Source of the DNA: Vicinamibacteria bacterium
Lineage (GTDB): Bacteria; Acidobacteriota; Vicinamibacteria; Marinacidobacterales; Marinacidobacteraceae
Assembly (NCBI GenBank): GCA_963422395.1
Contig: OY729431.1
Location: forward strand, 2,368,001-2,432,000
Length of the DNA stretch: 64,000 bases
Direction: 5' to 3'
The notes below the pieces were generated by a model. It saw nothing but the letters and a program-made list of their open reading frames with translations. It did not search any database and had not been told where the DNA came from. Of this stretch, positions 1 to 64,000 are shown one piece after another (the stretch's first letter is position 1; every line of letters begins with the position of its first letter). The position numbers and the translations under genes were made by a program.

Positions 1-758
1 ATGGGCGGCTCGGGAACCGGCACCGCTACCAGACGGTCCAGTGCGGCGAGGAGCGCCTGGGCGAAGCTGCGGTCGGGGCGTCCCAATTCGGTGTAGGCGA
101 GCTCCAGAAGGGGCATCGTCTCCTGGATCGCCCGCGCCAGGCCCGGGATATCGACCGCGGAGATCGCGCGGGCGAGCGGGTCGTAGCGGGCGAAGGACTC
201 GGGATGCAGCTGGCGCGCTTCGCCTTCTCCGCTGGCCTCGAAGGATCCGTCCGGCGCCAGCCCGGCCAGCGCCCGGCGCGGAGAATCGCCCTCCGCCACA
301 TTTTCGACCGCGACCACGATACGCCGCGCCAGATCGTCGCTCAGCAACCAGGCGAGCGCATCGGGGTGGTCGGTCAGGGCCGCGAGCAGCGCCCGCAGGA
401 AACCGTCGCTCGCATCGAGGGGCGGCAGAGCAGGCGGCTCCACGGCCACCGGTTCCGGCTCGGGCGCTGCGGTCTCGGCCGGCGGCTCGGGCTCCGGGGG
501 AGGCTCGCTGCGACCGAACCACCAGTATCCTGCGGCCGCAAGCGCCACCGCGAGCCCGGTGATGCCCAGGACCCGCGTCCACCACCCGCCGCTTCCGAGC
601 GCCGAAGCCGATTCCCCGATTCCCGGGGCGGGCTTCGAGGGAAGCACCTGCCCCCATTCGTCGTCCTCGACGCCGTTTTCTTCGGCGGGATCGCCCGCGA
701 GGGAAGGGTCGAAGGGAGAACCCTTGAACCCCCCCGGATCCTCTCGATCGTTCTGCAT
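1..758 (-). CDS. DUF3014-family membrane-anchored protein (3' end outside window)
   Basis: My own translation (not in ORF track): ATG at 758, TM segment WWTRVLGITGLAVALAAAGYWWF, Pro-rich linker, then LPPLDASDGFLR...RRIVVAVENVAEG...SFARYDPLA...PLLELAYTELGRPDRSF; open to window edge. Confidence 0.8.
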   Translation of the reverse strand, partial: MQNDREDPGGFKGSPFDPSLAGDPAEENGVEDDEWGQVLPSKPAPGIGESASALGSGGWWTRVLGITGLAVALAAAGYWWFGRSEPPPEPEPPAETAAPEPEPVAVEPPALPPLDASDGFLRALLAALTDHPDALAWLLSDDLARRIVVAVENVAEGDSPRRALAGLAPDGSFEASGEGEARQLHPESFARYDPLARAISAVDIPGLARAIQETMPLLELAYTELGRPDRSFAQALLAALDRLVAVPVPEPP

Positions 759-918
759 GCGGCGACGGCTCCCCTTTCGACCTTCCTCCGCTCGACCTTT
801 CAAAATTCGGCCAGCGGCGGGGGCGGGGAAAGCAGATGATAGTCCGCCCCGACCCCGGAAGCGGGCTCCGGCGCCCGACCGTCGGAGCCCGCCGCGCCGC
901 GTATCATCAGCGGAGGCG

Positions 919-1098
919 ATGATCCGGTTCCGCACCCTTGCGATCGTCATGGTTCTCGCCTCCGTCATCTACGCGCTCCTTCCCCGGAGCCGGAAGATGC
1001 GGCTCCTCGGCAAGCTGCGGGAGTTCGGACGGGCGCTGGTCATCTCGCTGGCGCTCTATTGGCTGCTGATGATCGGGAGAACCTGGTTCGCCGCCTAG
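919..1098 (+). CDS. Small two-TM hypothetical membrane protein (59 aa)
   Basis: GGAGG RBS before ATG 919; MIRFRTLAIVMVLASVIYALL...ALVISLALYWLLMIG; its stop codon lies in the CTAG at the MITE boundary. Confidence 0.6.
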   Translation: MIRFRTLAIVMVLASVIYALLPRSRKMRLLGKLREFGRALVISLALYWLLMIGRTWFAA

Positions 1099-1308
1099 CA
1101 GCCCGTGGACGAAGTCACACGGCAGTCGACCGGCGATGCCCAGTCCTCCCGGTGGGGGCCCCGGCTGAACCGCTTCGCTCTTCGTTGCGAATCCGTCGGA
1201 ATACGCCCGGTATGCCTCCCGATTCGCGCCTTGTCAGCCAGGCGCCGCCCCCACCGGGAGAACTGGCCCGGTCTCGGTGCTCGCGCCACTTCATCCACGG
1301 ACTGCTAG
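1095..1308. mobile_element. MITE family A, copy 1 (214 bp)
   Basis: Terminal inverted repeats CTAGCAGCCCGTGGACGAAGT / ACTTCATCCACGGACTGCTAG; internal long hairpin; homologous to 16355-16550 and 44039-44125. Confidence 0.9.
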
Positions 1309-1420
1309 TTGACAGCGCCGCAGAAAAAATGACCACTATATGTAGTAGGTCGATTCGTCGATGAACACTACATATAGTGGTCGATCGCGTCTGGAATCGT
1401 TCTGTGGCGCAGACTCCTAG
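1305..1420. mobile_element. MITE family B (116 bp), IS1182-derived ends
   Basis: CTAG-bounded; imperfect TIRs CTAGTTGACAGCGCCGCAGAA / TTCTGTGGCGCAGACTCCTAG; right end matches the end of the IS1182 remnant at 33258-33280. Confidence 0.75.
1333..1380. promoter_or_regulatory. Tandem NrdR-box-like sites inside MITE B
   Basis: CCACTATATGTAGTAG (1333-1348) and ACACTACATATAGTGG (1365-1380) versus consensus acaCwAtATaTwGtgt, with a 16-bp linker. Confidence 0.55.
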
Positions 1421-1494
1421 CTGATGCCGATCGAATCGAACCTCGACCGCCGCAGCGGCAGGAACGGAAACGGGAAGTCGAGAGAGAACGAACC

Positions 1495-1932
1495 ATGACC
1501 GAAGACCGCAAGATCCGCCGTTCGCCCAGCGAGTGGCGGGCGCGGCTGACTCCGGAGCAATTCGAAGTCACCCGGCGGGGCGCCACCGAGCCGCCGTACC
1601 GCGGCGCCCACTACCGAAGGACCGACCCGGGGGAGTACCGCTGCGTCTGCTGCGGCGCGCTGCTCTTCGCTTCCGAGGACAAATACCCCTCGGGGAGTGG
1701 TTGGCCGAGTTTCACCCGGCCGGTGGAAACGCGGGTCGTTTCGACCGCCGTGGACCGGAGCCTCGGGACGGTGCGCACCGAAGCGGCCTGCGCCCGCTGT
1801 GAGGCGCACCTCGGCCATGTGTTCCCGGACGGGCCGCCCGAGGCGACCGGCCAGCGCTGGTGCATCAACTCCGCTTCGCTCGAATTCTGCCCCCGGAACT
1901 CCGGGCGCGAGGGAAGCGGCGACGACCGCTGA
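1495..1932 (+). CDS. msrB: Peptide-methionine (R)-S-oxide reductase
   Basis: LTPEQFEVTRRGATEPP, CVCC, SGSGWPSF, CARCEAHLGHVFPDGP, RWCINSASL. Confidence 0.97.
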   Translation: MTEDRKIRRSPSEWRARLTPEQFEVTRRGATEPPYRGAHYRRTDPGEYRCVCCGALLFASEDKYPSGSGWPSFTRPVETRVVSTAVDRSLGTVRTEAACARCEAHLGHVFPDGPPEATGQRWCINSASLEFCPRNSGREGSGDDR

Positions 1933-2671
1933 CCCGCTCCTCGCCATCCTCCTGCTGCTGCCGGCGGGATTCGTGGCGGGAATGCTCAATGTGGCGGCCG
2001 GCGGCGGGTCGTTCCTGACTCTGCCGCTGCTCCTCTTCCTCGGCCTGCCCCACACGGTCGCCAACGGAACGAACCGGCTGGCGATCCTGATCCAGACGGC
2101 GGGCGCCGTCGAGGCGTTTCGCCGGGCCGAGGTGATTCCGTCCGCGGTGCTGACCCGGCTGGGGCTCGCCGCCGTGCTCGGCGCGGGACTCGGCAGCACC
2201 CTCGCCCTCGAGGTCGGGGAAGCGGTGTTCCTGCGCTTCCTCTCCATCGTGATGGTGCTGTTCACCCTCTTGCCGGTGCTCGGGATCCGGCGGAAGGCTT
2301 CGGAAGAGGGCCGGCCGAAGGCGGGAGCCGCACTCTTCGCGGCCTTCCTGGTCGTCGGCTTCTACGGCGGATTCGTGCAGGCCGGCGTCGGCTTCCTGTC
2401 GCTCGGGGCGACCTCCTGGGCCGGCTTCGGACTGGTGGCAGGGAACGCGATCAAGGTCGCCTGCATCTTCCTCTTCTCCATCGTCTCGCTCTGCGTGTTC
2501 GCGGGAAACGGGATGGTGGACTGGCCGGTCGGGCTCGCGCTCGGCGGCGGCGCCTTCGCCGGGGCGCTGGTGGGCGCCCGGCTCACCCTGCGGGCGGACG
2601 ACCGGGTCCTGCGATTCCTGGTCACGGCGGCCACTCTCGGCTTCGCCGCAGCGCTCTGGCTGCGAGCCTGA
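1922..2671 (+). CDS. Sulfite exporter TauE/SafE family permease (start uncertain)
   Basis: GFVAGMLNVAAGGGSFLTLP, VANGTNR, GFYGGFVQAGVG; about 8 TM segments. Confidence 0.88.
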   Translation, partial: TTADPLLAILLLLPAGFVAGMLNVAAGGGSFLTLPLLLFLGLPHTVANGTNRLAILIQTAGAVEAFRRAEVIPSAVLTRLGLAAVLGAGLGSTLALEVGEAVFLRFLSIVMVLFTLLPVLGIRRKASEEGRPKAGAALFAAFLVVGFYGGFVQAGVGFLSLGATSWAGFGLVAGNAIKVACIFLFSIVSLCVFAGNGMVDWPVGLALGGGAFAGALVGARLTLRADDRVLRFLVTAATLGFAAALWLRA

Positions 2672-2685
2672 CATTTCGCCGCCCG

Positions 2686-3915
2686 GTGGAATCCCCGAAG
2701 AACCTTCCGTCCACCTCCCCGGGCTTCGCTGGGAGCGGCGGCGGGCCGCAGCCCCGAAAGGGAAACCCCTGGGAGGTCCCGGCGAACGCATTGCCGCACC
2801 GCCGGCTGCGGCTTCGGCCTCCGGGGCCGTTCCCGCTGGAGAGCGGCGCAGTGCTGGACCGACTCGAGATCGCCTGCGAAACCTGGGGCGGCCCCGACTC
2901 GGAGCGGGGCAATGCAGTACTGATCTGTCCAGCGCTCTCCGCCGACGCCCACGCCGCTGGCCGGGGAGGCGCGGGCCTCGGCTGGTGGGACCCGATGATC
3001 GGCCCGGGAAAGGCGTTCGACACCGACCGCTTCTTCGTGATCTGCATGAGCCTCCTGGGCGGGTGCGGCGGAACCACCGGCCCCGGAAGCCCGAAACCCC
3101 AGAGCTCGCGCGCCTACGGACCCGACTTCCCCCCGGTGACCGTGGGAGACATCACCCGCGCCTCCCGCGCCGGGCTCCACGAACTGGGGATCCGGCGCCT
3201 CGCCGCCATCGCCGGCGGCTCGCTCGGGGGCATGCAGGCGCTCGAGTGGGCAGCGGCATATCCCGACGAGATCGATGCGGTCGCCGCCGTCGCCAGCACC
3301 GCCGCGCTCTCGACGCAGGGAATCGGCTGGAACGCAGTCGCTCGGAACGCCATCACCGGGGATCCGGCGTGGCACGGAGGACGCTACTCCGAGCACGGGA
3401 CCCGCCCGACGGCGGGCCTCGGAGTCGCCCGGATGGTGGGTCATCTCACCTACCTTTCGGCACCCGGCCTCGAAGCGAAATTCGGACGAAGGCTCCAGGA
3501 CCGCGAGGACTTCGCCGGCGACCTCGAAGCCGCCGACTTCCAGGTCGAGTCCTACCTGCGCCATCAGGCGGCGAAGTTCGATCGGCGTTTCGACGCGAAC
3601 GCCTACCTGCTGCTCTCACGGGCGCTGACCTGGTTCGATCTGGCTCGGCGCCACGGCGGCGGCGACCTCGCAGCAGCCGCCGCCCGCTTCCGCTGCCGCA
3701 CACTCCTGCTCTCTTTCTCCTCGGATTGGCTGTACCCTTCCTCGGATTCGGCTCGCCTCGCTGCCGCCCTCAGAAGCCGCCGCCGGCACGTCGTTCATCA
3801 CGAAATAAAAACGACTTACGGACATGATTCCTTCCTGCTGGAGGCGGCGCGGATGACCCCGCTCCTCCGGGACTTCCTGCACCGAACCCGAAGGACGAAG
3901 CCCTCCCTCCGATGA
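2686..3915 (+). CDS. metX: Homoserine O-acetyltransferase (true start may be TTG 2791)
   Basis: GWWDPMIGPGKAFDTDRFFVIC, GGSLGGMQALEW, SSDWLYP, YGHDSFLLE. Confidence 0.95.
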   Translation: MESPKNLPSTSPGFAGSGGGPQPRKGNPWEVPANALPHRRLRLRPPGPFPLESGAVLDRLEIACETWGGPDSERGNAVLICPALSADAHAAGRGGAGLGWWDPMIGPGKAFDTDRFFVICMSLLGGCGGTTGPGSPKPQSSRAYGPDFPPVTVGDITRASRAGLHELGIRRLAAIAGGSLGGMQALEWAAAYPDEIDAVAAVASTAALSTQGIGWNAVARNAITGDPAWHGGRYSEHGTRPTAGLGVARMVGHLTYLSAPGLEAKFGRRLQDREDFAGDLEAADFQVESYLRHQAAKFDRRFDANAYLLLSRALTWFDLARRHGGGDLAAAAARFRCRTLLLSFSSDWLYPSSDSARLAAALRSRRRHVVHHEIKTTYGHDSFLLEAARMTPLLRDFLHRTRRTKPSLR

Positions 3916-5264
3916 GCGACGCCGGGGCGGGCGCCGAGACTCGCAGTTTCGGTTTCGCCACCCGCGCGGTGCATGCCGGGGCACGCCCGGAGCCGTACAC
4001 CGGCGCGCGCGCCACCCCGATCTTCCAGACCACCAGCTATGTCTTCGAGGACCCGGACCGGGCGGCGGCCTATTTCGACCTCCAGGACTACGGCAACACC
4101 TACTCGCGGATCGTGAACCCCACCGTGGCGGCGCTCGAAGAGCGGCTCGCTAGCCTCGAAGGCGGAGTCGGCGCGGTGGCCTTCGCGTCGGGGCTCGCGG
4201 CGCAGTCGGCGGCTTTCTTCACGATCCTCCGTCCGGGCGACCATGTGGCAGCGTCCCGGGCGCTCTACGGCGGCACGCTGACCCAGCTGCGCCACCTCGC
4301 TTCGAAGCTCGGATTCGGGGTGTCCTTCGTGGACCCCGACGACCTGGCTGCCTGGAGCGCCGCGGTCCGGGAGGAGACCCGCCTGCTCTTCTCCGAAACG
4401 ATCAGCAATCCCGGCGGCAAGGTGCTCGACATCGAGGCGGTGGCGGAGATCGCCCACCAGCGCGGCATCCCGCTGCTGGTGGACTCCACGCTCGCGACCC
4501 CATGGCTCTGCCGGCCGCTCGAATGGGGCGCCGACATCGTGGTCCACTCGACCACCAAGTTCCTCGGGGGCCACGGGACCAGCATCGGCGGCGCGGTCGT
4601 CGAATCGGGGCGGTTTCCCTGGGGGAACGGCAAGTTCCCCGGCGTCGCCGAACCGTCTCCGGCGTATCACGGGCTCGCCTTCCCCGAAACCTTCGGGGAG
4701 TACGGATTCCTGATGAAGCTGCGCGCGGAGACGCTCCGCGATCTGGGCGCCTGCCTGTCGCCGTTCAACGCCTTCCTGTTCCTCCTCGGGGCCGAGACGC
4801 TGCCGCTGCGGATGGAGCGGCACACCCGCAACGCGCTGGCGCTCGCCGGCTTCCTCGAGCAGCAACCGGGAGTCGCCGCAGTGGCCCACCCGGGCCTGCC
4901 GGGCAGCCGCTACGCGCGACTCACCGCGAAATACCTGCCTCGAGGCGCGGGGGCGGTGTTCTCGTTCGATCTCGAAGGCGGCCGGGAGGCCGGTGTGCGC
5001 TTCATCGAAGCGCTGTCGCTGTTCTCCCATCTCGCGAATGTGGGCGACGCGAAGAGCCTGGTGATCCATCCGGCGAGCACGACCCACCGGCAACTGAGCG
5101 AAGCGGAGCTCGGAAGCACGGGCATCGCACCGGGGACGATCCGGCTCTCGGTGGGCCTCGAGGACGAAGGAGACCTGATCTGGGACCTCGAACGCGGTCT
5201 CGACGCCGCCCGCGCGCCCGGATCCGCGCCGGAACCCGGAGGAGAGGCCCGGTGTCCGCAGTAG
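3912..5264 (+). CDS. metY: O-acetylhomoserine aminocarboxypropyltransferase
   Basis: PIFQTTSYVF, YSRIVNPT, HSTTKFLGGHG (PLP Lys), LANVGDAKSLVIHPASTTH; ATGA overlap with metX. Confidence 0.95.
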   Translation: MSDAGAGAETRSFGFATRAVHAGARPEPYTGARATPIFQTTSYVFEDPDRAAAYFDLQDYGNTYSRIVNPTVAALEERLASLEGGVGAVAFASGLAAQSAAFFTILRPGDHVAASRALYGGTLTQLRHLASKLGFGVSFVDPDDLAAWSAAVREETRLLFSETISNPGGKVLDIEAVAEIAHQRGIPLLVDSTLATPWLCRPLEWGADIVVHSTTKFLGGHGTSIGGAVVESGRFPWGNGKFPGVAEPSPAYHGLAFPETFGEYGFLMKLRAETLRDLGACLSPFNAFLFLLGAETLPLRMERHTRNALALAGFLEQQPGVAAVAHPGLPGSRYARLTAKYLPRGAGAVFSFDLEGGREAGVRFIEALSLFSHLANVGDAKSLVIHPASTTHRQLSEAELGSTGIAPGTIRLSVGLEDEGDLIWDLERGLDAARAPGSAPEPGGEARCPQ

Positions 5265-5791
5265 CCGCCTGCGATCTCCCGCCCCGGACGGCGCCGGGAG
5301 GGAGCAGCGAGGCAGCCGACTTCGCCCGCTATCAGGACGCCGGAGTCATCCGCCGCCTGCTTCGTTCGGCGCGCACGGTGGCGATCGTCGGGCTTTCGTC
5401 GAAGGAACTGCGGGCGAGCCACTTCGTGGGGCGCTACCTGCAGCAGAACGGATACCGGGTGATCCCGGTGAATCCCCGGGAGCAGGAGATCCTCGGCGAG
5501 CGCTCGTACCCGAGTGTGGCCGCCATCGAGGAACCGGTGGACATCGTGGATGTCTTCCGCGCGAAGGCGGCGGTCCCGGCGATCGTCGAGGAGAGTGCCG
5601 GGAAGGCGAAGGCGGTGTGGCTCCAGTTCGGGGTGATCCACGAGGAAGCCGCTCGCCGCGCCGGGAAGCTCGGGCTCGAAGTGGTCATGGACCGCTGCCT
5701 GAAGGTGGAGCACGCGAGGCACTTCGGCCGCTTGCACTGGTTCGGCTTCTCCACCCGGCGGATCGGCGCCAGAAGAACGGAGAGCCGCTGA
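5252..5791 (+). CDS. CoA-binding protein (YccU-like)
   Basis: TVAIVGLS...RASHFVGRYLQQNGYRVIPVNP, VDIVDVFR, VWLQFGVIHEEAA, VVMDRCLKVEH. Confidence 0.92.
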   Translation: MSAVAACDLPPRTAPGGSSEAADFARYQDAGVIRRLLRSARTVAIVGLSSKELRASHFVGRYLQQNGYRVIPVNPREQEILGERSYPSVAAIEEPVDIVDVFRAKAAVPAIVEESAGKAKAVWLQFGVIHEEAARRAGKLGLEVVMDRCLKVEHARHFGRLHWFGFSTRRIGARRTESR

Positions 5792-6417
5792 TGCCCCCCC
5801 GCGGGAGCAGCGCGGAGCAATCCGCACCTCCGGCGGCGGACTCCACCATCTTTCGCCAGTTCGTCATGCGCCCGCGGGAGATCGGGGCGCTCAGCCGCAG
5901 TTCTCCGGCGCTCGCCCGCCGGATGGCGGAGGCGGTCCGCTGGCCGACTTCGGGCACGGTCATCGAAGCGGGGCCGGGCGACGGGGCGATCACCGAGGAG
6001 CTGCTGGCCGAAAAACCGGACGGAGCGTCGTTCCTCGCCGTCGAGGTGAACCCGGAGTTCGCCGCGGCGCTCCAGCGAAAGCTGCCCGAGGTGCGAGTCG
6101 TTCTCGACGATCTGCTGCACCTGCCCCGGATCTGCGCCCGCGAAGGGGTCTCGGAGGTCGATGTGGTGGTGGCGACCCTGCCCTGGTCGCTCCTGCCGCA
6201 GAAACGGCAGAAGGCGCTCTTGCGAGCGATCCTCGACACCCTCTCGCCGACGGGGCAGTTCCTGTTCTACATCTATGTCCAGGCGCTTCCGCTCTGGCAC
6301 CTCTCCTCGTTCGCGCGGCTGCTGCGCGAGCGGTTCGGGACCATCGAGCGCGGAAGGGTGGTGTGGCGCAACCTGCCGCCGGCGATCATCTTCGACTGCC
6401 GGGATCTGCGGGACTGA
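5791..6417 (+). CDS. SAM-dependent methyltransferase, phospholipid N-methyltransferase (PmtA)-like
   Basis: PREIGALSRSSPALARRMA, VIEAGPGDGAIT, VWRNLPPA. Confidence 0.85.
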   Translation: MPPRGSSAEQSAPPAADSTIFRQFVMRPREIGALSRSSPALARRMAEAVRWPTSGTVIEAGPGDGAITEELLAEKPDGASFLAVEVNPEFAAALQRKLPEVRVVLDDLLHLPRICAREGVSEVDVVVATLPWSLLPQKRQKALLRAILDTLSPTGQFLFYIYVQALPLWHLSSFARLLRERFGTIERGRVVWRNLPPAIIFDCRDLRD

Positions 6418-7540
6418 TCCGGGGCTCCGCCAGCCCGGATTTCGCCTGCCCGGATTCCAGCTGCCGGGAGACCGTTCGAAGGATGCGGCCGGACCCGAGG
6501 CAGCGATCGCTCCGGTAGAACACCGCGAACTGCCCGGGGGCGATGCCGGCGTCGGGCTCGTCGAGGAGCACTTCGCCGACACCGTCCGCAGCGATCCGCA
6601 GCTCGGCGGCAGCGAGTTCCGGGGCGTGGCGGACCCGGACCAGCAGCCGCTCGCTGCCAGCGATGGATGCCCCGGGTCCGATCCAGTGGAGGTCCCCGAC
6701 CGCGAAGCGCCGGACGGGCGGGCCGGCGGCACGGCGCACGAACACCCGGTTCGCCGCCGCGTCCTTCGCCGAGACGAACCACGGCCCCCCGGAGAGACCG
6801 AGCCCCTTCCGCTGCCCCACGGTGAAGAGCCAGTGCCCGCGGTGGCTCCCGATCTCGCCCCCGGTCACTTCGTCCACCACCGGGCCCGGGTGCTCGCCGA
6901 GGTGGGCGGCGATGAAGTCGCGGTAGCGGACGCCGCCGAGAAAGCAGATCCCCTGGCTGTCCCGACGATCCTTCGGGGCCAGGCCGAGCCGGGCGGCGAT
7001 CCGGCGGACATCCGCCTTCTCGAGACCGCCCACCGGGAAGAGCGAGCGCTCGAGCTGGGCGGCGCTGATCCGAGAGAGGAAATAGGTCTGGTCCTTCACC
7101 GGATCCGCTCCCCGGTGGAGCTCGGGCCCCTCGGCTCCGCCGACCCGAAGCGCGTAGTGCCCGGTGGCCAACCGCTCGAAGCGGCGGCGCGGAAGCTCGG
7201 CGTCCAGCCAGTCGGGAAAGGCCCCGAACTTGATCCGGGCGTTACAGAAGAGATCCGGACTCGGGGTGCCGCCGCGTTCGAGCTCGTCCAGCAAGTAGGC
7301 GACCACCCGCTCGCGGTAGGCCCGCTGCAAGGAGAGGACGGTGAGGGGAACGCCGAGCTGTCCGGTGACCGCGCGGACGAAGCGGAGATCCTCCTCCCAG
7401 GGGCAGCGGCCCAGATGTTCCAGCTCGTCCTCGAGCCAGACTTTCAGGTAGAAAGCGTGGACCTCATGCCCCGCTTCGACGAGGCGGGCGAGGGCGACGG
7501 AGCTGTCCACCCCCCCCGAGGCGAGCAGAGCGACGCGCAT
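6386..7540 (-). CDS. mnmA: tRNA 2-thiouridine(34) synthase
   Basis: SGGVDSSVA, TPSPDLFCNARIKFG, ATGHYA, KDQTYFL, DSQGICFLG, TVGQRKGL, APGQFAVFY. Confidence 0.97.
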   Translation of the reverse strand: MRVALLASGGVDSSVALARLVEAGHEVHAFYLKVWLEDELEHLGRCPWEEDLRFVRAVTGQLGVPLTVLSLQRAYRERVVAYLLDELERGGTPSPDLFCNARIKFGAFPDWLDAELPRRRFERLATGHYALRVGGAEGPELHRGADPVKDQTYFLSRISAAQLERSLFPVGGLEKADVRRIAARLGLAPKDRRDSQGICFLGGVRYRDFIAAHLGEHPGPVVDEVTGGEIGSHRGHWLFTVGQRKGLGLSGGPWFVSAKDAAANRVFVRRAAGPPVRRFAVGDLHWIGPGASIAGSERLLVRVRHAPELAAAELRIAADGVGEVLLDEPDAGIAPGQFAVFYRSDRCLGSGRILRTVSRQLESGQAKSGLAEPRISPADPGSRR

Positions 7541-7639
7541 GGGTCGGATCAGTCCGGGAATCATCGCGCCCCCCGGGGGGTGTCGGTTTCGAGCTCGTCG
7601 GCGGTAGGATTCGGAGCGCTCCGCGAGAGCTACCCCTTC

Positions 7640-8158
7640 ATGACGGTCCCACCGAGCGATCCGAGCGGTCTCCGGCAGGGGAGCCTGCTCGCCATCTGGA
7701 CCAAAAGCGGGCGCGCCGAGCCCATGATCCCCCGAAACGAGGGAGAGCTGGTCTGCGGCGAAGGGCTCAGCGGTTCCGCCCCGGCGCGGGGGAAGCGGCA
7801 AGTCACGGTGCTCTCGCAGGAAGCCTGGTCGCAGGCGGCAGCCGAGGCGGGGCATCCGGACGCCGACCCGATGCTGCGCCGCGCCAACCTGCTGGTCCGC
7901 GGCGTGGATCTCCGGGAGACGCGGGGGCGCACGCTGGCGGTGGGCGAAACGCGGATCCTGATCCACGGCGAGACGAAGCCCTGCGAGCGGATGGACGCGG
8001 CTGCCGGTTCCCTCCGGGAAGCGCTCGGCCCCGACTGGCGCGCGGGGGTCTTCGGCGAAGTTCTCTGCGGCGGGCCGATCCGGGTGGGGGACCCCGTCGG
8101 CTGGATGGCGCCAGACCCGGTGATGCCAGACCCGGTGATGCCAGACCCGGTGAGCTGA
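7640..8158 (+). CDS. MOSC domain protein
   Basis: KRQVTVLS, RRANLLVRGVDL, ETKPCERMD, GGPIRVGD. Confidence 0.9.
   Translation: MTVPPSDPSGLRQGSLLAIWTKSGRAEPMIPRNEGELVCGEGLSGSAPARGKRQVTVLSQEAWSQAAAEAGHPDADPMLRRANLLVRGVDLRETRGRTLAVGETRILIHGETKPCERMDAAAGSLREALGPDWRAGVFGEVLCGGPIRVGDPVGWMAPDPVMPDPVMPDPVS
8111..8153 (+). repeat. 15-bp tandem repeat (about 3 copies) encoding PDPVM
   Basis: CCAGACCCGGTGATG repeated at the 3' end of the MOSC gene. Confidence 0.9.
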
Positions 8159-8170
8159 CGGGCGGAGCCC

Positions 8171-9613
8171 TTGAGCGCCGTTCCTGATCCGGCGCGTTTC
8201 CAGCTGCAGCCGGTCGGCCCGATTCCCGAGCGCGCCGAGGGCTCGGCCGCCGACGCCCGGCGGGTGGCAGCCGCCGTCCACGAAGCCGGCGGGCGGGCGC
8301 TGATCGTGGGCGGCTTCGTGCGCGACGGGATGCTTTCGGGCAGCTCCGCCGGCGAACCCGACCTCGAGGTCTTCGGACTGCCGATCCACGCGCTGGAACG
8401 GACCCTCCGCCCACTCGGGAGAGTGCGCCGGGTGGGGAGAGCATTTCCGGTGCTTCGGGTAGGCCGGCTTCCGGTCGAAGTCGCCCTTCCCCGCCGCGAA
8501 TCGAAGACCGGGCCCGGCCATCTCGGCTTCGAGGCGGTCGCCGATCCGGAGATGCCGTTCCGGGAGGCGGCACAGCGGCGCGATCTGACGGTCAACGCGA
8601 TGGGCCTCGATCCGCTCACCGGGGAGTTGTTCGATCCTTTCGGCGGGCAGCGCGATCTGGAGCGCGGGATCCTGCGGGCCGCCGACCCCGCGCACTTCGC
8701 CGAGGATCCGCTGCGCGGGCTTCGGGTGGCGGCCTTCGCGGCTCGGTTCTCGTTCCGCGCCGACGAGGAACTCCACCGACTCTGTGCGGAACTCGACCTG
8801 TCCGAGCTGAGTCCGGAGCGGATCTACGACGAACTCGGGAAGACCCTCTTCGGACGGGAGCCGTCGCTCGGTTTCCGTTTTCTCGCCGCCACCGGGCTGC
8901 TGCGGTTCCTCCCGGAGATCGAGGCGCTCCGGGGCGTCCCGCAGGATCCCGAGTGGCACCCCGAGGGCGATGTGTTCGTCCACACCCTGCTCGCGCTCGA
9001 CCGCGCCGCCGCGATGGCGCCGGAAGACCCTGCCGCTCGCCGGGTCCTGATGTTCGCCACCCTCTGCCACGACTTCGGCAAGCCGGCGGCCACCCGCCGC
9101 CAGCCGGGGCGGATCACCGCCTCGGGCCACGACGCCGCGGGAGCACCGCTCGCGCGCAGCTTCCTCGAGCGGCTGCGGGCGCCGCGGGCGCTCGTCGAGT
9201 CGGTGGCGGCGCTGACCCGGAGACACCTGGCTCCGGCGCTCTATCCGCGGCAGGGAGCGAAGCGAGCCGCCTACTGCCGCCTCGCCCGAGAGCTGGCCGC
9301 CGCGGGGACGAACCTCGAGATGCTGCTCCGAGTGGCGACCGCCGACCAGCTGGGACGGGAAACCGCGGCGGCGCGCGCCGGACGGTTCCCCGCGGGAGCG
9401 CTCTTCCGGGAGCGCGCCGAAGCGGCGGGGGTGTTCCGCGATCCCCCCCGGGACGCGGTCTCCGGGCGGCATGTCCTGGCGCGGGACATCCGGCCGGGGA
9501 GAGCGGTGGGGCGGCTCCTCGAGATCAGCCGCCGAATCCAGGACGGGAGCGGGGAGACCGACCCCGAGCGGATCCTCGACCGGGCCCTCCGCGAGGCGGG
9601 AGGGGAGCGATGA
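8171..9613 (+). CDS. cca: CCA-type tRNA nucleotidyltransferase with HD domain
   Basis: VGGFVRD, RRDLTVNAM, DPFGGQRDL, FAEDPLR, PQDPEWHPEGDVFVHT, LCHDFGKP. Confidence 0.9.
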   Translation: MSAVPDPARFQLQPVGPIPERAEGSAADARRVAAAVHEAGGRALIVGGFVRDGMLSGSSAGEPDLEVFGLPIHALERTLRPLGRVRRVGRAFPVLRVGRLPVEVALPRRESKTGPGHLGFEAVADPEMPFREAAQRRDLTVNAMGLDPLTGELFDPFGGQRDLERGILRAADPAHFAEDPLRGLRVAAFAARFSFRADEELHRLCAELDLSELSPERIYDELGKTLFGREPSLGFRFLAATGLLRFLPEIEALRGVPQDPEWHPEGDVFVHTLLALDRAAAMAPEDPAARRVLMFATLCHDFGKPAATRRQPGRITASGHDAAGAPLARSFLERLRAPRALVESVAALTRRHLAPALYPRQGAKRAAYCRLARELAAAGTNLEMLLRVATADQLGRETAAARAGRFPAGALFRERAEAAGVFRDPPRDAVSGRHVLARDIRPGRAVGRLLEISRRIQDGSGETDPERILDRALREAGGER

Positions 9614-10635
9614 CCTCCTCCCCGGTTCTCGCCGTCCCCGCCCGTCCGGCGGCAGTCCGGGCAGCGACCTGGATCCGCCCCGAGCGGCTGCGGACGGCGC
9701 TGGACCTCCGGGTCATCCTGGTCAGCGAGACCTTCCAGCGGACCGGCAGCTTCAAGTTCCGGGCGGCGTACCACCGGGCGCGGAGTACCGCAGCGCCCCG
9801 GCTGCTGGCCGCCTCGTCGGGAAACTTCGGCCAGGCGCTCGCCCTCGCCTGCCGGCTGCTGGGAAAGCGGGCCACCATCGTGATGCCCCGGGTCTCGGCG
9901 CGGGTGAAGATCGAAGCGGTGCGGAGCCACGGCGCCGAAGTGAAGCTGATGGATGCGGAGCGGGAGTCCCGCGAGGAAGCGGTGGCGCGCTTCCTCGACG
10001 AGCTGCCCGAAGCGGAGGTGGCGAGCGCCTACGACGACCCCGCGGTGATCGCCGGAAACGCGACCCTCGGGGTGGAGATCGGGGCGCGGCTGCGGCGGCT
10101 TCCGGCGGCTCGGCGAGAGCGGGCGGCGGTCGTGGTCCCGGTCGGCGGCGGCGGCATCAGCTCGGGGATCGTGCTGGGCCTGCGGACTGCGGGAGTTCCC
10201 GAGGTTTCGGTGATCGGCGCGGAGCCGCAAATAGCGAACGACGCCGCCGAGTCGCTCCGCCAGGGCCGACTGGTATCCCACGCCGGCGAGGCGCTCTCGC
10301 TGGCGGACGGGGCGCGGCTGCCGCGGATCGGCAGCCACAACTGGGCCATCCTGCGCGAGGGCCTCGAGGGGATCGTCGAGGTTCCCGAACGAAAGATCGC
10401 CGAGGGGGTGCGGGCGCTCTTCGGCCTCGCCAACCTGAAAGCCGAGCCGACCGGCGCGCTGGGCGTCGCCGCGCTGCTCGCCGCACCGGAGCGGTTCGCG
10501 GGCCGCGAGGTCTTTTGCGTGATCACCGGCGGCAATGTGGACCCGGCGGTATATGCCCGAATCCTCGACGGCGCGAACTCGACCGCCGAGGCGTACCGAG
10601 ACTCCCCGGCCGGAAAGCCCCCGGCAGGCTGCTGA
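9610..10635 (+). CDS. Threonine/serine dehydratase family PLP enzyme
   Basis: ETFQRTGSFKFR, SSGNFGQA, PVGGGG, KAEPTGA, TGGNVD. Confidence 0.92.
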   Translation: MTSSPVLAVPARPAAVRAATWIRPERLRTALDLRVILVSETFQRTGSFKFRAAYHRARSTAAPRLLAASSGNFGQALALACRLLGKRATIVMPRVSARVKIEAVRSHGAEVKLMDAERESREEAVARFLDELPEAEVASAYDDPAVIAGNATLGVEIGARLRRLPAARRERAAVVVPVGGGGISSGIVLGLRTAGVPEVSVIGAEPQIANDAAESLRQGRLVSHAGEALSLADGARLPRIGSHNWAILREGLEGIVEVPERKIAEGVRALFGLANLKAEPTGALGVAALLAAPERFAGREVFCVITGGNVDPAVYARILDGANSTAEAYRDSPAGKPPAGC

Positions 10636-11129
10636 TGCTCCGGCTGCTTCTCCTCCGCCACGCGAAATCGGACTGGGGCTCGCCCGAACTGCCCGATCAC
10701 GACCGCCCGCTCGCTCTCCGCGGCCTCCGAGACGCCCCCCGGATGGGCCGCTTCCTCCAAGACCGCGGCCTCGTCCCCGAAGCCGCGCTCGTCTCCACCG
10801 CCCGCCGCGCCCACGAAACGGCGCGCCTCGCTCTCGAGGCAGCCGGCGCGCCGCCCGACGCCCTGCGCCTCGTCCCCGACCTCTACGGATCGAGCCCCGA
10901 CGAGATCCTGCGGATCGTGAGGCAGGAAGGCTGCCGCGCCTCTCCGCTGCTCGTGGTCGCCCACAACCCGGGGATGAGGGACCTCGCCGCCCGCTTCACC
11001 GGCCGGCCGGGACCCTTCCCCACCGCCGCCCTCGCGGTGGTTTCGTGCGCGGTGAGCCGCTGGCCGGAGCTGTCGTCGGCCACCGGGGCCGCGCTGGTGG
11101 AAACCCTGGTCCGTCTCCGCGACGGCTGA
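10635..11129 (+). CDS. sixA: SixA-like phosphohistidine phosphatase
   Basis: LLLRHAKSDW, DHDRPL, STARRA, VAHNPG, FPTAALA. Confidence 0.88.
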   Translation: MLRLLLLRHAKSDWGSPELPDHDRPLALRGLRDAPRMGRFLQDRGLVPEAALVSTARRAHETARLALEAAGAPPDALRLVPDLYGSSPDEILRIVRQEGCRASPLLVVAHNPGMRDLAARFTGRPGPFPTAALAVVSCAVSRWPELSSATGAALVETLVRLRDG

Positions 11130-11155
11130 GGCGCCGGTCCGACCCCCTCAGAACG

Positions 11156-11176
11156 ATGTGCAACAATGTGACACAT
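11156..11176. promoter_or_regulatory. Probable TA autoregulatory operator
   Basis: Pseudo-palindrome ATGTG-A-CACAT (11166-11176) overlapping the antitoxin ATG, preceded by an imperfect second copy. Confidence 0.5.
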
Positions 11177-11408
11177 GAAGACGGTATCGATCCGCGAACT
11201 GCACCTGGCCACTGGACGCTGGGTGCGGGTCGGCGCCAGCGAACCGGTCGTCGTCACCGACCACGGGCGCGAGGTCGCCGTGATCGAGCCGTTCGATCCT
11301 GCCCGACTGGGTCAGCCCCTGCCTGACCGCGAGGCCCGGATCCGGAAGCGATCCCGCTTGTCCACCGACTCGGTCGTTCTTCAGTCCGAGATGCGTGACC
11401 GCGCGTGA
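11175..11408 (+). CDS. Phd/YefM-family antitoxin
   Basis: MKTVSIREL...EPVVVTDHGREVAVIEP; GTGA overlap with PIN toxin. Confidence 0.9.
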   Translation: MKTVSIRELHLATGRWVRVGASEPVVVTDHGREVAVIEPFDPARLGQPLPDREARIRKRSRLSTDSVVLQSEMRDRA

Positions 11409-11839
11409 AGTATTTCGACGCGGCATATATCGCCAAGTGTTATCTCAACGAACCGGGCGCCGCCCGCGTCCGCGGACTCGCGTGCCGAGTCCCGGGCCTG
11501 TGCTCGGCGGACTTCGGCCGCCTAGAGTTCACCAGCATCATCCAGCGGCACCGCAGTGAAGGCCGGCTCGGGGCGCAGGAGAGCCTCGAGGTCTTCGCGG
11601 ACTTCGAACAGGACGAACGGAATGGGGTGTGGCGCTGGCTCCCGGTGACCGCCTCGCTCATCCGCGCCGCGTGCGCACAGATGCGGACGCTGTCGAGGAA
11701 CACCTTTCTCCGCGCCGGCGACGCGCTCCACCTTGCGTGCGCCCGGGAGTACGGCTTCACCGAGATTCACACGAACGACCGGCACATGTTGGCAGCCGCA
11801 CCGGAGTTCGACATCACCGGGGTTGATGTGATCGCCTGA
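11405..11839 (+). CDS. vapC: VapC-family PIN toxin
   Basis: YFDAAYIAKCYLNEPG, LEFTS, LRAGDALHLA, TNDRHM. Confidence 0.92.
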   Translation: MKYFDAAYIAKCYLNEPGAARVRGLACRVPGLCSADFGRLEFTSIIQRHRSEGRLGAQESLEVFADFEQDERNGVWRWLPVTASLIRAACAQMRTLSRNTFLRAGDALHLACAREYGFTEIHTNDRHMLAAAPEFDITGVDVIA

Positions 11840-12236
11840 TCCGGGGCAGGCAGCGCAATCCGGCGCAAGGCGCCGAACCCGCGGGAGGGGTTCGAAGGGC
11901 GCGAAGTTTTTCTGTGGGGTCGACAGGCGCGACAGGGATCAGCGGCGTACCCCCGGATCCTCGACGCGCGAACTCGGCGGCCGAGGCGTACGGGAACGGC
12001 TGATGCTCGTCGAAGTCAGGCAGCGCCCGAGTGATTTGGGGATGGCCGATTCCGACGACACTTTTTGACATGGTTGACGAATAACCTGCCGCCGCCATGG
12101 ACGAACACACGCCGAAATCACGCATGCCGAAAGGCGCAACCGACCCCCGCAGATCTTTCGATTCGGGCCTCTCGATTCCCATCGGGAGGGACACCGAAGC
12201 AAGCCCGGCTCGACCGGCAGAGTTTTCCCCATCGCT

Positions 12237-13090
12237 GTGGCGACGCTCGCCGCGGCTCTGCTCGCGCTGAGCGCCGGCTGCGGCAACGGAGGGAACCGCT
12301 CCCCGACGACGCCAGCCCCCCGACCGACTCCGGCACCCAAGCCGCCGCCGCCGCTCGGGACGCCGGCCGAACTGGCGGTTTACGAGATCGGCGAGGATTT
12401 ATCGAGTGGCGCTGGCTCCCGGTGTAGGGCGCCGGCGGATACGAGGTGCAGTCCACCTTGAACGAAGAGCTCATCGCGCTGGGTGACATCCTGGCCGCGA
12501 CGGAACCGAAGTATCGCCGGATCGGGCTAGATCCAGACACGACAGTCTATCTCCGGGTCAGGACCGGTGCCGGTGCCGGCGCCGGCGACTCGCGACGGGA
12601 GAGCGAATGGACCTCCCACAAGACCGGAAAGACGGAACCAATCGCCGAATCTCCAAAAGAGGAGGCCAAGACGCTGACCGCGGCCTCATGGGCAGCGGCC
12701 TGTAGAAACAGCGAGGATGTCGTTTGGATCCTCGAGCATGCAAATGCCGAAACCCGCCAGGACTTGGAATTGGATCAAGAGTCGGGTTCGTGAGGGGCGC
12801 TGCGGCTATTTTCTGGACGGCGCGCCGATCCAGTGGGACGGACGCGAAAAGCGGGTTGCCGCCGTGATCGAAGGGGAGAGCTGGCCTATGCGGCTGCTCT
12901 GGGTCTCGGGCACACAGGATCCCATTTCATTCGCATCGCACCGACCCCGGACTACGCGGGTTGGATGTGGGAGGGATTCACCGAGGAGTTCCGACGCAGG
13001 GGCGCGCAGAACGTGCAACCGGGTTCGGTGGAGCGCGCTCTCACGGATGCGATGCGGCAGCTCGGCGCCCGACTGCAGTCCCCGGAATGA
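12237..13090 (+). pseudogene. Decayed lipoprotein with fibronectin type III-like segment
   Basis: Lipobox LSAGC and Pro-rich linker; TPAELAVYEIGED, frameshift, IEWRWLPV*(TAG 12425)GAGGYEVQ...GLDPDTTVYLRVR...ESEWT; further breaks downstream. Confidence 0.6.
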
Positions 13091-13112
13091 CGACACGGGA
13101 GGCCCGTCGCCA

Positions 13113-13834
13113 CTAGACCGCTTCCTGTGGGGTGATTTCGTAGTATGGGTGTATAGCTAATGGGATTGCGTCGCGTTGAGCAGCGCCGGACATCCTGGAC
13201 TTCGACGGCGAGTCTTCCTCGAAGCGCGGCGACAGAGCAGCAGGCGTCAGCGGTCGGGGAACCGGCTGGTCCGCGAGAGCTGGTGTGCGACAAGGAGTAT
13301 CACAGCGACGCGACGCGGTTGCGTCTGCGGCGGGAGGGGGTGCGTTCGTATGAGGCCTTTGGAGCTGGCGGGGGAAGGAAGAGGAGCGCCGGGCGGTGGT
13401 TGCGAATCGGCGGCGCGTTCGTGGTGAGCACGGGAAGCGCCTGCTGCGCCGGCGGGGCGAGTTGGTGGAGCGCTCGTTTGCGCACGGTTACGAGACCGGG
13501 GGGATGCGGCGGCTGTATTTGCGCGGACGGGGGAACATCGGGAAGCGGCTGTTGATCCAGGCGGCGGGCTTCGACCTCGGGCTGCTGATGCGCCACCGGT
13601 GCGGAATCGGCAAGCCGCGACGACTGCAGGGGCGCGCGGCGGCGTTCGGCGCCGCGCTTTTCGCTCTCATTTTCGCCTACCGGAGCCGGGAACCGCCCGC
13701 CTGGGCCTGGATAGCGCCCTGTCGGGCGGTTTTCCCGCGCAGACCGCGCCCGCCCTCCGTACTGCGCCGATCACGGCACCCCTCCGGGGCCGCTGATCCT
13801 CACCGATTACAGCAGTTTGTCCACGGGCTGTTAG
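13113..13834 (+). mobile_element. Internally deleted IS1182/IS5-type transposase remnant
   Basis: N-terminal MGLRR...SLPRSA joined to ELVCDKEYHS, frameshift, RRRGELVERSFAHGYETGGMRRLYLRGRGNIGKRLLIQAAGFDLGLLMR; right end TTTGTCCACGGGCTGTTAG; left boundary approximate. Confidence 0.8.
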
Positions 13835-14297
13835 CGGTTGGGGGGCGGGGGCGGTTCGAGCTGGGAGAGGCGGTTGACCCCGGCGCGCTGGGCGATGCGC
13901 CCCACGGTGCTGGGGGAGATGCCGAGCTGCTGGCTGATGTCGTGGTAGGTGCGGCGCTCGCGCCGCAGTTCGACGACTCGGGTGCGCCGCGCCTCGCTGG
14001 TGCGGTGCGGGCAGCGATGCGGGCGCGAGGAGCGGTCCCCGAGGCCCGGCAGGCCCTCCTCGCGCCAGCGGGCGAGCCACTTGTATGCAGTGCGCACGCT
14101 CACCCCCGAGGCCTGGGCCGCCGCCTCGACGCGGAGGCCTTCCTCGGTGATGCGGCGAACCAGGATCTCTCGACCGAGCGGGGTCAGTTTGGCGGACTCG
14201 TGGATGTTCATGCGGGCTGCTCCTTGTGCTGAGGGGTTGTGGATGCCCATGAGTTCCGGGCATCGGGTTCGCGTGAACAACCTACCGCAAGGTCACA
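13831..14297 (-). mobile_element. Truncated IS481-family element (left end and N-terminal HTH region)
   Basis: MNIHESAKLTPLGR...GVSVRTAYKWLARWREEG...DRSSRPH; terminus TGTGACCTTGCGGTAGGTTGTTCAC; cut by the adjacent IS end. Confidence 0.88.
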
Positions 14298-14355
14298 GCT
14301 AGGGACTGGCGCCGCCGAAACAGCCGAAACGAGGGCAGTAGCCCGGTTCACCGAC

Positions 14356-14784
14356 TCAACCGAATTTCTCCAGAGGCCCGATCCAATCGGTCAGATACGG
14401 ATGGCTTTCCACGCGGTCGCAAAACCGCATGTCCGCAGTGATGAGCGGTGCCTGTTCCTGCATCGCGAGGGCGAGATAGAAGCAGTCGTAGATCGGATGG
14501 CCGATATCGGCGGCGAGGCGAGCAGCCGCTGGCAGGAGTTGAAGCGCGGTGCGAGGCGCCAGAATCGGTGCGGTCCTCAGCATCCCTACCGCTTCCTCGA
14601 ACTGACTCTCATCCAGGCCGCCGCGCTGGCGCATCGCCCACAGCGCGTTCGCGGCTTCGGCGAACAGCAGTTCCGGCGCGAGGAGGGAGATTCCCGGCGC
14701 GAGCAAGAGCGACGCCTGATCCGACAGCGGTTCTTTCACCAGCCATTTGACGGCCACGCTCGCATCCACGACATATCGGGTCAT
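14356..14784 (-). CDS. vapC: VapC-family PIN toxin
   Basis: YVVDASVAVKW, APELLFAEAANALW, IYDCFYLALA, LITAD. Confidence 0.93.
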   Translation of the reverse strand: MTRYVVDASVAVKWLVKEPLSDQASLLLAPGISLLAPELLFAEAANALWAMRQRGGLDESQFEEAVGMLRTAPILAPRTALQLLPAAARLAADIGHPIYDCFYLALAMQEQAPLITADMRFCDRVESHPYLTDWIGPLEKFG

Positions 14785-15017
14785 ACGCCGAGGTCCCGAT
14801 CCCGGTCGGCGCGGATGATCTCCGTGCTGTCCACGGTAGAGACGAGCCGCTCGCGCAATCGGGCCGCCTTCGACGCGAAGCTCTCTTCGCTACCCAAGAG
14901 CACCTGCCGAAGGATTTCTCGATGTTCCGCTTCAGCCGAACGACCGTTCGAAACGGCCCGACGCTTCAGTTCCAGGACCACCAGGTCGGTGACGCGGCGA
15001 ACGGTCAACTGGGCCAT
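14781..15017 (-). CDS. FitA-like ribbon-helix-helix antitoxin
   Basis: MAQLTVRRV...LKRRAVSNGRSAEAEHREIL...DSTEIIRADRD; ATGA overlap with toxin. Confidence 0.9.
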   Translation of the reverse strand: MAQLTVRRVTDLVVLELKRRAVSNGRSAEAEHREILRQVLLGSEESFASKAARLRERLVSTVDSTEIIRADRDRDLGV

Positions 15018-15235
15018 GAGAATGCATTCGATGAAGGCGCTTGCATCGACAGATGATCATAGCATCCAGCAGAGTCCGCGCGGGTCGTTGGGGGAGCGGC
15101 GGACCCGGCATCCGTGGTGAGCCAGGCCACGAGATGCGGTCATGAGCGCGATCCTGGGAAAACGAGTCGGAAACCCGGATCACTGGCCGCGGGACCTTGG
15201 TCGGCTCTACCGGGTAGCAGCACAGCGGGCGATGA
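14932..15235. repeat. Degenerate direct repeat, copy A (14932-15084 plus 15188-15235)
   Basis: Aligns by eye to 17911-18103, with an extra ~100 bp at 15085-15187. Confidence 0.85.
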
Positions 15236-16270
15236 GCGACGAGCTGAAGCGGCTGCGCGCCCGGCTCGCCCGGCGGAAGAGGCGCCGAGACGCGCCGCCG
15301 GCGAGCAACGGGAACGCCGGCCTGGCGTCGAACTTCCTCGACCTCGCCCACGCGAAACTGCGCCCCGGCGGGACGCTCGCCCTGGTGATGCCGGCCTCGC
15401 TCGCACTCGGCGGCAGCTGGAAGCCGAGCCGGGCACTGCTCGCCATGCATTACGAGAAGCTGGTGATCGTCTCGCTGGCCGGCGCCCGGAGCGAGGAGAA
15501 GGCTCGGCGGATACCGGGATGGCCGAGGTCCTGGTGTTGGCGCGCAAGCGCTCGGACCCCCTGCCGACGGATTCCCCTACGGACTCCCTTCCAACGAATC
15601 CTCCGAAGGACCCCGAAGCGGCGGGCGCTGCCTGGATCTCGCTGCAGCGCCAGCCGCGGAGCACCGCCGAGGCCCACGAGACCTCGCGGGAGCTCTCGCG
15701 GCAGTTGGCCGGGGCCGGCGAAGCGAGCGGGGCGGAACGCGGATCGGTCTTCGAGGTACGGCTCGGCGGCAAATTCACGGGCAGCGGCATCCGCGCCGCC
15801 CTCGGGGACGGCGGCGCTGCCGGAGTGGCCGATCTCTCCCTCGTCCAGGCGGCGATGGGGCTCTCGCAGGGGCGGCTCCCCCTCCCCAGGAGCAGCGGTA
15901 GCGCCCTACAACAGCTCGCCCGTCTGCCGATCACCCGCCTCGGAGAGCTGGGGACCCGCGGGCCGCTCGACCGGGATGTCGGGGGCGCCGGAGCGCCGCG
16001 GGCCGGGCGCGCGGCCCCTTCGAGATCGTCCCGGTCCAGGGCGTTCCCACCTTCCCGGTCCTCTGGGGCCACGACGCCACCCGCGAACAGAAGCTCGTCG
16101 TCGCCCCCGACTCCATGGGCACGGTGCTCCCGGGGCGCGCGCCGGATGCGGCCTCGCTGTGGCGAACCGCGAGCCGCCTCCATTGCAACCGGGACTTCCA
16201 ACTGAACTCCCAGAGCCTCACCGCCTGCCTGACGCCGAGCGCGGCCATCGGGGGCCGAGCCTGGTCGTCG
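15232..16270 (+). pseudogene. Internal fragment of a large DNA adenine methyltransferase / type IIG R-M-like gene
   Basis: NGNAGLASNFLDLAHAKLRPGGTLALVMPAS...SW, frameshift, SADTGMAEVLVLARK, further frameshifts, SRLHCNRDFQLNSQSLTACLT. Confidence 0.65.
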
Positions 16271-16354
16271 GGGACCCGGACCAGCGCCGGTGTAGCGCAC
16301 CGGGCGCACGATCGACGGAAGGGTGTGGAATCAGTTCCCGAAACACCCGCCGGC

Positions 16355-16550
16355 CTAGCAGTCCGTGGACGAAGTCACACGGCCAAAGGCCGGCGATGCC
16401 CAGTTCTCCCGGTGGGGGCCCCGCCTGAACCGCTTCGCTCGGCGTTGCGATTCCGTCGGAATACTCCCGGTATGCCTCCCGAATCGCGCCTCGTCAGCCG
16501 GGCGCCTCCCCGATCTTGGGGCTCACGCCACTTTATCCACAGACTGTTAG
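16355..16550. mobile_element. MITE family A, copy 2 (196 bp)
   Basis: CTAGCAGTCCGTGGACGAAGT ... ACTTTATCCACAGACTGTTAG; colinear with 1095-1308. Confidence 0.9.
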
Positions 16551-16574
16551 GCCCGGCCTCTCTGCGCCCGAACC

Positions 16575-17225
16575 TCAGTCGTCCGCAGAGGCGGGGGAAG
16601 ACGGGAGCTCGGAATCCTCGGGAGGGCGATTCCGCATGGCGGATCCACGTCGGCGCCGCACGACGGCACGGTATGCCGACGGTGCGAGGAGGGATCCGCC
16701 CACGGCGATGATGAGAGAAGTCATACCGAGGACACCCTTGTCGGTAACCATCAGGTAGAAGCCTCCGAGGATCGCTGTCAGGCTGAGTGCGAACCCGAAC
16801 CCCTGACCGCGCGAGGCGAAGCGGAGGCTCCCCTCTAACATTCGGCGCTCGGTCCTGATTCGGTGATCCACCTGACGCTCCGCCATTCGGATGATGCGGT
16901 CGGGGGCATCCTTCCGGACTCGACCGTAGGCAGCCAGGTCTTCTGGTCGGGGAATCGGCCCTTCGAATCGAGTTTTCCGTTGAACCACCAACAGATCGGC
17001 TTCCGACCCATCCGCTGGAGGCAGATCTTCACCAGAGCGGCCTACTGCTGGTGATCGAACGAGATTCCCCTTCGGGCCAGTCGAAGCAAGGCCGCCCTTC
17101 GGGGACCGTCGCTCGTTCCGGACATGCCGAGGCCGCGGCGCCTGGCTGTTACGGGACCTACGGAATCCGGTGCGACGGCCCCTCGACGGCAGACCATTCC
17201 GCCATCGCGGTCTCGAGGGCTTCAC
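16575..17225 (-). CDS. DUF2335-family membrane protein (start uncertain)
   Basis: FEGPIPRPEDLAAYGRVRKDAPDRIIRMAERQVDHR...RGQGFGF followed by two TM helices. Confidence 0.8.
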   Translation of the reverse strand: MKPSRPRWRNGLPSRGRRTGFRRSRNSQAPRPRHVRNERRSPKGGLASTGPKGNLVRSPAVGRSGEDLPPADGSEADLLVVQRKTRFEGPIPRPEDLAAYGRVRKDAPDRIIRMAERQVDHRIRTERRMLEGSLRFASRGQGFGFALSLTAILGGFYLMVTDKGVLGMTSLIIAVGGSLLAPSAYRAVVRRRRGSAMRNRPPEDSELPSSPASADD

Positions 17226-17859
17226 CTACCGCTCTCCAATCCGAAGCAAGCGCCTCCGCATCCGCCTGGTAGCCGTTTCCTTCAGAACGCAGATCGGACA
17301 GTCCTTCTTCGAAATCCACCGGGTGGGAGAGGCCCATCAGGGATGCACCCATGGGGTAATCCAAGCGGAGCCACTCCAGGCGGCGCGCCATTTCTTTTCC
17401 GGGCCCCTCAGAGGGGCCCACACCCCGCAGGACGCTGTTCCTCCCCATCTCGGGATATTTGGCGTAGATACCGCGCAGAATCTCGCGCACGGAACGCTCG
17501 CGCAGCCAACGGCTGCACTCGGCGATGAACCGGGCCGTCGCTTCCCCGGTCGAGCGGAGTGCGGCGAGCCCCTCGGTTCTTCCGGAGCGAGTCAATCGGT
17601 ATTGCTCTCCGCCGCGCCCGGTCTCGTCAGCTGCCTTGATTCGGACTCTCCCGGCCGCCGCGAGCCGGTCCAGCTCCTGCTGAACCGCCCGGTCGAACGG
17701 CCCCGAGATGTGAGGGACGAAGCGGAAATACGGACCGCCCAGTTTCTGTGAGACCGCCCGATCCAAAAGAAACAGGAGTTTCTGCACCCGAAACGGGTCC
17801 AGGGAGGCTCCCTCTCCTCCCGCAGCCAGAGCGGCCAGCACGAAATCGCCGCGAGTCAT
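17158..17859 (-). CDS. Panacea/SocA-like winged-helix protein with C-terminal extension
   Basis: VQKLLFLLD...FRFVPHISGPFDRAVQQELDRL...YRLTRSG...IYAKYPEM; tail ADAEALASDWRAVGEAL. Confidence 0.65.
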   Translation of the reverse strand: MTRGDFVLAALAAGGEGASLDPFRVQKLLFLLDRAVSQKLGGPYFRFVPHISGPFDRAVQQELDRLAAAGRVRIKAADETGRGGEQYRLTRSGRTEGLAALRSTGEATARFIAECSRWLRERSVREILRGIYAKYPEMGRNSVLRGVGPSEGPGKEMARRLEWLRLDYPMGASLMGLSHPVDFEEGLSDLRSEGNGYQADAEALASDWRAVGEALETAMAEWSAVEGPSHRIP

Positions 17860-17910
17860 GATCAGTTAGCGAGTTTAGCAACCCTGGGCCAGGGTGTATC
17901 GCAGGCGACC

Positions 17911-17995
17911 TCAGCCGAACGACCGTTCGAAACGGCCCGACGCTTCAGTTCCAAGACACCAGGTCGGTGACGCGGCGAACGGCCAACCGGGCCAT
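17911..17995 (-). pseudogene. Truncated, frameshifted copy of the FitA-like antitoxin 5' end
   Basis: MARLAVRRVTDLV, 1-nt deletion, ELKRRAVSNGRSAE; near-identical to 14932-15017. Confidence 0.85.
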
Positions 17996-18103
17996 AGAGA
18001 GTGTCTTCGATGAGGGCGCTCGCATCGACATCCGAGCGTAGCCTCCGGCAGAATCCGCGCGGGACCCTGCGGCTCTACCGGGTGGCAGCACAGCGGGCGA
18101 TGA
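17911..18103. repeat. Degenerate direct repeat, copy B (includes 3' end of DUF5107 gene)
   Basis: See copy A; both carry CTCTACCGGGTxGCAGCACAGCGGGCGATGA. Confidence 0.85.
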
Positions 18104-21035
18104 AGTGCTCCTGTTCTTCGTCCGTCGGCGCGTTCGCCGCGCAGTCGGCCAGGGTAGCGGCGGCCTCCGCTGGGCGGCCGAGCGCGGCGAGTGCCTCGGC
18201 GCGGAACCAGAGAGCGCGCGCCTCGCTCGGGCGGTGCGGCCTCCCGACTCCCAGATTCTCCGGATAGGTCAGCGCCCGATCGAAGTGGACGAGGGCCGCT
18301 TCGGCACTGCCCCCGGCGAGCGCTCTTCGTCCGAGCTCCACCTGCGCTCGCGAGAAGAGACGCCACACGGTCTGGTCGCCCTCCCGGAAGGCGACCTCGG
18401 TCCCATCCAGCAGGGCGGCGGTCTCGGCGAAGCGGCCGGTGGCGGAAAGTGCCCGCGCCAGCTCGATCGTCACATCGTGGCGGCGCCGCACTCCGGAAGC
18501 CGGGCTCGCCGCCGGAACCTGCAGCAGCGCTTCCACGGCCTCGGCGGGGCGCCCCTGTTCGAGCAGCAGCCGGGCGAGGTCGCGGAGAAGGGTCTGGTCC
18601 TCGGGGCGCGCCGCTACCGCCTGCCGCAAGCGGGACTCGGCTGCGGCCTTGCGCCCCTCGATCTTCCAGTGGAACATCGCCAGCGCCCGGTGCGCGGTGG
18701 AGAGCCCGGGTTCGAGCGCGGCCGCCGCCTCCCAGGGCGCCGCCGCCTCCTCGAACCGGCCGAGACCGCCGAGCAGGTGGCCGAGGAGCAGCCTCGGCGC
18801 CGCCGAGGCCGGGAGCTGCTCCACTGCCGCCGAAAGCACCGGGAGGGTCTCGGGCCGCGAGGGAAAGGCGTAGTCGAGCGGTGCCGCGAGCGCCGCTTCC
18901 CGATAGCGCTCCGCCCGCTCGCCGGCAGCCCAACCGGCAGCGTGGAACCAGAGCACCGGGCCCGGCGCGAACCCCGCTTCCCGAAGCCCTTCGAAAACCT
19001 CGAGCGCCAGGTCGGGGAGCCCGAGTTCGGCGAGCGTCGAAAGCAGCTCGGTGAAAGCGAACTCCGGCTCGCCGGCGAGCGCGCGCATCGCCTGCGCTGC
19101 ATCCCGCCGTTCCGCTTCGCCTTCGGCGAGGTGGAGGCGGACCGCCCAGGGCACCAGCTCCACCGTGCCGCGGGCGATCTCCCGATCGGCGAGCTCGCCT
19201 GCGGTCCGGGGGTCCCCGGCGGCCAGCCAGGCGAGCGGCAGGAGCGCCGGACTCCCGCGGCGGAAGGCGGGGATCGCCGCCTCCGGATCTCCCTGCCGCA
19301 TCCGCACTCGGCCCACCAGCCGCCAGGCCGGCTCCCGGACTCCGGCGAGCTTCGTCGCCCGGAAGGCGGAGTCGAGGGCGCCCCGATCGTCGCCGAGCTC
19401 GAACCGGGCGACCCCGTGAAGGAAGCGGGCGATGCCGTTCTCGGGAGCGGCCGCCGCCACTCGGGCCAGCCTCCGGGAAGCCGGTTCGTGGCGCCCGGCC
19501 TTCAGATCCAGCAACGAGAGACCGATCGCCGCCCCGACATGATCCGGCGCCAGCGCGAGCGCCTGCCGGTAACGGCGGCGCGCCTCGGCCCGGTCGAGAT
19601 CCTTGGCAGCGCGCTCGCCGCGCTGAAACGCCGCCTCCGCAGTCGCCGGCTCGGCTTCGTCGGCAAGCGGCGGCGGCTCCCGGGCGGGGACTTCGAGCGG
19701 GGAGCGGTAGCCGAGCACGAGGCGCTCCCCACCGTCCTTCCTGCCCTCCACCGAGACCTCCACCTGCAGGGCAGCGTCCGGATCGCCCGGCCACTCGACC
19801 GAGGCTGGCGCCTCCGGAGTCAGATCGAGCGAGACGGCGTGCTCGACGCCCCCGCCGGCGAGCCGTATCCGCGCTCCCGCGAGCGCTTCGGCGGCGAGGA
19901 ACAGAAACCGCGTCCCCGCTTCGGAAGAGACCCGCTCGACGACCAGTTCCGGGGTGGCGTATTCGAAACCCTCGCCCAGCCCGAACACCGGAGTCCACTG
20001 CTCCCGCCAGGCGACCGTCTGCCCGGGGTGGAGCCAGGCGTAGTCCGACTGGGTGGGGAGCGGACCGCTCTGGACCTCGATGTAGGGGCCGTCCTCGTCG
20101 GTCAGCGCCCGCTGGCTCATCATCCCGTCGTCCCCCTGCCCCCAGGTCCATCCCTTCTTGCCCGGCAGTTCGCGATGGTCGGCGGTCTGGACGATCCCCC
20201 GGTCGGTTCCCGCGTCGTAGGCGCCGAAGAAGTCGTGGACCGCCCGGTAAGCGAAGAGGGAAGTCGGTTCGGGATAGCTGGTGAGACGAGTCCGGTCCAC
20301 CCCGTCCTCCTCCGGGAAACGGTAGAAGGTGGTTCCGAAGTGGTCGCTGGCGAGCGACATCGGATAGACGAAGCGGGTGCCGTCCCGCTGCGGAAACGCG
20401 GTGTTGTTCCAGAAGTAATAGGGATGCGGCAGGTCGGTCGGATTGAAGATGCGGATCTCCTCGTCGAGGCGCGCGGTTCCCGGCCGCAGCGTCAACCGGA
20501 CTTCCCAGCCGGTGCGGAATGTCTGTTCCACTTCGCCGATGACCAGCGTCGCCGAGCCGTCGGGGTTTTCGACTCCCGCCACATTCACCGGGGAGAAGCT
20601 CGTGACCGTGTGCCCCTGCGGCCCCCGGTTCCATTCGATCCCGCCGGAGACCCAGGCGCCCCGGAGGGCGATGAGACCAGGGCGGATCACCCGGTTGTCG
20701 TAGAACATCTGCTCGTTCCGGCGCTTGTCGAGCACCCACTGGATGCGTCCGCCGATCTCCGGCAGGCAAGCGAGCTTCAGGTATTCGTTCTCGAGGAAGA
20801 AGGCCCGCCAGGCTCGGTCGGCACGCTCGCTCCCGAGGTTGTCCTGCATCGAGTAGGGATAGACGATGGAATCGTCGGTCTCCCGGAACTGCGGATTCGG
20901 ATCGTCGGGCAGCAGCGCATAGGTCGGCAGGACGAGCTCGCCTTCCCACACCTGTACCGTCTGGGCGGCGAGAACGCGCGGAAAGAGCGCCGCGGCGGCG
21001 ACGGCGGCGAGAACGGCGGTTCGGAGTTTCGGCAC
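18075..21035 (-). CDS. DUF5107 domain / TPR repeat protein, secreted
   Basis: Signal peptide; LENEYLKLACLPEIGGRI, GAWVSGGIEWN, PGKKGWTWG, GPYIEVQSG; TPR-rich C-half ending YPENLGVGRP. Confidence 0.88.
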   Translation of the reverse strand: MPKLRTAVLAAVAAAALFPRVLAAQTVQVWEGELVLPTYALLPDDPNPQFRETDDSIVYPYSMQDNLGSERADRAWRAFFLENEYLKLACLPEIGGRIQWVLDKRRNEQMFYDNRVIRPGLIALRGAWVSGGIEWNRGPQGHTVTSFSPVNVAGVENPDGSATLVIGEVEQTFRTGWEVRLTLRPGTARLDEEIRIFNPTDLPHPYYFWNNTAFPQRDGTRFVYPMSLASDHFGTTFYRFPEEDGVDRTRLTSYPEPTSLFAYRAVHDFFGAYDAGTDRGIVQTADHRELPGKKGWTWGQGDDGMMSQRALTDEDGPYIEVQSGPLPTQSDYAWLHPGQTVAWREQWTPVFGLGEGFEYATPELVVERVSSEAGTRFLFLAAEALAGARIRLAGGGVEHAVSLDLTPEAPASVEWPGDPDAALQVEVSVEGRKDGGERLVLGYRSPLEVPAREPPPLADEAEPATAEAAFQRGERAAKDLDRAEARRRYRQALALAPDHVGAAIGLSLLDLKAGRHEPASRRLARVAAAAPENGIARFLHGVARFELGDDRGALDSAFRATKLAGVREPAWRLVGRVRMRQGDPEAAIPAFRRGSPALLPLAWLAAGDPRTAGELADREIARGTVELVPWAVRLHLAEGEAERRDAAQAMRALAGEPEFAFTELLSTLAELGLPDLALEVFEGLREAGFAPGPVLWFHAAGWAAGERAERYREAALAAPLDYAFPSRPETLPVLSAAVEQLPASAAPRLLLGHLLGGLGRFEEAAAPWEAAAALEPGLSTAHRALAMFHWKIEGRKAAAESRLRQAVAARPEDQTLLRDLARLLLEQGRPAEAVEALLQVPAASPASGVRRRHDVTIELARALSATGRFAETAALLDGTEVAFREGDQTVWRLFSRAQVELGRRALAGGSAEAALVHFDRALTYPENLGVGRPHRPSEARALWFRAEALAALGRPAEAAATLADCAANAPTDEEQEHFIARCAATR

Positions 21036-21124
21036 GGGCGATTTCCTCGGGGGCGGTTCGAAGAGGCTGCGAGGCGCTCCCGCTACGGAGCGGAAGCTAC
21101 GAGGGAGGATGCTATGGAAGGTGG

Positions 21125-21841
21125 CTACGGCGGAAGGAGGCGGAGGGGGCGGAACGCCTCCAGGACATGGAAGCTCGGGCTGCCGGTGGGCGACCAGGCG
21201 GCGAACACCGCGCCCTCAGCGGGAGCCTCCGGCCCTCCGGGACGCTCGATCCGGAAGATGTTGAACGGGATCTGGCGCTCGCCCGCCTCACGGACCGGCG
21301 GCGGCCCGGCGAGGCCGAGCCCCTCCCAGGGGAGGAACAGGGTCCCGATCCAGCCGTCCTCCGAGGCGGCGACCGCGCTGCGCAAGCCGGCGACCGAGAA
21401 ACCGCGGTCCATCAGCCCCACCGCGTCGGACGCCGTCTCGCCCGGAGCCAGGCGCCTGAGGTCGGTGACCACATCGGCCGGGTTCAGCTCGACTTCGATA
21501 TAGCGGCCGTCACCTTCGGGGTCGAGGAAGATCTCGACGACTTCCTCCTCCCAGAGCGGGTCGCCGCGCCGGGTCATGGTGAACCAGGGTGCGTCGTCCT
21601 CGACATCGAACCGCAGGTGGAGGCCCGCTTCGCTCCAGAGCGCCCGGAAACGGGTGCGGTAGGGGGAAGCTCCCCATGAGGCGACCGCCGGTTCCTGCCA
21701 CTCCGGCGACTCGGGGGAGAGCAGGGATTCCGGAGCGGCAGCGGTATGGAGACTCGGATAGGAGGCGGGGGGAGCGGGCACAGCGGCGGCAGCGACAGCA
21801 GCAACAATGGCAGCGAGCGTCGAGAGCAGTAAAAAAAGCAC
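21125..21841 (-). CDS. Carbohydrate-binding family 9-like protein
   Basis: TRFRALWS..GLHLRF, LWEEEVVEIFLDP, YIEVELNP, FNIFRIE, AWSPT...FH. Confidence 0.85.
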   Translation of the reverse strand: MLFLLLSTLAAIVAAVAAAAVPAPPASYPSLHTAAAPESLLSPESPEWQEPAVASWGASPYRTRFRALWSEAGLHLRFDVEDDAPWFTMTRRGDPLWEEEVVEIFLDPEGDGRYIEVELNPADVVTDLRRLAPGETASDAVGLMDRGFSVAGLRSAVAASEDGWIGTLFLPWEGLGLAGPPPVREAGERQIPFNIFRIERPGGPEAPAEGAVFAAWSPTGSPSFHVLEAFRPLRLLPP

Positions 21842-21984
21842 CGGAAACCACCCCCCGAAGAGGCGAGGATACGAAAACCACCGAAACGACCGGCGCTCGC
21901 CCTATGATCGGCTCTTCCGGTTCGGGGCAGGCAGGCAGGCAGGGCCGGCAGGCGCCCGGGCAGCACCGAAGAGGAGACCCACCG

Positions 21985-23712
21985 ATGAGCAGCAGGAAAC
22001 GACGGATCGCAGCGGTCGGACTCGCGGCGGCGCTCGGGCTTTCCTGGTTCGTGTTTTCCGGTTCCGCCCGCAGCCCCGGGGGAACAGCCGCAGGCGCTGG
22101 AATGAGCGTCCACGGCATGGTGGTGACCTCCCACCCGCTCGCTGCCCAGGCCGGGCTCTCCATGTTGCAGGCCGGCGGAAACGCCTTCGACGCCGGCGTC
22201 GCCGCCGCCGCGGTGCTGGCGGTGGTCGAACCCCTGATGTCGGGTCTCGGCGGGGTCGGCGGGTACGCGCTGATCCACGATTCCGGGACGGGCGTCGTCC
22301 GTTCGCTGGACTTCATCGGCGCCGCGCCGGCGGCGGCAGAGCCTTCGGCGTTCACCCGCGGCAGCCGGCTCTGGGATCGGACCCATCCGGCGCGCGACAG
22401 CTTCCTCGCCCCGCTCGTTCCCGGGAACCTGGCCGGCTGGGCGGCGCTGCTCGAAGAATACGGCTCGATGGGCTGGCCGGAGGTGCTCGCCCCGGCGATC
22501 CGCTACGCCGACGAAGGATTCGCGGTGACGCCGGCGGTCAGCCGGCCCTTCGGCACCAGCGGATTCGGCGCCGAAGTGGCCCGCTACCCCTACGGCGCGG
22601 GCATCTTCTTCAAGGGCGGCAAACCGTGGCCGGTGGGCGAGATATTGCGCCAGCCCGATCTGGCGGCGACTCTCCGGGCCATCGCCGAATCCGGGCCCGA
22701 GGTCTTCTACGGCGGACCGCTCGCGGAGACGGTCGCCGAGTTCTTCCAGCGAAACGGCGGCATCCTCACCGTGGCGGACCTCGCGAACTACCGGGCGCGA
22801 TGGGGCGAGCCGCTCTCGACCAACTACCGCGGGTACCAGGTGTACAGCCAACCTCCCGGCGGCTCGGGCATGACGGTGTTGCAGGCGCTCAACATCCTCG
22901 AGCATTTCGACTTCGCGGCGTTCGAACACAACGCGGAGGAGTTCGTCCATCTGGTGGCCGAGGCGCTGAAGCTCGCCTTCGTGGACGAAGACACTTTCAA
23001 CACCGGAAAGGACTACGCCGAGATTCCGCTCGACCGACTGCTCTCCGAGGAGTACGCCGCCGAACAGGCAACCCGCCTGGACCGGGCGCGGGCGCGCTTC
23101 CACGATCCGGTGCGCCGGAGCGAACCGGCGGCGACTTCCGTCGAGCACACCACCCATCACACCGTGGTGGACCGAGACCACAATGTGGTGACGATCACCC
23201 AGACACTCATGCTGCCCGCCGGCGTGGTGGTTCCCGCGACCGGCGTCATCTTCAACAACGGCATGTCCTATTTCAGTCTCGACGCCGAGGATGTGAACCG
23301 CATCGAAGGCGGCCAGCGTCCGCGATTCGTGATGAGCCCGACGATCGTGACCCGCGGCGGCAAGCCCTACTTCGCGCTCGGGTCCGCCGGCGGCTGGACG
23401 ATTCCGCAGACCATCCTGCAGGTGCTGGTCCGGGCGCTCGACTACGGAATGGACGCGGCGGAAGCGGTGGACGCGCCGCGGTTCGCGGTCCGCTACCTGG
23501 GCAACTCGATCCCTTACCTCCCGGGGACCGACCTCGTGCTCGAGAAGGACTTTCCGGAGGAAGTGCGCGAGGCGCTCCGGGCACGCGGCCACCGCCTCCG
23601 TGAACCGGCGAGCCGGATCGGAATGCTCAACGCCATCAAGATATACCCCCGGTCCGGGGTGCTTTCCGGAGGGCCGGACCAGCGCCGCGAGGGCCACGCC
23701 GCCGGCTGGTGA
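21985..23712 (+). CDS. ggt: Gamma-glutamyltransferase
   Basis: GAGGAG RBS; GGNAFDA, VVEPLMSGLGG, HTTHHTVVD (Thr nucleophile), NNGM, MSPTIV, DQRREG. Confidence 0.93.
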   Translation: MSSRKRRIAAVGLAAALGLSWFVFSGSARSPGGTAAGAGMSVHGMVVTSHPLAAQAGLSMLQAGGNAFDAGVAAAAVLAVVEPLMSGLGGVGGYALIHDSGTGVVRSLDFIGAAPAAAEPSAFTRGSRLWDRTHPARDSFLAPLVPGNLAGWAALLEEYGSMGWPEVLAPAIRYADEGFAVTPAVSRPFGTSGFGAEVARYPYGAGIFFKGGKPWPVGEILRQPDLAATLRAIAESGPEVFYGGPLAETVAEFFQRNGGILTVADLANYRARWGEPLSTNYRGYQVYSQPPGGSGMTVLQALNILEHFDFAAFEHNAEEFVHLVAEALKLAFVDEDTFNTGKDYAEIPLDRLLSEEYAAEQATRLDRARARFHDPVRRSEPAATSVEHTTHHTVVDRDHNVVTITQTLMLPAGVVVPATGVIFNNGMSYFSLDAEDVNRIEGGQRPRFVMSPTIVTRGGKPYFALGSAGGWTIPQTILQVLVRALDYGMDAAEAVDAPRFAVRYLGNSIPYLPGTDLVLEKDFPEEVREALRARGHRLREPASRIGMLNAIKIYPRSGVLSGGPDQRREGHAAGW

Positions 23713-23976
23713 GAACCGAAATCATGGAGTTATCGGCGTGATGCCCAAGCGTTTCGTATTCCCGACTCCGGCACACGAAGCGTGGCTGCCCGCACCCGAG
23801 AGAGCTCCGCTGCCGGCGATGGGAAGGATTCTCCGCCTTGCTCGGCAGAGCTGGCCTGCTCGCCGTGCTGGAACGCGACACCCTCAGAATCACCGCTCCC
23901 CGACTGATGGAGCGCGTTTCTGCGTCCGTCCTCCCGGCACTCAGTCCTCGCCGGCGAGACACGCCTCGCCGGATGA

Positions 23977-25953
23977 TCAGCGGATCAGGAAGGACAGTTC
24001 CCCCACCGCCGTCCGGTCGCGGCGGTCGTCGGTGACCCGGATCACCGCGGTATAGCGTCCGGCGCGCAGCGCGCCCGTCTGCAGCGACAGCAGCAGCGGC
24101 GTGCCTTGCGGGCGCCCCGGATCGAGTTCGAAGACCCCTGGGCGTTCGGCCTCGACCGCGATTTCGCCGGCCTCGTTTCGGATCTCGTAGGCGATCCGCA
24201 CCCGCGAGGCCGGAGCATCCCGTCCGGCACTCCGTCCGGGGAAGACCGAGAAGGCGACCCGCGCTTCCTCGGCGCGGGCAAAGGCGGCCACCGGCCGCAC
24301 CGGAGGTCCGACCGCCTCGGGCGCGTGCGCTTCGGCGACGAACGGGAAGACGCTCGAGAGCGAAAACGACTCCCCGAGCCCTTCGGGAACGACCAGCGCC
24401 GAAGAACCGACCTGTACCGGCTCGCCTCCCCGCTCGAAGACCACCTCGAGCCGGTGCTCTCCGACGGGCAGCTCGGCGGGCGTGGACAGCCAGAAGCGCC
24501 GGTCGTCCACGGTGGACTCCGCCTCCGCGAGCAGCGTTCCGTCCGCCGCTGTAACCCACAGGCGAAGCGCGGCCGGGCCCTCCGCATACGCCTCCGGGAG
24601 GGCCGCGGCGAGCACGGTGAGAACGCCGCCCGGACTCGGGTGCAGCAGATAGGCGTAGGTGTGCAAGTTGTCGGGGAAGGCGTAGCCGTAGTCGCCCCGG
24701 GCCGCCGCTTCGAGAGCCTCGCCGCGCCGCTCGCGGGCGAAATACCCAGGTCGGGCGATCACCCGCAGCTCGGGCCGGTGGCGCACCCGCACCGCCAGGT
24801 TCCGGTACTCGCCGTCGAGCTCGCTCTCCGAAGGGGAGAAGGAGAGCAGGTAGTAGAGCTCGTTCTGGATCCCGATCCGGTTGAGCGCCACCGCGAAGTT
24901 CGTCTGGTTCGGGAAGTGGCTCCCGCCGGTGGCGACCGCCAGCGAGGCGGTGCCTCCCTCCGCCGGAATATCGGCGGCGGTCTGCATCCGCGTCAGCGGG
25001 TGGTCGTTCGGCTCCACCGGCAGCGGATTCCCCAGCACATCGAAGGCATTGAGGCTGGGCCTGAGGATGCGGTTCTCGTTGCCGTACACCCCGGCGAGGT
25101 CCACCGAGTAGAGGGTGGCGTTCGCGTGGTTCAGCTGGCGGATCGCATCCCGGAGGGTGTGCGTCTCATCGAAGGCGCGGCGCCCGGGAAATTCGTCCAC
25201 CTCGTCGCCGGCGATCTCTCCGACCACTTGCCGCGGGTCGGCGAAGGTCTGGAGATCCACCGAGAGGAACACCACGATCTTGCGGCCCTCCACCGATTCG
25301 AGCGCTTCGGCGAGCCCGTAGAGCATCCGGAAGGAATCACGGGCGTCCATTTCGGGGCCGACGGGGCTTTCGTAGGTGCCCGGCACGATCCGCCGGACAT
25401 TGGCGAGCGTCTGCTGTTTGCCGGGCCAGAACTCCTGCAGGACGCGCAGCGAGGCGGCGAACTCCAGGATCATCGTCTCGTCGCCGTCCACCATGTTCTG
25501 GCTCACGAACTCCTCGAGCCCGCGCTTGGCGCGCCGGAGGTTCACCGGGTCGGCGCGCCGCCGGTTGAAGACGATCACGAAGCGGCGGGGCGAGACATTG
25601 CCGGCAGCAGCCGCCGGATCCGCTGCCGGGACCCCGGCCTCCTCCTCGGTCGGGGCGGCGCCTTCGAGCCCGTAGCGCTCCCAGTCCACCACCTCGAGAC
25701 TCAGGACCTGCTGCGGCTGCCTGTCCTCGAACAGCTCGAAGTCGGCGGCGGTGAGTCCGGGCATCGGATTCCCGTCCTCGTCGAGAACGAGCACATCCAC
25801 GAGAACCCGGGTCGCGGCGGCGCGAAACCGGAACGACTGGCCCGCTGCCGCCGCCAGGCCCGCGAAGGAGACCGCGAGGCCCGCGAGCGCGAGCCGGCGC
25901 CAAGAGGGCGAAAGCCGGCAGCAGAGGCGGAAGAAACGGATTTTCCGGCGCAT
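23977..25953 (-). CDS. Acidobacterial VWA-domain protein
   Basis: RVLVDVLVLDEDGNPMPGLTAADFELFED, GRKIVVFLS, LAVATGG, YYLLSFSP, ARPGYFA. Confidence 0.88.
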   Translation of the reverse strand: MRRKIRFFRLCCRLSPSWRRLALAGLAVSFAGLAAAAGQSFRFRAAATRVLVDVLVLDEDGNPMPGLTAADFELFEDRQPQQVLSLEVVDWERYGLEGAAPTEEEAGVPAADPAAAAGNVSPRRFVIVFNRRRADPVNLRRAKRGLEEFVSQNMVDGDETMILEFAASLRVLQEFWPGKQQTLANVRRIVPGTYESPVGPEMDARDSFRMLYGLAEALESVEGRKIVVFLSVDLQTFADPRQVVGEIAGDEVDEFPGRRAFDETHTLRDAIRQLNHANATLYSVDLAGVYGNENRILRPSLNAFDVLGNPLPVEPNDHPLTRMQTAADIPAEGGTASLAVATGGSHFPNQTNFAVALNRIGIQNELYYLLSFSPSESELDGEYRNLAVRVRHRPELRVIARPGYFARERRGEALEAAARGDYGYAFPDNLHTYAYLLHPSPGGVLTVLAAALPEAYAEGPAALRLWVTAADGTLLAEAESTVDDRRFWLSTPAELPVGEHRLEVVFERGGEPVQVGSSALVVPEGLGESFSLSSVFPFVAEAHAPEAVGPPVRPVAAFARAEEARVAFSVFPGRSAGRDAPASRVRIAYEIRNEAGEIAVEAERPGVFELDPGRPQGTPLLLSLQTGALRAGRYTAVIRVTDDRRDRTAVGELSFLIR

Positions 25954-26040
25954 GATGCGATCCCTGTGGTTCGATCCCCGATCCGAGCGGCAGCAAGTCC
26001 CGTTCCGAGCGCGCCAACCGATCGGCGGAGCCCCCTCCTG

Positions 26041-26445
26041 TTACAGGAGGCCGAGGCGGAGTTTCGCGGCGTCGGTCATGCGGTCCGGATTCCAGGGAGG
26101 ATCCCAAACGACATCCACCCGGACCGACGAGACCCCGGCGACGCGGCCGATCTTCTGTTCGACCTCGGGAGGCAGCGTCCCCGCCACCGGGCACGCCGGC
26201 GAAGTGAGGGTCATGTCCACCTCGACGCTGCCGGCGTCGTCCACCTCCACCCGGTACACCAACCCGAGGTCGTAGATGTCCACCGGGATCTCGGGGTCGT
26301 AGCAGGTCTTCAGCGCGTCCACCACCCGCTCCCGGACCTGCTCCGGGGCCGGGTTCTCGGCTTCGAGTCCGGAAGCTGCAGGTTCGGCGCCGGTGGGGCT
26401 GGCCTCGGCGGGTTGGGCCTCGGCGGGGTCGGGTTCTTCGGTCAT
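26041..26445 (-). CDS. sufT: SUF Fe-S assembly protein, DUF59
   Basis: YDPEIPVDIYDLGLVY, MTLTSPACPVAG, WDPPW. Confidence 0.92.
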   Translation of the reverse strand: MTEEPDPAEAQPAEASPTGAEPAASGLEAENPAPEQVRERVVDALKTCYDPEIPVDIYDLGLVYRVEVDDAGSVEVDMTLTSPACPVAGTLPPEVEQKIGRVAGVSSVRVDVVWDPPWNPDRMTDAAKLRLGLL

Positions 26446-26473
26446 CGTCGTCTCCTCGAGGCCGTTCCCTCGA

Positions 26474-26932
26474 TCATTCGGTCCGGGCGGGTTCTCCGCT
26501 CTGCTCGAGGGCGGCGCGCAGGGTGTGCCCGGCGAGCGTCGCGCACTTCACCCGCGCCGGGTAGTCGCGGACTCCGGCGAACACCGCGAGTTTTCCCAGC
26601 GTGTGCTCGTGGGCCTCGGATCGGCCGGCGGCCATGCTGCGAAACCGGTCGACCAGCTCGAGGGCGCGGGACTCGGAGAGCCCGGCGAGCGCCTCGGTGA
26701 GCAGCGAGGCCGAGGCGGTCGAGATCGCGCAGCCGTCCCCCGTGAACGAGGCCTGCCGGACCGTCCCGTCTTCCACCCGCAGGAACAGCTGCAGCCGGTC
26801 GCCGCAGAGCGGGTTGAAGCCGCTTCCACTCCGGTTCGCGCCGTCCATCGCGCCGTAGTTCCGAGGGCGGCGGCTGTGGTCGAGGATGACCTCGCGGTAG
26901 AGGTCGCGGACCGATCCGCGGTCCGCGCTCAC
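26474..26932 (-). CDS. sufU: SUF NifU-family scaffold
   Basis: LYREVILDH, NPLCGD, GCAISTASAS, PARVKCATL. Confidence 0.95.
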   Translation of the reverse strand: MSADRGSVRDLYREVILDHSRRPRNYGAMDGANRSGSGFNPLCGDRLQLFLRVEDGTVRQASFTGDGCAISTASASLLTEALAGLSESRALELVDRFRSMAAGRSEAHEHTLGKLAVFAGVRDYPARVKCATLAGHTLRAALEQSGEPARTE

Positions 26933-28164
26933 GGCCGGAAGACCTCGAGGGCGATGCCGAGGCCCGCCGCCAGCCGGTCCACCTCGGCCCGGGTGTTGTA
27001 GAGCCCGAAGGAGGCGCGCGCAGTCGCCGGCACCCCGAAGCGCTCCATGAGCGGCTGAGCGCAGTGGTGTCCGGTGCGCACCGCGACCCCTTCCCGGTCG
27101 AGCACGGTGCCCAGATCGTGCGGGTGGATCCCGTCCACCACGAAGGACACCACTCCCGCCTTCTCGCGGGCGGTCCCGATCAGCCGGAGGCCAGAGATCT
27201 CCGAGAGCCGCTCCTCCGCGTATTCGCGCACGCTCGACTCGTGGCTGCCGACCGCGGGGAATCCGAGATCTTCCAGATAGTCGGCAGCGGCCGCGAGGCC
27301 GACCGGCCCGGCGATGTTCGGCGTCCCAGCCTCGAACTTGGCGGGGGGATCGGCGTAGGTACTGCGCTCGAAGCGAACGGTCCGGATCATCTCGCCGCCT
27401 CCCTGGTAGGGAGGGATCCGTTCGAGCAGGCTCTTCCGGCCCCAGAGCACGCCGATCCCGGAAGGGCCGTACATCTTGTGTCCGGAGAGGACATAGAAGT
27501 CGCAGCCGAGGCGGCGGACATCGATCTTGAGGTGCGGAGCCGCCTGCGCGCCGTCGAGCACGAAGTAGGCGCCGCGCTCTGCGGCGAGCCGCGCGATCTC
27601 CGACACCGGATTCACCGTGCCGAGGGCGTTCGAGACATGCACCACGGAGACGATCTTCGTGCGGTCGGTCAGCCGGGCGGCGAAGCCGTCGAGATCGATC
27701 TCGCCTTCGTCGGTGACCGGAGCCGCCACCAGCCGGGCGCCGGTCCGCTCGGCCACCATCTGCCAGGGCACGATGTTCGAGTGGTGCTCCATCTCGGTCA
27801 GCAGCACTTCGTCGCCCTCGCCGAGCGCGAAGCGGCCGAGGCAGGAAGCCACCAGATTCAGCCCCTCGGTGGTGCCCCGGACGAAGACCACCTCGTCCGC
27901 CGATCCGGCGCCGATGAAATCCGCCATACGGCGCCGGGAGCGCTCGTAGCGTTCCGTGGCGCGCTCGGAGAGCACATGGACGCCCCGGTGGATGTTCGCG
28001 TAGCCGGTTTCGTACACCCGGTTCACCGCGTCGAGCACCCGCTGCGGTTTTTGGGAGCTCGCGGCGTTGTCGAGATAGGCGATCGGCCGGCCGCCCACTT
28101 CCTCGCGGAGGATCGGGAAGTCGGCCCGGACCCGCTCGAGGTCGTAGCCGGGGGCCGCCGTCAT
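26929..28164 (-). CDS. sufS: Cysteine desulfurase
   Basis: YLDNAASSQKP, EHHSNIVPW, SGHKMYGP, RTGHHCAQP. Confidence 0.97.
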   Translation of the reverse strand: MTAAPGYDLERVRADFPILREEVGGRPIAYLDNAASSQKPQRVLDAVNRVYETGYANIHRGVHVLSERATERYERSRRRMADFIGAGSADEVVFVRGTTEGLNLVASCLGRFALGEGDEVLLTEMEHHSNIVPWQMVAERTGARLVAAPVTDEGEIDLDGFAARLTDRTKIVSVVHVSNALGTVNPVSEIARLAAERGAYFVLDGAQAAPHLKIDVRRLGCDFYVLSGHKMYGPSGIGVLWGRKSLLERIPPYQGGGEMIRTVRFERSTYADPPAKFEAGTPNIAGPVGLAAAADYLEDLGFPAVGSHESSVREYAEERLSEISGLRLIGTAREKAGVVSFVVDGIHPHDLGTVLDREGVAVRTGHHCAQPLMERFGVPATARASFGLYNTRAEVDRLAAGLGIALEVFRP

Positions 28165-29573
28165 GGCGAAAGCGCGCCCGTGGCGGCGCTCCGGTCTTCG
28201 CGGAGACGGGACAACCCCGCTTCGGCGAGCTCGCGGACCGCCGGCACCGGGACCCGCTCCACCACTTCGCCGGCGAAGGCGCGGAGCAGCAGCTGGCGGG
28301 AGTCCATCCGGCCGAGGCCGCGGGAACGCAGGTAGAAGAGCGCCTCCTCGTCCAGGCGTCCGATCGCCGCGCCGTGGGCGCATCGCACATCGTCGGCGTT
28401 GATTTCGAGGCGGGGCTTCGTGTGCACCCGAGCGGCGTCCGAGAGCAGCAGGTTGCGGTTCGTCTGGCGGGCGTCGGTTCCGATGGCGCCGGGAGCGACC
28501 ACCACCCGGCCGTCGAACACCGCGCGCGCCCGGTCGGTGAGCACATTCTTGAAGAGCTGACGGCTCGCCGAGTTCCGGGCAACGTGGACTGCGAGAGTGT
28601 GCTGGTCGGCTTTCGATATCCCGCGCCCCAGGAAGAGGCCGGCGAAGTCGGCCTCCGCACCCGGGTCGGTCAGCACCGCGGCCTGGTCGTCGCGGACCTG
28701 GGCCTCGCCGAGCGAGAGTACGGTGGAGAAGACGCGCGCGTTCCTCCCCAGGCGAAATGTCGTCCGCGAGGTGTGGATGAGGTTTCCGGTTTCCAGCTCC
28801 AGACGGACGAAGTGGAGCTCGGCGTCTGCACCCACCCGGCAGAGCGTCGTCGGGTTCGTCCAGCCGCCGGTCTCCGAAGCCCCGTCGTGGGCCTCGATCA
28901 CGGTGGCCCGGCTGCCCGGCGCGAGTTCGATGACGGAACGCGGATGCAGCATCCGCGGATGCCCGTCTCCGGTATCCCGCCGCTTCGAGTAGAGGAGGAT
29001 CGGTTCTGCCTCCTCCACCCCCGCCCCGACCGAGACCCGAAAGCCGCCGCCTGCGAGCGCGGCGTTCAGCAGCTCGAGCGGATGTCGATCGAGGGAACGC
29101 CGCAGCGAAGCTCCGAGAGCAGCACCGGTCCCGTTCGCCGCCTCTCCGCCGCCGGGCCATCCCGGCCCGAACCACGGCGGCAGCACCGCTGCTTCGGCGG
29201 CTTCGCCGTCCTCGCTGCCGGGCAGCGTCAGCGCAGCGAAGTGGAGTTCGGGGCTTCGCCGCCCCGCGGCGAGGTCGAAGCAGCGTCCTTCCGACGAGAG
29301 CACCCGATGTCCGAACTCGCGCGTCCACGCGGGAACTCCTTCTTCGCGCTCCGCCCTCGGGGGCCCGGAAAGCGGCGGGTAGGCACGATACTCGGTTCGC
29401 CGGAGCGCATCGAGGTCGGAAAACCGCCATTCCTCGTCGGCGCCGGTCGGGAACCCCCCGCACCGGAAGAACTCCCCGAGGACTTCTGCACGCCGGCGCC
29501 CGTTCGGGCTGCCCGCCAACTGTGGGATCTGCCTCCGGTAGTGCGCTTCGGAGACCGCGGCGGCAGAGGGCAC
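28161..29573 (-). CDS. sufD: Fe-S assembly protein SufD
   Basis: EEWRFSDL, TKPRLEINADDVRCAHGA, ALFYLRSRG. Confidence 0.95.
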   Translation of the reverse strand: MPSAAAVSEAHYRRQIPQLAGSPNGRRRAEVLGEFFRCGGFPTGADEEWRFSDLDALRRTEYRAYPPLSGPPRAEREEGVPAWTREFGHRVLSSEGRCFDLAAGRRSPELHFAALTLPGSEDGEAAEAAVLPPWFGPGWPGGGEAANGTGAALGASLRRSLDRHPLELLNAALAGGGFRVSVGAGVEEAEPILLYSKRRDTGDGHPRMLHPRSVIELAPGSRATVIEAHDGASETGGWTNPTTLCRVGADAELHFVRLELETGNLIHTSRTTFRLGRNARVFSTVLSLGEAQVRDDQAAVLTDPGAEADFAGLFLGRGISKADQHTLAVHVARNSASRQLFKNVLTDRARAVFDGRVVVAPGAIGTDARQTNRNLLLSDAARVHTKPRLEINADDVRCAHGAAIGRLDEEALFYLRSRGLGRMDSRQLLLRAFAGEVVERVPVPAVRELAEAGLSRLREDRSAATGALSP

Positions 29574-29580
29574 TTCGGTC

Positions 29581-30335
29581 TCAGACGGGGGCGGGCACGG
29601 CCCCCGCGTACCCCTCGGCTTCGAGCCGGAGCGCGAGTTCCCGGCCACCCGATTCCACGATCCGCCCTTCTCGAAGCACATGCACCCGATCGGGAACGAT
29701 GTGGTTCAGGAGCCGCTGATAGTGGGTGATGACGAGAAAGGACCGGTCCGGCGAGCGCATCCGGTTCACTCCTTCGGCCACGATGCGAAGCGCGTCGATG
29801 TCGAGACCGGAATCCGTCTCGTCGAGGACCGCGAGGGTCGGCTCCAGCACCGTCAGCTGGAGGATTTCGTTGCGTTTCTTCTCGCCCCCGGAAAATCCTT
29901 CGTTCACCGGCCGCTTCACCAGGTCCTGATCGAAGTCGAGCAGCTGCACCCGGTCGTGCATCAGACTCAGGAAGTCCACCGCGTCGAGTTCGGGCTCGCC
30001 GCGGTGCTTGCGGATCTCGTTGACCGCCGCCTTCAGGAAGTAGGTGTTGTTCACGCCCGGAATCTCGACCGGATACTGGAAGGCGAGGAAGATGCCGCGC
30101 CGCGCCCGCTCTTCGGGGGCCAGCCCGCCGAGGTCCTCGCCCCGGTAGCGGATCTCGCCGGCGGTGATCTCGTATCCATCCCGGCCCGCGATCACATGCG
30201 CGAGGGTGCTCTTGCCCGAACCGTTCGGACCCATCACCGCATGGGTTTCGCCGGCCGGGATTTCGAGATCGAGGCCGCGGAGGATCTCCTTGCCCTCGAC
30301 GGCGGCGGAGAGGCCGCGGATTTCGAGCAGGCTCG

Positions 30336-30339
<4 letters not shown>
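29581..30339 (-). CDS. sufC: Fe-S assembly ATPase
   Basis: [43 protein letters not shown]. Confidence 0.98.
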
Positions 30340-31802
<1,463 letters not shown>

Positions 31803-31813
31803 GGAGGAGGTCG

Positions 31814-32269
31814 CTATTGCAGAACGGGGAGCTCCGGACCGCCGGGGCGGCGGCCGGGAATCGCCGAGTCGGCGAGGATCTCGGCGAGGGTCAGATCGGA
31901 GAGGGTCGAAAGGAGGCGCTCGTGGATCCGGGTCAGCGGGGTGCGCACCGAGCAGGTGGAAGTGAGGAGGCAGTTGTGGTCCTCGAGGACGCATTCGATG
32001 AGCGCGAACGGACCCTCGACGGATTCGATGATCTCGGTGATCGGGATCTCCGCCGGCAGCCGCGCGAGGCGGTAGCCGCCGCGGATTCCCTGCCGGGTCT
32101 CGACGATGCCGGACTTCTTGAGGCTCTGCAGCACTTTCGCGGCAAGTTCGGGAGGCAGATTGTGGCCCTCCGCCACCCGTCTCGCGCTGAGCGTCTCCCC
32201 GCTGGACAGGAATGCGAGATCGGCGAGCGCCATCAGGGCGTAGTCGGTGCTCTTCGAGAGGCGGATCAC
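31814..32269 (-). CDS. Rrf2-family SUF regulator
   Basis: [20 protein letters not shown], three Cys ([15 protein letters not shown]). Confidence 0.93.
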
Positions 32270-32392
32270 AGCGGATGACGAGGCGTCGGTTCGGCGGCTC
32301 CTTCCTCGAACGGCATCCCTCGAAGGGATTCGACCCGCGCCCGGCGCGGCGGCCCGGAAAAGAACCGGGAGGAAAACAGGCGGTTCCGCTAA

Positions 32393-32413
32393 ATGCGACC
32401 CAATCGGTCGTAT
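32393..32413. promoter_or_regulatory. Probable Rrf2 operator upstream of suf operon
   Basis: Imperfect palindrome ATGCGACC-CAATC-GGTCGTAT in an AT-richer intergenic patch. Confidence 0.55.
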
Positions 32414-32497
32414 ATCCTAACACAGGGCAGAGAACGGCAAAGTCCTTCTGGCCGGCGTTCTTGCGGGAGAGCCTCTCCGCTTAGACTCCAGCATGAT

Positions 32498-33172
32498 ATG
32501 AAGCCCTCCGAGGAGGGACCCTGGGGCTCCGGAGCGGAGACGAAAACGGAAGCAGCACCGGACTGGTCCGCTGCCGCCCGGCGCCTCGCCCGCCAGGATC
32601 CGAAGCTCGGCGAGCTCATCGAGCGGATCGGCCCCTGCTCTCTCGTCCCCCGCTCCAACTCCTTCGAGAACCTCGTCGGCTCCATCGTCGCCCAGCAGAT
32701 CTCGGCGGCCGCCGCCCGAACCATCCACCGCCGGATCTGGGCGCTCACCCGGGGAAAGCCGCCGACCCCGCGCGACCTGCTCCGCCGCCGAGACACCACC
32801 CTGAGGCGGGTCGGCCTCTCGCGCCAGAAGATCGTCTATCTGCGCGACCTCGCCTCCCGGATCGAGAGCGGGGATCTCGATCTCGAAGCCCTCGAATCCC
32901 TGGACGACGACGCGGTCCGCACCGTGCTCACCCGGGGGAAAGGCATCGGGAATTGGACCGCCGACATGCACCTCATCTTCACCCTGAACCGACCCGATGT
33001 CTTCGCCCCCGGCGATGCCGCCGTCCTCGCGGCGATGCGCGACCTCTACGAGCTGCCGGAGGACGCGCCGCGGGACGCTTACCTCCGGATCAGCGACAGC
33101 TGGCGCCCCTTCCGCAGCATCGGCGTCTGGTACATGTACGAACACCTCCGGGCCCGCCGCCGAGGGGAGTGA
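32498..33172 (+). CDS. alkA: DNA-3-methyladenine glycosylase II
   Basis: SIVAQQIS, GLSRQK, KGIGNWTADM (HhH), RPDVFAPGD, WRPFRS. Confidence 0.92.
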   Translation: MKPSEEGPWGSGAETKTEAAPDWSAAARRLARQDPKLGELIERIGPCSLVPRSNSFENLVGSIVAQQISAAAARTIHRRIWALTRGKPPTPRDLLRRRDTTLRRVGLSRQKIVYLRDLASRIESGDLDLEALESLDDDAVRTVLTRGKGIGNWTADMHLIFTLNRPDVFAPGDAAVLAAMRDLYELPEDAPRDAYLRISDSWRPFRSIGVWYMYEHLRARRRGE

Positions 33173-33257
33173 GCCCCCAGCGCTTCCGCGCTCCTGCTTC
33201 CTCGCCCCCGTATTCTCGGAGCGATCCGAATCGGGAACGGTCGCCCCAAGCGTCGTG

Positions 33258-33570
33258 CCAGGAGTCTGCGCCGCAGGAAGGTTGGGGCGGATCGGGGGTT
33301 CGGGAGCGCGTGATCGGAGTCATGGGGCGGGATCGCGCAGTTTTCGGGCGGGAGGGGAGTTCGGGAAGGCGCTCCGGAGGGCCTTTGGGCGGGTTGATGG
33401 GGCCAGGGCGGGGCGGGGCAGGCGTTTACGCTGCCAGCAACCCCGGGAGCCGTCGCGGGTTCAACGCCAGGCAGACCAGGTCCCACTCTCCTTGCGCCTT
33501 GCGCAGCCCCCGGAAGCTGAACCGCCGGAACCCCATCACCTCCTTGATCCACCCGTGGGGCGCCTCGGAC
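33258..33570 (-). mobile_element. IS1182-family right-end remnant
   Basis: My own translation of 33570-33426: SEAPHGWIKEVMGFRRFSFRGLRKAQGEWDLVCLALNPRRL*; end TTCCTGCGGCGCAGACTCCTGG. Confidence 0.82.
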
Positions 33571-33932
33571 TGTGCAACCTCACCAGGTTGTTCAGGGGTC
33601 GAGCGCCTAGATGGGGGGTCGGTGATGGAGGCTGGTGTGAGGCCGGCAGCGATGCGGGCGCGAGGAGCGGTCCCCGAGGCCCGGCAGGCCCTCCTCGCGC
33701 CAGCGGGCGAGCCACTTGTATGCAGTGCGCACGCTCACTCCCGAGGCTTGGGCCGCCGCCTCGACGCGGAGGCCTTCCTCGGTGATGCGGCGAACCAGGA
33801 TCTCTCGACCGAGCGGGGTCAGTTTGGCGGACTCGTGGATGTTCATGCGGGTTCCTCCTCATGCTGAGAGATCGTGGATACCCATGAGCTTCGGGCATCG
33901 GGCTCGCGTGAACAACCTGCCGCAAGGTCACA
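33571..33932 (-). mobile_element. Mini-IS481 (362 bp, both ends, internally deleted)
   Basis: TGT...ACA termini with IRs TGTGCAACCTCACCAGGTTGTTCA / TGAACAACCTGCCGCAAGGTCACA; N-terminal transposase coding near-identical to the 14 kb copy. Confidence 0.88.
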
Positions 33933-33941
33933 GCTAGCCGA

Positions 33942-35396
33942 TCAGGGGGCGGGGCGATTCTCTTCGCCGGCAGCCTCCGGGGACGAAGGCCAAGCCGCCA
34001 ACGGCGGGGGCGGCGCAAGGGCGTGGGCAAGCTGGAGCACGCCGAAATCATCGCGTTCCCGGCCGACGATCTGGAGGCCCACCGGGAGCCCCTCCCCCGA
34101 ATCCTCGCGGGTGCGGCCGAAGGGCGCCGAGACCGCCGGCTGGCCGAGCAGGGAGACGAAGGCGCAAGACCCCATCCACTCGGTGTAGGTCCGCATCGGG
34201 ACCCCGGCGATCGCTCGCGGATACGGAATCTCGAGATCGAAAGGCGGAACCTGCGACACCGGGAGGACCCAGAACCGGTAGCGGGCGAAGAAGCGGCGCG
34301 CCCGGCCGCGGAGCGCGGTCCAACGCAGGGCGGCCTCGGCGAGCTCGTCGCGCGAGAGCGCGCGGCCCTGCTCGATGTTCCAGACCACGGTGTCCTTCAT
34401 CCGCTCCCGGTGCTCGTCGAGCAGCCGTCCGTAGCAACGCTCGAAATACCAGGCCCGCCAGCGGTCGAACACGGTGTCGGCGCCCGTCAGGTCCGGCTCG
34501 GCTTCCTCCACGACGCAGCCCAGCGTTTCGAGCGCTGCCGGCGCCGGGGCGAGCGCTTCGGTGACCCGAGGGTCGAAGGGAAGTCCGGCGAAACGGGGGC
34601 TCCAGGCGACCCGCACCCCCCGGAAATCGCGTTCGAGCGGCCGCCCGAAACGCTCCGGGGAGTCCGCGAGCGAAAGCGGCGCCCGGTCGTCCGGACCGGC
34701 GATCGCGGAGAGCAGCAGCGCCGCATCGGCTGCCGTTCGCGCCATCGGTCCCTGGACCGGGAGCGGAAACCAGGGGGTCTCGTCGGGCCAGACGGGAACC
34801 CGCCCCGGCGAGGGGCGGAGCCCGACCACTCCGCAGAAGCTCGCGGGGTTCCGCAGCGAGCCTCCGAAGTCGCTGCCGTCGGCGATCGGCACCATTCCGG
34901 CAGCGAGCGCCGCCGCCGCACCGCCGCTGCTGCCGCCGCAGGTCTTCGCCTCGTCCCAGGGATTCCGGGTCGGACCGAACACCGGGTTGAAGGTCTGGGA
35001 GCCGGCGCCGAACTCGGGGGTGTTCGTCTTGCCGACGGTGATCGCGCCGGCGGCCCGGGTCCGCTCGACGAGCAGCGCGTCTTCCCGGGGAACGAAGTCG
35101 CTGAAGATCGGCGATCCGAAAGTCGTCCGGAGACCGCGGGTGAGGGTCAGGTCCTTGTGGGCGACCGGGAGCCCGTGGAGCGGTCCGAGCGGCTCGCCCC
35201 GCGCCGCGGCCTCGTCGGCTCGCTCCGCGGCGGCGAGCAGCGCTTTCTCCGGCCGCAGGGTGACGATGGCGTTGAGGCGCGGGTCCACCTCCTGGATCCG
35301 GGTGAGGTGGGCCTGCATCACCTCGACCGCCGACGCCTCTCGCCGGGCGATGAGCCCCGCGAGCTCCCCTGCCCCGCGGCGGCAGAGATCGGACAT
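33942..35396 (-). CDS. Amidase signature family enzyme
   Basis: GLPVAHKD, GKTNTPEFG, GGSSGG, GSDFGGSLRNPA. Confidence 0.95.
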   Translation of the reverse strand: MSDLCRRGAGELAGLIARREASAVEVMQAHLTRIQEVDPRLNAIVTLRPEKALLAAAERADEAAARGEPLGPLHGLPVAHKDLTLTRGLRTTFGSPIFSDFVPREDALLVERTRAAGAITVGKTNTPEFGAGSQTFNPVFGPTRNPWDEAKTCGGSSGGAAAALAAGMVPIADGSDFGGSLRNPASFCGVVGLRPSPGRVPVWPDETPWFPLPVQGPMARTAADAALLLSAIAGPDDRAPLSLADSPERFGRPLERDFRGVRVAWSPRFAGLPFDPRVTEALAPAPAALETLGCVVEEAEPDLTGADTVFDRWRAWYFERCYGRLLDEHRERMKDTVVWNIEQGRALSRDELAEAALRWTALRGRARRFFARYRFWVLPVSQVPPFDLEIPYPRAIAGVPMRTYTEWMGSCAFVSLLGQPAVSAPFGRTREDSGEGLPVGLQIVGRERDDFGVLQLAHALAPPPPLAAWPSSPEAAGEENRPAP

Positions 35397-35483
35397 GCAG
35401 GGGGCGCGGCGCCTTTCGCTGCAGCAGCGCCGCCGGACTCGCCTCCGAAGCTTCCGGGACTCGCTCAGCGCCGCTTCAACCGG

Positions 35484-37124
35484 TCAGCAGCAAGCGTCGA
35501 GGCGGGCGAGGAGCGCGGACAGCCCCGGCTCGCCGGGGACCGGAGCCGGAAGCCAGAGCACCCGCCGACCGCGCCGCTGCAGCTCCTGGTAGTCGGCAGC
35601 GGCCTGGAGCCGGGCGAAGGCTCCCGCGCCGAGGCCGACCGCCGGCGGCGGCAATGCTCCGGCGGGCGGGAGGAGGAGGTCCGCTTCCGGCTCCCAGCTC
35701 AGCATCAGGACGCCCAGGCCCGGCGGCCCGCCTTTTTCGATCTGTCCCAGCGAATGGAGCAGCGAGGAGCCGAACCCGACCGCCGGGACGACGCCCAACC
35801 GGTCCGCGAGGAGGCGCGCTGTCCGCTGGAACGCCGCCTCGGCGCGCGGGCTGCGGTGCCCGAAGCCGTTGATCGCCAACCCTCCCTCCCGCGCAGCGCC
35901 GAGGAACTCGGCGAGTCGGCGGTCTTCCACCGGCGGAGGCGCTGGCGCCGAGCCCGGGTCCACCATGAGCTGCCGTGCCGCCGCCTTGGCTCCCTCGACA
36001 TCCGGCTGGTCGTAGGGGTCCACCCCCATCCGGTAGGCGGCGACCGAAGCCGCTACCTGCCAGCGGAAGAGCTCGCCGAGGACGGTTGCGCGGGAGAGCG
36101 CCGCGTGGACCACCGGGAGCCCCGCGGCCGCCGCCCGGTCGAGACGCTCCCGGTCTTCGCCTTCCGCCGGCCCCAGATGGATCGAGAAGACCCGGCTTCC
36201 CGAAGTGGGCGGGCGGGGCGACGGCGGCAGGAGGACCGGCAGGATTCCTCTCCCCTGCTTGCCGGTGTTCTCGGAGAAGAGCTGTTCGAGCCAGGGCAGG
36301 ATCGCCGAAAATTCCGCAGCAGCAGAGATGTGCGCCTCGCACCGCCCCGCCGCTTCGAGCCGGGCGAGGAAGACTCCGAGCAGCACCCCGGGGTCTTCCG
36401 CCGGAAGCGAGGGAGCGTCGAGAGTGCCGCGCACTCGGCGCGCGGCCTCGAGGCCGGCTTCGACCCGGCACCCGGCGAGTACCGCCGGCAGGAGCCCATA
36501 GGCGCCGAGCGCGGAGAAGCGGCCTCCCACACTCGGCATCCCGGCGAACGCCATCCTGTATCCGGCGGCGGCGGAATGGGCGAGGAGAGGCGAGCCGGGG
36601 TCGCTGAGCGCCATGAGCTGCCGGCCGGGAGTGCCTCCCGAAACCTCGAGAGCCCGGACGATCAGCGCTTCGAGCACTCTGGTCTCCACCGTGGTCCCCG
36701 ACTTCGAGGCGATCAGGAAGACAGTGCGCGGCAGCGATTCGGCACCGAGCGCCGCGCGCACCGCCTCGGGTGCCAGGGTGTTCAGGAAACGGGCTTCGAG
36801 GGCAGTTTCGCGATCGACATCCCGCGGGAGAAGAGCGCACAGGGTCTCCGCAGCACGCCCCGATCCTCCCATCCCCACCACCACCAAGCGGTCGAGGCCG
36901 TCCTCGACGAGCTCTCGGCGGAGCGTCCGCCAAGCGGGGAGCGAACCGGCAGCGGCGAGGGGGAGATCCACCCAGCCCAACCGGTCGGCACTCGTTCGCA
37001 TCCCCGTCCGCCCGAGCCTTCCGGGCGGCGTTCCCTCGGCCCAGAGCGCGGCAGCGGCCTCGCGAGATTCCGTGAGGCCGCCCGTCCGCACCGCTCCCGG
37101 AGCGGGCCAGAGGCGCCAGCTCAT
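35484..37124 (-). CDS. Glucose-6-phosphate isomerase-like SIS protein
   Basis: DRLGWVDLP, GMGGS, ASKSGTTVET, VGGRFSAL, EQLFSENTGKQG, DQPDVEGAK. Confidence 0.85.
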   Translation of the reverse strand: MSWRLWPAPGAVRTGGLTESREAAAALWAEGTPPGRLGRTGMRTSADRLGWVDLPLAAAGSLPAWRTLRRELVEDGLDRLVVVGMGGSGRAAETLCALLPRDVDRETALEARFLNTLAPEAVRAALGAESLPRTVFLIASKSGTTVETRVLEALIVRALEVSGGTPGRQLMALSDPGSPLLAHSAAAGYRMAFAGMPSVGGRFSALGAYGLLPAVLAGCRVEAGLEAARRVRGTLDAPSLPAEDPGVLLGVFLARLEAAGRCEAHISAAAEFSAILPWLEQLFSENTGKQGRGILPVLLPPSPRPPTSGSRVFSIHLGPAEGEDRERLDRAAAAGLPVVHAALSRATVLGELFRWQVAASVAAYRMGVDPYDQPDVEGAKAAARQLMVDPGSAPAPPPVEDRRLAEFLGAAREGGLAINGFGHRSPRAEAAFQRTARLLADRLGVVPAVGFGSSLLHSLGQIEKGGPPGLGVLMLSWEPEADLLLPPAGALPPPAVGLGAGAFARLQAAADYQELQRRGRRVLWLPAPVPGEPGLSALLARLDACC

Positions 37125-37198
37125 CGTTTTCCGGCGCGGAGACTGCTCTGGGGTCCGGCTACCATTGACGAAGCATGATGAGGATGCGGAGGGTACCA

Positions 37199-38239
37199 AT
37201 GAGCCAGCTGGTCAAAACCTCGAAACGACTCCGCTACGAGAAGAGTCCGGTCGGCGGCTCGATCACCGACCCGGCGGTCTTCTTCGAACGGCGGGCACTG
37301 CTGCGCGCCATCGGCAGCACCGCGCTGATCGGCCCCGTTTCGGCGGCCTGCGGGACGCCCGCCGAAGGCGCCGAGATGCTGGAAGTCCCGTATGCACGCC
37401 CGGATGTCTTTCCGGCGTCGCGGAACGCAGCGTACACCGTCCCCGCAGAGATCGAGCGAAAGGAGCTGATGGCGCGCGAGGTGGCGGGATCGCACAACAA
37501 CTTCTACGAGTTCCTCGCCGGTCGGGGCGGCGCGGTCTGGAGGCTCTCCGGCGAGTACCAGCCGGTGCCCTGGGCAGTCGAGGTGACCGGCGAGTGCGCG
37601 AAGCCGCGGACCTTCGACCTCGACGCGCTGCTCGGCTTCGACCACGAGGAGCGCATCTACCACTTCCGCTGCGTCGAGCGCTGGGCGATGAATGTGCCGT
37701 GGACCGGGTTCCCGCTGGCCGAGCTGATCGCCGCGGTGGAGCCGACGGGCGAGGCCCGCTTCTGTGCCTTCACCTGCCTCGACCGCCCCGAGGAGATGCC
37801 GGGGCTGGCCTCGAGCGACTGGTATCCCTGGCCGTACCACGAAGCGCTGCGGATGGACGAGGCGATGCACCCGCTCGCCTTCGTGGCGACCGGAATCTAC
37901 GGCGAACCGCTGGTCCGCCAGCACGGCGCCCCGGTGCGGCTCGCCCTTCCCTGGAAGTACGGCTACAAGGGACCGAAGGCGGTGGTGAAGATCGAGCTGA
38001 CCAGGGAGCAACCGCCTTTCTTCTGGGAGATGCAGAAGCACGAGTACGGGTTCTTGTCCAACATCAACCCGAACATCCCCCACCCGCGCTGGAGCCAGGA
38101 GCAGTCCTACTGGCTCGACGACCGAGAGCCCTTCCCGACCCCGCTCTTCAACGGCTACGCCGAGCAGGTGGCAGCGCTCTACCCGGACGAGCCGAGGGAG
38201 CCGCAGCGGCCGCTCCGCCTGGGACAGACGGCGCGGTAG
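37199..38239 (+). CDS. msrP: Protein-methionine-sulfoxide reductase catalytic subunit
   Basis: Tat motif ERRALL; HNNFYEF, FRCVERWAM, EALRMDEAMHPL, PWKYGYKG, HPRWSQ. Confidence 0.95.
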   Translation: MSQLVKTSKRLRYEKSPVGGSITDPAVFFERRALLRAIGSTALIGPVSAACGTPAEGAEMLEVPYARPDVFPASRNAAYTVPAEIERKELMAREVAGSHNNFYEFLAGRGGAVWRLSGEYQPVPWAVEVTGECAKPRTFDLDALLGFDHEERIYHFRCVERWAMNVPWTGFPLAELIAAVEPTGEARFCAFTCLDRPEEMPGLASSDWYPWPYHEALRMDEAMHPLAFVATGIYGEPLVRQHGAPVRLALPWKYGYKGPKAVVKIELTREQPPFFWEMQKHEYGFLSNINPNIPHPRWSQEQSYWLDDREPFPTPLFNGYAEQVAALYPDEPREPQRPLRLGQTAR

Positions 38240-38269
38240 GCCCCCGCCCCGGAAGCCGCAGCGCGCCGC

Positions 38270-38803
38270 ATGACGCTCGCCGCGGACCGGCAGGCGATCC
38301 AGGACCACTACCCCGAGTCCACGAAGCACTGCTACGGCTGCGGCTCCGAGAACCCGCACGGCTATCGGATCCGCAGTTTCCGGGAGGGCGGCGAAACGGT
38401 CTGCCGCTTCACTCCGGAGCCCTTCCACACGGCGGTACCGGGGGCGGTGTACGGCGGGCTGATCGCCTCGCTGGTGGATTGCCACGGCACCGGGGCCGCC
38501 GCCGAAGCCGCCTATCGCGCGGCCGGGCGGCCCCTGGGCAGCGAGCCTCCGCTCCGTTTCGTCACCGGCTCGCTCCGGGTGGACTACCGGCGGCCCACAC
38601 CGATCGGCGAGGAACTGGTCCTACGGGCCCGCGCCGCCGAGATCACCGAGCGGAGAGTGCGGGTCCGGATCACCGTGGAGGCCGGCGGCATGGTGACCGC
38701 CGAAGGCGAGGTGGTCGCCGTGCGCATTCCGGAGAGCTGGCTCGATAGCCTCGGCAGGGGCGAGTCGGGGGACGGGCGGTCTCGCGGGCCGGACCGCTCC
38801 TGA
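38270..38803 (+). CDS. PaaI-family thioesterase
   Basis: CYGCGSENPHG, YGGLIASLVDCHG, VDYRRPTP. Confidence 0.9.
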   Translation: MTLAADRQAIQDHYPESTKHCYGCGSENPHGYRIRSFREGGETVCRFTPEPFHTAVPGAVYGGLIASLVDCHGTGAAAEAAYRAAGRPLGSEPPLRFVTGSLRVDYRRPTPIGEELVLRARAAEITERRVRVRITVEAGGMVTAEGEVVAVRIPESWLDSLGRGESGDGRSRGPDRS

Positions 38804-38862
38804 CCGAAGCCCCCTCCGGGGGCGGGGCGAGAAGGCGAACGACAGTCTTTAGTCGACAGCCT

Positions 38863-41397
38863 TTAGTCGGCCAGGACCTGCAGCGGCTTTCTGCGGAGGA
38901 CATCGGCGGCGGCGAGCGCCCCCACTGCGGCAGCCCCGGCCGCTGGAAGAAGGATCGCGAGCCCGGCGAGCCGCATTTCCACCTCGAAGGGCAGGTTCAT
39001 GACCTGCCGGACGACGAAGAGCGCGGTCACCGCGGCGAAGAGCCCGGCTGCGCCCCCGGCGAGCGCGCCGATGGCGCCGTGTTCGAGCAGGGTGACCGCC
39101 AGCACCCGCCGGCGGCCCGCTCCGAAGACCCGGAGCACCGCGGTCTCGCGGCGGCGGGCGCCGATGTGCACCGCGACGGTGCCGATGAGGATGAGCAGGC
39201 CGCCGGCCATCGCGATGAGGCCGACGATCCGGATCGCGAGCGCCACGCTGTCGGCCACCTGCTGCATGGTGTCGAGCACATCCCGAAGATCCACCACCGT
39301 CACATTGGGGAACTCTCCGACCAGCGCCCCCTGGAAGCGCGCCCGTTCGAGGGCGCCGTCGGGGCCCCGGACGAAGCCGGCGTAGGTCATCGGGAAGCCC
39401 CGGAAGTTGTCGGGATGGAAGAGGAAGGTGAACCCGCCGTTCCGAGCGTTTCTCCACTCCACATCGCGCATCGAGGTCACCGTCGCGTCGAGGATCTCCC
39501 CGAGGATCTCGAAGCGCATCGTGTCTCCGACGCGGAGGCCGTAGTCGTCCATCAGCCAGTTCTCGACGGACACCTCGATCCCGTCAGCGGAGCGCTCACC
39601 CCAGAATTCGCCGGCGATCAGCGATTCGTTGTCCTCCAGGAAGGACCGGGAACTGACGGTGTACTCGCGGGAGAGCCCCCCGGCAGAGCGCACTGCAGCG
39701 CGGTCTGCGAGCCGGATGTTCTCGCCGAAGATGCCGTGGATCCGCGCCTGCATCACCGGGATCAGCCGGATGTCGGGCGCTCCGCCCGCCGCCGCGCTCG
39801 CCCGAACGGCTTCGAGCTGGTCCGCCTGGATGTCGAGGAAGAACAGATCCGGAGCCTCGCGGTCCGCCTCGAAGGCGAACTCGCGCCGCAGGTTGCGTTC
39901 GATCTGCACGGCGGTGAGCACCAGGAAGATCCCCACGCCGAGCGAGACCAGCACCACCCGCAGCTGCCGCCCGCCGCGGAGGACGGTCCGCACCGCATGG
40001 CGGAGCGCGAAGGCGCGGGCGTTCGCGAGCGGCGCGAGAACCCGGAGCAGCAGTCCGCCCAGAACCCACAGCACGAGGGCCGCCCCGAGGAAGCCTCCGG
40101 TGACCGCCAGAGTGATCGCGGGCGAACCGGACTGCCAGCTGGCGAGACCGAAGAAGGCCGCTGCGGCGAGCGCGAACACCGCCCACTCCGCCGGGCGGGT
40201 TCGGGAGGAGCCGGCCTCCCCGTCGAGCATCTCCCCACTCCGCAGCAGACCGAGCGGCCGCACTCGACCGAGCGGCAGCAGCGGAAAAGCCGCCGAGAAC
40301 AGGGACACCAGGGCTCCGGTGAAGACCCCCTGGAGAGCGGCGGCCGGGGTCAGCCGCGCGGCCACCTGGACACCGCTGATCTCCACCGCCGGGATGAAGA
40401 GCCCGAGCGCCGCCGCCCCGAGGGCGATCCCGAAGCCACCAGCGAGGGCGGCGAGCGCCAGCACCTGCAGCAGAGCGATCGACAGGATGCTCCGGGAGGA
40501 GGCCCCGAGACAGCGCAGGGTCGCCGCCGAAGGCAGGCTCTGGCGGGTGAAGGCGCGGGCGGCGCTGAAGACGCCCACCCCGCCCAGCACCAGGATCACG
40601 AAACCGGCGAGGCTCAGATAGTCCTCCCCTCGGCGAATCCGGCGGGCAAGCCGGTCCCCCGTCTGGCGGAAAGTGCGGACCCGAACCGGAAGGTCGTCGA
40701 GCGCGCTCCGCAGGTCCGCCGCCAGCTCGGACGCCGCCGCCTCCGATTCCACGGCGAACAGCACCTCGCGCCGGCCGCGCGAGGGCCCCGCGAGCAGACC
40801 GGTTCCCCGCAGGTCGGAGAGGGAGACGAGCACTCGGGGGCCGCGGCGGAAGAAGTCGAGCCCCGCCCCCGGCTCCCGGAGCAGGTCTCCCCGAATTTCG
40901 AACGGCTCGCCGCCCAGGAGGATGGCGTCCCCGATCTCGAGGCCCAGGCGGGTCCGCACCTCAGGGCGCGCAAGCGCGCCGCGCCCGACGAGGAGGTCGG
41001 GACCGTAGGCGGCGCCCTCGATCTCCATCTCTCCGTAGAGCGGGAAGGCGTCGTCCACTCCCTTGAGCTCCACCATCGCCGCGCGGAGCGGATCGGCGGC
41101 GGAACGGGCCAAGGTGGCGATCTGGGCCGAACGCGCTACCCCGGTGAGCGGGTGGACCCCCGCCGCGTCGTCGAGGACGGCTTCGGTTTCGGGGTCGAAG
41201 CCCTCGGAAGTCGAAACCGCCACATCGCCGGCCATCAGGAAGCGCGATTCGCTCCGGAGCGCCGCCCGCAGGCTGTCCGCCGCCGAGCGGAGCACCACGA
41301 TCGCCGCCACCCCGATCCCGACGGCGAGGAAGAAGAGCGAGAGTCGGCGGGCGGAGGAGCGGAGTTCGCGCGCCGCCATCCGCAGGGCGAAACGCAT
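38863..41397 (-). CDS. ABC transporter permease (YbbP-like)
   Basis: MAARELRSS, two FtsX-like halves, PDLFFLDIQ. Confidence 0.92.
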   Translation of the reverse strand: MRFALRMAARELRSSARRLSLFFLAVGIGVAAIVVLRSAADSLRAALRSESRFLMAGDVAVSTSEGFDPETEAVLDDAAGVHPLTGVARSAQIATLARSAADPLRAAMVELKGVDDAFPLYGEMEIEGAAYGPDLLVGRGALARPEVRTRLGLEIGDAILLGGEPFEIRGDLLREPGAGLDFFRRGPRVLVSLSDLRGTGLLAGPSRGRREVLFAVESEAAASELAADLRSALDDLPVRVRTFRQTGDRLARRIRRGEDYLSLAGFVILVLGGVGVFSAARAFTRQSLPSAATLRCLGASSRSILSIALLQVLALAALAGGFGIALGAAALGLFIPAVEISGVQVAARLTPAAALQGVFTGALVSLFSAAFPLLPLGRVRPLGLLRSGEMLDGEAGSSRTRPAEWAVFALAAAAFFGLASWQSGSPAITLAVTGGFLGAALVLWVLGGLLLRVLAPLANARAFALRHAVRTVLRGGRQLRVVLVSLGVGIFLVLTAVQIERNLRREFAFEADREAPDLFFLDIQADQLEAVRASAAAGGAPDIRLIPVMQARIHGIFGENIRLADRAAVRSAGGLSREYTVSSRSFLEDNESLIAGEFWGERSADGIEVSVENWLMDDYGLRVGDTMRFEILGEILDATVTSMRDVEWRNARNGGFTFLFHPDNFRGFPMTYAGFVRGPDGALERARFQGALVGEFPNVTVVDLRDVLDTMQQVADSVALAIRIVGLIAMAGGLLILIGTVAVHIGARRRETAVLRVFGAGRRRVLAVTLLEHGAIGALAGGAAGLFAAVTALFVVRQVMNLPFEVEMRLAGLAILLPAAGAAAVGALAAADVLRRKPLQVLAD

Positions 41398-41424
41398 CGG
41401 ATGGCTTCCGGAAACTCTGGGGGA

Positions 41425-42135
41425 TCAGGCGCTGGCGAGCGCCGGCGCAGGAGGGGAGAGGAGGGGAGGAGCGGTTTCCTCGTGGAGCCGTCCTCCCCGC
41501 AGCGAGAGCCGCCGGTCGGCGCGGGTGGCGAGCTCGGCGTCGTGGGTCGCCACCACCACCGCCGCTCCGGTCCGCTCGCGCACTCCGACCAGGAGTTCGG
41601 CGATCCGCGCCCCGGTCTCCTCGTCGAGGTTGCCGGTGGGTTCGTCGGCGAGCACCAGCCGCGGCTCGTTCGAGATCGCCCGCGCGATGGCCACCCGCTG
41701 CTGTTCGCCCCCGGACATCTGCGAGGGGAGGTGGTGCGCGCGCTCCGCGAGACCGAAGGATTCGAGCAGCGCCTGCGCCCGCTCGTGGGCGCCGGAGACT
41801 CCGGCGATCTCCAGCGGAACCCCTACATTCTCGAGCGCGGTCAGGTTGGGGAGCAGATGGAACGACTGGAAGACGAAGCCGAGGTGGCGGGAGCGGAAGA
41901 GCGCCAGTCGCTCCTCGTCGAGGGTCGAGAGGTCGACTCCGGCGACTTGCACGACTCCGGCCGTGGGGTGGTCGAGGCCCGCGAGCAGCCCGAGCAGCGT
42001 GGACTTGCCGCTCCCGGAAGGGCCGCGCACGCAGACGAACTCGCCGGCCTCCACCGCGAAATCGAGCCCGCTCAGGATGGTGAGATCGCGGTCCCCGCTC
42101 CGAACGGTCTTCCGAAGGCCTTCCGCCTGGATCAT
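41425..42135 (-). CDS. ABC transporter ATP-binding protein (YbbA-like)
   Basis: GPSGSGKST, MSGGEQQRVA, ADEPTGNLD. Confidence 0.95.
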   Translation of the reverse strand: MIQAEGLRKTVRSGDRDLTILSGLDFAVEAGEFVCVRGPSGSGKSTLLGLLAGLDHPTAGVVQVAGVDLSTLDEERLALFRSRHLGFVFQSFHLLPNLTALENVGVPLEIAGVSGAHERAQALLESFGLAERAHHLPSQMSGGEQQRVAIARAISNEPRLVLADEPTGNLDEETGARIAELLVGVRERTGAAVVVATHDAELATRADRRLSLRGGRLHEETAPPLLSPPAPALASA

Positions 42136-42212
42136 GAGTGACGAGCCGGTGGGGAAGCGCCCGTCCGCACCGGCTCACCGGAATCTTGCCACGAGTGGGT
42201 CCTGCCAAGACG

Positions 42213-42484
42213 CTCCCCCCACCGGCCTGATGGCTCGAATCGCTCCGCGATTCGAGCCAATTCCCTCTCGAAAAAAGGGACATCCCTCTACGAAGCGCCA
42301 CTCCCCGCCGCTTCCTCGATCCCCCTGGAAAAAGCGCCCCGCGTCCGCACTGGCGCGCCGGGATCTCGACTCGAGGCCTCTTTTCTTCGTCATACCCCCG
42401 CACGGTACTCCCCCCACCGGACCGATATCTCGAATCGCGGATCGATTCGAGCCACCTCCCTCTTCTAAAAAAGGGACATCCCTC
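42213..42484. repeat. Two ~76-bp imperfect direct repeats with conserved hairpin (42213-42288, 42408-42484)
   Basis: CTCCCCCCACCGG-N8-CTCGAATCG-N5-CGATTCGAGCCA...AAAAAAGGGACATCCCTC in both copies. Confidence 0.85.
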
Positions 42485-42615
42485 CCCCCCGAAACCCACC
42501 CCGAGCTCCGCGCCGCCGCCGCAGCCCGTGGATGGAGCGGCGCGAGCCTCCACGCGGGTGCGGCTTCGCGTGCTGCCCCGATTCTCCCCGGACTGCCGAC
42601 CTTCGCCACCGCTGG

Positions 42616-43359
42616 TCAGGGCCTCTCCGGCTCCGTGAGCAGGAGGGGGCGGAGGGCCGCCAGCACATTCGCGGCGAGGCGGCGGGCGCCCTCGGGATTC
42701 GGGTGGATCCGGTCGGGCTGGTTCTTTTCGGGGATTCCGGCCACTCCTTCGAGGAGATTCGGGAGCAGCGGCACTCCAGTCCCGGCGGCCACCGCAGCGA
42801 ACACCGCGCCGAACTCCGCTTCGTAGTCGCGGCCGAGCTCCGGGGGCGCGGGAACTCCGGCGAGCAGCACCCCGAGACCGCGTTCCTGCGCCTCGTCGAT
42901 CATGCCCCGGAGGCTCTCCTCCATCACCCGAACCGGCACTCCGCGGAGCCCGTCGTTGCCGCCGAGCGCGATGACGATCAGCACGGCGCTGGGCTCCCGA
43001 TCGAGCACCCAGGGGAGGCGGCGGAGCCCTCCCGAGGTCGTCTCCCCGGAAACTCCGGCATTCACCACCCGGTAACCGAACCGGGAGTCGTCGAGCAGCC
43101 GCTGGAGCCGCGCCGGCCAGGCCTCCGCTGCCTCGATGCCGTACCCGGCGGTGAGGCTGTCTCCGAAGGCGAGGAGCACCGGACGAGGGTCCGATGGATC
43201 CGCTTCCGGAACCGGGGGAACAGCCGCCGCCCTGCCCCCCGGGGACCGCTCTTCGGGAGGAGGCGGAATCGCTTCCCCGCAGCTCCCCGCGAGCGGTACG
43301 AAGAGTCCGGCGAGCAGGGCCGCGAGGGGCAGCCGGCGGTGGGAGGGAGGCGGAAACAC
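42616..43359 (-). CDS. tesA: Arylesterase, GDSL/SGNH lipoprotein
   Basis: FGDSLTAGYG, NAGVSGETTSGG, LGGNDGLRG, DRIHPN. Confidence 0.9.
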   Translation of the reverse strand: MFPPPSHRRLPLAALLAGLFVPLAGSCGEAIPPPPEERSPGGRAAAVPPVPEADPSDPRPVLLAFGDSLTAGYGIEAAEAWPARLQRLLDDSRFGYRVVNAGVSGETTSGGLRRLPWVLDREPSAVLIVIALGGNDGLRGVPVRVMEESLRGMIDEAQERGLGVLLAGVPAPPELGRDYEAEFGAVFAAVAAGTGVPLLPNLLEGVAGIPEKNQPDRIHPNPEGARRLAANVLAALRPLLLTEPERP

Positions 43360-43508
43360 GGGGGCGGGGAAAAACGGTTAGGAACGCCTCGGACCCATCG
43401 CGGAATGCGGGCGAACGGGCAGCACCCCCGGGGTGCCTCCCGGGGCGGTTCCCGGCGAACTCCCGACGAAGGCAGGCGAAGAATACCCCCGTAGAATCCG
43501 CACCGCCG

Positions 43509-43931
43509 ATGGCCGAAGCTGGGTCCCGCGAGCCGCGCTCGGTCGTGTTCCTCTGCGTCGCCAACTCGGCGCGCAGTCAGCTCGCCGAGGGGATCGCGCG
43601 CCAGCTCGCTCCCCCGGGAATCTCGGTGATGAGTGCCGGATCGAATCCTTGGCGAGTCCATCCGGTAGCGGTCCAGGTGCTCGCCGAGCAGGGAATCGAT
43701 ATCTCCGAGGCGCGAGCCCGGAGCGTCGACGAGATCCCCATCGAGGACGCGGACCTGGTGGTCACGCTCTGTGTCGAGGAAGTGTGTCCCCGGGTGCCTC
43801 CGGAGGTTCGCCGGCTGCACTGGCCCCTCGCCGACCCGGCGGAAGCGATCGGCGAGGGGGAGATGCTCCACCGGTTCCGCGAGACCCGCGACCTGCTGCG
43901 AGAGAAGATCGCTGCCCTCTTCGCCCGGTAG
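43509..43931 (+). CDS. arsC: LMW-PTP family arsenate reductase-like protein
   Basis: FLCVANSARSQLAEG, VVTLC, HWPLADPA; TAGAAT -10-like box at 43492. Confidence 0.85.
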   Translation: MAEAGSREPRSVVFLCVANSARSQLAEGIARQLAPPGISVMSAGSNPWRVHPVAVQVLAEQGIDISEARARSVDEIPIEDADLVVTLCVEEVCPRVPPEVRRLHWPLADPAEAIGEGEMLHRFRETRDLLREKIAALFAR

Positions 43932-44405
43932 CAGCAACCTGATCTATGCGGTCAGTCCGTCGCCCGAAGAGGCCGAAAAGCGCCGGCTTGCGGTCGAACT
44001 GCTGAGGCGAGATGACCTCGCCGTTTCGGTCCAGGTGCTTAGCAGCCTGTGGACAAAGTCACACGGCCAAAGGCCGGCGATGCCCAGTTCTTTGGGCTCG
44101 CGCCACTTCATCCACAGGCTGCTAAGGAGTTCCATTCCCAGATCACGGGGCCGACCCGTACCGAGCCGCTGACCGCCTCGCAGGCGCTGCGCTTCCTCGA
44201 TTCGATCCGTGCCTTCCCCGTCCAGGAGCTCACCCTCGCCGTGTTTCGAGCCGTGGTGGCGATCAGCCGCCAATTCCGACTCTCATACTGGGATGGGGCG
44301 ATTCTGGCGGCGGCGCGCGAGTCCGGCTGTAAAGCGGTGTACTCCGAGGATCTCAGCGACGAGCAGGACTACGGCGGCCTGCAGGTGATCGATCCTTTTC
44401 GCTAG
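43932..44405 (+). pseudogene. PIN-domain toxin, 5'-truncated and split by a MITE
   Basis: NLIYA...SVQVL[MITE]KEFHSQIT...LSYWDGAILAAARESGC..VYSEDL...IDPF. Confidence 0.85.
44039..44125. mobile_element. MITE family A, copy 3 (87 bp, internal hairpin missing)
   Basis: TTAGCAGCCTGTGGACAAAGT ... ACTTCATCCACAGGCTGCTAA; TA duplication. Confidence 0.9.
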
Positions 44406-44449
44406 CGGACCCGAACCGCTGGCCGGAGCGCGCTCGCGGAGGGGACGGG

Positions 44450-45502
44450 TTACCAGATGTCTCCGATGGTGAAGCCCTCGGGGAACGGATCGGAGGGGTC
44501 CACCGAGTACTGGGCGATCCCGGTGATCCAGGCGGCACCGCTGATCCGGGGGACCACTGCGGGCACGCCGCCGATGGTAGTTTCCCGGAGCAGCCGGCCC
44601 ACGAACTCGGTGCCCACCGGGCCGAAGTTGTGGAAGTCCTCGCCGATCTCCAGCTCGCCGCGGGCGTGGAGCACCGCCATCCGGGCCGAAGTGCCGGTAC
44701 CGCAGGGAGAGCGGTCGAGCGCTCCGGTCCAGGTCTCGGGCCGCTCCCAGTCGAGCTCGCCGGTCGCCACCGACACCGCGTTCGAGGCGGTCCGGGTGCC
44801 CGGGTCCCAGGGGCCCGCCAGCTGTCCGATACTCGCCCGCCGGATCTCGGGGTTTTCGGGGTGGACCGCCTCGATCTGCTCCCTCGCCGCCTGCTTCACC
44901 ATCGCCCCGACCCGCGCCAACTCGCGCCCGTTCTCCGGAACGATCTCCAGGCCGAAGCGCGCCGCGTCGGCGATCGCATAGAACATCCCGCCCCAGGCGA
45001 CATCCACTTCCACCGCACCGAAAGTCGGCACCTCGATCTTCGCCCCCAGGTGGACCGGGAAAGCCGGCACATTCTCGAAGGTGACCCGCGTCACCTTGCC
45101 GCCCTCGACGCGGGCCTCGACTTCGATGAGCCCCGCCGGGGTCTCGAGGACCAGCTCGGTGACCGGCTCCTGCGCGGGCACCATCCCCGTTTCGAGGAGC
45201 GCGGTGACCGTGCACATGGTGTTCGTGCCCGACATCGGCGGGTACTCGGTCTGCTCCATGATGACGAAGCCGGCGTCGGCATCGGGATGAGTCGGCGGGA
45301 GGATCAGGTTGCAGTTGGCCGCCGGAAAGCCCCGCGGTTCCCGGAGCATGAGCTTCCGAAGCCCGTCGGCGTTTCGCTCCAGATGCTGCATCTTGCGGAA
45401 CATCGTCTCACCGGGGACATCCAGCACCCCGCCGACGATCACCCGCCCCGGCTCCCCGCCGGCATGGAGATCCACCGCCTGGATCAATCGCTTCGACCGC
45501 AT
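44450..45502 (-). CDS. Proline racemase superfamily protein (Ser/Cys dyad)
   Basis: HAGGEPGRV, EPRG, YPPMSGTN, DRSPCGTGTSA. Confidence 0.93.
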   Translation of the reverse strand: MRSKRLIQAVDLHAGGEPGRVIVGGVLDVPGETMFRKMQHLERNADGLRKLMLREPRGFPAANCNLILPPTHPDADAGFVIMEQTEYPPMSGTNTMCTVTALLETGMVPAQEPVTELVLETPAGLIEVEARVEGGKVTRVTFENVPAFPVHLGAKIEVPTFGAVEVDVAWGGMFYAIADAARFGLEIVPENGRELARVGAMVKQAAREQIEAVHPENPEIRRASIGQLAGPWDPGTRTASNAVSVATGELDWERPETWTGALDRSPCGTGTSARMAVLHARGELEIGEDFHNFGPVGTEFVGRLLRETTIGGVPAVVPRISGAAWITGIAQYSVDPSDPFPEGFTIGDIW

Positions 45503-45532
45503 GGGACTCTCCCTCGCTTCGGGGTACGCCGC

Positions 45533-45820
45533 TCAGGCGCTTCCCCCATCCGCAGCCGCCTCTTCTTCCGCAGCCGCCCGATCCGCGCACGCGGCGGAAC
45601 AGAAGGTGCGGCCGCCGCGGATCTCCGCCCGTTTCCCGGGGACATGGAGATCGCAGCGTTCGCAGCGTACGACTTCGCCGCGCAGCTCCGCCGCCCCGCC
45701 CGGCGGTCCGGTTCGGGGCGGGAACTCCCGGGAAGCGCGGCTCACGAACAGGGCCCGAAGGATCCGCCACCCCACCCGGGCCAGCAGCAGGACCAGCAGG
45801 ACCTGGAGAAAACGGATCAT
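45533..45820 (-). CDS. PP0621-like small membrane protein with Cys cluster
   Basis: N-terminal TM; VRCERCDLHVP...FCSAAC. Confidence 0.75.
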   Translation of the reverse strand: MIRFLQVLLVLLLARVGWRILRALFVSRASREFPPRTGPPGGAAELRGEVVRCERCDLHVPGKRAEIRGGRTFCSAACADRAAAEEEAAADGGSA

Positions 45821-45944
45821 GCGCGGACCGTCATCTTAGGGGCGGATCGAACGAAGGGCCGTTCACCCCCCACCGCTCGCCGGCCCCCCGGCGGGACGCG
45901 CGCCTCTACCATCTAGTCGGAAAGAGACAATCCGAGGACGCTCC

Positions 45945-48437
45945 ATGTTCCATGAAACGATCGAAGCGCTGAAGAGCCTCGCCAAGCGGCCGGGGTTCAC
46001 CCTGCTGGTCTGCCTCCCGCTCGGGCTGGGCATCGGGGCTGCCTCGACGGTGTTCTCGGCGGTCTCCGGGGTACTGCTCCGGGCCTCGCCGTTCGCCGAA
46101 CCGGACCGGTTGGTGCAGATCTGGGAGCACCGCCCCCGCCTGCCGATGCCGGAGGAGGCCGCGGCGTTTTCGACGGACCACTTCCGGCGCTGGCGGGAAG
46201 CGAACACCGTGTTCGAGGGCATGGCGATGTACGGCGACCTGCCGATCGCCTACCGGGGACTCGCCGCGGACCCCGGCGAGCCGCGTCCGCTCTCGGCCGA
46301 ACGGATTTCGCCGGAGCTCTTCGAGGTTCTGGGCGTCCAGCCCGCGCTCGGGCGCGGGTTCCGGCCCGAGGAAGGCTCTCCGGGGAGAGACGGCGTGGTC
46401 GTGCTGGGGGACGCCTTCTGGAGGCGCGAGTTCGGGAGCGACCGCGGCATCCTCGGCGCGGCGCTCCGGCTGAACGACCAGAGTTTCGAAGTCGTCGGGG
46501 TCATGCCCCGCGGGTTCGGCTTTCCCGTTCCCGGAACCGACCTCTACCTTCCCTATCCGTTCGAGCCGCCCGCCGATCTCCAGCCCGGGCAGGTGCGCCT
46601 CGAGCTCGTCCAGGTGGTGGGCCGGCTCGGCGACGGAGTCACCATCGAGCAGGCGGAGGCCGAGGCAGCCGCGCTCATCTCCCGGCTGAGCGAGGAGAGC
46701 GATATCCAGCGGATGCTCAACGATGGAGTCACGGTCCATCTCACTTCGTTCACCGAGCAGGCCACCCGGCGCATCCGCGATCCACTGGTCGCGCTCTTCG
46801 GGGTGACCCTGCTGGTACTGCTGATCGCCTGCGGCAATGCGGCGAATCTGCTGCTGACCCGCGCCGCCGGGCGGGAGCGCGAACTCGCAGTCCGCAGCGC
46901 CCTCGGCGCGGAACGGCCGCGGCTCGTTCGCCGGCTGTTCCTCGAAAGCCTGCTGCTCGCCGCCGGAGCCGGGGCCGTCGGCATCCTGTTGGCCGGCGGG
47001 GGCGCAGCCCTGGTGCGCTCGCTGACCGTCCTCGGGCTGCCGCAACTCGCCGCTGCCCGGGTGGATGCCGCCGTCGTCGCCTTCACCATTGCGGCGGCGG
47101 GGGCCGCGGCGGTCCTCTTCGGCACCCTCCCCGCACTCCGCGCCGCCTCCCGCGACCCGGCGGCGGCGCTCGGCGGCTCGGGGCGCGGCGACGGCGCCGG
47201 GCTGGGCGGCAGGGGCCGCAGCTTCGGAGCCCGGGGCCTCTTCGCCTCGCTGCAGCTCGCCCTCACTCTGCCGCTGCTCCTCGGGGCCGGCCTGCTGCTT
47301 CGGAGCTTTCTGGCCCTGGTCGCGGTGCCGCCGGGGTACGAGCCGAGACACACTGCGGTCTTCGATCTGCAGCTCTCCCCGGACCGCTATCCCGACGCGG
47401 AAGCCCGGCAAGCGCTGTTCGACCGGGTTCGGGAGACGCTGGCCGCGGTCCCCGGCGTTCTCCAGGTCGGCATCGTGGACACCCTGCCGCTCAGCGGAGA
47501 ACGGGCGGTGATCGGCTTCCAACGTCTCGGCGAAGAAGCAGAGACGGATCCCAATGCCGTGCCGCGCGCGCTGCTGCGCCGGGTCTCGCCGGGCTATTTC
47601 CGGGCGATGGGCATTCCGCTGGCCGCAGGCCGGGCGTTTTCCGAAGCCGACCGCACCGGCCCGCGGGTTTCCATCGTGAACCGGGCTCTCGTTGCGCGCT
47701 ATTTCGAAGATCCGCCGGTCGGCCTCGAGCTGCGGGGCCTCGGCGAGGTCATCGGGGTGGCGGGCGATGTCCTCGAAGCGGGAGTCGACACGCCGGCCGA
47801 GCCGATCCTCTACCTGCTGCGCGGCACCCTCCCGATGTCCGCTCCGGAGGGCGAGGTCGTCCGCGCGAGCGTGGTGATGCGCCACGCTCCGGGCGCCGCG
47901 GTGGCCGAGGCGGCTGCCGCCCGCGTCCGCGAACTGGACCCCGAACTGGCGGCGCTCGACCCGCGAACTCTCGAGGACCGAATCCGGGAATCGGTGGCGC
48001 AGCCGCGGCTCTACGCGCTGTTGCTCGGCGGCTTCGCGGCCGCCGCGGCGCTCCTCGCCGCTTGGGGCGTCTTCGGCGTCGTCAGCTTCTGGGCGAACAC
48101 CGGCATCCCGGCCCACGGAGTCCGCATGGCATTCGGGGCCGCTCCCGGGGACATCCGGCGGCTCGTCCTGCGGGGCGGGCTCCGGATCGCGGCACTCGGG
48201 CTGCTTCCCGGCATGCTGCTCGCCTGGTCCCTCTCCCGCGCTGCGGCGAGCGACCTCTCCCCGTTGCTCTTCGAGATCACTCCCCTCGACCCGGTGGTGT
48301 TCCTGCTGGTCCCGCTGGGTCTCCTCGCCGCGGTGCTGGCGGCCTCACTGCAGCCGGCCGCCGCCGCCGCCCGCCTCGATGTCGCCCAGGCGCTCCGCAC
48401 CGAGGCGGGGCGCAGCTCCGGGCCCCGCTTCGCTTGA
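45945..48437 (+). CDS. ADOP-type duplicated ABC permease
   Basis: RPGFT...LGLGIGA, LLIACGNAANLLLTRA, RELAVRSALGA, two MacB/FtsX halves. Confidence 0.92.
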   Translation: MFHETIEALKSLAKRPGFTLLVCLPLGLGIGAASTVFSAVSGVLLRASPFAEPDRLVQIWEHRPRLPMPEEAAAFSTDHFRRWREANTVFEGMAMYGDLPIAYRGLAADPGEPRPLSAERISPELFEVLGVQPALGRGFRPEEGSPGRDGVVVLGDAFWRREFGSDRGILGAALRLNDQSFEVVGVMPRGFGFPVPGTDLYLPYPFEPPADLQPGQVRLELVQVVGRLGDGVTIEQAEAEAAALISRLSEESDIQRMLNDGVTVHLTSFTEQATRRIRDPLVALFGVTLLVLLIACGNAANLLLTRAAGRERELAVRSALGAERPRLVRRLFLESLLLAAGAGAVGILLAGGGAALVRSLTVLGLPQLAAARVDAAVVAFTIAAAGAAAVLFGTLPALRAASRDPAAALGGSGRGDGAGLGGRGRSFGARGLFASLQLALTLPLLLGAGLLLRSFLALVAVPPGYEPRHTAVFDLQLSPDRYPDAEARQALFDRVRETLAAVPGVLQVGIVDTLPLSGERAVIGFQRLGEEAETDPNAVPRALLRRVSPGYFRAMGIPLAAGRAFSEADRTGPRVSIVNRALVARYFEDPPVGLELRGLGEVIGVAGDVLEAGVDTPAEPILYLLRGTLPMSAPEGEVVRASVVMRHAPGAAVAEAAAARVRELDPELAALDPRTLEDRIRESVAQPRLYALLLGGFAAAAALLAAWGVFGVVSFWANTGIPAHGVRMAFGAAPGDIRRLVLRGGLRIAALGLLPGMLLAWSLSRAAASDLSPLLFEITPLDPVVFLLVPLGLLAAVLAASLQPAAAAARLDVAQALRTEAGRSSGPRFA

Positions 48438-48459
48438 CGAATTTCTCTAGGATCCCTCG

Positions 48460-50058
48460 GTGGCCAAGTTCTCCCCCCGTACCCGATGGCTGCTCGGCGG
48501 CGGAGCCGCCGGAATCCTGATCCTGCTGCGGCTCGGGGGCGGCGGGTCCCCGGAGGCGGCGGACGCCGAGGAAACGGACAGCTTGCTTTCCCCCTGCTCT
48601 GTCGACAGAGACTCCCCCGGCGGGAGAGTGGAAGGCGGGCTCTGCGGAGTGGTCGAGGTCCCGGAGGACCGCGAAGACCCCGAAGGGCGTTCGATCGCGC
48701 TCTCCGTTCTCGTCCTCCCGGCCAGCGAGCAGGGCGGCGCGCCGGATCCGGTGTTCTTCCTGGCCGGTGGGCCGGGACAGGCCGCCACCGAGCTGGCGCC
48801 GAGGCTTCGAAGAGCTCTCGAAGATGTGCTTCGGCAGCGCGATTTCGTGTTCGTGGATCAGCGGGGAACCGGCGATTCCAACCCGCTGACCTGCGACTTC
48901 CTCGAAGGAGAGGATGCGGGGTCTCTCGAGAGCGTTCCGGAACTGTCCGAGGCCGACTGGCAGGAGTGCCTCGACTCTCTCGACGCGAGCCCGGAGCACT
49001 ACACCACCCCGGTCGCCATGGACGACCTCGAAGAGGTTCGAAAGGCGCTCGGCTACGGCCGGATCAACCTCTGGGGCGGCTCCTACGGCACCCGCGCCGC
49101 CACCGTCTTCCTCCGCCGGCATCCCGAGAGCGTGCGCTCGGTGGTCCTCGACGGAATGGCCCCGGTGGACATGCGGATCCCGCTCTCCTTCGCCGAGGAC
49201 GGGCAGCGGGCACTGAACCTGCTTCTCGACGACTGCGCCGCGGATGCGGATTGTGCGGCGCGCTTCCCCGGACTCGCCGGTTCCATCGAAACACTGCTCG
49301 CGAGCCTCGACCAGGACCCGCCGCGCCGCTTCCGCGTCCGCCATCCCCGAACCGGCGACTGGGAGGAGGTGCCCATCCGGCGCGAGCTGGCGGCCGGGGT
49401 GCTGCGCTTCCTGCTCTACCGCCCCGCCTACGCGGCACTGGTGCCGCTGCTGGTGGAAAGTGCGCTCGACGGCGACTTCGGCCCCATGATCGCCCTCGCC
49501 GACCCCGCGGTCGGACCCCGGATGACGATCGGCATGTTCTTGTCGGTGGTATGCGCCGAGGACGCTCCATTCCTGACCGTCGAAGAAGCCGCACGCGCCG
49601 CCGAAGAGAGCTTCCTCGACGAATTCATGGTCGAGCAGATCCTTTCGGCGTGCTCGGTCTGGCCGCGCGGCGAGCTGCCGGCGGGATACCGGGAACCGGT
49701 GCGCTCCGAAGCGCCGGTCCTCATCCTGTCGGGGGCCCTCGACCCGGTGACTCCTCCCCGCTGGGGCGAACATGCGGCGGCGACCCTTCCGAATTCTCGG
49801 CATTCGATCGTCCCCGGCGCGGGTCACGGCACTCTGTCGGCGGGGTGCGTGCCGGAACTGATCGCCGGGTTCCTCGACTCCGCCGACCCTGCGGGTCTCA
49901 GCACCGATTGCGTCTCCGAGGTCGGGCGCCCCCCTTTCTGGCGCTCGGCCACCGGACCGGATGCCGCGGTCTCCGGGAATCCCGAAAGCGAAAACCCGGC
50001 AACCGACGAGCCAGCGACCGGCGGGCCAGCGACTGGGGATCGCCGCTCCGACCCATGA
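48460..50058 (+). CDS. Alpha/beta hydrolase, TAP-like peptidase
   Basis: LAGGPGQ, DQRGTG, GGSYGT, DPVTP, GHG. Confidence 0.92.
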   Translation: MAKFSPRTRWLLGGGAAGILILLRLGGGGSPEAADAEETDSLLSPCSVDRDSPGGRVEGGLCGVVEVPEDREDPEGRSIALSVLVLPASEQGGAPDPVFFLAGGPGQAATELAPRLRRALEDVLRQRDFVFVDQRGTGDSNPLTCDFLEGEDAGSLESVPELSEADWQECLDSLDASPEHYTTPVAMDDLEEVRKALGYGRINLWGGSYGTRAATVFLRRHPESVRSVVLDGMAPVDMRIPLSFAEDGQRALNLLLDDCAADADCAARFPGLAGSIETLLASLDQDPPRRFRVRHPRTGDWEEVPIRRELAAGVLRFLLYRPAYAALVPLLVESALDGDFGPMIALADPAVGPRMTIGMFLSVVCAEDAPFLTVEEAARAAEESFLDEFMVEQILSACSVWPRGELPAGYREPVRSEAPVLILSGALDPVTPPRWGEHAAATLPNSRHSIVPGAGHGTLSAGCVPELIAGFLDSADPAGLSTDCVSEVGRPPFWRSATGPDAAVSGNPESENPATDEPATGGPATGDRRSDP

Positions 50059-50810
50059 TCGAAGTCTCCGGTCTCAGGAAGACCTTCGGCAGCGTGGTCG
50101 CCGTGGACGAGGTGAGCTTCCGCGCCGGCGACGGACAGATCACCGGGCTCCTCGGCCCGAACGGCGCCGGCAAATCCACCACCCTGCGGATGCTCTACGG
50201 CCTCATGACCCCCGAAGCCGGCGAGGTTCGGGTGGACGGCGTGGATGGACGGCGCGAGCCCCTGGCCGCCCAGGCGACGATCGGGGCGCTTCCGGATACC
50301 CACGCGCTCTACCCGCGGCTGAGCGGACGAGAGAACATCCGCTACTTCGCCCAGCTGCGCCGGATTCCGCCCGAGGACGCCGCCTCGCGAACCGACGAGT
50401 ACATCCGCCTGCTGGAAATGGGCGACTTCGTGGACCGGCGGGCGAAGGGGTACTCCCACGGCGAACGCTCCCGCGTGCTGCTCGCCCGGGCGCTCATCCA
50501 CGAGCCCCGGAATGTCCTTCTCGACGAGCCGACGAACGGCCTCGATGTGATGAGCACGCGGCGGATGCGGGGCATGATCCGACAGCTGCGGGACCGGGGC
50601 CGCGCGGTGCTGTTTTCGAGCCACATCATGCAGGAGGTCTCGCTCCTGTGCGACCGGATCGTGATCATCGCTGCCGGACGGGTGGTCGCCGAGGGATCCC
50701 CGGACGAGATCCGCAGGGCGGCAGGGCGCGAAGATCTGGAGGAGGCGTTCGTACAGCTCACCGGACCGGCGTCCGAATCGGCGTCCGAATCGGCGTCCGA
50801 GGCCGCCTGA
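50055..50810 (+). CDS. ABC ATP-binding protein, NatA-like
   Basis: LLGPNGAGKSTTLR, LDEPTNGLDV, FSSHIMQEV. Confidence 0.93.
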   Translation: MIEVSGLRKTFGSVVAVDEVSFRAGDGQITGLLGPNGAGKSTTLRMLYGLMTPEAGEVRVDGVDGRREPLAAQATIGALPDTHALYPRLSGRENIRYFAQLRRIPPEDAASRTDEYIRLLEMGDFVDRRAKGYSHGERSRVLLARALIHEPRNVLLDEPTNGLDVMSTRRMRGMIRQLRDRGRAVLFSSHIMQEVSLLCDRIVIIAAGRVVAEGSPDEIRRAAGREDLEEAFVQLTGPASESASESASEAA

Positions 50811-50823
50811 GGAACAGCGGACC

Positions 50824-51987
50824 ATGGGAACCGCCGGCGTCGTCTTCCGAAAGGAGCTGCTCGAAGGAATCCGCGACCGGCGGGCCCTCGTCGCCGTGGT
50901 CCTCTCGATCAGCATCTTCCCCGTGCTGGTGCTGTTCATGGGCCGGTTCAGCCGGGGAGTCCGCGATGAGGCGCGCAACCTGACCCTCCCCGTCGCGGGC
51001 GCGGAGCGCGCCCCCGCACTCGTCGAATGGCTCGACCGGCAGCCGGGTCTGGCGATCGACGAGGCGCCGGGGGACCCGGCGACCGCAGTGCGGGACCGGG
51101 AGACCGACCTGGTGCTCCGGATCCCCGACGACTACGCGGAGCAGTTCGCCGAGGGCCGGCCAGCGGAGGTCGAGCTGATCGCCGACAGTTCGCGCGCCAC
51201 CGGCTCGGTCAAGATGCGGCGGGTCACCGGGCTCCTCGAAGCCTACGGACAGGAGGTCGCCGCCCTGCGGCTGATCAGCCGCGGTGTCAGCCCTCTGCTG
51301 GCGCGTCCGATCGCGGTCGAACGCGCCGAGGTCTTCAGCGAGCGGCGGCGGGCGGTGTTCTCGGCGCTGGGATTCATCCCGATGTTCCTGCTGATGAACG
51401 CCTTCTTCGGCGGCATGCAGATCTCTGCCGACGCCATCGCCGGCGAACGCGAGCGCGGATCCATCGAGGCGCTGCTCATCAACGCCGCGCCGGCGCGCCT
51501 GCTGGTCTTCGGCAAGTGGGCGGCCGCCTCCTCGTTCGCGGTCTTCCTGACCCTGCTCGGCCTTTTGACCTGCGTCGTGGTGCTGCGGTTCCTGCCCGGC
51601 GCGCTGAACATCTCCCCAACGGTGGCCGACTGGCTGATGGTGGCGCTGCTGGCGACCCCTCTCGCGCTCTTCTGTTCCGCGCTGCAGGTGGTCGTCGCCA
51701 CCTACGCCAAGTCCTACAAGGAAGCGCAGACCTATTTCGGCTATCTGGTTTTCTTGCCGATGCTCCCCTTCTTCGCGGTCACCTTCCAGTGGGTGGAGCA
51801 GGGATCCTGGGCATCCTTCCTGCCGATCCTCGGCCAGCACCTGATGATCCTCGGCGTGGTCGCCGGCGAACCGGCAGCAGGTTGGGAACTGGCGTTCGCC
51901 GGAGCGTTGGCGCTCGGCGCCGCCTGGGGCCTGCTGCGCTTCGCCGCATCACTCTTCACCCGCGAGAGCGTCGTCTTCGTCCGCTGA
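50824..51987 (+). CDS. ABC permease, NatB-like
   Basis: KELLEGIRDRR, IAGERERGSIEALL, AKSYKEAQ. Confidence 0.92.
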   Translation: MGTAGVVFRKELLEGIRDRRALVAVVLSISIFPVLVLFMGRFSRGVRDEARNLTLPVAGAERAPALVEWLDRQPGLAIDEAPGDPATAVRDRETDLVLRIPDDYAEQFAEGRPAEVELIADSSRATGSVKMRRVTGLLEAYGQEVAALRLISRGVSPLLARPIAVERAEVFSERRRAVFSALGFIPMFLLMNAFFGGMQISADAIAGERERGSIEALLINAAPARLLVFGKWAAASSFAVFLTLLGLLTCVVVLRFLPGALNISPTVADWLMVALLATPLALFCSALQVVVATYAKSYKEAQTYFGYLVFLPMLPFFAVTFQWVEQGSWASFLPILGQHLMILGVVAGEPAAGWELAFAGALALGAAWGLLRFAASLFTRESVVFVR

Positions 51988-52659
51988 GCGGACCGCCGCC
52001 AGCGCCTGGATCCGGCGGCCTTCGAGCCGGTACTTGCGCTCGAAGTTGGATCCCGCGAGTTCGCCCAGGTCCTGACGCGCCGATACCGGCGGCTCGTAGG
52101 GGTGGCGGGCGAGACGCGGGCGGGCGGCGAGAACCTCTTCGACCCGGGCGAAGTAGTCGGCGTCGTCGGTCACCACATAGAGCGCCCCCCCGGGAGCGAG
52201 TGCCCGCTCGGCGGCAGCGAGAAAGTCCGGCTGGAGCAGGAGCCGGCGGTGGGCGTGGCGCCGCTTCGGCCAGGGATCGGGGAAGAACACCCGGATCGCG
52301 GCCAGCGAGCCGGGAAGAAGCGCGTCGAGCGTCCCGGTCGCCTCCCCCAGGACGATCCGGGCATTCCGCCGCTCCCGCCGCCGCAGCCGGTCCGCCGCGT
52401 AGAGCCAGTAGCGGCGGGCCCGCTCCACTCCGAGGAAGAGGGTGTCGGGGCGGGCCTCTCCCTCGGCGATCAGGAAAGAACCCTTGCCGGAGCCGATCTC
52501 GAGTTCGAGGGGAGCAGCAGCAGGGGCAGCCGCAGGGCCGCCGGCGAGGCCGCGGCCGAAGAGCTGCTCCCGGTCGAGCGGCCGCGCGAGTTCCTCGAGG
52601 TCGAAGCCGTAGCCGGTCGGGTCGGCGTCCCGCCGGCTGCGGATGTGGCTGCGGCCCAT
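51949..52659 (-). CDS. trmB: tRNA (guanine-N7)-methyltransferase
   Basis: LEIGSGKG, FPDPWPKRRHAHRRL, VTDDADY, SNFERKY. Confidence 0.95.
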   Translation of the reverse strand: MGRSHIRSRRDADPTGYGFDLEELARPLDREQLFGRGLAGGPAAAPAAAPLELEIGSGKGSFLIAEGEARPDTLFLGVERARRYWLYAADRLRRRERRNARIVLGEATGTLDALLPGSLAAIRVFFPDPWPKRRHAHRRLLLQPDFLAAAERALAPGGALYVVTDDADYFARVEEVLAARPRLARHPYEPPVSARQDLGELAGSNFERKYRLEGRRIQALAAVRSADEDDALAGEE

Positions 52660-52684
52660 CCGCCGGAGAACCGCTCGCCGGAGA

Positions 52685-53497
52685 TCAGCGGCTCCGGCGC
52701 TGCGTGAAGAGCCACTCGTAGAGGCCCTGCTCGCGGTACGCCGGCACCCAGGAATCGTGCGCGACGCCGGGATACTCGGTGTAGCGGGGGGCCGCTCCTG
52801 CCGCTTCGAGCGCCTCCGCCATCCGGCGGGACTCGTCGGCGGGCACCCGGCGGTCCTCGGCGCCGTGGAAGATCCAGACCGGAATCCCGGCGACCACCCG
52901 CGCCGTCTCCGCCCAGGGATCCTCCGGACGAACCGCCGCCGGATGCCAATCGGGCACCGGAAGCCGCGTGCGCACCGCAGAAACGCCGCCGCAGACCGGA
53001 ACCAGAGCGGCGAATCGCTCCGGGTAGCGGTAGGCGAACGCCCAAGTCCCGTAACCGCCGAGCGAGAGCCCGGTGAGGTAGGTGCGGTCCGGGTCCCCGC
53101 CGAATTCGGCGACCGCAGCCTCGAGCGCGCCCATCGCCAGAGCCTCGATCTCCGGGCTCCCCCACCAGGCGTCTCGCGGGGACTGCGGCAGGACCACCAG
53201 CGCGGGAAAGTCGGGCTGCTCCCGCAGGACCGCCGGCAGCCCGATCGAGGTCTGCCGCTCGCCGTCCACGCCGCGCTCGCCGGCGCCGTGGAGGAAGAGG
53301 ACGACCGGCGGGTTCGTCTCTTCTCCCGAGAGAACCCGGCCGGGCACGAAGACCTGCCAGCGGTGGCTCCTGCCTTCCACCTCGGTGGTCCGAGAGAGGA
53401 ACCGGCCCGGTTCGGCACTCCCTTCGGGGCCCTCTCGGGAGAACGCCGCCCCGGTCAACAGGAGACCCGGAACGAGCCCGGCGGCGACGAGACGCAT
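52685..53497 (-). CDS. Secreted esterase/peptidase (alpha/beta hydrolase)
   Basis: LFLHGAGERG, TGLSLGGYG, WIFHGAED, HDSW. Confidence 0.9.
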   Translation of the reverse strand: MRLVAAGLVPGLLLTGAAFSREGPEGSAEPGRFLSRTTEVEGRSHRWQVFVPGRVLSGEETNPPVVLFLHGAGERGVDGERQTSIGLPAVLREQPDFPALVVLPQSPRDAWWGSPEIEALAMGALEAAVAEFGGDPDRTYLTGLSLGGYGTWAFAYRYPERFAALVPVCGGVSAVRTRLPVPDWHPAAVRPEDPWAETARVVAGIPVWIFHGAEDRRVPADESRRMAEALEAAGAAPRYTEYPGVAHDSWVPAYREQGLYEWLFTQRRSR

Positions 53498-53591
53498 CCT
53501 CGTGGATGCTACCGCTGCCAGCCCTCCCGTCGGCCCCTCCCCTCGGTCCCAGCCGCTTCGGAAAACCAGGTTCGGACCGCCGCCGCGAGGC

Positions 53592-53597
53592 TAGAAT
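53592..53597 (+). promoter_or_regulatory. -10-like element, probable leaderless or short-leader transcript
   Basis: TAGAAT 8 nt before ATG 53606, with no SD between. Confidence 0.45.
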
Positions 53598-53605
53598 TCT
53601 CCACC

Positions 53606-54106
53606 ATGACGATCGCCGAAGGATTCGCCGTCGAGTTTTCTAGGGAGGCAGCCGCTACCCGCAAGTTCCTCGAACGCTTCGAAGCGGAACATGCGGATTG
53701 GAAGCCCCACGAAAAGTCCATGTCCATGTCCCGGCTGGCCAGCCATGTGGTGGAGTGCCCCGACTGGGGCGTCAGCATGCTGGACGCCGATCATTACGAC
53801 TTCGCTTCCGGCGATTACCAGCCGGGCCAGTGGAAGACGGCAGCCGAGCTGGTCGAAAACCACGACCGGATCGGAGCGGGCTTCCTGAAGCACCTCGAAG
53901 GGAAGTCCGACGAGTTCATGCGCCAGAACTGGCGACTGCTGCATGGCGGAAAGGTGCTCATGGAGATGACCCGCGAAGCCGCGGTGCGGGAGTTCATCCT
54001 GAGCCATGGGATCCACCACCGCGGCCAGCTGAGCGTGTACTACCGGCTCGTCGGAATCCCGGTCCCGGGGCCCTATGGGCCGTCGGCCGACGAACGGGAC
54101 GAATAG
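53606..54106 (+). CDS. DinB-superfamily protein
   Basis: WKPHEKSM...LASHV, HGIHHRGQLSVYYRL, VPGPYGPSADE. Confidence 0.92.
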   Translation: MTIAEGFAVEFSREAAATRKFLERFEAEHADWKPHEKSMSMSRLASHVVECPDWGVSMLDADHYDFASGDYQPGQWKTAAELVENHDRIGAGFLKHLEGKSDEFMRQNWRLLHGGKVLMEMTREAAVREFILSHGIHHRGQLSVYYRLVGIPVPGPYGPSADERDE

Positions 54107-55413
54107 CGGAAACGAAAAGCAGAACCGCGCTCGTCCTCGGGGCCGGGGCGATCGGACTTTCCTGCGCCTACTTCCTCAGGCGCGCCGGCTGGGAAGTCAC
54201 CGTCCTCGACCGGGGCGAGCCGGGGCGCGGCGCGACCGAGGGCACCGCCGGACTCCTGTGCCCGGCCCATTCCCAGCCGCTTCCCGGGCCCGGGGTCCTC
54301 CTCCAGGCGCTCCGCTGGATGTTTCGCCGGGACAGCCCGTTCCACATTCGCTGGCGCGCCGATCCTCGGCTCCTCGGCTGGCTGGCAGGCTTCGCGCGCG
54401 CCTCGACCCGCGCCCGCTCGCGAGCCGGGTTCACCGCCACCTGCGCCCTCTCCTCATCGAGCCTGCGCCTCTTCGAAGAGGTCCTGGGGCGCGGCGACGC
54501 CGACTTCTTCTTCGAGAAGGGGGGCGGCTGGCTGGCGTTCCTGACCGATCGGGGGCTCGCCCGCGGACGGGACGAGGCGGAAGAACTGCGGCGCCGAGGC
54601 TTCCCGGTGGAGCTCCTCGAAGACGGGGCCCTCCGGGAGCGCGAGCCCGCATTCGCCGCGGCGGTGCGCGGCGCGGTCTTCCTCCCCGGCGACGCCCACG
54701 GGCTGAGCCTGGGGTTCGCCGAGTCGCTGGCCGGGACGCTCGGGCGGCAGGGGGTCGTCTTCGAGATCGGGCTATCGGCCGAACGACTGCTGCTCCACCG
54801 AAGAAGAGTGCGGGGCGCCGAAGTGGTGACCGAAGCCGGCGCTCGTGAGGAACGCCTCGCCGACGAGACGATCCTCGCGCTCGGCGCCCGCTCGCCGGAA
54901 CTCGCCCGGACCGCCGGGGTTCGGTTGCCGATCCTGCCCGCCAAGGGGTACAGCGCGACGGTCCGCCGGTTCGCGGGGGCGCCGTCCCTCCCGATCACGG
55001 TAGCGGAACGCAAGATGATCATCACTCCCCTCGAGGATCGGGTGCGCTTCGCCGGAACCCTCGAACTCGCCGGATTCGACCCCCGGCTCGACCCGCGCCG
55101 CTACCAGGCGGTCCTCGCCGGAGCCCAGGCCGCCCTCGCGGCAGAGATCCCCCTTCGGGACGAAACGCCCTGGATCGGCTTCCGCCCCCTCACTCCGGAC
55201 AGCCTGCCGATCATCGGGCGTCCACCCCGCCGGGCCGGGCTCCTGATCGCCGCCGGCCACGGAATGCTCGGCTTCACCCAGTCTCTCGGCACCGGATCGC
55301 TGGTCCGGGAACTCGCCGACGGCACGGCGCCGAGCGTGGACCCGGCCCCTTTCGCGCCCTACCGCAGCGTGTTCGGACGAGCCGCAGACCCTCGGGTGCG
55401 GAGGAGGAGGTAG
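54103..55413 (+). CDS. D-amino acid dehydrogenase-like FAD oxidoreductase (probable ATA start)
   Basis: VLGAGAIGL, PAKGYS, RFAGTLE, GFRPLTPDSLPIIG, GHGMLG. Confidence 0.9.
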   Translation: MAETKSRTALVLGAGAIGLSCAYFLRRAGWEVTVLDRGEPGRGATEGTAGLLCPAHSQPLPGPGVLLQALRWMFRRDSPFHIRWRADPRLLGWLAGFARASTRARSRAGFTATCALSSSSLRLFEEVLGRGDADFFFEKGGGWLAFLTDRGLARGRDEAEELRRRGFPVELLEDGALREREPAFAAAVRGAVFLPGDAHGLSLGFAESLAGTLGRQGVVFEIGLSAERLLLHRRRVRGAEVVTEAGAREERLADETILALGARSPELARTAGVRLPILPAKGYSATVRRFAGAPSLPITVAERKMIITPLEDRVRFAGTLELAGFDPRLDPRRYQAVLAGAQAALAAEIPLRDETPWIGFRPLTPDSLPIIGRPPRRAGLLIAAGHGMLGFTQSLGTGSLVRELADGTAPSVDPAPFAPYRSVFGRAADPRVRRRR

Positions 55414-56513
55414 TCGGCGAAGCTGGGAATCCCCATTTCCCAGACCGCCGACGAGGTCTCCCACACCACCCCGAGGTCGCGCAGGCGGGCGAGCAGCGAA
55501 ACCCAGTCCAGAGGGACGGATTTCCGGGCGGCGATCTCCCGAAGGAGCGGCATGAGCTCGCCGTCGCCGAGCCGTCCGCCGCGGCGGAGGATGCGGTCCG
55601 CGAGCGGGGCGAGAGCTTCGGCGACTTCGCGCTCCCGGGCCTCATCGAACCGCTCCTGGTAGAACCGTTCCACGGCGGCGGCTGCCGAGGCGGCCGCTGC
55701 CTCCGCCACCCGGGGGCCGACCCCGGCCTCGTCGTTTCGGGCAGCCGCCTCCCAGACGGCACTCCCGAACAGCTGGACGAAATAGGGATACCGCTGCGAC
55801 TTCTCCACCAGGAAGTCCAGTGCGTCCTCGGCGATCCGGCAGCCGCCGGCCGCAGCCGGTTTGGCCAGTGCGGCGGCAGCGGCGGCAGCGTCGAGCCGGC
55901 CGATCGGAAACCGCTCGAAAGCGCGCTCAGCGAAGGTCCCGGCACCCCGAATCCTCCTCGGTGCGTCCGGCGTTCCGGCGGCGACGACCCAGAAGGGCAG
56001 CTGGTCGGCAACGGAATTCTGGACCGCTTCGAAGAACATTCGGCCCACCTCGGGAGCCGCGGTCTGGACTTCGTCCAGGACGACCACCAGCGGCGGCGAT
56101 TCCACCAGCACCCAGGCCGCGAACAGCCGAGACACCTCCCCGGTGGGAGGCGCCCGTTCCGCAGCTGCGCCCAGGGGACCCAACTGCATACCGGTCAGCC
56201 GGCCCTCCAAAAGCCGGGCGCGTTCTTGCAGCGAACGAACCAGCCGTTCTTCCCTGCGGAGCGCCGCGGCTGGAAGGCGCTCGGCCCGCATCCCCAGCTC
56301 CCGGGCGCGCTCCGCGATGCGCTCCGCCAGCACCGTCTTGCCGTTCCCCCGCGGCCCGTAGAGGAGGAACCCCTGCGGCGGAGCCGTCCCGCCGGCGAGT
56401 TGCCGGAGCCGCTGCTCGGCGCTCGCGAGTTCGCCGTCGCGCCCCGCCAGCAAAGGGGGCATCTGGCCAGCGCCCGGCCGGAACGGGTTCTCGCGCGCTC
56501 CCGCCCGAACCAT
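55359..56513 (-). CDS. AAA-type P-loop ATPase
   Basis: NPFRPGAG..PPLLAGR, YGPRGNGKT, VVLDEVQ, YPYFVQ, IPSFADY. Confidence 0.88.
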   Translation of the reverse strand: MVRAGARENPFRPGAGQMPPLLAGRDGELASAEQRLRQLAGGTAPPQGFLLYGPRGNGKTVLAERIAERARELGMRAERLPAAALRREERLVRSLQERARLLEGRLTGMQLGPLGAAAERAPPTGEVSRLFAAWVLVESPPLVVVLDEVQTAAPEVGRMFFEAVQNSVADQLPFWVVAAGTPDAPRRIRGAGTFAERAFERFPIGRLDAAAAAAALAKPAAAGGCRIAEDALDFLVEKSQRYPYFVQLFGSAVWEAAARNDEAGVGPRVAEAAAASAAAAVERFYQERFDEAREREVAEALAPLADRILRRGGRLGDGELMPLLREIAARKSVPLDWVSLLARLRDLGVVWETSSAVWEMGIPSFADYLLLRTRGSAARPNTLR

Positions 56514-56581
56514 GAGCGAAGCCTACCCAGCATGCCCGAGGCACGGGCGAAGTGGCGGCAGGCGGGTGGGGAGCGGGACGG

Positions 56582-57244
56582 CTATCTCGCAGCGGCGGAC
56601 AACCGCCGCCCGAGCACCAAAACCACGACCGCCCCGTACAGAGCGCCCAGCAACGCCCCGAAGAGGGCGCCGAACAAGGGGGTTCCCCCATCGAATCGGA
56701 AGGCCGCCCCTGCCGCCGCCGTCACCACCGCCGCTGCGGCGAACCCCCCGGCGCTGGCGGCGGCTAACCGGCCTGCCCCCGGGACGCACCGCCGCAGGAC
56801 CCCCCAGTGCGCGAGGAGGAAGGCCGCGAGCCCGACGACGACGGCAGCCGCGGCCGCAACAGCAGCCGCCGAACCCGGGGCCCCGCTTCCAGCGGGGGGC
56901 ATCCCCTGGAGCACGGCGAAGGCGGAAGCGGCCGCCGCCGCACCCGCCGCCGCACCCGCCGCCGGCCAGCGAGCCGCCCAGGAGACCCGGCCGCGCAGCA
57001 GCGGCCACTGCGCCAGCGCGACCCCGCCCAGCACCCCACCCCCGGCCACTGCACCGACGACGGCCTCGCCGACGACGGCGCCGAGCGCCCCGTGCGCCGC
57101 GCCTCCCACCAGATAGGAGAGCGGCCGCGCCACCGCTGCGGCAGCGGCCATCCCCGCCGCACTCGCCAGAATCCAGAGGACCCGAAAGCGGCTGCTATCC
57201 AGTCCACCCTCCGGCGCCCCCGCTTCCCCGACTGCCGCGCCCAT
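56582..57244 (-). CDS. Ala/Gly-rich multi-TM hypothetical protein
   Basis: Several hydrophobic segments; repeated AQWPLLR / AHWGVLRR motif. Confidence 0.7.
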   Translation of the reverse strand: MGAAVGEAGAPEGGLDSSRFRVLWILASAAGMAAAAAVARPLSYLVGGAAHGALGAVVGEAVVGAVAGGGVLGGVALAQWPLLRGRVSWAARWPAAGAAAGAAAAASAFAVLQGMPPAGSGAPGSAAAVAAAAAVVVGLAAFLLAHWGVLRRCVPGAGRLAAASAGGFAAAAVVTAAAGAAFRFDGGTPLFGALFGALLGALYGAVVVLVLGRRLSAAAR

Positions 57245-57368
57245 GACCGCCGCAGCCTACCGCACGGACGAAGGGGCGATGATCAGACCCCTGCCGGACA
57301 CCTCAAGGAAACTGGACCCCGGAAAACGCTTCCCCGCTATCCCCTCGAATCACGCTCACGCTCCCTGC

Positions 57369-60300
57369 TCAAGATCCTTTTCTCTCCAGCGCGGCTTCCA
57401 GGACCCCGAGCGCCACCCGCCGGGCGAGATGCGGGTGGGCGAACTGGTTGCGGTAGCTCCGAAGACATCCGTAACAACTCCGGTCGCAGCCGCAGCCGCC
57501 TGCGACACGATCCCGCGCCCGTTCGAGGACCCGGCGAAAGCTGCGTTCGTCCGTCAGTTGCGCCACCAGGCCCGCCCCGCCGGGAACATCGTCGTAGAGG
57601 ACGACCGCACCCGGAGCGAGCGTCACATTCAGATCGCGCTCGGGTACCGCCACCGCGTCAGCAGCTCCGAGAAGCAGGGCGTAGCCCACCGAGTAACGAC
57701 CCCACCGGTCGAGCGGTTCCGGGAAACACACCTTTACCACATCGGTCTTCAGATCGTGGCCGAGCGAGAACCTGCGAAAGCACCCGGAGCATCGCTGCCC
57801 GTCTGACCTAAAGTGTTCAGACTTCGGACCGGCCTCGTGCTTACCGCACACTCCACACAACAGGAAACCTCTCCTCCCCGACCCCTCGCATAGAACGACC
57901 AATTCTCCGGGAACCGCTTCGCTTACCCCGATCCCGAAGATGTCCTTTTCGTCCGGCGAGCCCGTGCCGGTGAATCCTCGGAAGAAGGGGCGCGTCGAGT
58001 AGAGACGCTTGTTGCGCCTCTCCGGCGCCTTGGGTCTATCCCAAATTTTCGTTTCGAAACCGAATTCCGGCACGAGATACTTGCGGCCGCCCGCTTCAGA
58101 ACTCGGGCTTGTGAAATCCGGTTCTCCCGCTTCGTCGTCGCCGTAGGACCGCTCCCTCGGCTCCTTACCTTCGATCTTGCGGATGCCTACCGACTTCCAT
58201 TCCAGCTTGTTCGCCACCACGCTGCTTCCCGGGGCGTACTCGGCGATCGCCAGCGAGAGATCGCGGGAGAGCTCGATCTTCTCGCCTTCCTGCGACATCC
58301 CGGTGTGCAGTTCGACGACATCCACCGGGAATCCGTACTTCGGGATGACGGCTCGTCTAGCGAGGAAAGTCACCGCGCCTTCCTTGGAGATCGTGCGCAT
58401 CCTGTCATCTGCACGGCTCACTCTCCAGAATTTTCGATCTTTCAAGCTGTGATTCTCAATCCGCTTCATCAGCCGATACTCGTCGCAGACCTCGGAGGTC
58501 GCCTCGGCGAGCCGGCTGTCGAGCCCGGCGGCTCGATCGATCCAGCCTCCGTTCCCCAGGCCGAGCTCTTCGTAGAGGCTCTGCGGGACGATCCTGCGGA
58601 GAGTCTCCGAGAGCCGGCGGTTCTCCTCACAGAAACGTTTCAAGGATTCCGCCGCCGAGGGCTCGCTCCAGTCTCCGCCGACGAGCGCTTCGACGGATTT
58701 CGAGCGGCTGCAGTGGCGGGGGTCCCTGAAGAACGCCGAGAGCGCGACGGCCGTCAGATGGCGCGTCACGATCTTCGGATTCGCGATTCCGAGGCGCGGC
58801 GGCACGACGGTTCCGGCGATCAGGTCTTTGGGATTTTGGAAGTAATGGAGATCGTGTGGCCCCCTCCGGCAGTAGGTGAGCGCGAGGCCGGGCCGTTTCC
58901 GGCGCCCGGCGCGGCCGACACGCTGGGCGTAGTTGAAGGGTTCCGGCGGGACATTGCGGAGGAAGGTCACCTCCAAATCGCCCAGGTCCACCCCGACCTC
59001 GAAGGTCGTGGAGGAGCTGAGGAGATGGACCTCCCCGCTTTGGAACTCCGCCTGCCGCCTGCGCGCCTCGTCGTCCGCGAGTTGGGCGGTGTGCTCCGCC
59101 GTAGTCATCTTCGCTGGAAGATCCTTCAGCTCGTAGAGCGTGCGGTAGTGGTTCTCGGAGAGCTTCTCCATATCTACTGGTTTCAGGGCACCTCGGCAAC
59201 CGCTGCGGGGGCAGATCCTCCGGATGTCGTGGGGTGTGATCCGGGCGCAGGTGCCGCATTCCCGGAGTTCGGGCAGCTCGACGGCCCGTACCCGCAGCCA
59301 TCCCGCCTTCAGCCGAAAGGCACCATCTCCTCCGGCGCGTTCCAGCAGGCGCTCCTCGCTGGACACCTCGTCGTCGTGCTCCCTGATGGCGGCCCATACC
59401 GCCTTCATCAGTCTTTGCGCATCCTCCTCGCGATTAGCACCCTTCGGTAACGCCGAATCTCCGAGGAGTCGGGGAAGGAAGTGCTTCACCAGCGAACTCG
59501 TCTCGCCGCCCCATTCCGAGACTTGCTTTCTCCCGCGCGGAGCACTCCCCGCGAAAGCCGGTTGCCGCTGCGGGCGGGGGCTCACTCCCTTCCAGTCCGG
59601 GAATTCCGGGCCATCGGGCAGCGCGATCGCCCCGACCTCCCGAAATCGGGCCAGGAGGAACTGCAGCAGCGCCGCTGCTGCTTCCGGCGTGAAGTTCCAG
59701 GGCGGGCGCTGCATCTCCCGCGGCGGTTTCAAGCCGACCGGCAGCTGCACCGACCACCGCGCGATCCCGACACCTTCGAGCGACAGTCGGGTTTCCTCCG
59801 TGAGAGCCTCGGTGAGAATTGCCGAATACGCACGGCGCAGGACGGTCTCGGCGGTGTCCGAAACCGCATCCACGCCAGCATCGCGCCGGACGCGCACCAG
59901 CCGGTGCCCGAAATCCTCGACGGACAGCGCGCTTCGGCGAACCGGGTTTGCACTCCCGGTCCAGCAGAGCGCTCGCAGCATGAGGTTTCGGTCCCGAACC
60001 CTGGTGTAGGAGTCCTCGGCGTACCAGGCGAAGAACGCCGCGTCCTGCCGACTGTCCGCGAACGCCAGGATCTTGCGGGCTTCCTTCGGCAGGAGGCCGT
60101 GGACTGCAGTCGCCAGGACCGCGTTCGGTCCGTCGGCGCCGTGCACGATCTCCTGTACCGGATCACCGACGCCGCCGCGCCGATAACCGCAGCGGGCACA
60201 TTCCCTCAGCTGATCGGAGTGACCCGGCCGGTTCTTACCCTTCTTTATCGGGATCGAAGCCTCGCAACCGCAAGCAGAAGCCCCGCGGCCGATCGCGCCG

Positions 60301-61643
60301 CAGCGCCGGCACAGGGTTTCGCGGGCAGTATCGGCGGTCTCAGCAGAAGACGGCAGGTAGAAGTCCACGCCGAAATCGTGCCGGGCCGGATCCCGGACCG
60401 CCTCCACGAGCTTCCCGCCCTGGGCTTTGCCGACATAGTAGTGCTGGCCGCATTCCCGGCAGAGGGCGATCTCGAGCGGTTCCGCTGCCGGCCCGCCTCC
60501 CGGATCCCCGGAGACGCGGTTCAGGACGACGCGGTCCTGCCCTCGGTCGTGGAGCAGGAAGGCTCCCTCGAGGGCCCGGACGAACAGGTGGTAGCGCCGC
60601 ACATCCGACGCGCATTCGGCCTTCGATCCGGATTCCTCGTATTTGCCGAAAACGACTCCGCTGGGTTCGAACGGCTCTCCGAACAGGGTCCCGGCGAAGT
60701 CGGCGACGGCCCGTCGATCGTTTTCGGTACCGCCGGAGGCGATGGTCGCGCTGGTGGCGAGGCAGCGGAACGGTTTTCGCCTTCCTCCTTCTCGCAGGCG
60801 CTCCTTCAACCGGCGGAGCAGCATCGCCATCTCGATGCCCTTCGCGCCGCGGTAGGCGTGCGCCTCGTCCAGGATCAGGAAGCGCCAGTGTTCCCCGCGC
60901 CCTTCGTCGAACAGCGCACTCTCTTGCGGGCGGATGAGGAGGTACTCCAGCATGGAGTAGTTCGTGAACAGGATGTGCGGAGGGCTCTCCAACATGTCCT
61001 CGCGGAAGACCTTCTCGCCGGGAAGCGCTTTCCTCCCGCGCTCTGCTCCGTTTCGGCTCCTGTCTTGCGCGTTCTTGGGCGTCTGTCCGATGTACTGTCC
61101 GAAAGTGAAACGGAAATCGGAACCGGAGTTTGCCAAATCCCCACAGAGGCCGCCGAGTCGGCGGCGCTGGTCGTTCACGAGCGCGTTCATCGGGTAGAGA
61201 ACCAGCGCCCGAACCCCGGGACGGTCGAGCGTCCCGGCGAGGTGTTCCTGGAAGAGGTAGAAGAGGACCGGATAGAGGAAGCACTCCGTCTTGCCGCTCC
61301 CGGTACCGCTCGCGACGACGACATTCCGGTCCTCGAAATGGGCGGCGCGGATGGCGTGCTCTTGATGAAAATGGAGGTTTCCCTTCAAGAGTGCGGGGAA
61401 GAGTGCCTCGGCCTTTTCGGGGAATGTTTCCCGCGCGAGCTCCCGAGCTTCGATCCCCGGGGGGAATCGTCGTCCGTGCTCCGGAAATGGTCCCCGCAGC
61501 AGGTTCTCGCCCTCGCTGCCAAGCGCTTCCCGGAAAGATTGGCGCAGCGTCGGGTCGCGGAAATGGAAACTGGTCGTCAGGTAGCTGACATAGCGGGAAT
61601 GCAGGATATCGACCCAACGGTCGATCTCACTTGGAGTGGGCAT
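57369..61643 (-). CDS. YprA/DruE-like SF2 DEAH helicase with C-terminal DUF1998 Zn-binding domain
   Basis: [64 protein letters not shown]; C-terminal DDVPGGAG...[11 protein letters not shown]; GGAGA RBS. Confidence 0.93.
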
Positions 61644-64000
61644 CGGCGCGTTCTCCTTCGAACTCCATTTCGATGTAACTCAAATCCTTGCCTCGAAGCT
61701 CCGCCACGCCTGCCTTCGAGCGAAGCGAGAGCAGTCCGGTCATCGTGGCCTCGACCACATTCTTCGGGTTTTTGCTGCCGAGAGATTTCGTCAGGATGTC
61801 CCCGATCCCCGCCAGCTCGATCACCGCCCGCGCCGGGCCGCCGGCGATGACGCCGGTTCCCCGTGATGCCGGTTTCAGCAGCACCCGCGCTGCTCCGAAC
61901 ACCCCCACCACCTGGTGCGCGATCGTCGAGCCCTCCCGGGGAATCGCCGTCAGATTCTTCTTGGCGATCTCGGTTCCCTTCTTGATCGCCGCCGGCACCT
62001 CACGCGCTTTCCCGAGCCCGAACCCGACGCGGCCATCCTCGTTCCCCACGACCACCAGCGCCGAGAAGGAAAGGTTCTTGCCGCCCTTCACCACTTTCGT
62101 CACCCGGTTGATCGAGACCACCTTGTCCTTGAGGTCCGGGGCTCCCGTGCGTTCCACCTGGATATTCCGGGGGTCGCGCGGCGGCCGCGGCCGGAGCTTT
62201 CTGGCCGGTTCGGGTTTCAGCGGCGGTGGATCCGGTGTCACCTCGATCAAGTCGAACTCCAGATCGGAATCCATACCGGGCAGCCGGAGCCGAAGCGCGC
62301 ACGCCTCGCTCATGTCCCGACCGACGGCAGCGTAGTCGCGGAAACTCTCGAGTGGAACGACCGAGCGGCGCTTGCTCGGGAAATCTTCGTCCCGTTTCGG
62401 AGTGAAGGACTGATATTCGCCACCATCCAATCCGTTCCCCAGGCCGACCTCGAGAGACTTCGCTGTCTCTGGCACGAGAACCTCGATTTCCTTCCCTGTC
62501 TTGCGGAATTGCGTACGCGTCATCGGAAGAAGGGTTCGACCCGCCCAATCTCCCTTTCCCGAGAGGCGCCACCAGACCCGCGGCAGGTGGACCGAGACAC
62601 CCATCTCCGACTTTCCCTCGCGGAGGAGCAAGCGCACTTCGTCGGCTTCGGGGCGGGACTGGACTCTCACCGCTCCGTCGGCGCTCAAGGAGGCATGCAG
62701 ACTCGATACCTCGGGACGCAGCCGGCCGCTGCGCCCGACGAGGCAAACGGTATCGCTGCGGCGGGAATCCGCCCCCGGCGCCAGCACCAGATCCTCCCGG
62801 AACGGCTCGCCGTTCACTCGGATCCCCTCGAGGCCGGGCCAGTAGCGGAAGGCGGCGCTATCCACGAGAGCCATTCCGCCCAGCGGATAGGTGCGCAGGA
62901 AGAACCGGCCCTTCCTCCCTTTCAGCACTTCGGCGATCGATCTCTCGGCTACGCGGAAGTTCTGACCCTTCCAACCACCCGGGCGTTCTTCCCCGACGCG
63001 CGCCCATTCGATGCCTTCCCCCACATCCAGCCTCGGCGGTTCCCCGACGAAGAGCTCCCCTTCGTCCGAGCTCTCGAAGAGAGACTCCCCCCACAGCCAG
63101 GCGCTCCGACTGGCCCCCGGCCGCCAATCCCCGATGGAACCGAGAGAGTCCGGAGAGTCGTCTTTCGAAGTGGTGAAGAAATGAGCGCGGAAATCGGGAT
63201 CCGAACAGGGCTCCGGTTCCCGGAACTCGTGCCCCTTTCGAGGCCAAGCGACAGGGGCGATCACGAGGTAGCGTCCGACGGTGATCCGCTCGCATTGCCG
63301 CCCCACCAGCAAGTCCTCAGAGCCCGAAAGCCGGAACCGGAGCGGCGTCTTCCCGTCGTCGAACAGCGGGATGCCGCCCGACTCCCCGTCGCCCCAAGCG
63401 AGCGACAACCTACCCGAGAAGGACGCCAGCGGATACTCGCTGTCCCGAGACTTCAAGTCGGTTTCGCCATGACGCATCGCCGTAACCCCCATCTCGGGAT
63501 CGACGGAAAGCACGATCTCCCACTCGTGGGAGCCGGGCGTTCTTCGGCACCGGAGTTCCGGCGGAGAGTCGGGTGGCCGGGACCGGGGCGCAATCGCTCC
63601 TGACGAACCCCGCCGCCCGCCGGTCCGGCGGGGTTCCCCCGGTTCCCGCGGCCTCTCGGGTTCCGGGGGTGGCCTCGGAGGCAGTGCGGCCTCGGGTGGG
63701 ACGGCACCTTCCGTCCGCGACTCGCCTTTCGGCAGTTCGTCCGATGGTTCGTCCGATTTCGGAGACGGAGATGCGGATCGGTCCTCCGGATCCCCGCCCT
63801 CCGCACCATCTCTCTGCGAGGGATCGGATGGCGCCGGAGGCCGCTCCGGAGGCGGGCTGCCACTCGCCCCGGGCGACTCGCCGACTCCACCCGGCGCATC
63901 GCCATTCCCGCCCGGCGCTTCATCACCGTTCCCCGCGCCCGGCGCCGGCGCGTCTCCCTCGCCATCGGCCTCGAGGACCCCTGCCCCCTCGTCCTCCTGT
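61627..64000 (-). CDS. Large unknown protein (DruH-like position) fused to C-terminal ribosomal protein uS5; 5' end outside window
   Basis: I translated the frame upstream of 63513 and found no stop up to base 64000. The stop codon overlaps the helicase start by 17 nt. Confidence 0.85.
61681..62157 (-). other. rpsE: Full-length uS5 domain within the fusion ORF
   Basis: [30 protein letters not shown]...[19 protein letters not shown]...[15 protein letters not shown]...[17 protein letters not shown]...VAELRGK. Confidence 0.97.

Follow-up and report, generated by a model that had tools for sequence, protein, structure and literature searches.

A putative Druantia-like two-gene module whose partner protein ends in a captured copy of the host ribosomal protein uS5

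Introduction

Druantia type III systems are two-gene operons in which a large accessory protein is encoded upstream of a YprA-family DEAH helicase with an MZB (DUF1998) domain. In type III-A, DruE bears two C-terminal PLD nuclease domains, and the accessory protein DruH has been proposed to sense infection by recognising proteins (10.64898/2026.05.12.724681). Host proteins that associate with DruE and DruH become displaced when the cell is infected (10.64898/2026.05.13.724758), and DruH is termed 'enigmatic' in the 2026 preprints (10.64898/2026.05.12.724681; 10.64898/2026.05.13.724758). A III-B or type III-like branch of Druantia is described as nuclease-less (Bell et al. 2025, 10.1101/2025.09.15.676423; 10.64898/2026.05.13.724758).

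The locus described here bears on the question of how Druantia and other helicase-based defences distinguish infection from the normal state of the cell. In plants, immune sensing through copies of host targets is established, and the integrated decoys of NLR receptors are variable host-derived domains that stand at one position. For phage defence, we found no report of such sensing in the literature searched and no earlier report of a fusion like the one presented below. The stem 'ribosom' is absent from the main texts of the Druantia, YprA and modularity papers searched.

Results and Discussion

Organisation of the locus

The window analysed here is a stretch of 64,000 nt from the genome of a Vicinamibacteria bacterium (contig OY729431.1). 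A preliminary description of this DNA had proposed a Druantia III-like pair, with the architecture of DruH-DruE, in which the protein preceding the helicase ends in a ribosomal protein. It had also stated that a single unbroken ORF runs from beyond position 64000 to 61627. Indeed, the minus-strand frame stays open between the window edge and its stop codon at 61627-61629 and continues in the genome for 175 codons past the window; the in-window translation of the partner comprises 790 residues. The features, all on the minus strand, are:

57369-61643, minus strand: DruE-like YprA-family SF2 helicase, 1424 aa (ORF, Pfam, PADLOC, NCBIfam)
61627-64000, minus strand: partner gene, in-window part; the frame runs on past the window edge
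63553-64000, minus strand: acidic Pro/Gly-rich low-complexity region with a conserved GGRR motif at its end (alignment consensus)
62200-63552, minus strand: conserved partner core, ~450 aa, uncharacterised family (homologue alignment)
62167-62238, minus strand: Pro/Arg-rich linker (frame translation and comparison with canonical uS5)
61670-62194, minus strand: captured rpsE copy (DNA homology to canonical rpsE, 88% over 527 nt)
61681-62136, minus strand: HMM-defined uS5, both domains (Pfam, NCBIfam)
61627-61680, minus strand: 17-aa non-S5 C-terminal tail and stop codon, containing the helicase RBS and ATG

The acidic low-complexity region extends upstream of the window to a total of ~250 aa, and the last part of the linker is homologous to the N-terminal extension of canonical uS5. 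As the preliminary description had noted, the short tail carries the translation signals of the helicase: AGGAG (61657-61653) and ATG (61643-61641) both lie inside the partner frame, with an overlap of 17 nt between the two genes. The partner start is likely an ATG located 323 nt past the window end (genome position 2432323), which would give an 899-aa protein; in favour of this start, a W/R-rich amphipathic N-terminal helix that is conserved among the homologues matches MAFGLLSWAIRALRQGVRTWRRR. The database gene call P0003 (628 aa, GTG at 63513) drops conserved core residues.

A protein that joins a ribosomal protein to an unrelated ORF might be an artefact of assembly or gene calling, and nothing except the oddity of the fusion speaks for this explanation, which can practically be dismissed. 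Independent Logan contigs bridge both junctions of the S5 part, across 62157 and 61681: one of 2231 nt (runs X1 and X4) covers 61969-63600, across the core-to-S5 junction, and the S5 end and helicase start are bridged by contigs of 394 nt (X1, X4) and 559 nt (X5). Runs X1 and X4 possibly come from the source sample, and X5 is from a second study. Since, moreover, a separate canonical rpsE exists, the two S5 copies differ by 12% in DNA, and the same fusion is present in genomes G012, G007 and G016 as well as numerous metagenomic proteins, the fusion is not a misassembly.

The helicase

The 1424-aa protein had been described as a DEAH helicase with DUF1998, and our searches agree. It has a Walker A motif (GSGKT), a DEAH box and the Pfam domains DEAD, Helicase_C and MZB (the former DUF1998), the last at residues 1321-1394. 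It matches the PADLOC models DruE1 (E 2.8e-142) and DruE3 (E 2.7e-132), and its NCBIfam scores are far under the equivalog cut-offs. When aligned to Escherichia coli DruE, it shows 33% identity in the N-terminal RecA region and 27% from RecA2 to MZB, with the alignment ending at DruE residue 1712 of 2104. The domain search found no PLD or Vsr nuclease domain, and the protein stops 30 aa after MZB. In this respect, it differs from the DruE of type III-A and resembles the III-B or III-like branch, which likewise has no C-terminal nuclease (10.1101/2025.09.15.676423; 10.64898/2026.05.13.724758). With the MrfA/YprA repair helicases it shares the SF2 DEAH core and the MZB Zn domain, but it is much longer, finds its best matches among the defence DruE models and is always paired with a partner gene.

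The partner core

The region of ~450 aa that had appeared unrecognised in the preliminary description has no match in Pfam, PADLOC, NCBIfam or the PDB sequences. Its family is large (440 clusters at 50% identity), and its invariant residues include F73, G84, G187, E189, R220 and W327-W328, the latter in an LPRVWWRL motif. An identification of the partner as DruH (STY4851/ECs_5259 or YjiT family) is rejected by sequence: the partner and two homologues gave 0 PADLOC hits for DruH at E<=10, E. coli DruH as a control matches 11 PADLOC DruH models (DruH3), and hhalign assigns a probability of 0.24% to a relationship between the core and DruH. Of the DruH-DruE-like architecture proposed at the outset, the DruE-like helicase and the two-gene order stand, but sequence does not identify the partner as DruH. 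The partner is also shorter than DruH (~900 versus ~1100 aa) and differs from it in having a long disordered N-terminal region and an exchangeable module copied from ribosomal or Nus proteins of the host. The core defines a previously uncharacterised sister family of accessory proteins.

The captured uS5

In-window residues 622-773 match Pfam Ribosomal_S5 (1-65 of 65, E 1.8e-27) and Ribosomal_S5_C (1-71 of 71, E 6.6e-27) end to end, which bears out the earlier reading of a complete uS5 with both domains. The score against NCBIfam rpsE_bact (TIGR01021) is 208.1 bits and passes the equivalog cut-off of 164.05. The canonical rpsE lies ~240 kb from the fusion, between L18 and L30 in a normal spc operon (L24-L5-S14-S8-L6-L18-S5-L30-L15-SecY). 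The fused copy, in contrast, is not a stand-alone spc-operon gene: as stated before, no L18, L30 or L15 lies beside it. It forms the C-terminus of a ~900-aa protein, behind ~740 aa of unrelated protein, and its C-terminal tail is a different one, which runs into the following gene.

The fused uS5 is identical to the genome's own uS5 in 151 of 166 aa. A codon tree places it as sister to the rpsE of the same genome with a support of 0.999, and it is 74.6% identical to this gene at third codon positions; for the family's 27 other canonical rpsE genes, this value does not exceed 63.3%. All 28 family genomes have one canonical rpsE, and a second S5 match occurs only in the six with an S5-tailed partner. 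Judged from these comparisons, the fused uS5 is a copy, recently captured, of the rpsE of the host itself, and the capture suggested in the preliminary description is upheld. Here, an essential gene for a ribosomal protein has been duplicated and recruited to a non-ribosomal role.

Between the fused uS5 and its own rpsE, dS is 0.40 and dN/dS 0.146, versus a dN/dS of 0.043 in the canonical comparison. The fusion branch bears 13 of 17 differences, so the fused copy evolves faster than the canonical one; it nevertheless retains 115 of the 119 invariant residues of canonical uS5 in the family. Purifying selection evidently acts on the fused uS5. Given the retained invariant residues, it is conceivable that the uS5 module is incorporated into the 30S subunit.

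Conservation and distribution of the module

In 14 of 14 genome loci, which belong to Acidobacteriota, Alphaproteobacteria and Gammaproteobacteria, the partner gene is immediately followed by one for a full-length DruE-like helicase, and no third conserved gene was found across these loci. Partner and helicase are a conserved two-gene module. Its distribution is patchy: 8 of 101 related genomes (G000 included) have the core, as do 6 of 27 genomes from the same family. The G+C content is 0.61-0.67 over the module versus 0.70-0.75 in the flanks, and a type I restriction-modification system lies ~6 kb away. The patchiness, the dip in G+C and this neighbouring system point to an accessory and mobile set of genes.

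These data bear on the possibility that the module does not act in defence at all but is a housekeeping or stress helicase system, e.g., one for MrfA- or Mfd-like repair coupled to transcription or translation, with the partner as an adaptor that binds ribosomes or polymerase. YprA/MrfA helicases include repair enzymes according to the Druantia and YprA papers, and the RID-like and Nus modules found in relatives (see below) recall transcription-coupled repair. However, a housekeeping function fits poorly with the patchy occurrence and low G+C, with the hypervariable terminal module and with the fast divergence of the core, which is only 45-53% identical between syntenic loci of genomes whose canonical uS5 is at least 83% identical. 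As the best helicase matches are moreover Druantia DruE models and not repair helicases, we consider this explanation quite improbable.

An exchangeable C-terminal module

The homologues show that uS5 is not the only protein found at this position, and the earlier idea of one captured ribosomal protein extends to other translation and transcription proteins. The C-terminal modules of the relatives include uS5, six S1 domains, NusA KH domains, bS18 and an eL13-like motif; complete bS6, a TrcR domain, NusB and an SNF2 domain occur at the same position, as does a weak CarD/TRCF RNA-polymerase-interacting (RID-like) domain. The tail of P0005 contains all six S1 domains and is 83% identical to the S1 of this genome over 594 aa. 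In the tree of the core, S1, S18 and KH tails are nested among S5 tails. Ribosomal proteins were captured almost whole, with their native C-termini kept and a flexible Pro-rich linker on the N-terminal side, and NusA donates its KH domains only, without the N-terminal domain that binds RNA polymerase. The C-terminal module of the partner is evidently exchangeable and appears to have been rebuilt repeatedly from the host's own 30S proteins or Nus factors. A natural module-swap series (S5, S1, S18, KH, S6, NusB) is now at hand. Most members of the family carry an Ig-like domain and the eL13-like motif at the C-terminus; this motif is the commonest module (at least 92 of 162 tails), and no host gene from which it could have been copied was found in the five genomes tested.

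One explanation of this repertoire is that any C-terminus able to bind RNA or ssDNA serves to sense a nucleic-acid trigger, with ribosomal and Nus proteins as the handiest donors. The S1 (OB fold), KH, uS5 N-domain, bS6, bS18, NusB and eL13-like modules are all RNA binders. On the other hand, whole multi-domain proteins are retained, as illustrated by the six S1 domains and by the two uS5 domains with a dN/dS of 0.15; the SNF2 ATPase, the RID-like domain and TrcR are not simple nucleic-acid binders; and the donors are strongly skewed to 30S and Nus components over many other nucleic-acid-binding proteins. Even though ssDNA triggers type III-A Druantia (10.64898/2026.05.13.724758), a generic binding module is thus a rather improbable account.

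Bait and tether readings

The reading that we tentatively prefer, although it may well be wrong, is that the locus is a Druantia type III-B-like anti-phage module in which copied host expression proteins serve as integrated bait. The second gene would provide a nuclease-less DruE-like DNA helicase and the first a modular sensor or adaptor, composed of the W/R-rich N-terminal helix, the acidic disordered region, the ~450-aa core, the Pro-rich linker and the exchangeable module, in this order. Phage factors binding or modifying a component of host expression would also engage the fused copy, and this engagement would license or release the helicase, which would thereupon act on phage DNA. We infer a defence activity, a bait function and a coupling to the helicase, and our choice of the decoy among decoy, tether and RNA binding is made in the same tentative spirit.

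The 30S and Nus donors belong to those parts of the expression machinery which phages are known to take over: classic examples are S1, S6, NusA and NusB, which T4, T7, lambda and Qbeta target or co-opt. To our knowledge, no phage factor targets uS5 or bS18. Two traits of integrated decoys are seen here, namely that the module duplicates a host gene (uS5 and the S1 tail of P0005) and that different host-derived modules stand at the same position in homologues. The likeness to plant NLR decoys lies in this fixed position and in alternative host-duplicate domains that differ between close homologues; the differences are that the system is bacterial, that its chassis is not of the STAND/NLR type and that the majority eL13-like module is not a host copy. 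Because of the latter, the bait idea leaves most of the family unexplained. The lack of a detectable sequence relationship between the core and DruH also weighs against it.

Every identified host-derived module, in addition, either belongs to the 30S subunit or RNA polymerase or binds one of them directly, which counts against the bait reading insofar as a tether, its main rival, fits equally well. Here, the C-terminal module would dock the partner on the host expression machinery and, by way of the partner, the helicase. Whole uS5, bS1, bS6 or bS18 would enter 30S subunits instead of the normal protein, and Nus complexes or RNA polymerase would be bound by modules of the NusB, NusA-KH, RID-like and SNF2 kinds. 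The system would then wait at the site where transcription and translation of incoming DNA begin, until infection releases it. The nearly whole ribosomal proteins with native C-termini and a flexible N-terminal linker, the 115 of 119 invariant residues in the fresh uS5 and the resemblance of the majority motif to a segment of ribosomal protein eL13 are all in keeping with docking. Type III-A Druantia is reported in complex with host proteins, which dissociate from it on infection (10.64898/2026.05.13.724758). Yet frequent swaps between S5, S1, S18 and KH within one clade are unexpected for a mere anchor, the NusA KH domains were taken without the polymerase-binding domain, and the substrate of E. 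coli DruE is DNA, with no unwinding of an RNA duplex (10.64898/2026.05.13.724758). We regard a tether as possible but doubtful.

A version in which the two ideas meet, and which we hold to be unlikely, is that of sentinel ribosomes: the partner would replace uS5 in a subpopulation of 30S subunits, where the helicase is stationed, and the handle or bait would be renewed from the host's current gene. In relatives, the partner would replace bS1, bS6 or bS18, or bind the transcribing polymerase through Nus factors. If so, the module would be the bacterial analogue of an integrated decoy, with core ribosomal proteins as its building material. Sensing through copies of host targets and an immune helicase physically stationed on ribosomes or polymerase are testable alternatives.

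The S5 tails of several relatives have decayed. They score 121, 89, 61 and 48 bits and retain 39-72 of the 119 invariant residues, and the partner ORFs and helicases of these systems are still intact. Close mimicry of the host protein is thus not always needed, a point against the bait reading. Such tails are also hardly ribosome-competent, and their persistence therefore argues against a tether; they could retain nucleic-acid binding.

The partner gene ends in a complete second copy of uS5

The source genome is a single contig (C1) of 2.9 Mb, of which the window covers C1:2368001-2432000. The open frame of the partner gene enters at the right window edge and comprises 966 codons in the whole genome. 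The features discussed here are:

61627 to beyond 64000, minus strand: partner gene, stop codon at 61627-61629
62200-63552, minus strand: core of the partner protein, 450 aa
57369-61643, minus strand: DruE-like helicase, 1424 aa
56582-57244, minus strand: Ala/Gly-rich hydrophobic ORF, 220 aa
55359-56513, minus strand: AAA_16/STAND-like ATPase, 384 aa

As the preliminary description had read from the sequence, the partner protein closes with an intact uS5. Its final 170 residues, ahead of a tail of 17 aa, cover the Pfam N-domain (1-65/65) and C-domain (1-71/71) of S5 end to end and score 208 bits against the NCBIfam model rpsE_bact (cut-off 164). The tail was also described correctly: it holds the ribosome binding site AGGAG (61657-61653) and the ATG (61643-61641) of the helicase gene, and the two genes overlap by 17 nt. 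The separate canonical rpsE that had been suggested as a check was found between L18 and L30 in a normal array (L24-L5-S14-S8-L6-L18-S5-L30-L15-SecY). Over 527 nt, fused and canonical rpsE share 88% identity, and their proteins agree at 151/166 residues.

Misassembly of the fusion had been considered as well. A Logan contig of 2231 nt (sequencing runs X1 and X4) spans 61969-63600, and contigs of 394 nt (X1 and X4) and 559 nt (X5, from another study) include the end of S5 and the beginning of the helicase gene, bridging both fusion junctions; in X5, the canonical rpsE was found on a separate contig. Since X1 and X4 possibly derive from the source sample itself, the stronger argument against an artefact is the recurrence of the same fusion in other assemblies. 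We conclude that the fusion is no artefact and that the uS5 copy is not the cell's own uS5.

Start and core of the partner protein

The database call for the partner protein (P0003; 628 aa, GTG at window position 63513) cuts away conserved core residues. Between its codons 72 and 337, the open frame offers no in-frame start codon, so the true start should lie about 300 codons farther upstream, beyond the window. In homologues, the N-terminus forms a short amphipathic helix rich in W and R, and next comes an acidic stretch with many Pro residues. A start at the ATG in C1:2432323 (MAFGLLSWAIRALRQGVRTWRRR...) agrees with this pattern, so that the partner protein most likely has 899 aa.

By sequence, the core has no match in Pfam, NCBIfam, PADLOC or PDB. 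The core alone gave no hits among PDB sequences at E<=10, and profiles A2 and A1 found only uS5 and eL13 there, via their tail columns. In a library of 1.84 billion proteins, the core matched 440 cluster representatives at E<=1e-3, of which 254 reached E<=1e-30; the best 150 of the 440 were available for comparison. Additional domains occur at the N-terminus of some family members. Sigma-70 regions 2-4 in P0211 lie at N-terminal residues 190-410 rather than in the tail, may reflect a gene-call fusion and were left out of the module count. P0027 and P0050 have N-termini that we interpret as PIN-like, and Pfam PIN matched one member. All three may represent genuine fusions or result from read-through in gene calling.

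A nuclease-free DruE-like helicase follows the partner gene

The 1424-aa frame downstream of the partner gene, previously described as a Druantia-like DEAH helicase with DUF1998, contains the GSGKT and DEAH motifs, Helicase_C and a terminal MZB/DUF1998 domain, and matches two PADLOC DruE models (E 2.8e-142 and 2.7e-132). The protein ends 30 aa past MZB, and its alignment to an E. coli DruE control halts at residue 1712/2104, which indicates that the PLD nuclease region is missing. The DruH/DruE control was taken from plasmid matches; in tblastn searches of plasmids, the helicase itself found only distant DruE-like genes of at most 36% identity, none covering 80% of the query.

We confirmed core loci in genome contigs at 14 further sites in Acidobacteriota (including Ca. 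Marinacidobacterium and Bryobacterales), Alpha- and Gammaproteobacteria. In 14/14 loci a full-length helicase lies immediately downstream of the partner gene on the same strand, with 51-71% identity from query residue 1 to about 1415. Only these two genes are common to the 15 loci, and no third conserved gene was found. In the window, the hydrophobic 220-aa ORF and the AAA_16/STAND-like ATPase lie directly 3' of the helicase gene; as each had 0 hits in the 14 loci, both were rejected as components of the system.

Druantia type III consists of DruH and DruE, as outlined in two reports (10.1101/2025.09.15.676423; 10.64898/2026.05.13.724758). According to these, DruE of type III-A is about 2100 aa long and carries two PLD domains at its C-terminus, and III-B or 'type III-like' systems form a distinct branch whose helicase is mostly nuclease-free. 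The window helicase, which is likewise without a nuclease, fits this branch. Three reports assign DruH, which is about 1100 aa long and has many Ig-like domains, to the YjiT/STY4851 family and propose that it recognises proteins as a sensor or scaffold (10.64898/2026.05.12.724681; 10.64898/2026.05.13.724758; 10.64898/2026.05.12.722862). At the sequence level, the partner does not match DruH, the protein with which the preliminary description had suggested comparing it: the E. coli DruH control matches 11 PADLOC DruH models, whereas the partner and two homologues have no DruH match at E<=10, and hhalign gave a probability of 0.24% for partner against DruH. We found no publication in which a Druantia-like or another YprA-helicase system contains a module from a ribosomal protein or Nus factor, in agreement with the initial impression that the fusion has no described precedent; this refers to main texts, and supplementary tables could list such modules. 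Within Druantia-like YprA helicase systems, we rate both the partner family and the principle of module capture as new.

The C-terminal module is exchangeable

Listing the C-terminal domains of homologues, another check suggested at the outset, revealed that varied domains follow the core and a Pro-rich linker. Pfam confirmed whole uS5, six S1 domains (P0005; 83% identical to the S1 of the source genome over 594 aa), NusA-type KH domains, bS18, an eL13-like motif, complete bS6 (1-90/90), the TrcR N-terminal domain, NusB (P0139, residues 518-641) and an SNF2 ATPase; a CarD/TRCF RNA-polymerase-interacting domain scored slightly below threshold. The captured ribosomal proteins extend to their native C-termini.

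Census of C-terminal modules (162 tails of at least 30 aa from 172 family proteins; 10 proteins with shorter tails dropped)
eL13-like (strict pattern): 92/162
uS5: 17/162
NusA-KH: 7/162
type without assigned name, common to several members: 4/162
bS18: 2/162
bS6: 2/162
TrcR: 2/162
bS1: 1/162
NusB: 1/162
unclassified: 34/162

At least 15 of the 34 unclassified tails contain an eL13-like variant when inspected by eye, and in 40 unclear members a search with Pfam further identified L13e (8), S5_C (7), DUF4389 (2), NusB (1), S18 (1) and PIN (1). The eL13-like motif, the commonest C-terminal module in the family (e.g. loci L008, L009, L011-L015, L017 and L063-L067), spans about 40 aa corresponding to positions 60-100 of the eukaryotic/archaeal Pfam eL13 (GKGFS..EL..AGL...A..I..D.RRR..H..N). 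In five genomes with such tails the tail itself is the sole Pfam L13e match, so the motif is not a host copy.

A tree of 137 sequences with near-full core coverage has two clades. The first, acidobacterial, has mostly S5 tails, with S1, S18 and KH tails nested among them; in the second, which is large, tails combine an Ig-like domain with the eL13-like motif, and S6, NusB, TrcR, S5 and others replace them here and there. Time and again, the terminal module has given way to copies of Nus factors and 30S proteins of the host.

The captured uS5 is a recent copy of the resident rpsE

A single canonical rpsE is present in each of the 28 genomes of the source genome's bacterial family. Only six of them contain a further S5 match, and in every case it lies within the partner gene, whose open frame measures 763-1097 aa. 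S5 trees were built only from matches aligned over 130 positions or more; the copies of G018, G021, P0014, P0017, P0018, P0097 and P0125 were too decayed and were excluded. At the protein level, the grouping of fused and canonical S5 of the source genome had a support of only 0.39, too weak to settle their relationship, which made a codon-level tree necessary. In this tree of 28 canonical and four fused copies, the fused S5 of the source genome is sister to its own canonical rpsE (support 0.999), with a third-position identity of 74.6% compared to at most 63.3% with other canonical copies. The fused copy of G012 falls outside all canonical family copies, and those of G007 and G016 form long branches.

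After the duplication, fused and own rpsE diverged with dS 0.40 and dN/dS 0.146 (canonical-to-canonical 0.043). The fusion branch carries 13 of the 17 amino-acid differences, and 115/119 family-invariant uS5 residues are retained. The module in the source genome is a recent copy of its own rpsE under purifying selection. S5 tails of other lineages form a decay series (HMM scores of 213, 121, 89, 61 and 48 bits; 113, 67 and 39 of 119 invariant residues left). Capture or renewal has therefore happened at least twice. Purifying selection acts first on the captured S5 copies, which may drift later.

Possible role of the terminal module

We infer that the two-gene module is anti-phage. Among host proteins, S1, S6, NusA and NusB are well known to be targeted or co-opted by phages. 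The terminal module might act as bait, i.e., an integrated decoy copied from the host, a reading that we favour tentatively. It is suggested by variation of the module between close relatives at one fixed position, by its copying from the resident genome and maintenance near the original, by the pattern of birth, decay and replacement, and by its location in the protein thought to be the sensor in Druantia III. Docking onto ribosomes or polymerase is the main rival, somewhat less likely than bait, and is supported by two observations: every host-derived module is a constituent or direct binder of the ribosome or polymerase, and the ribosomal proteins are near-complete and attached by a flexible N-terminal linker. 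Bait and docking are both strained by the decayed S5 tails and by the majority module being eL13-like and non-host. A generic RNA- or ssDNA-binding role appears improbable, and a repair role outside defence still more so.

Distribution and genomic surroundings

The core is present in 8/101 related genomes, including the source genome, and in 6/27 genomes of its family. The loci of the source genome, G018 and G021 have upstream synteny in common; their cores are only 45-53% identical, compared to at least 83% for their canonical uS5. G+C is 0.61-0.67 over both genes (window 57000-64000) versus 0.70-0.75 in the adjoining 7 kb. The two-gene module is conserved and mobile-looking.

Both partner clades occur in one family, in which G011 (locus L032) has the Ig-like domain plus eL13-like motif and six genomes are S5-tailed (cf. 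loci L001, L027 and L028). This indicates horizontal exchange of whole modules in addition to tail swapping.

Past the window end, about 6 kb upstream of the partner gene and on its strand, lies a type I restriction-modification system (L003:13340-19999; genome C1:2438340-2445000) encoding HsdR (HSDR_N, SWI2_SNF2), HsdS and HsdM (N6_Mtase). The interval holds a gene of the beta-lactamase family, genes of the amidohydrolase family and a weak match to Uma2. The E. coli control locus (L062, NZ_CP127005.1) lies on a mobilisable IncY plasmid and carries the array of Zorya II, Druantia III and SNF2/methyltransferase genes known from the literature.
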